Assembly (NCBI GenBank): GCA_037917685.1
Contig: JAVCBU010000010.1
Span: 1 to 27,762 of the forward strand
Reading direction: 5' to 3'
DNA from: Thermoproteota archaeon
GTDB lineage: Archaea > Korarchaeota > Korarchaeia > Korarchaeales > JAOZGB01
DNA length: 27,762 nucleotides
Of the stretch, positions 1 through 27,762 are shown one piece after another. The notes under the pieces were generated by a model, which saw nothing but the letters and a program-made list of their open reading frames with translations, had not been told where the DNA came from and made no database searches. Every line of letters starts with the position of its first letter. Position 1 is the stretch's first letter. Made by a program: the position numbers and the translations under genes.

Positions 1-866
1 GTGTTGGGGGTTTGGGGTTTGTGTCGTTTTATTAATTTGTGTTTGGTGTATACTTTGGTTGCTTTGTATAGTAGGAATGGTAGGGAGAATGTTAGCCATA
101 GGCCTAGTAGGAGGAGTTTGCCTGTGTAGGCCCAGCCTATGAGGCTGTCTAGGGAGACAGCGAGCCATAGGCTGACGATTTCGTCTTTCAGCTCTTCGCT
201 GCTTATCTTAACTTTTAACTCGTAGGCTGGCGGGATTCTTACGATTTTTCTGAAGGATTCGTGGATGTAGTAGGCTTCGAGGCCGCTTTCTGCAGCTATA
301 ACAGCCATGGCTCCTGACTCGGGCTTAAAACCTCCGGTGGGGTTAAGCAGTATCCTGGATCTTTTATGCTTGGCTACGATTCTTCTAATTTCGTCTCTTA
401 GGTCTTTGAGTGCTTCGCCAAAGTTTCTCTTGCTAAACCCTGAGACTTCCCTTGTTTCAACCCTGCTGAATCCCATTCTTCTGAGCGTTGTTCTGAGGGC
501 CTCAGTTGTAACCCTTCCAGTCCAAGTGTCGGTGTGTAAGAGGTAAATAGCCGAGGCTGTTTTGATCTTTCCCTTCCAGTCTAGGTTGGGATATTCTTCC
601 TCGAGAAACCCGAGGAGGGAGTTGAACTCTGCGCATAGCCTTCTTATACGGGTGATAGTCTCATCGTCCAGAATCTTGCCCTCTGGGAGGAGATGGTTGG
701 CAAGCGACCTCTCAACAATCATTCTAAATTCTGGGTCAACCTCTAAGACATGTTCAACTTCCCCTAAATCCATGTCCTTCAGCCTGCTGGTCTCCCCCTT
801 CAAGTCCGACCTGGTCATACCTAGGAGGGAGCTTAAGCCAACGCTAACTACATGGATATCACCCAA
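1..866 (-). CDS. CARF-domain protein (APE2256/Crn1 ring-nuclease-like family) with C-terminal hydrophobic membrane segment; partial, runs off the left edge
   Basis: Not in the ORF track; translated manually. TTG start at 866 is preceded by GGAGGTG, and the frame is open for 288 codons to the window edge. Motifs IHVVSVGLSSL, CAEFNSL, YLLHTDTWTG, LLNPTGGFKPES and YYIHESFRKIVRIP match the APE2256-type CARF signature. These are followed by hydrophobic IVSLWLAVSLDSLIGWAYTGKLLLLGLWLTFSLPFLLY and a K/H-rich tail. Confidence 0.85.
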   Translation of the reverse strand, partial: MGDIHVVSVGLSSLLGMTRSDLKGETSRLKDMDLGEVEHVLEVDPEFRMIVERSLANHLLPEGKILDDETITRIRRLCAEFNSLLGFLEEEYPNLDWKGKIKTASAIYLLHTDTWTGRVTTEALRTTLRRMGFSRVETREVSGFSKRNFGEALKDLRDEIRRIVAKHKRSRILLNPTGGFKPESGAMAVIAAESGLEAYYIHESFRKIVRIPPAYELKVKISSEELKDEIVSLWLAVSLDSLIGWAYTGKLLLLGLWLTFSLPFLLYKATKVYTKHKLIKRHKPQTPN

Positions 867-1450
867 CCTCCAGCACCTCCCACTAAGCAACAAACAACAG
901 CTTAAAATAATCACTGGTAAAGGGAAGCCAGCTTTAACTGGTTCGGGAAGATGGAGAATTTGGAAGCCGCTAAAATCAGTATGCGTGTTTCAAAAGCTCT
1001 TCTTTCCTCCTTGAGAGTTTTAATGCGAATAACTCCATAGCTATAATTGGTTTGTGTCACCTCTGTGTGATATGGATTGTGCTTTATAGGGCCGCCTGGG
1101 CTGTGGGCTGTAATGTTTTATGGGATCCTATTCGTGTGGGGTAGGTGTGGGGGGAGCTTGGTGGCCTTGTAGGGTGTGGAATCTTTATATTTGCGGTTTG
1201 GCCTATTCGCCAAGGCCCTAGGGCTTAAAAGTTGTGAGACAGCGGAGACGCCCTGAACTCTTCTCTTTAGTGTGGGTAGATTATTATTCTTGTAGGGGTT
1301 GCTGTGATAGGGTGCTTCGGTGTTTTATTGTGTATTTAAAGTTTGGAGGCTGTTCTGACCATTTATTGTTTGGCTGGTGGTTGTGTTTTCCGGGTTTGCT
1401 GTCTTTCTGGGGGGCTTGGTTGTGCGGGGTTTTGTGTGCTTTGTTTTTTG

Positions 1451-2029
1451 TTATGGTTGGAGTAGGGGTTTCAGCTTTTCTATGATTCTTTTTTGGACTT
1501 TTTTGTTGTAGTTTTTGAGGTATTGTTGGAGTTTGTGTTTGTTTATGTTTTTCTTGGCTTCTTTGATTGTTTCTTTGTGTATTGGCTGCCTGTAGTATGC
1601 TAGGTCTATCATTGTCTTTTCCAGGTCTGAGACTGGGATGTAGATTTCTCCGTATTTGACGTATTTGTATCCGAAGTAGTATTTTGGGCTTAGCTTGTGG
1701 ATTGCGACTTTTGAGCCCATTACTGTTCTGTCGCCTCTTATGTTTCTCGTTGTGACTATGATTACTGTTGTCTCCTGTGTCCAGAGGTTGTGGATGCTGA
1801 GTGCGTCCTGTAGGCCTATGTAGGCTGGCCTGTAGCAGAAGACTGTTAGGGTTGGATCGTCGTGGATTGTGTAGTATCCTTTTACAAGCCTTTTAATCAC
1901 GCCTCTTTTTTCAAGCGAGTGTAGGAGTAGATATGCGTACTGCCTGCTTCCTGTGAGCATTGCTATATCCCTAACTGCCACAACTGGGCTGGTTTTAAAG
2001 AGTTCTATTATGCTTGGGAGGTGCTTCAT
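1451..2029 (-). CDS. Type IV TA antitoxin, AbiEi-like transcriptional regulator
   Basis: N-terminal wHTH (LHSLEKRGVIKRLVKGYY), then AYIGLQDALSIHNL and VSDLEKTMIDL. The ATG at 2029 overlaps the upstream stop (ATGA), suggesting translational coupling. Confidence 0.85.
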   Translation of the reverse strand: MKHLPSIIELFKTSPVVAVRDIAMLTGSRQYAYLLLHSLEKRGVIKRLVKGYYTIHDDPTLTVFCYRPAYIGLQDALSIHNLWTQETTVIIVTTRNIRGDRTVMGSKVAIHKLSPKYYFGYKYVKYGEIYIPVSDLEKTMIDLAYYRQPIHKETIKEAKKNINKHKLQQYLKNYNKKVQKRIIEKLKPLLQP

Positions 2030-2679
2030 TTTACCCATCTTACTATCCACCTATAGATATCCTCAGCTTTTGGGGCTATGCCTGTATATACGAGGATTTT
2101 AAGCTCCTCCGGGTCTGTTGGGGGCTTGTAGTTCTCTATCAGCCTTTTTATATGCTTCTTCGCAGTGTTTTTGTCCTCCGCATGGTTTAGGAGATGGAGT
2201 ATATCGTATAGGTCTCTTACCCTAAGCCTTTTGAGATATGCTTCCACCTTTTCCCCTATAAGGGCTTCAGGGGGTAAAGTGTAGACTATTATATAATTAC
2301 CATCTACAAGCTCGTATCTCCTAGTGACATAATCTCCGACCTTCTTGAAAACTGCTTCAAAGGAAACCAGGGCATCTCTCCATTCATACCTCGCATACAG
2401 GGATCTCCTTGAAACCTTGAACTTGAGTGTTCTAAAGCCTAGCCCTTCAACCGCCTGTTTAAAATCCTCAAGCTTCAACCTGGCTTCGGGATCGAGGTAG
2501 AAGTCTAGATCCTCCGAGAACCTGTTACTTCCATAGCATCTCCAGACAGCTGTTCCCCCATGGAGAACCGGTGATCCAAGACTGTTATAGGCTTCGGCTA
2601 CCACGAGGTCCTGTGCCTCGGCTATCTTTCTGTGTAGGCTCCTCCTGAGCCTCAAGGCTAGGGGTACCGCAGGCATCAT
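2026..2679 (-). CDS. Type IV TA toxin, AbiEii/DUF1814 nucleotidyltransferase
   Basis: Motifs HGGTAVWRCYGSNRFSEDLDF, EKVEAYLKR and RDLYDI. Start placed at the ATG at 2679, about 25 nt downstream of a TATA element. Confidence 0.88.
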   Translation of the reverse strand: MMPAVPLALRLRRSLHRKIAEAQDLVVAEAYNSLGSPVLHGGTAVWRCYGSNRFSEDLDFYLDPEARLKLEDFKQAVEGLGFRTLKFKVSRRSLYARYEWRDALVSFEAVFKKVGDYVTRRYELVDGNYIIVYTLPPEALIGEKVEAYLKRLRVRDLYDILHLLNHAEDKNTAKKHIKRLIENYKPPTDPEELKILVYTGIAPKAEDIYRWIVRWVK

Positions 2680-2692
2680 GATAGATGTATTT

Positions 2693-2716
2693 ATCCTTAT
2701 ATATAAGTATAAGGAT
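2693..2716. promoter_or_regulatory. TATA box embedded in an inverted repeat; putative AbiEi operator
   Basis: ATCCTTATA-tataag-TATAAGGAT has perfect 9-bp arms and lies 14-37 nt upstream of the toxin start. Confidence 0.65.
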
Positions 2717-2874
2717 GAGAACACCAATTCTTCCATTGGGGCACAGGAAGGGTTGGACATTTAGGGTTGAGCATCCCCTGCCCTGGAGGATTTAAACAGG
2801 CACAGTTTCTGCATTATGCATGGGCTGTGGGGAATTTTCAGGTTTCAAGGCAGTATTGGTGGGAAGTTGACACT

Positions 2875-3258
2875 TTACAGTTTTAACTCCGGCATTCTCT
2901 GCCGCCTTACCTGTTTCCTGCCACGTGTTACTAGTAGGATGGCTTCTTCCTTTGATAGGGCTGTGTAGAGTGTGTCGTAAAAAGTGATTTTCATTTTCAG
3001 CGCCATCTCAAATGCTTCATCTGTGATGTTTTCCTGGTCGATGATTGTCATCCTTCTCAACTATGAGCTTCAACGCCTTATACTTTGTTCTTGCATCCTG
3101 GAGGCTTATGGCCCCTTTAAGATATGCCTTCCATATGCTGCTCTTGATTCCTTTCTAAAGGCTCGGACTCACCCCTCCTTTAGAAAGGGGGCTACTTCCC
3201 TCCACCCTGGCTCTTTTAGGACGTATTTTGATAATGCTGAAGCGTCAATGACTTTCAC
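2875..3258 (-). pseudogene. vapC: VapC/PIN-domain toxin pseudogene with at least two frameshifts
   Basis: Three frames join into a PIN protein: (GTG)KVIDASALSKYVLKEPGW, SSIWKAYLKGAISLQDARTKYKALKLIVEK and IIDQE..AFEMALKMKITFYDTLYTALS..LLVT. An AAGGAG RBS lies upstream. Confidence 0.8.
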
Positions 3259-3369
3259 GATTCTCCTTTAGTTTTCTATGTGAGTTCACAGGCTTAAACG
3301 AGCTTACTTTACTTACCGGCGGGAAAAATTGGAGGGTTTCGCCGTAGGATGATGTAAATATCACGATTC

Positions 3370-3457
3370 CTTATTTGAGAGTTTTAGTATTGTGTTGTAG
3401 GTCTGGAATTCGGCTTATTTGAGAGTTTTAGTATTGTGTTGTAGGTCTGGAATTCGG
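3370..3457. repeat. Perfect 44-bp tandem duplication
   Basis: CTTATTTGAGAGTTTTAGTATTGTGTTGTAGGTCTGGAATTCGG occurs at 3370-3413 and 3414-3457. Confidence 0.95.
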
Positions 3458-4724
3458 GTGCCATGCTGTCGTAGACTTTTGAAACGCCGAATGAGAGTTT
3501 TACGGCGTCTCTGCCCATGTAGCCGCCGTGTACAGGGGGCAGGAACAAGGCTCCCCTCTCGGAGAAGAACCTGTCAGCCAGCTCTATGAACCTGCACTGC
3601 TGCTCAGGTGTTAGGTTCTGGCTGAAGGCTCCGAGCGGCGTCCTAATGGTTGAAGCCCAGTCTATGAACACAAATATGGGTGTGTCTCCCATTGCCTCCC
3701 TTATTGCTGAGATCCTTAGATCCCACTTTTCCTCGTCCAGCCGGAGGCTGAGAACCTCTGCCATCGACGGTGAAAACGTGACGAAGTCTAGGGGTGGAGG
3801 CTCATATTCCAGGCCGAGGAGATGTGCCTCAACTACGAACACGCCCCAGCTTCCAACGTAGATGTATCTACCCTTCGATTCGCCGTATCGGTGGATCTCC
3901 TCTATTATCCGGCATGCTGCCTCATATGATTCCCTGACTGCTACATGTTCGGGGTCTCCGGATATTCTCGCTAGCATTCCTGCCTGGGTGAAGAGCATGT
4001 CTATCCATATGGCGTCGACCCCGCAGTCTATCTGCTTCTCAGCCCAGCTTAGAATAAGCTCCTGAAACCTTTCGTTTGTAATGTCGGGGAAGTATGCCGG
4101 CACCGTCTCAGGGTTGTACTCGCCGCAGTCTTTGTCAGGGCTGAACCAGAAGTGTGTCTTGGCGAACCTACACTGGAACTCCTCCTTCGACATCTGGAGC
4201 CCCCACTTCCCGGGGTCGAGGGCCATCCCCCAGGTTTCAGGGTAGTCTATTATCTCCCCTGTCACGGGGTTCCATAGGCGTCTATCGAGCTTCTGGGCTG
4301 GTATGGCTCCACAGAATATAATGTCAGGAACCTCCTCCTTAATCCTTGATATCAACTCTTGCAGTTGGCTGTAGCTGTATCCCGACTCCATACAGACTTC
4401 CTTAGCTCTCCCCCTCAGCTGGCTGCAGTCTTGTGGGCATGGGGACCACCTCCAGAATCCTCTAAAGACAAAGTCCACATTTAAGTCCTTGAACATCTCT
4501 ATAACATCGTCCAGGTCTCTACCTATATAGTACTGTAATCTATCCCTAACATTCTCATACACAACGCCAACCCTGATATTTGAAAGGTTATTAGCCTTTA
4601 CGGGGCCCCTACCCACATGTAAGCCATGTTTAAAGTGTAGAAGAAGTGTTAGACAGATGAGACATGCGGCTAAGCCGGCAAGCAATATGTAGAATCTCTT
4701 GGCCTTCATCTTAATCCTGCTCAC
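3384..4724 (-). CDS. Membrane-anchored extracellular protein, possible glycoside-hydrolase-like TIM barrel
   Basis: Basic N-terminus plus hydrophobic helix; motif QIDCGVDAIWID; aromatic-rich; 446 aa. Confidence 0.6.
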   Translation of the reverse strand: MSRIKMKAKRFYILLAGLAACLICLTLLLHFKHGLHVGRGPVKANNLSNIRVGVVYENVRDRLQYYIGRDLDDVIEMFKDLNVDFVFRGFWRWSPCPQDCSQLRGRAKEVCMESGYSYSQLQELISRIKEEVPDIIFCGAIPAQKLDRRLWNPVTGEIIDYPETWGMALDPGKWGLQMSKEEFQCRFAKTHFWFSPDKDCGEYNPETVPAYFPDITNERFQELILSWAEKQIDCGVDAIWIDMLFTQAGMLARISGDPEHVAVRESYEAACRIIEEIHRYGESKGRYIYVGSWGVFVVEAHLLGLEYEPPPLDFVTFSPSMAEVLSLRLDEEKWDLRISAIREAMGDTPIFVFIDWASTIRTPLGAFSQNLTPEQQCRFIELADRFFSERGALFLPPVHGGYMGRDAVKLSFGVSKVYDSMAPEFQTYNTILKLSNKPNSRPTTQY

Positions 4725-4844
4725 CCTAAAACCCTTTTGAACGAAATTTAAAGTATCATGAAACGCAGCCTTAAAGCCGCCTGTAGAGGTGGTTCAACCA
4801 ACCTTTAAAAACAATTCCAATCATCCCAAGGCTGAGGATCTAAG

Positions 4845-6275
4845 ATGGATTGGAAGATAGTTCTGGTTGCCTGCGCCTTAATAGTTGCGATCTCCATATA
4901 TGTGGTCTACACGGAGATTGCGAAGCCATCTGAGGCAGAGCTTAAAGAGGAGCTCAGACAGAAGGCTAGAAGCTTCCTAGAAGAGTTGAGGACTAAGGAG
5001 TCTGAAGGCTACGATGTCAGGGGTGCCAGGAGAATAGCTTTGAAGACCGTCAGGGCATACAGGGAGGGTGACTATGAGAGCGCTGCAAAACTCCTTGATC
5101 TTGCCATTGAAGCATTGGATAAGGCTGAGAAGCTTGAGCCGAAGCCTTGGCAGATATGCGAATCCAACATTATGATTAATGACATCCCAGATGTCGAGGA
5201 CTTCGTCCCAATAGGTGTCACATACGTTGAGACAGAAGACCACGTCCTACAATATATTCCCGGCGACCCAAACTGGGTGCAGAGCTGCTTCATAATCGTT
5301 GCAGTTGGCGAAAGCCCCGATGGGGAGCATACGATCCTCTACCAGGGCAGGCTACCCCTAACATGCGTACCATGCTTCGAGGAAGCTCTACCCGGAGCCT
5401 TCAAGGTGAAACTGTACATAGATGGCAAATGGTACTATCCTGTAACCTTTGTTGGGCCTATGTACTATGACGGGGAGGGAAGAGAATTCGAGTACCCTAC
5501 GGTTTACAACTATGACACCGAGGGCAAGTATATACAGACGCTGTCGTACAACAGGGAGGGGAGGGAGTGGATACACGTAATCAGACCTTTGGACGGCGAA
5601 GGCTTCAGGCTTGAGATGCACGGCTACGCAAGGTCAACCTTCTGGATGGGGAAGATGGAGGGACCGTACATAGTACACGGAGCATACCACAACAGGGAGA
5701 ACGTGGACATTTGGGGAGGCTTCTGGGAGGGTGGAACCACAACCATAACAGTTGAGATGCCAGGTGTAGGCACGTACACCTTTAACGGGACATTCCTGTT
5801 CGACAGGGCAATCCACAGGTCATACCCCGGGGTGGGAAGAGGATCCGTCCTCTCCTTCTCATGCCTATTCATCCACCAGGACGAGTTCGACCTAATGCTG
5901 GCACACTCTGTAAACCCGACACCCAAAGACTTCCCAGCGTTCCAGCATCAGGCAAAAATATGCTTCCCTGCGAGGGGAGAATGGTACCCGCTCCTCGAGT
6001 TCAACCTGACAGACGATGGGGGACTCCAACCAGACACATTCTATCTAACAGGGGCATTCGAAGCCGGGACGTTAAACCTTACCGGGAAAGTATTCGAGTA
6101 TTGGCCGCAGAAATGGGGGGTAAAAAGGGGAACCTGGTGGGATCCTACCGGAAAGTTCACATGGGGAAGAGCGTTCATTAGATGGACAGGATACATAGTC
6201 TTTAACGGTGAGGTAATAGGGGTAGACGCAGTAGGAGTAGGAGAATTCACAAGATTCCAGGCATTACAGCCCTAA
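4845..6275 (+). CDS. Membrane-anchored hypothetical protein; helical stalk plus beta-rich domain, possibly AttH/CrtC/lipocalin-like
   Basis: N-terminal TM helix, helical-hairpin segment, W/Y/G-rich beta strands, C-terminal GVGEF. Confidence 0.55.
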   Translation: MDWKIVLVACALIVAISIYVVYTEIAKPSEAELKEELRQKARSFLEELRTKESEGYDVRGARRIALKTVRAYREGDYESAAKLLDLAIEALDKAEKLEPKPWQICESNIMINDIPDVEDFVPIGVTYVETEDHVLQYIPGDPNWVQSCFIIVAVGESPDGEHTILYQGRLPLTCVPCFEEALPGAFKVKLYIDGKWYYPVTFVGPMYYDGEGREFEYPTVYNYDTEGKYIQTLSYNREGREWIHVIRPLDGEGFRLEMHGYARSTFWMGKMEGPYIVHGAYHNRENVDIWGGFWEGGTTTITVEMPGVGTYTFNGTFLFDRAIHRSYPGVGRGSVLSFSCLFIHQDEFDLMLAHSVNPTPKDFPAFQHQAKICFPARGEWYPLLEFNLTDDGGLQPDTFYLTGAFEAGTLNLTGKVFEYWPQKWGVKRGTWWDPTGKFTWGRAFIRWTGYIVFNGEVIGVDAVGVGEFTRFQALQP

Positions 6276-6283
6276 ACACAAAA

Positions 6284-6302
6284 CGGCGGCGTTTCGCTGC
6301 CG
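6284..6302 (+). terminator. GC-rich hairpin just after the stop codon; possible terminator or RNA-stability element
   Basis: CGGCGGCG-TTT-CGCTGCCG forms an 8-bp stem with one G-U pair, 9 nt after the stop at 6275. Confidence 0.3.
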
Positions 6303-6752
6303 AAATCCTAAATATTTTATTTACAATAGCTAAGCGCGCGGTCATGCATCGCCTAATTTAAACCATCTATTTTGTATGGTAAGGTTCTGAACCCCGCTCA
6401 TCAACCTTATAAGCAACGCTGGCAGCTTAACCCTCACATAATTGGTTCCATGTAGATCTAAAAGGCCAGACACCTCCTGATAACTGTTTATAATTATCAA
6501 TGCTGAACCAGTTAGTAACAATAGTTTCAAATAGAAGCTTGTGTTAAGCATATCCCTGCAAATTGTGAAAAGTGTTGTTCTTTTGCAATTTCACTACTGA
6601 TGTTAGTTGGTTTAGGGGCAAAGCCGGGATAAGTGGGATTGTAAGGGTGGGGTTGATGGAGATGGGTAAAATTTGGTGGTTTTTACCCGTTAAATGTTGA
6701 GTTTGTTGTGTGTGATTATCTCCATAGCGTTCCACATATTGCAAGCCATGTC

Positions 6753-6859
6753 AGTTCTCTCGTCCTAGAGGGTAGCTATCTTAGTTAGTTAGAGGGTTGC
6801 TCTTTCTTAGTTAGAGGGTAGCTCTCCTAGCTATCTTAGTTCTCTCGTCCTAGAGGGTA
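6753..6859. repeat. Mosaic direct-repeat cluster
   Basis: 22-bp AGTTCTCTCGTCCTAGAGGGTA at 6753 and 6838; TAGAGGGT four times (6766, 6790, 6812, 6851); TAGCTATCTTAGTT twice (6773, 6828). Confidence 0.85.
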
Positions 6860-6920
6860 TCTTGTTGGTGTTTGGCGCTGGATTAGATGAAGCTTTGAAC
6901 CTTGAGTGTGGCTTGGATTT

Positions 6921-8258
6921 TTAGATTTTTCTCTTTCTGAGTGCTATGCCTGTGAGGATTGCTATGATTAGTAGGATGGCTAGGGCTAGGATTATGGTTA
7001 GATTTGTAGGGGAGGGTTCTGTTATGGTGTAGCCTGATAAGGTTCCCTGGCCTAGTGTTTGGCCGTCAACTTTTATGGTCCAGGTGATGGTTTGGCCTTT
7101 TCTTGCTGTTATCTGGAATGTTAGACTTCGGAATTGGCCTGGCTGTATTGTGGCTGTCTGTGTCTGTCCTGCTGTGTCTACCTGGTATGTGTGGGCTTGC
7201 TGGCCGTTGTTTTGTAGGGTGAATATTGCTGTTATAGTTTGTCCTTCTTCAATCTTGGATGGTGTGACCTGGATGTTGTAGGAGGATACTTCTAGGCCGT
7301 TTTCAGCTGGCTGGGTTGGCGTCGGAGTTGTAGAGGGCGGGGCTGTCGGGGTGGGAGTCTGGGCTGGGGTTTGGGCTGACACGTTTATGGCTAGTGTCTC
7401 GGTGTCTATTAGGTTGGACTGGATGTATAGGTTCACCTTCAGGGATATTAACCCCTGTTCTTCGGGTTTTACTGTGAATGTGAATGTTGAAGTTGCCCCT
7501 GGAGGTATATTTGCCGCCTGGTATGGGGGGTCTATTTTGAGGCCTGTTGCTTGGATTAGTATTCTGAAGGTTGCGGTTTCGCCACCCATGTTGGCTACGT
7601 GGACTACTACCGTATATTCCTGCCCCATGGTCATCTTAGCCGGGCATTCCACGCTGGATATTTCCCCTGAAGGTGGGGCTGCTGTCGGGGTTGGGCTTTG
7701 CGTTGGTGTAGGGGTAGGTGTTTGGGGCTGAAATGCGCGGAGTTCCACGTTATCTATGCATACTGCCTCGTTGGCTTGGCTTCCTGTTATCTGGAATTTT
7801 ATGTCCATGCTTACTGCTTCCGGGGGGCTTTCCAGCTGAACTGTTTCCTGTTTCCATGTCTTGACCGGGGGGTTGCTGAAGGTTGAGCTTGTTATTTCCC
7901 CTCCCTGGGCATTGTACCATCTGATAGTGACGCGTAGGGTTACGGGGTATTCGGGTGTTAGGTGCCAGTAGCTTAGGACGTACCGGCTGCCTCCTGTAAT
8001 GTTGTGAACCAGCTGGACTATGCAGCCTGATAATGATAGCTTAACGGAGTAGGGTGGTGTCAAGTAGTGGTCTGGGCTTTTCTCCACTGTTGGACCGCAG
8101 ACAGTCCACATTAGAGGGTCGCTTCCAACCCAATAGGTAAAATTCCCGTTTTTAACAAGGTTTGGCTGGAATGGCGCGCCAGTTGCTGTCGGCGCCGGGA
8201 GGGTGAGTGTTAGGATTATAGCTGCACTAATCATGTTGCATAGGAGTTTCAGGGTCAC
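6921..8258 (-). CDS. Cell-surface protein: signal peptide, CBM4/9-like domain, PT linkers, two CARDB/Ig-like domains, C-terminal TM anchor
   Basis: NLVKNGNF...CIDNVEL is typical of a CBM jelly-roll; TPTPTP linkers; V.N.G Ig-like repeats; hydrophobic tail ending RKRKI. Confidence 0.75.
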   Translation of the reverse strand: MTLKLLCNMISAAIILTLTLPAPTATGAPFQPNLVKNGNFTYWVGSDPLMWTVCGPTVEKSPDHYLTPPYSVKLSLSGCIVQLVHNITGGSRYVLSYWHLTPEYPVTLRVTIRWYNAQGGEITSSTFSNPPVKTWKQETVQLESPPEAVSMDIKFQITGSQANEAVCIDNVELRAFQPQTPTPTPTQSPTPTAAPPSGEISSVECPAKMTMGQEYTVVVHVANMGGETATFRILIQATGLKIDPPYQAANIPPGATSTFTFTVKPEEQGLISLKVNLYIQSNLIDTETLAINVSAQTPAQTPTPTAPPSTTPTPTQPAENGLEVSSYNIQVTPSKIEEGQTITAIFTLQNNGQQAHTYQVDTAGQTQTATIQPGQFRSLTFQITARKGQTITWTIKVDGQTLGQGTLSGYTITEPSPTNLTIILALAILLIIAILTGIALRKRKI

Positions 8259-8463
8259 AACTATGCATCCACTAAACAGATTAAAAAGTTATCGAGGGCG
8301 TGCGCGGGCAGGGTGCTCAGCGCGTTATTTAGGCTTCTATAGGCTTTGCTCCCATGGTGTATACTGTTGAGCTTTCACTGGTAATAATTATTGGGGAGCG
8401 TAGGCTATTAATGGATGGTAGGGGTAGATTTAGGCTTCCCTGGGTGTGCATGGGTGGTGCTAG

Positions 8464-9168
8464 ATGGCTGGGTTTTCTAATGGTAGGCTGAAGAGGATAG
8501 TTGACAGGTATATGAGCAGGGTGAGGGGGCTCCGGGATTATTGTGATAGATGTCTTAGGACGGAGCGTTGGGGTGGAAGCGTCGTGTTAATGGTTGTAGA
8601 CGCTGCTTTCACCTCTATAGGCTTAAACTATTTTACAGCTGTTGTTCCAAAGGTTATGGAGTTTAACAGAAGGTTTGTAGAGACTGGGAGGATTACCTCA
8701 CTTAGGGATCTCGCTGAGGCGGATGTTGCTGCTCTCACCCAGGTGTGGAGGAACAGGCGTTCATGGGATGCTGCAAGGGGTGTGGCATCCATTCTTTCAT
8801 CGATCTCCACCAGTGACAGGGAGGCTTTAAGGGGATGGGCTCAGAGGGCATGCCTGGAGGAATGGAGGAGCGACCCAGTTGGCGGGGTGAGGGGTGTGGG
8901 AGTAGTGACGTTTCAGTATTTAAGGATGATGGGCGGTGTAGATACTGTTATGCCTGATAAGATTGTGAAGAGGGTTATAAACGGAATTCTGTCGGAAGCT
9001 GGCTTCAGCCCGGTACACGATGATATAGAATTCGTCCGGAGGGCTGAACAGCTTGCCCTATCCTGCGGGTATAGGCCAATAGAGCTATGCTGGATGACAT
9101 GGCTTGTACAGCGGGAAGGGAGACTTGTAAGGATGGAGAAGTATGCAGATATCCTTTCAAAGATTTGA
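8464..9168 (+). CDS. Uncharacterised HhH-GPD-superfamily (DNA glycosylase-like) protein
   Basis: HhH motif VRGVGVVTFQYLRMMGG followed by DTVMPDKIVKR with the conserved Asp. Confidence 0.65.
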   Translation: MAGFSNGRLKRIVDRYMSRVRGLRDYCDRCLRTERWGGSVVLMVVDAAFTSIGLNYFTAVVPKVMEFNRRFVETGRITSLRDLAEADVAALTQVWRNRRSWDAARGVASILSSISTSDREALRGWAQRACLEEWRSDPVGGVRGVGVVTFQYLRMMGGVDTVMPDKIVKRVINGILSEAGFSPVHDDIEFVRRAEQLALSCGYRPIELCWMTWLVQREGRLVRMEKYADILSKI

Positions 9169-9311
9169 TAACACCGTCAGGTGGCGATCCTAAGGGTTGT
9201 CTAGCCATAGTATTATGAGGAAACAGGATAAGTGATGCGCACGCTTTCTACGGGGTTTTATGGAGGCTGAAACTCTTAGACCTCATGGTGTCGTGTTGTT
9301 TTGGAGTTATG

Positions 9312-9387
9312 CGGGCCCGGCGGGATTCGAACCCGCGACATCCGGCTCCGGAGGCCGGCGCTCTAATCCTTGCTGAGCTACGGGCCC
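9312..9387 (-). tRNA. tRNA-Arg(CCG), intronless, full CCA not encoded
   Basis: The reverse complement folds into a cloverleaf: acceptor GGGCCCG/CGGGCCC, anticodon arm CCGGC-CTCCGGA-GCCGG, T-arm GGTTCGAATCC. A TTTAAA box lies about 25 nt upstream. Confidence 0.97.
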
Positions 9388-9425
9388 TACCTTATATGGC
9401 CTGGCTGTGTTTAAAGGTTTAGTGT

Positions 9426-11441
9426 TCAGGCTTTCGGGGCTGGTAGATAGAGTTTCTGGAGGTGTTTTTTAAGCTGTGAGACGTTGGCTGTTTCGATGTA
9501 GTCACCTGGGTTCTTTCCCTTCGGCGATGTCTTTACTGTCTGGAGTTTTAGGGCTGTTTTCCCTATGATTGTTAGTATTTTGTGCTGGCCAATTATGCCC
9601 TGGAGGAGGGGTATGTCATCGGGTACTGGGATTGAGCCTCCGAAGTCTTTTCGGAACCAGTGGCCCACAGTGTGCCTGTAGCTTTTGGGAAGCATGTCTA
9701 TGATTTTCTGGATTGTTAGTCCCTTCCTCCTCCTGAGAAGGTTTAGGTACTGGGCTACTATTGGCTGCTCAATCTTATACAGCCTGGTTCTTGTAAAGTA
9801 TTCCCCTATTATTGTCTTCCTAGCCCCGGGCGACGCACCCCAGTTTAGCCGCTCCAGCTGTTTAAACTTGCTCCTCTTCTCCCTCCTATTTCCCGGGGGT
9901 TCCCTCTTTCCCACGTTTTCGCTTGGGGTGTATTTTATTGTTTTTAGCTTTGCTGACATAATAGCTGCCGGCTTGGGTTCTTCAATTGCTGGTGCTGTGT
10001 TTAGACTTATCCATAGGGCTGTGTTGCACCTTGGACACCTATTTTTTCCTGAGGGGTCGTAGGGGCTTTCTAGGGTTGTGTTGCACCTTGGACACCTATA
10101 TTTTAGTCCTTCCATCACTACTGTCTCCCTTTGAGGGTGTAATACTGGTTCTATTGTTATGTTGTCTTCCCATTTTACTGCTACTATCATCGGGAAGCCG
10201 TCCCGGTATCTTTCTAAGACGCCTGTTATACTGCCTCTCCTCTTCTTTTTGCCTAGGCTGTCCCTCACCGGGGTACCTGTGAAGTCTGTGTTCATCCAGT
10301 CTCTCTCTTCTATTGTTTTCGGCTTTACTCTTACCTGGTCGAGGTTGAACCTGTAAGCTACTGTGGTTATGTCCCTGGCTAGCATGAATACTGGGTACCA
10401 TGATCTGCCGTTGGAGGCTACTATCATGTTTCTGAGGACGTAGCCTTGGTGTATGACTGCATGTGCATAGTATAGGGATTCTATATCCCATTCTACTACT
10501 CCGTAGAAGTAGAGGGCGTCTCTCCTATGGTACTTTTTAAAGCTGGGTGTGGCCATGCCCTTCAGCGCTCTCAGGAATGTTTCATGGTTTTCGGCTATGT
10601 AGACCTCCCCATACCGGCATGTCTCAACTATTAAGGGTTCAACATCCGGGATTCTCCTCTCTCTGACAGGCTTCCAGTGATAGGGGGTGTCCTCAACCTT
10701 TACTACCTTTTTGACGCCTGCTCTCCTCCTTATAATTTTGACATATTCTTCCTCCTTCTCTATCATTATTGAGTAGGCTTTAACAGGGAGGGGGCTCCTT
10801 CTAAGCCTCCTAACCACGTATGCTACTGTTCCTGTGCCGGCGAAGGGGTCCAGGACAGTGTCCCCGTCTTCAAGCTTGAACCTCCCAAGTAGTTCTTCCA
10901 CGAGTCTCTCCGGGAAGACAGCCGTATGCCTCCAAGGGGTTTGCTGTAGGCGAACTTTTACGACAGTTCTGGATCTCTGGTAGCGGTTTCCAGGCGCCTT
11001 TGATAGTACGAGAATCGGCTCGTAGGTGCTGGTGAACCTGTCCCTGACTGGTGAGGGCATGTGGTTGGGCTTATACCATATTATAACGTCTTCAAGCCGC
11101 CAGCCCTGCCTAGTCATATGGTATGCAAGCCTGTAGGGTATTTGGAGGAGGTGAGACTTCCCGTACCTTGGCAGATACTTATCTCCAACGTTTAGGAAGA
11201 GGACACCATCCTCTCTAAGCTTACGCCTCAACATGTTAAACACTTGCAGAAGCCGGCCTATATACTCTTCAGGAGTGTTTTCCCATCCTATCTGCCCCTG
11301 GAAGCCGTAGTCCCTCTGCCTCCAGTAGGGCGGCGAGGTAATCACCAGAGACACTGAAGAGTCCTCAAGCTGGGACAGGCAGGCATAGGTGTCTCCATGT
11401 AGTACTATGTCCTCCACTCTCCAGCCACCGTGCCTTAGCAT
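9426..11441 (-). CDS. Beta-class N4-cytosine/N6-adenine DNA methyltransferase with long C-terminal extension (degenerate MTase-like repeat, Zn ribbon, HTH)
   Basis: Catalytic TSPPY precedes the SAM-binding VLDPFAGTGT; also IIWYKPN and HTAVFPERL. CPRC occurs twice, and an HTH-like segment reads LRRRKGLTIQKI..TVGHWF. Confidence 0.88.
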   Translation of the reverse strand: MLRHGGWRVEDIVLHGDTYACLSQLEDSSVSLVITSPPYWRQRDYGFQGQIGWENTPEEYIGRLLQVFNMLRRKLREDGVLFLNVGDKYLPRYGKSHLLQIPYRLAYHMTRQGWRLEDVIIWYKPNHMPSPVRDRFTSTYEPILVLSKAPGNRYQRSRTVVKVRLQQTPWRHTAVFPERLVEELLGRFKLEDGDTVLDPFAGTGTVAYVVRRLRRSPLPVKAYSIMIEKEEEYVKIIRRRAGVKKVVKVEDTPYHWKPVRERRIPDVEPLIVETCRYGEVYIAENHETFLRALKGMATPSFKKYHRRDALYFYGVVEWDIESLYYAHAVIHQGYVLRNMIVASNGRSWYPVFMLARDITTVAYRFNLDQVRVKPKTIEERDWMNTDFTGTPVRDSLGKKKRRGSITGVLERYRDGFPMIVAVKWEDNITIEPVLHPQRETVVMEGLKYRCPRCNTTLESPYDPSGKNRCPRCNTALWISLNTAPAIEEPKPAAIMSAKLKTIKYTPSENVGKREPPGNRREKRSKFKQLERLNWGASPGARKTIIGEYFTRTRLYKIEQPIVAQYLNLLRRRKGLTIQKIIDMLPKSYRHTVGHWFRKDFGGSIPVPDDIPLLQGIIGQHKILTIIGKTALKLQTVKTSPKGKNPGDYIETANVSQLKKHLQKLYLPAPKA

Positions 11442-11572
11442 GACCTGTTTAAAATGTCAAAGGCAGGAAACGATTTAAAACTATGCTGGGAAGGGTTGTG
11501 TTCCCCTCTGGAGACTTCGGGCTTAAATGCTTACAGCGTTTCCTAGGATACCATGATTATATTTCCATGTGT

Positions 11573-11692
11573 TTCCCAGAGTTGCTTAAGCTTCCATCGC
11601 TATGGACACATTCATACTTCGTTGTAACTATCGGTAATGTTTCGAAAGAGACAATTGAGAAGTATCCCGACTTTAGTCGTGGAGAGTGTCAA
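11573..11692 (+). mobile_element. tnpA: IS200/IS605-family remnant: tnpA C-terminal fragment fused to a right end
   Basis: FPELLKLPSLWTHSYFVVTIGNVSKETIEKY matches the Y1 transposase C-terminus. It is immediately followed by the hairpin CCCGACT-TT-AGTCGTGG and GAGTGTCAA, resembling the right end ending in TCAA. Confidence 0.8.
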
Positions 11693-11720
11693 TTTCAAAT
11701 CTCGGGTGGGATACACAGGA

Positions 11721-12590
11721 TTAGGCCTGTTCCTCGGCTGCAACCTTCCGCCCTGTCTTCCTACGTTTCAGTAGGATGTATGCGGGTGCTGCTATGATGG
11801 CGAGCGGTATTAGGGCGAATGCTAGAATTATAAGGCTTGTTGCCACCTTAACTAATGCGCTTAGAGATTTTGCTAGGACCTTTCTCCAGTCTACCTCTGG
11901 CATTACTGGGATTGGCCTTGTGGGCTTCTCCTCTTCAAGGCTTACCGTGATGGTTGCCATTTCAACGTGGTGTTCAAGGTATCTAAGCCTGCCCTCCAGG
12001 GATTCTATCTCGGATCTTATCCTTGAAAGCTCCTTTTCCACCTGTAGTATCTCCTCTACAGTCTCAGCTTGGCCTAGGATCTCGAGGTACCGTTGCTCGG
12101 TGGCCTTTAAACTGTTAAGCCTCGCCTCTAGATCTGTGTACTCCATAGTTACATCGTACCCGTTAATCTCCTCGTTTCTCAGGGTTCCTAGCGTTTTACA
12201 CCACTCTATGAACTGGTAGAACTGGTCAACAGGAACCCTGACCGTTATAACACCAGTCTTATAGTTTGCGACACTGCTGCTCATGGACTCGAGATATCCA
12301 CCCATTGATTCAGCCTTCGACTTAATTGAAGCCATCGTCTCGTCAACACTATCAACTGTAAGGCTGAGATAGGCGGAGTAGATGACTTTACGCTCCTCAA
12401 CCCCGGCAAATTCCCCACCAGCCCCAGCAGACTCGCTGGGGAGCATGCTCTTCTCAACAGCCGGAGAGGGGCCGGGCATGTAGGGCGGGTACATCCTCCA
12501 CAGGGCTGTTCGGCTTCCAAGGACGTAGCCTGCTATTAGGAGCACGGCGCCGGCTATAACCCATACCAGGATTCTCTTATCTTTCAACAT
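11721..12590 (-). CDS. DUF4349-domain membrane protein
   Basis: ERKVIYSAYLSLTV, ITVRVP, DVTMEYTDLEARL and a coiled coil; TM helices at both ends. Confidence 0.85.
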   Translation of the reverse strand: MLKDKRILVWVIAGAVLLIAGYVLGSRTALWRMYPPYMPGPSPAVEKSMLPSESAGAGGEFAGVEERKVIYSAYLSLTVDSVDETMASIKSKAESMGGYLESMSSSVANYKTGVITVRVPVDQFYQFIEWCKTLGTLRNEEINGYDVTMEYTDLEARLNSLKATEQRYLEILGQAETVEEILQVEKELSRIRSEIESLEGRLRYLEHHVEMATITVSLEEEKPTRPIPVMPEVDWRKVLAKSLSALVKVATSLIILAFALIPLAIIAAPAYILLKRRKTGRKVAAEEQA

Positions 12591-12752
12591 ATAATAGCCC
12601 AGGTGCTGGCAACCATTTAAAATATTCCCAACGGTTCAGCGCTTGTTAAACCTTAAAGGTCTAGGACCTAAACATGTTGTCTCTAAGCCTCTATCACCTG
12701 TGCTGTTTCATCGTTGAATAATGCTTGAGACAAGGCAGACGGGGATGGGGCT

Positions 12753-13234
12753 ATGGAATTTGAGCTTGCTGGCTACATCTACGCGGACGAGTACCTTAAG
12801 AATTACAGTGGAGACGTTGAAGAGAAGTTCTACGCCTTTCTGGACGACTTCAGAGAGGAGACCGGCGTAGATCTAATAGTAACCTTTGAGAATACGCATG
12901 GTGCAAATGGGCATCCAAACCACATGGTTGTCTCCAACTGGTTAACCAAGTATGCGAGGGAACATGGAATAAAACTTTACTATGTGATCAACAGGGACCC
13001 GGTTCTTAACAGGGCTGAGCCTGGGCATCCTATTGACCCACTACCCTACACGGATGTGCTGGATCTAGACACGCACTACGTGGTGAGGAAAGGGGTGAAC
13101 ACGTCCCTGTGGGAGCTGAAGCTTGGGGTAATGGAGATTTATAGCTCCTCCCAGCCAGGCTGCTACTACTTTATGACTACCCAGATGAGCTGGCGAAAAT
13201 CATCCACAAGGAATGGTATAGAAGGGTAAACTAG
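12753..13234 (+). pseudogene. PIG-L/LmbE-family deacetylase remnant
   Basis: HGANGHPNH resembles the HPDH motif, and KLGVMEIYSSSQ resembles K..A...Y.SQ. The N-terminal HPDD motif is missing. After an apparent frameshift near 13155 another frame reads LLLYDYPDELAKIIHKEWYRRVN*. Confidence 0.6.
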
Positions 13235-13253
13235 ATGGAAGCTTTAAACATGA

Positions 13254-13472
13254 CTATTTACCTGTAGCTGCGAGATACACCACTTTCAAAGCCTTCTGGG
13301 GGCAACTCCTCATGCAATCTCCGCAGCCGTGGCAAGATGCAAGATCGACAGGGTAGGGCTCGTCGTCAATCATTTCAAGTACACCCATAGCGCAAGCCTT
13401 TACGCAAACACCGCACCCCTTGCACTTCTCATATTCAATCACAACCCTGTACAGGTTAGAGCCTGGGAGCAA
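13254..13472 (-). CDS. 2x[4Fe-4S] ferredoxin
   Basis: CKGCGVCVKAC and CHGCGDCMRSCP. Confidence 0.92.
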   Translation of the reverse strand: MLPGSNLYRVVIEYEKCKGCGVCVKACAMGVLEMIDDEPYPVDLASCHGCGDCMRSCPQKALKVVYLAATGK

Positions 13473-13763
13473 ATCCGGTCAACAACTATTTAGGCTGGTG
13501 AATGTTTTAAATCCATACAGCCTTTCCCATTGAAATATTAGCAAAATTCTATTTGTATAGTGCCAGGCTGCCCGCTAGTCAACGAGTTCAATATCAATGG
13601 GACATGCAAATAGCAGCGGCCTCAAATATACCCTTCTTCTGAGCCCGTCGTCTATGTCGTCCTTCATATTCGCCGCTACTTTATAGGTTGGACTATTACC
13701 TGGCATCCTATCAGGGTTCAAGTTTACTGATTTGTAAATGATTTTAAGAGTCATGCGTATACC

Positions 13764-14897
13764 ATGCGTGGGGGTAGGATGGGATATAGCCTGCTTAGAC
13801 TGACAGCCTTCGTCGAGTTTGAGGGCTTAGACCTTAGTAGCGGGTTCTACACTGTTGAAGCTGACGGGGAGCTGTTGAGGATTAAGGGCTTGCTTGAGCT
13901 GCCGCTCTACGAGGTTTGGTATGTCCAGTTTACCGGCGGCACCGTGGTTTTCAAGCTTGATAAGGGGATAATAAGGTTGACGAGGACTGGTACAGCCTAC
14001 TATGCGTTGGAGAGCCAGCTTTACAAGTGGTGGAGGGAAAAGGTTGGAGAGGTTATGCTGGCTAGAGGCTCGAAGATCTATGAATCTAAATGCTTCATTA
14101 AGGCGGAGACCCCGCTTGGCAGTGGTTCAGGTAGAGGCTTTGTAGCGCTGTATGAGGACTGCATTATAGCATATCTCCCGGGGGCGGTTTACAAGGGGCC
14201 CCTTGCACTACTCGAAAAGGTTAGCCGCGGCAATGCCGAACTAGAGATTGAGGGAGAAGACTACACGTTTAACATTTCCAAGTTAGGCTTCGCCATAGAA
14301 ACCCTGGAGAAAAAGGTTTCAGACACTCATGGCAGGCTCGTGGAGGAGACATATAGTCTTCTAAGACAGTATCTTCCTTCAGCGGGTTCCGTGGAGATTT
14401 CAAGGCTTTCCAGGCGTATGGCCGGCGGCAGGCCTGTCAGCATGGATCAGCTTGAAAGGGCTGGTTTGTGGCGGGAGCTTTACAGGAGGATGATTGAAGC
14501 CCCCCTGTACAAGACTGTTGATTACATTCTTTCGGAAGCCTCCGAAGTTTACATAAGTGTGTGGAGGGACCCTGTGAGCGTATATTTAACAGTTCTAGCA
14601 AGGCTTGAAGGCGGGACGGTGCTGGAGCCTGCGTCGGAGAAGGGTCATGCAACCTACATTTTCTCTTCCGGGGTGGAGCCCGGGGTGCTTGGGAGGGCGT
14701 TGGTATATACAGGCCTTCGTAGGGAGCCTATCTTCATGGAGAAGGATGATATGCTCAAGCCTGAAAACCTCCGGTACCACTATGCAGTTAGAAGGCTTCC
14801 ATACCTCAGGCTACTAAGGAAGAATTATAAAGGGAGAGTGGTGCATACGGGTTTTGAAAACTGGCGTAGCAAAGTAGAGAAGCTGCTGAAAGCTTAG
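13764..14897 (+). CDS. Hypothetical protein, possibly with PH-like beta domains
   Basis: 377-aa ORF with a TATA-like element upstream; no motif of known function recognised. Confidence 0.6.
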   Translation: MRGGRMGYSLLRLTAFVEFEGLDLSSGFYTVEADGELLRIKGLLELPLYEVWYVQFTGGTVVFKLDKGIIRLTRTGTAYYALESQLYKWWREKVGEVMLARGSKIYESKCFIKAETPLGSGSGRGFVALYEDCIIAYLPGAVYKGPLALLEKVSRGNAELEIEGEDYTFNISKLGFAIETLEKKVSDTHGRLVEETYSLLRQYLPSAGSVEISRLSRRMAGGRPVSMDQLERAGLWRELYRRMIEAPLYKTVDYILSEASEVYISVWRDPVSVYLTVLARLEGGTVLEPASEKGHATYIFSSGVEPGVLGRALVYTGLRREPIFMEKDDMLKPENLRYHYAVRRLPYLRLLRKNYKGRVVHTGFENWRSKVEKLLKA

Positions 14898-14937
14898 AAC
14901 CAGTATGTGGCTCTGCTATATTGTGCTATGAGTTTGT

Positions 14938-15957
14938 TTAGATGAGTGGTTTCGGCTCATCCTTACTTCTCACCGGTAAACTTTCGACTTTCTGGAGGTA
15001 GGCGGTGAAATCTCCCATTTCAATCTTTATTCCCCCTATATTTTTGGTGGAACGGGTTACAAGGTACTTTCCTCCTCTGATATGGCTTTTGAACTCTTTG
15101 GAGGCGTAGCTCGACAGGAAGTCTAGGCCTTTGCGTGTGAGGATGAACACGGGTATTTTAACTCCAATCTGTAGCTTTGCCGCTCTTCCCACCGCTTCCC
15201 TGACGTGGAGGGAGGCGCATCCCCATGCTAGGTCGCTGTATCTTGCTATTTCCTCAGCCCTCTCCCGGTCTACGCCGGTTGTGCAGACTGTTAGGATTGT
15301 AACAGAGGCGTCTAGTTTCTCCTCCAGCCTTCTAACGTCTTCTAGTCTCTCGCCGGCGAAGCCGTTGATGGTTACTGCTATTCGCCTGTAGCCTAGTTCG
15401 ACAGCCTTCTTCAAGCCCTCGATCTGATTTATCTCCGCTGTGTCCGGAAACACTACGTGGCCTCCAGCCTTCTCAGCCTCCTCCATAACCTTCCGGATTG
15501 GGGAGGTGTAGAACAGGCCTGTCATCCTGGCCCCTATTCCCTGTACCAGATACGGGTTTCCAGTGACGACTGTCCCCACACCATCGCAGACTGCGACTGC
15601 AGCATCTACACTGCCTCTTTTCAAAGCGTACATCATCATCTCAGATGCACCGAACGGCACTGCAACATCCCTCCTACAGATCTCCCTCCTTATAGTGAAA
15701 TGGCCGAACTGGCTTATCTTCTGCATAACACCTTTAACTACAAGTTTCTCCGCGCATGGACTCTCCTCTTCATCATGCATGTATAGATACCTGCGAAGCG
15801 GGCAGTAGGCCAGTCTAGGCGGTGTAACCTTTACCACCCTGCCGTTCGAAACCGCTACCAGTGCACAGCACATCCTTGTTACATGTAAATCTCCTGGTAA
15901 ACAACCCATATCCTCTTCAATCTCCCTCAAAAATTCTTCTATATCAGACCTTGCCAT
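14938..15957 (-). CDS. DUF2099 / methanogenesis marker 8-like protein
   Basis: YCPL, FGASEMM, DAAVAVCDGVGTVV, VQGIGARMTGL..TSPI, TAEINQIEG, VCTTG and GCAS. Confidence 0.85.
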   Translation of the reverse strand: MARSDIEEFLREIEEDMGCLPGDLHVTRMCCALVAVSNGRVVKVTPPRLAYCPLRRYLYMHDEEESPCAEKLVVKGVMQKISQFGHFTIRREICRRDVAVPFGASEMMMYALKRGSVDAAVAVCDGVGTVVTGNPYLVQGIGARMTGLFYTSPIRKVMEEAEKAGGHVVFPDTAEINQIEGLKKAVELGYRRIAVTINGFAGERLEDVRRLEEKLDASVTILTVCTTGVDRERAEEIARYSDLAWGCASLHVREAVGRAAKLQIGVKIPVFILTRKGLDFLSSYASKEFKSHIRGGKYLVTRSTKNIGGIKIEMGDFTAYLQKVESLPVRSKDEPKPLI

Positions 15958-16190
15958 TCCTTCACCAAAACTGGTATTGTTCTGTGTCTAACACCTTCCA
16001 CCTACTTTTAGATTTAAACCTCTCAGCCCATGTTAAGACTTAAGTATGGGCGATCCAAAGCATAATTTGCTCTCAGCCCGCAATAGATATTCACGCCCAG
16101 TCATGTTCCCAGGCGTCCGCGTTACCGTAGTATTTAAAATTACGCTAGGGCTCTGCCGGGTTGTACATCCTAGGTTTGGGGTGGAAATGT

Positions 16191-16472
16191 ATGCCTAGAG
16201 CTGGCAGTATTATGGTGTCCTACTGTGGTGTGGTGTGTGAATACTGTCCAGCATACCGAAAGGGACTCTGCCCTGGCTGCGACCAGCACGCTGACGAATG
16301 TGAATATATCAAGTGCGCCCTTGATAGAAACGTTGAGAACTGCCTTCTATGCGACGAGTTTCCATGCAAACTTCACGAGGAAGGATTTGACTGGACTACG
16401 GAGGAGTATGGAAAGCTCAAATGGAAAGTCTACAGCGACGTATTCCTCAGAATCATGAAGGGGACATCATAG
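16191..16472 (+). CDS. DUF3795-family Cys-rich small protein
   Basis: YCGVVCEYCPAY..CPGC..CEYIKCA..NCLLCDEFPC; start at 16191 or 16212. Confidence 0.8.
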   Translation: MPRAGSIMVSYCGVVCEYCPAYRKGLCPGCDQHADECEYIKCALDRNVENCLLCDEFPCKLHEEGFDWTTEEYGKLKWKVYSDVFLRIMKGTS

Positions 16473-16724
16473 CATTTTCCCAGTTTCATAGCCACGAGAC
16501 GCCTAACTTTAGCATTTAGACGTAAGAGCTCCCCTTATGTTTAGACTCGGGGGTTAACCTCTTAAAATTTTAAGATATACTTATTATAAGGCTTCTTGAA
16601 CCCATCTAAAAATTCTAGGGGGACTCAGTGATTGTTTCAACAGTATTTAGAAGATATTAAATCCTCTAAGCCTTCGGATTTGTATTTTAGGGTGATTTAA
16701 TATTTTAAGGTTCAATCCTTAATC

Positions 16725-17465
16725 ATGGGAAACGCGGAAATGCCGGGTGGCGGGGTTGAAACAGTGCAGGCGCACATCGTAAGAAGGCTGCTCGAAGTCT
16801 TCCCTGAAACATACTCAGAGGAGCTTGGCATCACCCTGGACGAGGGGTCTTCGGATGAGGTTTTCAAATGGTTTCTCGCCTCCATCCTTTTTGGGAAGCC
16901 TATAAGGGAAGCTCAGGCGATAAAAACATACCGCTGTTTCCTAAGCAACGGCGTGGTAACACCTCTGGCTATCCTAAAGGCTGGCTGGGAGAGGCTTGTA
17001 GAAATACTGGATGAAGGAGGATATACAAGGTACGATTTCTCAACAGCCGATAAACTCCTAGAAGTGTCGGGGAACCTCCAGAGGAAATACCGCGGAGATA
17101 TAAACCTTCTAAGAAGGCTGTCAAGGAGCGAGGCTGAACTCACAGAGAGGCTGAAAAGCCTAGGCAAGGGAATAGGAGACGTAACAGTCCAGATATTTCT
17201 CAGAGAGCTGCGGCACATCTGGAATGTTAACCCTCCACTCTCGAGGTTCACAGTTCTAGCAGCTTTAAACCTCGGCCTGATAGGCCAAGACAGGCGTGAG
17301 AAACCACTGGAAAGTCTAAGGAAGCTATGGGAAAGATTCGGCGTGGAGAATAAGAGGTTCGTGCATTTTGAAACATCCCTTCTAAGGCTTGGGAAAAACT
17401 ACTGTCGGAAAAAGAAATGCACGTGGTGCATGTTTAAAGGCGTATGCCAAAAACCCGTCAAATAG
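16725..17465 (+). CDS. HhH-GPD/endonuclease III-like protein with C-terminal Cys cluster
   Basis: FKWFLASILFG, LDEGGYTRYD, HhH motif LGKGIGDVTVQIFLREL, and CRKKKCTWCMFKGVC. Confidence 0.75.
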   Translation: MGNAEMPGGGVETVQAHIVRRLLEVFPETYSEELGITLDEGSSDEVFKWFLASILFGKPIREAQAIKTYRCFLSNGVVTPLAILKAGWERLVEILDEGGYTRYDFSTADKLLEVSGNLQRKYRGDINLLRRLSRSEAELTERLKSLGKGIGDVTVQIFLRELRHIWNVNPPLSRFTVLAALNLGLIGQDRREKPLESLRKLWERFGVENKRFVHFETSLLRLGKNYCRKKKCTWCMFKGVCQKPVK

Positions 17466-17548
17466 TATAAAGCAGTCTGTCTCACCTGGGGTTCAGATGG
17501 CCCCGCCAGCTATTCCTTATGTTTAATTAAGGCGATACGGTTTCTTTG

Positions 17549-18148
17549 TTAGCTTAGAATTTCCCTTGAGAGTTTCTCTATCTTTTTAACTTCCCCAACC
17601 TCTGCCTCCCCGTCTATTTCAGCCTTTTCAACATATCTCACCCGGTCAACCTCTGCTCCACGCTCCACTTTAACCTCTATCCCCTCTACTTCTTCTACCT
17701 CAGCCTTCTTTCTAATTCTCACTTTCCTACCTATTATTGTCCCCCTAACCTTCGACTTCCTGCCTATTTCCACCTTATCCGCCACTATCTCAGATGCTGA
17801 GGCTGACCCTGAGAGAACAAACGATCTTGCAGTGATTCTTCCAGCCTTGATGGTTCCTGAAACCTCGACATCCCCTCCCCTAACTTCCCTCCCAATCTTT
17901 ACAGCCCCTGAAACCTCGAGTCTTTCGGATTTAAGGTTTCCCTCAACCTTCATGCTCCCCGCTACCGTAAGCTCCTCTACTTCAAGGTTTCCCTCAATCT
18001 CGCCCGAGCCGCTCACGGAGAGCTCCTCACCAAACCCGTCCCCCACTACCCTTAAAGAGCCGGAAACACTTATTCTCCCAAACCTTGTGGGACCCTTCAG
18101 CCTAACCGAGCCACTAACATGCAAATCCTCAACTTCCCGCATCTGCAC
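17549..18148 (-). CDS. Bactofilin-like (polymer-forming) beta-helical repeat protein
   Basis: Repeated L/V-x-VSGS-x-x-V/I-x-G units spaced about 16-17 aa apart. Confidence 0.7.
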   Translation of the reverse strand: MQMREVEDLHVSGSVRLKGPTRFGRISVSGSLRVVGDGFGEELSVSGSGEIEGNLEVEELTVAGSMKVEGNLKSERLEVSGAVKIGREVRGGDVEVSGTIKAGRITARSFVLSGSASASEIVADKVEIGRKSKVRGTIIGRKVRIRKKAEVEEVEGIEVKVERGAEVDRVRYVEKAEIDGEAEVGEVKKIEKLSREILS

Positions 18149-18205
18149 CCTTTGGAAATTAATGTATCAAAAATTATAAAATTGACTCACAAATTGTTAG
18201 TTAAT

Positions 18206-18463
18206 GTGAGAAGGTATAGGTGTATTCACGATATCATCCACGACATACTATCTACAATAGCTGATGGAGAGAGGGGTATAACAGAGCTCTGCCTTAACGC
18301 AGGCATCCCTGTTGACAGGGGGAGGAAAATCGTGGACTATCTTGTTGCGTGCGGGCTATTAACCACTAGCTTCGCTGGGAAGAGGATAACCTACCAGATC
18401 ACTGTTGCAGGCTACCAGTGGATAGGGACCTACAAGCGCCTAAACGAGCTGTTAAGGATGTAA
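18206..18463 (+). CDS. Archaeal winged-helix transcriptional regulator
   Basis: GTG start at 18206; R..HDIIHDIL..GITEL..YLVACGLL..YQITVAG. Confidence 0.8.
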   Translation: MRRYRCIHDIIHDILSTIADGERGITELCLNAGIPVDRGRKIVDYLVACGLLTTSFAGKRITYQITVAGYQWIGTYKRLNELLRM

Positions 18464-18505
18464 ACTTAACATCGTTTTTATAAGCTGAGATGGAATCTTA
18501 ACCTG

Positions 18506-19174
18506 GTGTTTCTCAGGATAGGGCATAGGGGTGCAAGGGCTTACAGGCCTGAGAACACGATTTCAAGCTTCGCCTATGCAGTCGAGCTTGGGGCTAACGC
18601 CGTGGAGTTCGATATTAGGAGGACCAGGGATGGCTGGATAGTGGTTATCCACGATGAAACTGTAGACAGGGTATCAGACGGGACCGGCCTTGTTAGAGAA
18701 CTAACCTTAGAGGATATTAGAAAGCTTAACGTGGATGGTGAGAAAATACCAACACTAAGGGAAGCCCTAGAATTCCTAGCTGGAAAAGTGGAGAAGATTC
18801 TCGTCGAGCTAAAGGAGGCCGGATATGAGGAGCAGGTGCTGGCCGAGGTGGAAAGGTGCGGTTTAACAAGCGATGTAATACTGATATCCTTCCACCAGGA
18901 TGCACTCAGGAACATTAGAATGCTAAACCCAAGTATTGAGACAGGCCTAATCTACGTGAAACACACCAACCCTATCCAGGCAGCCCTATCACTAAGGGCA
19001 AACTACCTTGTTGCATTCTACAAGTTTGTCCACAAGCAACATATAGACATGACACACAGAAAGGGATTTAAAATCCTCGTGTGGACTATCAACGACCGGA
19101 GAGAAGCGGAAAAATATGCTAGGATGGGTGTTGACGGTGTAGCAAGCGATAAACCAGACATACTGAAATTCTAA
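18506..19174 (+). CDS. Glycerophosphodiester phosphodiesterase (GDPD/UgpQ-like)
   Basis: GHRGA..PENT, VEFDIRRTRDG..VIHD, VELK, WTIN and GVDGVASD. Confidence 0.93.
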   Translation: MFLRIGHRGARAYRPENTISSFAYAVELGANAVEFDIRRTRDGWIVVIHDETVDRVSDGTGLVRELTLEDIRKLNVDGEKIPTLREALEFLAGKVEKILVELKEAGYEEQVLAEVERCGLTSDVILISFHQDALRNIRMLNPSIETGLIYVKHTNPIQAALSLRANYLVAFYKFVHKQHIDMTHRKGFKILVWTINDRREAEKYARMGVDGVASDKPDILKF

Positions 19175-19278
19175 TATTCTGGCCTAACTCCAAACTCTAC
19201 ATGTTCCCCGGCATTCATCCCTACGGCCTTTGGGGTTCCTTTGGAAGACCGTGTAGTAAGATTTAAGGGTGAAGTTTA

Positions 19279-19992
19279 TCATACATTATACGCTTTTACT
19301 GTTAAGCTTACGGTGTCGAGGTGTAGGAGTCTGCGGTTTCCGATTTCCCGCCATTCACCTTGGATTGTCTTGAGATGTTCAGATGAGGCTACAATGTATC
19401 TGTCTGCCTTCAGGTATTTCATGGTGTAGTATTTTGGGTGTTTCGTCTGTTCTTTCATGCTGTAGTAGTTTAGCACATAGGCGTCTCTCCCGTTTGTGAG
19501 TATGAGGTTGAGAGCCGTGTAATTCTTTATCTTTCTTACGGTTTCCTTGATCGCTACTGCAGGGTTTCCATGTATGCTGATGTTTTCGAGTATTTTATGG
19601 AAGAGTTTTTCTGAGTCGCTTCCACCTTTAAAATCCGGGTCTTCAATTGTTCCGTTGTGGCAGAAATACCAGCCGTCTCTTTCGAAGGGGTGGGTGAAGT
19701 CTTTGCTTTTGGGAAGTCTAGGCGACGCCTTCCTGGCGTGTAGGAGGAGAAGGTCGAAGCCGCCTGTGTAAAGTTCATGGTACCTTTCGTCAGCCCAGCA
19801 TGGGATGGCTTCCCTGTAGTGTTCAAGTTTACCGTTTATTCTTCGGACGTATCCCCAGCCGTCTCCATGCATGTGGCCGGGAGTGCCGGAGAACTCGTGC
19901 ACCTCGTTATTATTCTGAGCCATCTGTAGGAAGCCGTCAAGAAGCTCCTTGACGGGCATGTTCCCTACCGCTATGAGCATCCTGCAGTCCAC
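19279..19992 (-). CDS. Class II glutamine amidotransferase (YafJ/EgtC-like)
   Basis: CRML, HGDGWG, HARKAS, THPF, FCHNGTI and SDSE; GTG start at 19992 after GGGTGA. Confidence 0.88.
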   Translation of the reverse strand: MDCRMLIAVGNMPVKELLDGFLQMAQNNNEVHEFSGTPGHMHGDGWGYVRRINGKLEHYREAIPCWADERYHELYTGGFDLLLLHARKASPRLPKSKDFTHPFERDGWYFCHNGTIEDPDFKGGSDSEKLFHKILENISIHGNPAVAIKETVRKIKNYTALNLILTNGRDAYVLNYYSMKEQTKHPKYYTMKYLKADRYIVASSEHLKTIQGEWREIGNRRLLHLDTVSLTVKAYNV

Positions 19993-20005
19993 GGCCTTCA
20001 CCCTG

Positions 20006-21844
20006 TTATGATAGGGATTCATGGAAGAACTCGGCCATCCTCCTGTAGAGCATCTTCCTGTTCTTCTTTTTCAGTATGCCGTGGCCCTCGTCCTCGAACA
20101 CAAGCAGCTCATACTTTATCCCAGCCTTGTTGAGCCTTCCTATCACTTCCTCTACGTTCTTAGGGGTTACGTTGGGGTCGTTTGCGCCCTGAACTATTAG
20201 TATTCTACCCTTTATCTGGTGTATGTAGTTTATCGGTGATCTTTCATAGTATATTTCCGGCACCTCCTCGGGGCTTCCGCCTAGCATCTGCTCTGAGTAC
20301 GGCCTTAGATCAGGCCTTGTTGTTTCGTAGTCTACTACTAGGTCGGTCATGCCGCATATTGGTACTGCCGCCTTGAAAAGATCCGGGGCCTTGGTTATGG
20401 CGTACCATGCTGAGTATCCCCCATAGCTTGTCCCCGTAATCCCTATCTTCCCCTTATCGGCTATTCCACGCTCCACCAGTGCTTCAGCTCCTGTCCATAT
20501 GTCTACCTGCTCTTCGCTTCCCCAGCCGTGAACCCTAATTAAATCCTCGAATTCCAGCCCGTAGCCGGTTGATCCTCTATAATTTGGGGCCAGAACGTTG
20601 AATCCTCTAGCCGCCAAATACTGCACCACAGGGATTATTTCGTCCTCAACATGGGCAGTGGGGCCGCCATGCACATATATTATAGCCTTCTTAGAAGGCT
20701 TCCTGGCCCGGTAGAGCCAGCCATGAATGGTGAGGCCATCCCTGGACTTCCATTCGAAGCTTTCAGCAGGGGCAAGGTCGCCTGGCTTAATCTTAGTATA
20801 GTTCCATACGTGTGTCAGCGGCTTAAACTTTGAGGGGTCAACATCTTCAGGGTTAAATATAACAATCTCGTCAGGCTGGGTAGAGGAATAGTAAAGGCCC
20901 ACCCAGCTATCTCCCGCAGGGCCTATAGGTATAAGTGAGCCCCTTATCTCGGGGAGCCGTGTTTCCTCCATCGACTCCAGGTCTATGATTGAAGCTCTCG
21001 GCTTTGACTTCCAGTATTCTATTAGCACCAGGTGGTTCCCGTTCCACGGGCAAGTTATCCTTTCAACATTACGTTTAGGGTCGTCGACAACCCATTCAAC
21101 CTCGCCGGATTCGACATGGTATATTCCAACGGAGTAATATTTCTGGAGCTCTACCCCCTTGGACTCCGTTATGAAGGCTATCCTCCTGCCGTCTGGAAGC
21201 CAGACAGCGTCAACCCTCGCTTTAGCCCCGAAGTTCAATACTTCCCTGTCTTCTCTCCCTTCGATGTCTACAAGCCAGTACTGGTCCCCTCTGGGGTGAA
21301 GGTCCTTACGATTGTAGAGAACAAGGCTTCCATCCATGTTTAATAAGGGTACTATCCATGCAGGCTTCCTCGGCTTCGCCAGTACAATCCTTTCCCCAGT
21401 CTTAAGGTCGTGCCGGATGATCCATGTGGGCTCAATCTCACACTTCCTGTCTACGTCATAGTTTGCACCGTAGACAAGCCACCTCCTGTTTGGGTGAAGC
21501 ATCCCACCACGCAGGAAGTACTCGGGATCATCCTCTGTAAGCGGGATCATACGGCCTGGCTCGTTTAGGAAAACCTCGTAGAGCCTAATCCTCTCATTTC
21601 TACCCTTATCCTGCCCAACAACCACGGACTTGGAGTCAGGCGAGATGCTCACGGGGAAAGTAGCCTCAGGGGTATCTGTAAGAGCAAGGGGACCCGTGGA
21701 GGCGCCGGTTGGAACCAGAAATACATCTATATTCGGGTGTACATTAAGCCATGCATAGACGACGTACCTGGAATCCCTTGAGATAAGAGGCCTATAAATC
21801 TTAGGGATTGACAATAGCGCCTCTATGAAGTCCTCACTCATCAT
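20006..21844 (-). CDS. S9-family (acylaminoacyl/prolyl oligo-) peptidase
   Basis: Beta-propeller N-terminal domain; HGGP, NYRGSTGYG, nucleophile GTSYGG, GANDPNV and EDEGHG; GGAGGTG RBS before the ATG at 21844. Confidence 0.93.
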   Translation of the reverse strand: MMSEDFIEALLSIPKIYRPLISRDSRYVVYAWLNVHPNIDVFLVPTGASTGPLALTDTPEATFPVSISPDSKSVVVGQDKGRNERIRLYEVFLNEPGRMIPLTEDDPEYFLRGGMLHPNRRWLVYGANYDVDRKCEIEPTWIIRHDLKTGERIVLAKPRKPAWIVPLLNMDGSLVLYNRKDLHPRGDQYWLVDIEGREDREVLNFGAKARVDAVWLPDGRRIAFITESKGVELQKYYSVGIYHVESGEVEWVVDDPKRNVERITCPWNGNHLVLIEYWKSKPRASIIDLESMEETRLPEIRGSLIPIGPAGDSWVGLYYSSTQPDEIVIFNPEDVDPSKFKPLTHVWNYTKIKPGDLAPAESFEWKSRDGLTIHGWLYRARKPSKKAIIYVHGGPTAHVEDEIIPVVQYLAARGFNVLAPNYRGSTGYGLEFEDLIRVHGWGSEEQVDIWTGAEALVERGIADKGKIGITGTSYGGYSAWYAITKAPDLFKAAVPICGMTDLVVDYETTRPDLRPYSEQMLGGSPEEVPEIYYERSPINYIHQIKGRILIVQGANDPNVTPKNVEEVIGRLNKAGIKYELLVFEDEGHGILKKKNRKMLYRRMAEFFHESLS

Positions 21845-21920
21845 AACACCTCCCGGCTTCCACAATTGGATAATCACATCCCCTCATCCTTTTAAGATTA
21901 AGCCATTGTATTCTAAGGGT

Positions 21921-22943
21921 TTAAGGTCTAAGTCCTAGGAGGATTGCTATCATCAGAGACGAAGCTGTAAGGTCTGCTGTTGCCCCTGGGTTCATCATGC
22001 CTCCTTGTGATCTGAGTTCCCTGTCAAGCTTCCATGTTGCCTCTAAGCCTTCATCAGTAAGAGGTCCACCAAGCGATAGTATTTCCCTAGCCTTCCTAGA
22101 AACCTCTACAGCCTTATTGAAACCCCTCTCTGCTGCCTTCCGGATGTCGCTTATGTTGCTGGTAAGCCCTACCTTTCTTGCTATGAAGCTGTCAGGGTGT
22201 TCTGATAGTATTTTAAGGAATGTGTAAACTACAGCCTTGTTCAAACTGCCTGTTTCCCTGTAGATCTTGGTAAGGGTGGGATATCCCAGCTCAAATGATA
22301 CCTGCATTCTTGTTGTCAGCTCTCTAGCAATATTATCCCAGCCTGCAGAGTACTCTAACACGTCATACAGGGTGATGCCTCTTTCAACGAGCTTACTCCT
22401 AGCATCCTTGTCAAAGATGCTTGGAGGCCCCTTGGGGTCATCTATACCGCCGAGGCCGGAGGCCCCTGACGCAATGATTGCATCGTACATGTCAGCAGCG
22501 TCCTCAGGCCTCGTAGACCTAACTATTTTACCTACGGATTCGCGGAGCCCTTGGGATTCGATGCTTCCCCATTTAGCGGTGGTATAGCCGGCTGAAGCCG
22601 ACAAGGGTATTAGAAGCATTATCGTACCCAAATGGGTGTTTCCACCCTTATGCCAGAGCTTTTCCTCGCGGACCGCGTCCCTGATAAGCTTTCCAACCCT
22701 TATCATGTCCACCTTTATCTTGCCAAGCCCGGCTTTGTATCCCTGTAGGGCTGCAGCCCTCGCCGCCGGCCCTAGGGCTATAGAGCCTGCTATAAACTGT
22801 TCAAAAGTAGCATCCTCAAAGTCACTTGTCCGATGGACATTTCCGGGTTTAGGCCATCCGCAGACCTCAAGGGCTGAGGCGAGCTGTGCTGCCCTCATAA
22901 CGTCGTCAGCCATTCTAATGGCAACATGCTGGTCCATGTTCAA
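21921..22943 (-). CDS. citG: CitG-family triphosphoribosyl-dephospho-CoA synthase-like protein (archaeal type)
   Basis: LEV..WPKPGNVHR..DF, NTHLG..LL.PL and NPGATADL. Confidence 0.85.
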   Translation of the reverse strand: MNMDQHVAIRMADDVMRAAQLASALEVCGWPKPGNVHRTSDFEDATFEQFIAGSIALGPAARAAALQGYKAGLGKIKVDMIRVGKLIRDAVREEKLWHKGGNTHLGTIMLLIPLSASAGYTTAKWGSIESQGLRESVGKIVRSTRPEDAADMYDAIIASGASGLGGIDDPKGPPSIFDKDARSKLVERGITLYDVLEYSAGWDNIARELTTRMQVSFELGYPTLTKIYRETGSLNKAVVYTFLKILSEHPDSFIARKVGLTSNISDIRKAAERGFNKAVEVSRKAREILSLGGPLTDEGLEATWKLDRELRSQGGMMNPGATADLTASSLMIAILLGLRP

Positions 22944-23121
22944 TTAACAGCCCTTCTTCAATATTAACAGTACCTGAAAGTATGGTTAAGTAGTTTGAGG
23001 TTTGCCCCGGTGTCATGTTGGAAACCTTTAATAACGCTGTTGAATCCCAATAATGTAGGGAACTCTATTTGGCGACGAGTTTGTTAGGGAAAATGGTGAG
23101 GTTTAGAGGGCTATTCTTAGA

Positions 23122-23457
23122 ATGGTTAAGGAGTCGAGGTTTTCAGGTATTCTAATAGCAGGCAGCCCGGTTTTAGAGTTAGAGGTTACATTTATTTATG
23201 GTGAGCCCTTCCTGTTGAATGGTAAGCTTTCGGGGTCAGAGCTCACAGGAGAAGCATACCATACAATGAGCTTCCCTGGGACGTACAGGTTAGAGGGTAA
23301 ACCCGCTGGGGAGATAGTATCTGAAGTTACCGGTAGGTGTAAAATTAGGATAGAGCCGTTAGAAAGTAGATTTATGAACCTTGAGGCTATGCCGTCGACA
23401 CTACGGGGGGAGAGGTTTCAGGACTTATATGTGTTAGTGAGAGATATGTTTCGATGA
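23122..23457 (+). CDS. Hypothetical protein, possibly part of a frameshifted gene extending to 23591
   Basis: 111-aa ORF; an overlapping frame continues as ..MTNGEPHLAVDLSGEV..YVGR*. Confidence 0.4.
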   Translation: MVKESRFSGILIAGSPVLELEVTFIYGEPFLLNGKLSGSELTGEAYHTMSFPGTYRLEGKPAGEIVSEVTGRCKIRIEPLESRFMNLEAMPSTLRGERFQDLYVLVRDMFR

Positions 23458-23685
23458 CTAATGGGGAGCCGCACCTGGCGGTAGATCTCAGCGGAGAAGT
23501 CGCAACTACAAATTTCGATCCTGAAAGGTTTCTGGAAGCCCTGGGAAGCTCGCCGTATATGAGTATCCTCCCGAGATATGTAGGCAGGTGATCCCTCCGA
23601 GGCCGCCGTCGATTGAGAGAAAGCCTCCGGTTATGAAGTTTGAAGATTGGATAGGCTACTGATAGGCTGTGAGTGTAATAGCCTA

Positions 23686-26001
23686 CTATTCTCCTATTCT
23701 TAGGTGTAGGGCTGCTTCTGCAGCGTAAACCATGCAAGCCTGTTTTGTCTCGTTTCTTGTTGTCCCAGCCACTACAGCCACGGTTTGGCTCCTCCTCCAA
23801 ACATCTCTCCTACATACAAATATGATGGTGTTCTCTTTCTCCAGCCTTTCCTTCTCACTCTGGTTTAAGACCCTGCCTGAAAGGACCCCGGTTTTTGGAG
23901 CTAGATGTCCTCCCACGAGTATGAGTCTTGAACATGTGGTAATCATGGGCGTGTCCGGGCTTACGATTTCAACATTGGTTATTCCAGCCTGTTCCAGTCC
24001 TTTTTTAAGTATGAGAGCCGACGGCCTGTCTATCTCATTTGTCACGACTAGGAGGTTAAGATCGACCACTATTATGCAATGGTCGTATACCTGAGCCTCA
24101 ATGGTTATAGGCCCGTCGCCCTGGAAGGGAAGGGTCTTACAGCCGCCTAGGAAGTCTATCTGGCGGATCTCCGCGACCTCCAAGGGGTTTAGGTCGATGG
24201 TTAGCTTAAAGGTCTGCAATTCAGGTTTAAGATCCCATGGACCTATCCCCTTAAGGTTTAATATCTTCACTATTACTTTGTCTCCCTTCCCGTCCACCTT
24301 TAACACTAGGTCATCCCATTCGGCTACCCTAGCCATGGAATACACGTCCAACTCTTCCAGAAGACTTCTAAACTCGGACAGGGGAGCCTCAGGGTTTCCT
24401 TCCCCACAGAAGATGACGCCACTGGTTTCCATGTAGTATTCAACACCCAGCAGGTCTTCCTTATGGTATACCCTACCTGCGGGGAGGCTTCTATTTACAG
24501 GGTTTCCATACTGGTCGAGGCTTAAGGGATTTGGGCCTGTTATGATAACCATGCCTCTTCTAGCATATTCCATAAGCAGCTGGTACTCCCTGTCTGAAAT
24601 ACATTTGACATCTGGCAGGATGACAAGACCTGGGGTTTTAGACCCGTCCATTGATGTTTGGAGGATATGCTCAAAGCTTGTAGCAATCCTGTATGGAAGT
24701 CCCAGGTCTAGAAGCATCATGGAAACCCCCATGAACTCCATGAAGTATTCTCCCTCCCAGTCTCCATTTGATCCGCCGAATCTCAGAGTATCCTCCGAAT
24801 AGTACACTGCAATGTCGGAGTAGTCTGATACTCCATAGTAGTAATCCCTATACTCATCTATCCACCTGAATATGGTGGCACGGTTCTCATAGCTGACAGA
24901 CCCTGTCATAAGGGGAAGCTTTGCATCGTAGTAGTTTCCATTGGAGAAAAGGATGCTTGCAGCTAGCATTCTCTGGCCCTCTGGACTCGTAGAGTATGAC
25001 ATTACCCATGAAGGTTTATCACGGTCAACAGCCCTAAAATACCGGTAGACCACTAGGTCGCGTAGGAACATGTACTTACATGCATATTCAGGCATGCATG
25101 TTGCAGAGTGGTACTCATGGCTGAACCAGTCCACGCTGTCCCTCATAGCCAGCGGGCTCCATGCCTCCCTTACGGATTCAGCGTCTATCCCCCTCCAGTG
25201 CTCCACTACAACTTTGAAGTTTGGGTCGACGCTTCTAACATTGTCTCTTATATCCTTTATGAAGCATGCTATCTTCTCCTGCCTCCATACTATCCACCTC
25301 CTCCACGCCGGGCTACTCCAGTCTACGGTGTCAGAAATCTCATACCCCGTTTCAGCCTTAAACAAGGCCTTACAGTCCTCGCAGTGGCATGCCCACTCGT
25401 CTTCCCAGTCTCCGAAGTCGCATTGGAACTTGGGCACGTCAATCCACACCCCGTCAACCCCGGTTGAAGCCAGCTTTCTCATGTCCTCCATGACGATCTC
25501 CCTGTAAACAGGATCGTTAGGGCAGAGCCAGGCGTCTTCAGCGTGTTCCGGAACCCAGAATGCAATGTTCCCGTAGAAAACAGCCTTATCCCCTGAGATT
25601 CCAACCTGCAGCCACTCAGGATGCTCCGTGTAAAGGCTGCTCTTATCGGGGTCAACCACCCCATTAGAATCCATGTCAACGTCGAGGGTGACATATTCGA
25701 GTGGCGCCCTGTAAACAAGAACCTTAAGCCCCCTACTGTGAGCAAGCTTTGCAACCATTTTGAGATGCTCCACATCTCTGTCCGTAAGGGTTATACCCTC
25801 GCTGGGCGGCCAGGTTAAGATCACATTTACATTGTCCCTTAATGCCTGGCTTATCATTTCATCAACGTTTTCTCTCCCGTAGTCGGACCAGTAAGCTGCT
25901 ATTCTACCATTTAAACCCCAGTCATCCCCACCCGTCTGTTTATAAGGAGTGAAGCTTACTGCAAGGAGCACTAGTAACAGTATTGGAGAATTAACCCTCA
26001 T
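23686..26001 (-). CDS. Secreted glycoside-hydrolase-like protein (TIM barrel, GH42-like trimerisation domain, archaeal surface-anchoring-type C-terminal domain)
   Basis: Signal peptide; HPEWLQ, WLCPNDPVYR, GVDGVWID, CHCEDCK..F, IAVYYS and LVILPDVKCISD; C-terminal LILVGG...VAVVAGTTR. Confidence 0.75.
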   Translation of the reverse strand: MRVNSPILLLVLLAVSFTPYKQTGGDDWGLNGRIAAYWSDYGRENVDEMISQALRDNVNVILTWPPSEGITLTDRDVEHLKMVAKLAHSRGLKVLVYRAPLEYVTLDVDMDSNGVVDPDKSSLYTEHPEWLQVGISGDKAVFYGNIAFWVPEHAEDAWLCPNDPVYREIVMEDMRKLASTGVDGVWIDVPKFQCDFGDWEDEWACHCEDCKALFKAETGYEISDTVDWSSPAWRRWIVWRQEKIACFIKDIRDNVRSVDPNFKVVVEHWRGIDAESVREAWSPLAMRDSVDWFSHEYHSATCMPEYACKYMFLRDLVVYRYFRAVDRDKPSWVMSYSTSPEGQRMLAASILFSNGNYYDAKLPLMTGSVSYENRATIFRWIDEYRDYYYGVSDYSDIAVYYSEDTLRFGGSNGDWEGEYFMEFMGVSMMLLDLGLPYRIATSFEHILQTSMDGSKTPGLVILPDVKCISDREYQLLMEYARRGMVIITGPNPLSLDQYGNPVNRSLPAGRVYHKEDLLGVEYYMETSGVIFCGEGNPEAPLSEFRSLLEELDVYSMARVAEWDDLVLKVDGKGDKVIVKILNLKGIGPWDLKPELQTFKLTIDLNPLEVAEIRQIDFLGGCKTLPFQGDGPITIEAQVYDHCIIVVDLNLLVVTNEIDRPSALILKKGLEQAGITNVEIVSPDTPMITTCSRLILVGGHLAPKTGVLSGRVLNQSEKERLEKENTIIFVCRRDVWRRSQTVAVVAGTTRNETKQACMVYAAEAALHLRIGE

Positions 26002-26147
26002 GGTAAAACCTTTACCTACTGGCTCTACGTAAACTCTTAAATATCACCAATATCAGTGTTCAGCTGTCTACTGCCGCTTGATCTAAAATTCCTATCATTA
26101 AATGCTCTGCTAATGTATCACGTTACAAGACAATGGGCTGTGTCAGG

Positions 26148-27011
26148 TTACATGGCGGTGAAAACCTTCTTCATCAGCTCCCTTGACCTGTTTCTAATAG
26201 TTACCTCTGTCACGCCAGCTGCCACTGAGATCTCCCTCTGAGTGCGATGTATACCAGCCTCCTGGCATGCAAGGTATATGGCGGCTGCTGAGATTCCCCA
26301 TGGCTCCTTGCCGGTCGTAATACCCTTTTCCCTGGCCATCTTCACTATCTGCAGGCTTCTGGCGACAAGCTTGTCCGGAAGTCCGAGCTTAGAGGCTATC
26401 ATTGGGATGTAGTCAGATGGGCTGGGAGGCGGTATGCTCACCCCCATCCTCTTGAATAAGAGCCTAAGCGACTTTCCAAGCTCCTTCTCACTTATTTTAA
26501 AATGCCCAGCAACCTCCCTCATACTTCTGGGGGTGTGGGTTCTCCTACAGGCAGCGTATACAACGGCTGCAAGCATGGATCTTACGCTTCTTCCCTTAAC
26601 TAATCCGGCGGAAGAGGCTTTCCGGTACAGTATAGCAGCGTCCTGGCTTGTCACCCTTGGGAGGTTAAGCTTCGCTGATGCCTGCTGGAGCATCTTTAAA
26701 GCGTTACTCAAACTCTTCTCCGTGGAGATGCTTCTTATCATCTTCTGAGTTTTAGCAAGTCTTCTAGCCATGGTCACATTTTCCCCTGCCGCATGGATGT
26801 CTGAGGTTAGGTTGTAATTTGTACTGTCAGGCCTTATTGCAACGCCTGTCCTAGCTCTGGATCTGAACTCGTCGGTGTCGAAGCCACGCCAGTCCCTGCC
26901 AGCGTCAACCATTCTTTCAGAAATAATAAGCCCGCAGTCATGGCAGACGATTTCACCGATATCTGGCTCGTAGGCCAGGTTAGAACCGCCACAAACCGGA
27001 CAGGTCTCCAC
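26148..27011 (-). CDS. tfb: Transcription initiation factor IIB (TFB)
   Basis: Zn ribbon CPVCG..GEIVCHDCG, WRGF B-reader, two cyclin repeats (GRS..AAVVYAACR; GKEP..AAAIYLA) and VTEVTIRNR. Confidence 0.95.
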   Translation of the reverse strand: METCPVCGGSNLAYEPDIGEIVCHDCGLIISERMVDAGRDWRGFDTDEFRSRARTGVAIRPDSTNYNLTSDIHAAGENVTMARRLAKTQKMIRSISTEKSLSNALKMLQQASAKLNLPRVTSQDAAILYRKASSAGLVKGRSVRSMLAAVVYAACRRTHTPRSMREVAGHFKISEKELGKSLRLLFKRMGVSIPPPSPSDYIPMIASKLGLPDKLVARSLQIVKMAREKGITTGKEPWGISAAAIYLACQEAGIHRTQREISVAAGVTEVTIRNRSRELMKKVFTAM

Positions 27012-27251
27012 TATTATTTAAACACCTATCTAACCTAATACAAACCGGGCTTCTTAAATCTTACTAGTAGAATTACTTAACGAAGACTGGCAATTAGTGA
27101 TATAATATTCAAAGTCCCGCCTCAGCACGTCGTAACCCGCTTAAACAATAGCTCCAAATAAACTAAAACCCTCCTCCGCTTTCATCTACATTAGAAGTAT
27201 GATTTGGTTCTCCTAGAGAAAAGGAGGGGGAAGGTAGAAGTTAGCGCAACG

Positions 27252-27762
27252 CTACTTCCGTCTCACAGCAAGTAATAATGCTACGTTTGCAATTCCCGCT
27301 GGAACTATAAAAGGTAGGATGCACGCCCCTAGGAGGGCTGGAAACCGGAGATAATATCCGAAATATCCGGCTATAAGGGCAGACAAGCAAAGCAATCCCA
27401 TGCTGAGCAAAGCTGATAAAACCCCATCGGCAAGCTTGCACCCCCATATCAAGAGTACTATTATCGACGCTCCTACAACTAAAGCGCATGGTTCCGTAGC
27501 AAGGCTTGCAAAAAGCCCGGCAGGGTAGACTAGGAGAACCCTTACAGTCCATGCAAGAGTCTTATGCGAGCTGAGAACGCCAGCTATAGGTGGGCTGCAG
27601 CGGTAGTAAACTCTGACCAAGGCCCGGGTAACATGGTTAGAGTTTAAAACCCTATCTCTGAAGGTTCTTAATCTCCTAAGAGCCCACGAGGAATCCGACC
27701 CAACACATGCAGTAGCCACAAAACAAGGAGGCGAGGTTGTTGGGGGTGGGGTTGTAGTTGGG
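27252..27762 (-). CDS. C-terminal part of a surface protein with CFI-box-CTERM domain and TM helices; partial
   Basis: The frame is open to the right edge: PTTTPPPTTSPP-CFVATAC..LRTFRDRVL..VRVYYRCSPPIA, then several hydrophobic helices. Confidence 0.85.
   Translation of the reverse strand, partial: PTTTPPPTTSPPCFVATACVGSDSSWALRRLRTFRDRVLNSNHVTRALVRVYYRCSPPIAGVLSSHKTLAWTVRVLLVYPAGLFASLATEPCALVVGASIIVLLIWGCKLADGVLSALLSMGLLCLSALIAGYFGYYLRFPALLGACILPFIVPAGIANVALLLAVRRK

Follow-up and report, generated by a model that had tools for sequence, protein, structure and literature searches.

Type III CRISPR signalling requires both an effector and an off-switch. On the side of the off-switch, the closest described system is the ring nuclease pair Sis0811/Sso1393 (7PQ2, 3QYF). 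In Sis0811, residues S12 and K169 are catalytic, and T98, T100 and Y189 contact cA4, with Y189 touching a phosphate (PMC8643638); the CARF domain is followed by a winged-helix (wHTH) domain at residues 208-268, described as structural or regulatory (PMC8643638; PMC10018336), and by a disordered tail. The protein considered here resembles Sis0811/Sso1393 in its CARF domain over residues 1-211, the catalytic Ser/Lys pair, several cA4 contacts, the helical insertion and a similar total length, and differs in carrying a predicted two-helix hydrophobic hairpin and a basic tail instead of the wHTH and disordered tail. MAD, a nuclease of the DHH-DHHA1 type that is associated with the membrane and degrades cA4 (cited in PMC8284326), has an unrelated fold; no DHH/DHHA1 match is found in our protein, and the two would have a function in common, removal of cA4 at the membrane, only if the latter is an anchored nuclease.

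On the side of the effector, Cam1, Csx23 and Cap1 are, like the present protein, small sensors fused to one or two transmembrane (TM) helices. Theirs are cA4 sensors, not of the Cas_APE2256 ring-nuclease type, with N-terminal TM segments and tetrameric pores. Cam1, whose TM segment contains a conserved pore-lining Asp (PMC10808066), consists of a single N-terminal TM helix and then CARF, whereas here the order is reversed and two helices are predicted. The domain order of our protein, CARF then TM, is that of the type II Panoptes CARF-TM (2026; Cylindrospermum stagnale and others), in which an N-terminal CARF of ~207 aa precedes a C-terminal TM domain essential for toxicity, the protein being modelled as a dimer (PMC13577387). 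Panoptes is bacterial, paired with mCpol, cA3-binding and active once its ligand is removed; in contrast, the present protein has no mCpol, a ring-nuclease-type CARF and, in its relatives, a CRISPR-related neighbourhood. In the PADLOC architectures CARF7--CARF_RelE, _HD and _DUF2103, the same CARF7 sensor is likewise followed by a C-terminal module, whose place would be taken here by a membrane hairpin. Of the precedents named in a preliminary description of this DNA, the N-terminal TM segment of Cam1 stands, but type II Panoptes now offers a precedent for a CARF followed by a C-terminal TM domain; likewise, its remark that characterised Crn1 enzymes are soluble must be set beside the membrane-associated cA4 degradation already reported for MAD. 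A C-terminal TM domain on CARF is already characterised, and it is the joining of a ring-nuclease-type CARF to a hairpin that is a rare, uncharacterised combination.

The window, that is, the whole stretch of DNA analysed, is an entire contig of 27,762 bp. The CARF-TM gene (nt 3..866, minus strand) is an open frame of at least 288 codons, counted from TTG-866, whose 3' end is cut by the contig edge; judging from homologues, a few codons at most are missing. Candidate starts are GTG at nt 914 or, more likely, TTG at nt 866. The putative 5' region (nt 867..914, minus strand), read from the sequence only, contains a candidate GGAGGTG element at 880-874, 7 nt ahead of TTG-866, and a putative A/T-rich box at 911-902, upstream of the same start. 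At the end of the contig, a tract rich in C and A codes for the basic tail. Contigs from two public runs are identical to the window over nt 87-1400; both end at nt 87 and continue into 19-22 loose letters, which we take to be Nextera adapter. Among the other contigs of the same genome, none overlaps the first 1500 nt. The gene is confirmed to be real, and the preliminary description was right about a frame of at least 288 codons, which runs from nt 866 to nt 3 on the minus strand and off the contig. It was equally right that the window holds no cas genes (0 of 20 ORFs in a Pfam scan, the left flank lying beyond the contig edge) and no CRISPR array, since a genome-wide k-mer scan places CRISPR-like arrays on contig C9 only, together with one tandem repeat on C14.

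The CARF domain (nt 228..866, minus strand; residues 1-213) is of the Cas_APE2256/CARF7, Sis0811/Sso1393 type according to Pfam, NCBIfam, PADLOC and PDB profile searches, and contains a helical insertion at residues ~14-74. Pfam Cas_APE2256 (PF09651) matches residues 75-213 with E=1.1e-27 (97 bits vs a cut-off of 24.8), NCBIfam TIGR02619 matches with E=2.5e-23 and PADLOC CARF7--CARF with E=3.3e-34. The best PADLOC match, CARF7--CARF_RelE (E=1.1e-35), covers the CARF part only, and CARF3--CARF_TM (E=0.0021) is the sole TM architecture among the 25 of 28 PADLOC matches listed. The NCBIfam equivalog NF040951 reaches 33.1 bits, below its cut-off of 600 bits. In the PDB profile search, Sis0811 (7pq2, E=8.1e-13) and Sso1393 (3qyf, E=2e-10) are aligned over residues 1-211. 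The model of homologue P0007 matches SSO1393-like ring-nuclease clusters with a TM-score of 0.69 over residues 1-200, with no structural match over the tail.

At the ligand site, the G10-L11-S12 motif (nt 831..839, minus strand) aligns S12 with catalytic S12 of Sis0811, and the T177-G-G-F-K181 motif (nt 324..338, minus strand) aligns K181 with catalytic K169; G-x-S and TGG[FY]K each occur in 20/20 family members. The segment Y199-Y-I-H-E203 (nt 258..272, minus strand) is family-invariant, and its Y200 falls on Y189 of Sis0811. In the PDB profile alignment T112 and T114 correspond to T98 and T100, and most of the positions through which Sis0811 contacts cA4 are kept. These alignments show that the CARF7 domain keeps the counterparts of the Ser/Lys pair that cleaves cA4 in Sis0811. 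The APE2256/Crn1-type motif set proposed earlier is confirmed by the Pfam and TIGR02619 matches and by the YYIHESF..VRIP string, and the suggested profile relationship to Crn1/Sso1393 by the return of 7pq2 and 3qyf. The likeness to Crn1 holds for the ring-nuclease CARF as such; the closest solved relative is the long Crn1 (Sis0811/Sso1393, CARF plus wHTH) and not the short Sso2081.

Beyond the CARF domain, a charged linker with a conserved E-L-K-V-[KR] (nt 180..227, minus strand; residues 214-229) leads into hydrophobic helix 1 (nt 126..179, minus strand; residues 230-247), which the three-residue turn T248-G-K250 (nt 117..125, minus strand) joins to hydrophobic helix 2 (nt 66..116, minus strand; residues 251-267). 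The basic C-terminal tail follows (nt 3..65, minus strand; residues 268-288). In the Kyte-Doolittle analysis, the 19-residue mean is 1.37 for helix 1 and 1.68 for helix 2, below and above the usual TM hydropathy threshold of 1.6, respectively; in the larger clade of the family both segments score 1.7-2.7 in the same 19-residue window. Within helix 1, D240-S241 is conserved and belongs to a motif P/L-x-D-S-x-[LI]-G, and an acidic residue (D240, or a D/E nearby) is kept in or beside this helix across the family. In helix 2, the clade to which the window belongs conserves W257, S261, L262, P263 and Y267. Residues 214-288 match no wHTH family. The basic tail and the three-residue turn fit a predicted N-in/C-in hairpin.

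The hydrophobic stretch originally placed at nt 66-179 corresponds to residues 230-267, divided into two segments by T-G-K, and the wording "one or two TM helices" is fair, because helix 2 is above the threshold and helix 1 is under it. The basic tail is likewise real, with 7 K/R, 2 H and no D/E in 21 residues. None of the contrary findings envisaged at that stage, i.e., no CARF match, no hydrophobic hairpin or a non-conserved tail, occurred: the hairpin is present and kept in all homologues. Judged from homologous sequences, the predicted tail is not read-through, because it continues in the same frame in three independent homologues (63, 59 and 47% identity), which end no more than ~4 residues from the window edge, and because a metagenome copy on a 1648-bp contig shows the gene, a stop codon, a spacer of ~300 nt and a convergent 116-aa ORF. 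The hairpin region also contains a DNA repeat (81-103 and 150-172). An internal duplication of the two helices was considered and is not significant: 8/23 positions are identical, a value equalled in 64/2000 shuffles, and the likeness is unseen in P0002 and P0003.

The family comprises ~20 sequences, from uncultured Thermoproteota, and the tail is found in 20/20 aligned members. In a tree of 149 rows built from CARF columns only, the 16 tail-bearing rows form one side of a branch with an SH-aLRT of 87; on this topology, the predicted tail is of single origin. The nearest relatives in the tree are soluble CARF proteins of ~250-300 aa with wHTH-like ends, and the alignments show a conserved pair of predicted hydrophobic helices with a basic tail replacing the winged-helix domain of these relatives. 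Taken together, the comparisons point to a putative membrane-inserted CARF protein descended from Crn1/Sso1393-type ring nucleases.

The tail diverges faster than the domain to which it is attached. Pairwise identity within the larger clade averages 0.32 over the tail vs 0.56 over the CARF core. When the window is compared with the DNA relative nearest to it, pN is 0.355 and pS 0.372 over the 38 hydrophobic codons (a small sample), vs 0.25 and 0.74 over CARF residues 1-213 (209 aligned codons). Between the two clades, the tails have in common just hydrophobicity and the short motif. Because of the low tail identity and the near equality of pN and pS, such an apparently weakly constrained tail fits a simple anchor. 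Used as sole query, residues 214-288 retrieve no protein at E<=0.01. A metagenome scan for relatives of the window's own clade yielded one additional tail-bearing copy, the other 15 loci being without a hydrophobic tail; no such tail occurs in 27 bacterial genome loci (L014-L040), and no viral copy was matched in 50,697 phage records or IMG/VR.

With respect to CRISPR context, the preliminary description had proposed looking for cas10 in the genome, and an 873-aa Cas10 that combines a GGDD motif with palm2 and HD domains is present on contig C9, which begins and ends in CRISPR repeats; this Cas10 belongs to a type III-D-like module. The host genome has neither a second APE2256 protein nor any match to Csx1 (TIGR01897, PF09455), Can/Card1 (PF09002) or mCpol (PF18182); the lack of a SAVED match there says nothing, since the profile matches none of the control genomes. 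mCpol is found in 0/10 gene-bearing genomes of the class, and its sole match among 40 genomes sits within a Cas10, below cut-off. Cas10 is detected in 6/10 genomes with the CARF-TM gene vs 14/30 without it, all counts referring to fragmented MAGs. Among the loci of relatives that were scanned, 5/6 contain a cas, Csx14-like or Csx1-like gene at most ~1.5 kb away, or ~3.7 kb in the case of G028, counted to its first recognisable cas gene. In 3/10 genomes a Csx14-like CARF5 protein, which is predicted to be a ring nuclease, is encoded no more than ~350 nt from the CARF-TM gene, so that the reset function may be supplied separately where this putative enzyme adjoins. In genome G002 a CARF-TM pseudogene adjoins Csx14 and Cas10, and in G004 the gene adjoins a Csx1-like CARF protein.

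Three ORFs (407, 433 and 494 aa) stand beside the host type III module. None has a PADLOC, Pfam or NCBIfam family, a PDB relative or CARF7 similarity (hhalign), and the 433-aa ORF on C9 has three unannotated homologues; these three ORFs could be the actual effectors. In genome G025 a 238-aa ORF upstream of the CARF-TM gene, without a Pfam family, matches PADLOC C3a181 "Diadenylate cyclase" (E=2.3e-20). It was rejected as a specific partner, its family being multi-copy: it is present in 30/40 genomes, and a single genome can have as many as 23 matches.

Two readings had been proposed at the outset, a membrane-tethered ring nuclease and a self-limiting, cOA-gated membrane effector, and both are viable. 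We slightly prefer the second, a self-limiting cA4-gated membrane effector, to which we would give somewhat less than an even chance. The CARF domains would dimerise in the cytoplasm, and the two helices would be arranged as an N-in/C-in hairpin, which leaves the basic tail on the inner side of the cell. cA4 made by the type III Cas10 of the genome would be bound at the dimer interface, and closure of the dimer would be relayed via the short linker to the hairpins. Association of the hairpins may follow and disturb or depolarise the membrane, leading to growth arrest in the manner of Cam1, Csx23, Cap1 and the Panoptes CARF-TM, until slow cleavage of cA4 by that very CARF site brings the switch back to rest. 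In its fullest form, this proposal has a ring nuclease become its own effector, with a CARF dimer of Crn1 descent gating a minimal two-helix hairpin as a self-resetting, cA4-timed depolarisation switch, a possibility that we put forward tentatively, at somewhat less than an even chance. In its favour, the characterised small proteins considered here that combine a cA sensor with TM helices (Cam1, PMC10808066; Csx23; Cap1; Panoptes CARF-TM) are all membrane-disrupting effectors; Cam1 has a conserved pore-lining Asp, and the present family too keeps an acidic residue, within helix 1 or next to it; CARF7 commonly bears C-terminal effector modules (the PADLOC RelE, HD and DUF2103 profiles); and the host has a Cas10 with both GGDD and HD, together with no match to Csx1 or Can/Card1 and no second APE2256 protein. 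Against it, the nearest tree relatives have the architecture of proven ring nucleases, the Ser/Lys pair is kept as strictly as a dedicated enzyme needs, beyond the need of a sensor, the tail is weakly constrained, the hydropathy of helix 1 is marginal, and the association of the gene with Cas10 across genomes is weak.

The main rival is a membrane-anchored ring nuclease, in which the CARF dimer cleaves cA4 like Sis0811/Sso1393 and ends type III signalling, while the hairpin tethers it to the inner membrane face without effector activity. Nesting among soluble Crn1/Sso1393-like proteins in the CARF tree, the invariant catalytic Ser and Lys, the largely kept cA4 contacts and the faster evolution of the tail are all consistent with it; in G004, the adjoining Csx1-like CARF protein could be the regulated effector, and MAD offers a reported case of a membrane-associated cA4-degrading enzyme (cited in PMC8284326). 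However, there is no evident selective reason to anchor an enzyme acting on a freely diffusing small molecule, and among the characterised CARF-TM proteins (Cam1, Csx23, Cap1, Panoptes) none is merely an anchored enzyme. In addition, the host genome has no recognised cOA effector to regulate, and the Csx14-like neighbour would be a second ring nuclease, an arrangement that is rare in one survey, in which more than one occurred in only 10/242 ring-nuclease-positive loci (PMC12409355). On balance, we take an anchored nuclease to be only a little less probable than the effector. It is improbable that the C-terminal helices are instead a soluble oligomerisation or auto-inhibitory module standing in for the Sis0811 wHTH, itself described as structural or regulatory (PMC8643638; PMC10018336). 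Helix 1, under the threshold and containing D, S, S and G, would agree with a soluble module, but in the larger clade both segments score above the threshold, and flanking aromatics, a three-residue turn and an end with basic residues only are usual in a membrane hairpin. Still less likely, and indeed very improbable, is a Panoptes-like inverted guard, in which a constitutive cyclic nucleotide silences the protein and viral sponges or ring nucleases removing it release membrane damage. The domain order matches that of the type II Panoptes CARF-TM (PMC13577387), but mCpol (PF18182) is absent from the host genome and from 10/10 gene-bearing genomes (the left flank lying beyond the contig edge), a CARF with an intact ring-nuclease dyad would degrade its own silencing ligand, and the neighbours in relatives are cas, Csx14-like and Csx1-like genes, not a small cyclase.

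If the protein is a self-limiting effector, both functions of type III signalling would reside in one chain of 290 residues, a compact natural timed membrane response and a tractable thermostable model of the way in which a CARF dimer transmits the binding of its ligand to transmembrane helices. It would then be the smallest known effector of its kind and the first whose sensor is of the ring-nuclease type; among CARF-TM effectors it would be the first from an archaeon, and hyperthermophilic archaea would gain a membrane-depolarisation switch that is timed by cA4 and resets itself. Should it be an anchored nuclease and nothing more, it would show that a CARF enzyme can confine cA4 removal to the membrane. 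Our literature search found no publication on a CARF7 protein with a transmembrane segment, and what it found on membrane-bound ring nucleases or CARF-TM proteins mostly concerns Panoptes or Panoptoo; such an architecture may be listed in the census of CARF proteins by Makarova et al. (2020). Databases name the family merely "SSO1393-like domain" protein, and the ring-nuclease census was limited to a length of 250 aa and a distance of 6 kb from type III loci (PMC12409355); whichever reading holds, the family escapes current surveys.

The gene at the contig edge encodes a Crn1-type CARF domain that retains the catalytic dyad and leads, on its C-terminal side, into a conserved hydrophobic hairpin. 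The open reading frame lies on the minus strand of the window, which is one whole 27,762-bp contig of an archaeal MAG (1.81 Mb, 22 contigs, completeness 95%); it extends from nt 914 down to nt 3 and is still open where the contig ends. TTG-866 was taken as the start, giving 288 codons, because the N-terminus of the homologues (M-V-E-V-H-I-V-S-V-G) aligns there and a GGAGGTG, read from the sequence, stands 7 nt upstream. The homologues P0001 (282 aa), P0002 (283 aa) and P0003 (291 aa) align over their whole length with 63, 59 and 47% identity, respectively, and end 0-4 residues short of the window edge; for P0002, a metagenome contig shows the stop codon, after which come ~300 nt and then a convergent ORF. 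Since the close homologues end so near the edge and this stop codon is seen, at most a few codons are probably missing at the 3' end. Among all contigs of the genome, none overlaps the window contig. Over nt 87-1400, the contigs of two public runs are identical to the window, and both stop at nt 87 in 19-22 adapter-like letters, presumably Nextera adapter, so that nt 1-86 lie outside their cover. This terminal segment is backed by protein-level conservation with independent sequences.

The CARF assignment is borne out by matches to Pfam Cas_APE2256 (E=1.1e-27) and NCBIfam TIGR02619 (E=2.5e-23), as well as to the PADLOC profiles CARF7--CARF (E=3.3e-34) and CARF_RelE (E=1.1e-35, confined to the CARF part), whose names we take to follow the published CARF census. 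With the NCBIfam equivalog NF040951 ('CRISPR system ring nuclease') the score is just 33 bits, well short of the 600-bit cut-off. In a PDB search with a profile of the four closest sequences, residues 1-211 matched the solved structures 7PQ2/7PQ3 (E=8.1e-13) and 3QYF (E=2e-10). According to PMC8643638, 7PQ2 is Sis0811 of S. islandicus, with a CARF domain at 1-199 and a wHTH domain at 208-268, and Sso1393, the protein of 3QYF, is its homologue. In the profile alignment, S12, K181, T112, T114 and Y200 are the same as S12, K169, T98, T100 and Y189 of Sis0811, whereas G16, N82, G117 and H202 differ from N16, D75, S103 and Y191; both G-x-S and TGG[FY]K recur in 20/20 family members. The conserved Sis0811 contacts suggest cyclic tetra-adenylate (cA4) as the ligand. 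For the homologue P0007, the model in the Atlas can be laid over SSO1393-like clusters along residues 1-200 (TM-score 0.69); past residue 200 it matches nothing.

The coordinates and strings of the preliminary description are correct for this gene: after YYIHESFRKIVRIPP come a charged linker (residues 214-229), the hydrophobic C-terminal stretch (nt 66-179) and a basic tail. The stretch resolves into two segments, 230-247 and 251-267, joined by T-G-K, and the tail comprises 21 residues with 7 K/R, 2 H and no acidic residue. To speak of one or two TM helices is fair: as the 19-residue Kyte-Doolittle mean, helix 2 of the window protein reaches 1.68 and helix 1 only 1.37, under the usual threshold of 1.6. 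The second clade of the family spans 1.7-2.7. When 1.84 billion representatives were searched exhaustively with a profile, 760 matches at E<=0.001 were obtained; among the 150 of these that were listed, 9 (P0001, P0003, P0005-P0008, P0010, P0011 and P0030) bear a hydrophobic C-terminus right after the YYIHE...ELK[VI] motif, and their clusters hold 15 sequences only, in ~15 billion. The family alignment (n=20, including copies from related genomes) contains two clades. Members of the window's clade have 282-300 aa; their helix 2 is longer and their basic tail counts ~20 residues. Those of the second have 248-263 aa (one sequence 287 aa) and a short basic tip, e.g., L-K-K-A. Both clades show the pair of hydrophobic segments with a tight turn, and most members share a P/L-x-D-S-x-[LI]-G motif; in the four that lack D-S, a D or E stands nearby. 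The hairpin is a real feature. The tail is less constrained than the CARF core, with a mean pairwise identity of 0.55 vs 0.70 in the window's clade and 0.32 vs 0.56 in the other. Between the window and the P0002 gene, a small sample, pN is 0.355 and pS 0.372 for the 38 hydrophobic codons, and pN 0.25 and pS 0.74 for the CARF region (residues 1-213).

In a maximum-likelihood tree built from CARF columns only (149 rows), the 16 tail-bearing rows form one side of one branch (SH-aLRT 87), with a soluble 248-aa protein as nearest neighbour. In the 49 nearest non-tail matches scanned, Cas_APE2256 is the sole Pfam family, apart from a single Beta-Casp fusion; most end ~60-90 residues past the CARF match, and the C-terminal ends that were inspected look like winged-helix domains. 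This single tail-bearing branch among soluble, winged-helix-like neighbours indicates that the hairpin took the place of the wHTH once, within a lineage of Crn1-like proteins. By its CARF domain the protein belongs to the Cas_APE2256/CARF7 group and resembles Sis0811/Sso1393; unlike that family as characterised, however, it lacks the wHTH domain and is not of the soluble type, and it falls below the NCBIfam equivalog cut-off, for which reasons it is best classed as a derived variant and not a Crn1 orthologue. The CARF-TM effector of type II Panoptes has the same domain order, but its partner mCpol is missing here; Cam1, Csx23 and Cap1 share the logic, with the order reversed and another sensor type. 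In the literature search, no account of a TM hairpin on a ring-nuclease-type CARF came to light, nor any paper on CARF7 with a transmembrane part, though the published CARF census (Makarova et al. 2020) may list the architecture. Papers found on membrane-bound ring nucleases or CARF-TM concern, in their accessible text, Panoptes or Panoptoo systems or are a general review; no CARF7 TM profile was among the PADLOC matches listed.

As first noted, the window holds no cas genes (0 among 20 ORFs scanned). The preliminary description had suggested looking for cas10 elsewhere in the genome, and Cas10 was found on contig C9, in a type III-D-like module with a Csx10-like protein, several Csx7-like RAMP proteins, Csm2 and the 873-aa Cas10 itself (HD and GGDD motifs). 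The same contig carries Cas3', Csa1, Cas1 and Cas4 (type I-A-like), with CRISPR repeats at both ends. Three ORFs (407, 433 and 494 aa) with no detectable family adjoin the type III module. The genome contains one APE2256 gene and no match to Csx1 (TIGR01897, PF09455), Card1/Can (PF09002) or mCpol (PF18182). Just upstream of the CARF-TM gene, beyond a 540-nt G/T-rich spacer, lies a type IV toxin-antitoxin/abortive-infection pair (window 1451-2760, minus strand), a 199-aa AbiEi-like antitoxin (PADLOC AbiEi E=1.8e-23) overlapping a 244-aa AbiEii nucleotidyltransferase toxin (Pfam E=3.3e-19).

The GTDB class was surveyed through 40 fragmented, incomplete and mutually related MAGs, in which absences are weak evidence; the CARF-TM gene occurs in 10, counting the own genome and one pseudogene. 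In these fragmented MAGs, Cas10 (palm2) is found in 6/10 genomes with the gene vs 14/30 others, Csx1_HEPN in 2/10 vs 6/30, Csx14 in 6/10 vs 9/30, and mCpol in 0/10 of those with the gene. Among the loci of six relatives scanned for neighbours, the gene is divergent from a Csx14-like CARF5 protein in G016 and G023 and from a Csx1-like CARF protein in G004. In G025 it stands immediately upstream of a type I Cas7-Cas5-Cas3 operon; in G028 it converges on the end of a type I cas cluster, a Cas10 being 18 kb away; and in G020 it is flanked by ABC transporters and has no cas gene close by. The pseudogene (G002:C62:7161-7715), from the other family of the class, has four in-frame stops and lies 258 nt from a Csx14 match and ~1.9 kb from Cas10. 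Given these mixed cas, Csx14-like and Csx1-like neighbours, the CARF-TM family is CRISPR-linked, but not bound to one subtype. No copies were found in phage records or viral contigs. C3a181, a family that PADLOC labels 'Diadenylate cyclase', has multiple copies in these archaea: it turns up in 30/40 class genomes and reaches 23 matches in one. The label looks doubtful, because the copy beside a CARF-TM gene (L055 9698-10414, minus strand) has no DisA_N domain by Pfam.

Mechanistically, the CARF domains would dimerise and bind cA4, and the hairpin would adopt an N-in/C-in topology with the basic tail inside the cell. Our tentative preference, held with somewhat less than even confidence, is that the protein may act as a cA4-gated, self-limiting membrane effector, one of the two options first proposed. 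The own genome combines a Cas10 that is cyclase-competent by its motifs with no other recognised cOA effector, CARF7 often bears C-terminal effector modules in PADLOC profiles, and a Csx14-like predicted ring nuclease adjoins the CARF-TM gene in three genomes; two ring nucleases co-occur in only 10/242 ring-nuclease-positive loci of a census (PMC12409355). In addition, in the sources consulted, all characterised sensor-plus-TM proteins of this size, namely Cam1 (PMC10808066), Csx23, Cap1 and Panoptes CARF-TM (PMC13577387), are membrane-damaging effectors.

The other option, a membrane-anchored ring nuclease, is only slightly less probable. The ancestry of the protein points to an enzyme, the catalytic dyad does not vary within the family, only weak constraint acts on the tail, and a precedent exists in MAD, a membrane-associated cA4-degrading nuclease (as cited in PMC8284326). 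That the helices serve a non-membrane role is improbable. A Panoptes-like inverted guard is more improbable still, because its defining partner, mCpol, is absent from the own genome and from the other class MAGs with the gene. The function of the protein is testable by ordinary assays.

Elsewhere in the window, a 671-aa type II DNA methyltransferase (9426-11441, minus strand; PADLOC MTase_II E=5.5e-224, Pfam N6_N4_Mtase) stands without a recognised restriction enzyme as neighbour and is immediately followed downstream by a tRNA gene (9312-9387, minus strand). ORFs of 446 aa (3384-4724, minus strand) and 476 aa (4845-6275, plus strand) match no Pfam, PADLOC or NCBIfam family, and one of 234 aa (8464-9168, plus strand) no Pfam or PADLOC family. 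Strongly G/T-rich, strand-asymmetric tracts occur in the spacer upstream of the CARF-TM gene and at both contig ends (window 1-60, 1081-1500 and 27715-27762), as well as at the start of contig C13; nt 1001-2000 show a GC skew of +0.29 and an AT skew of -0.46. Such tracts may have caused the assembly to break at the contig ends.
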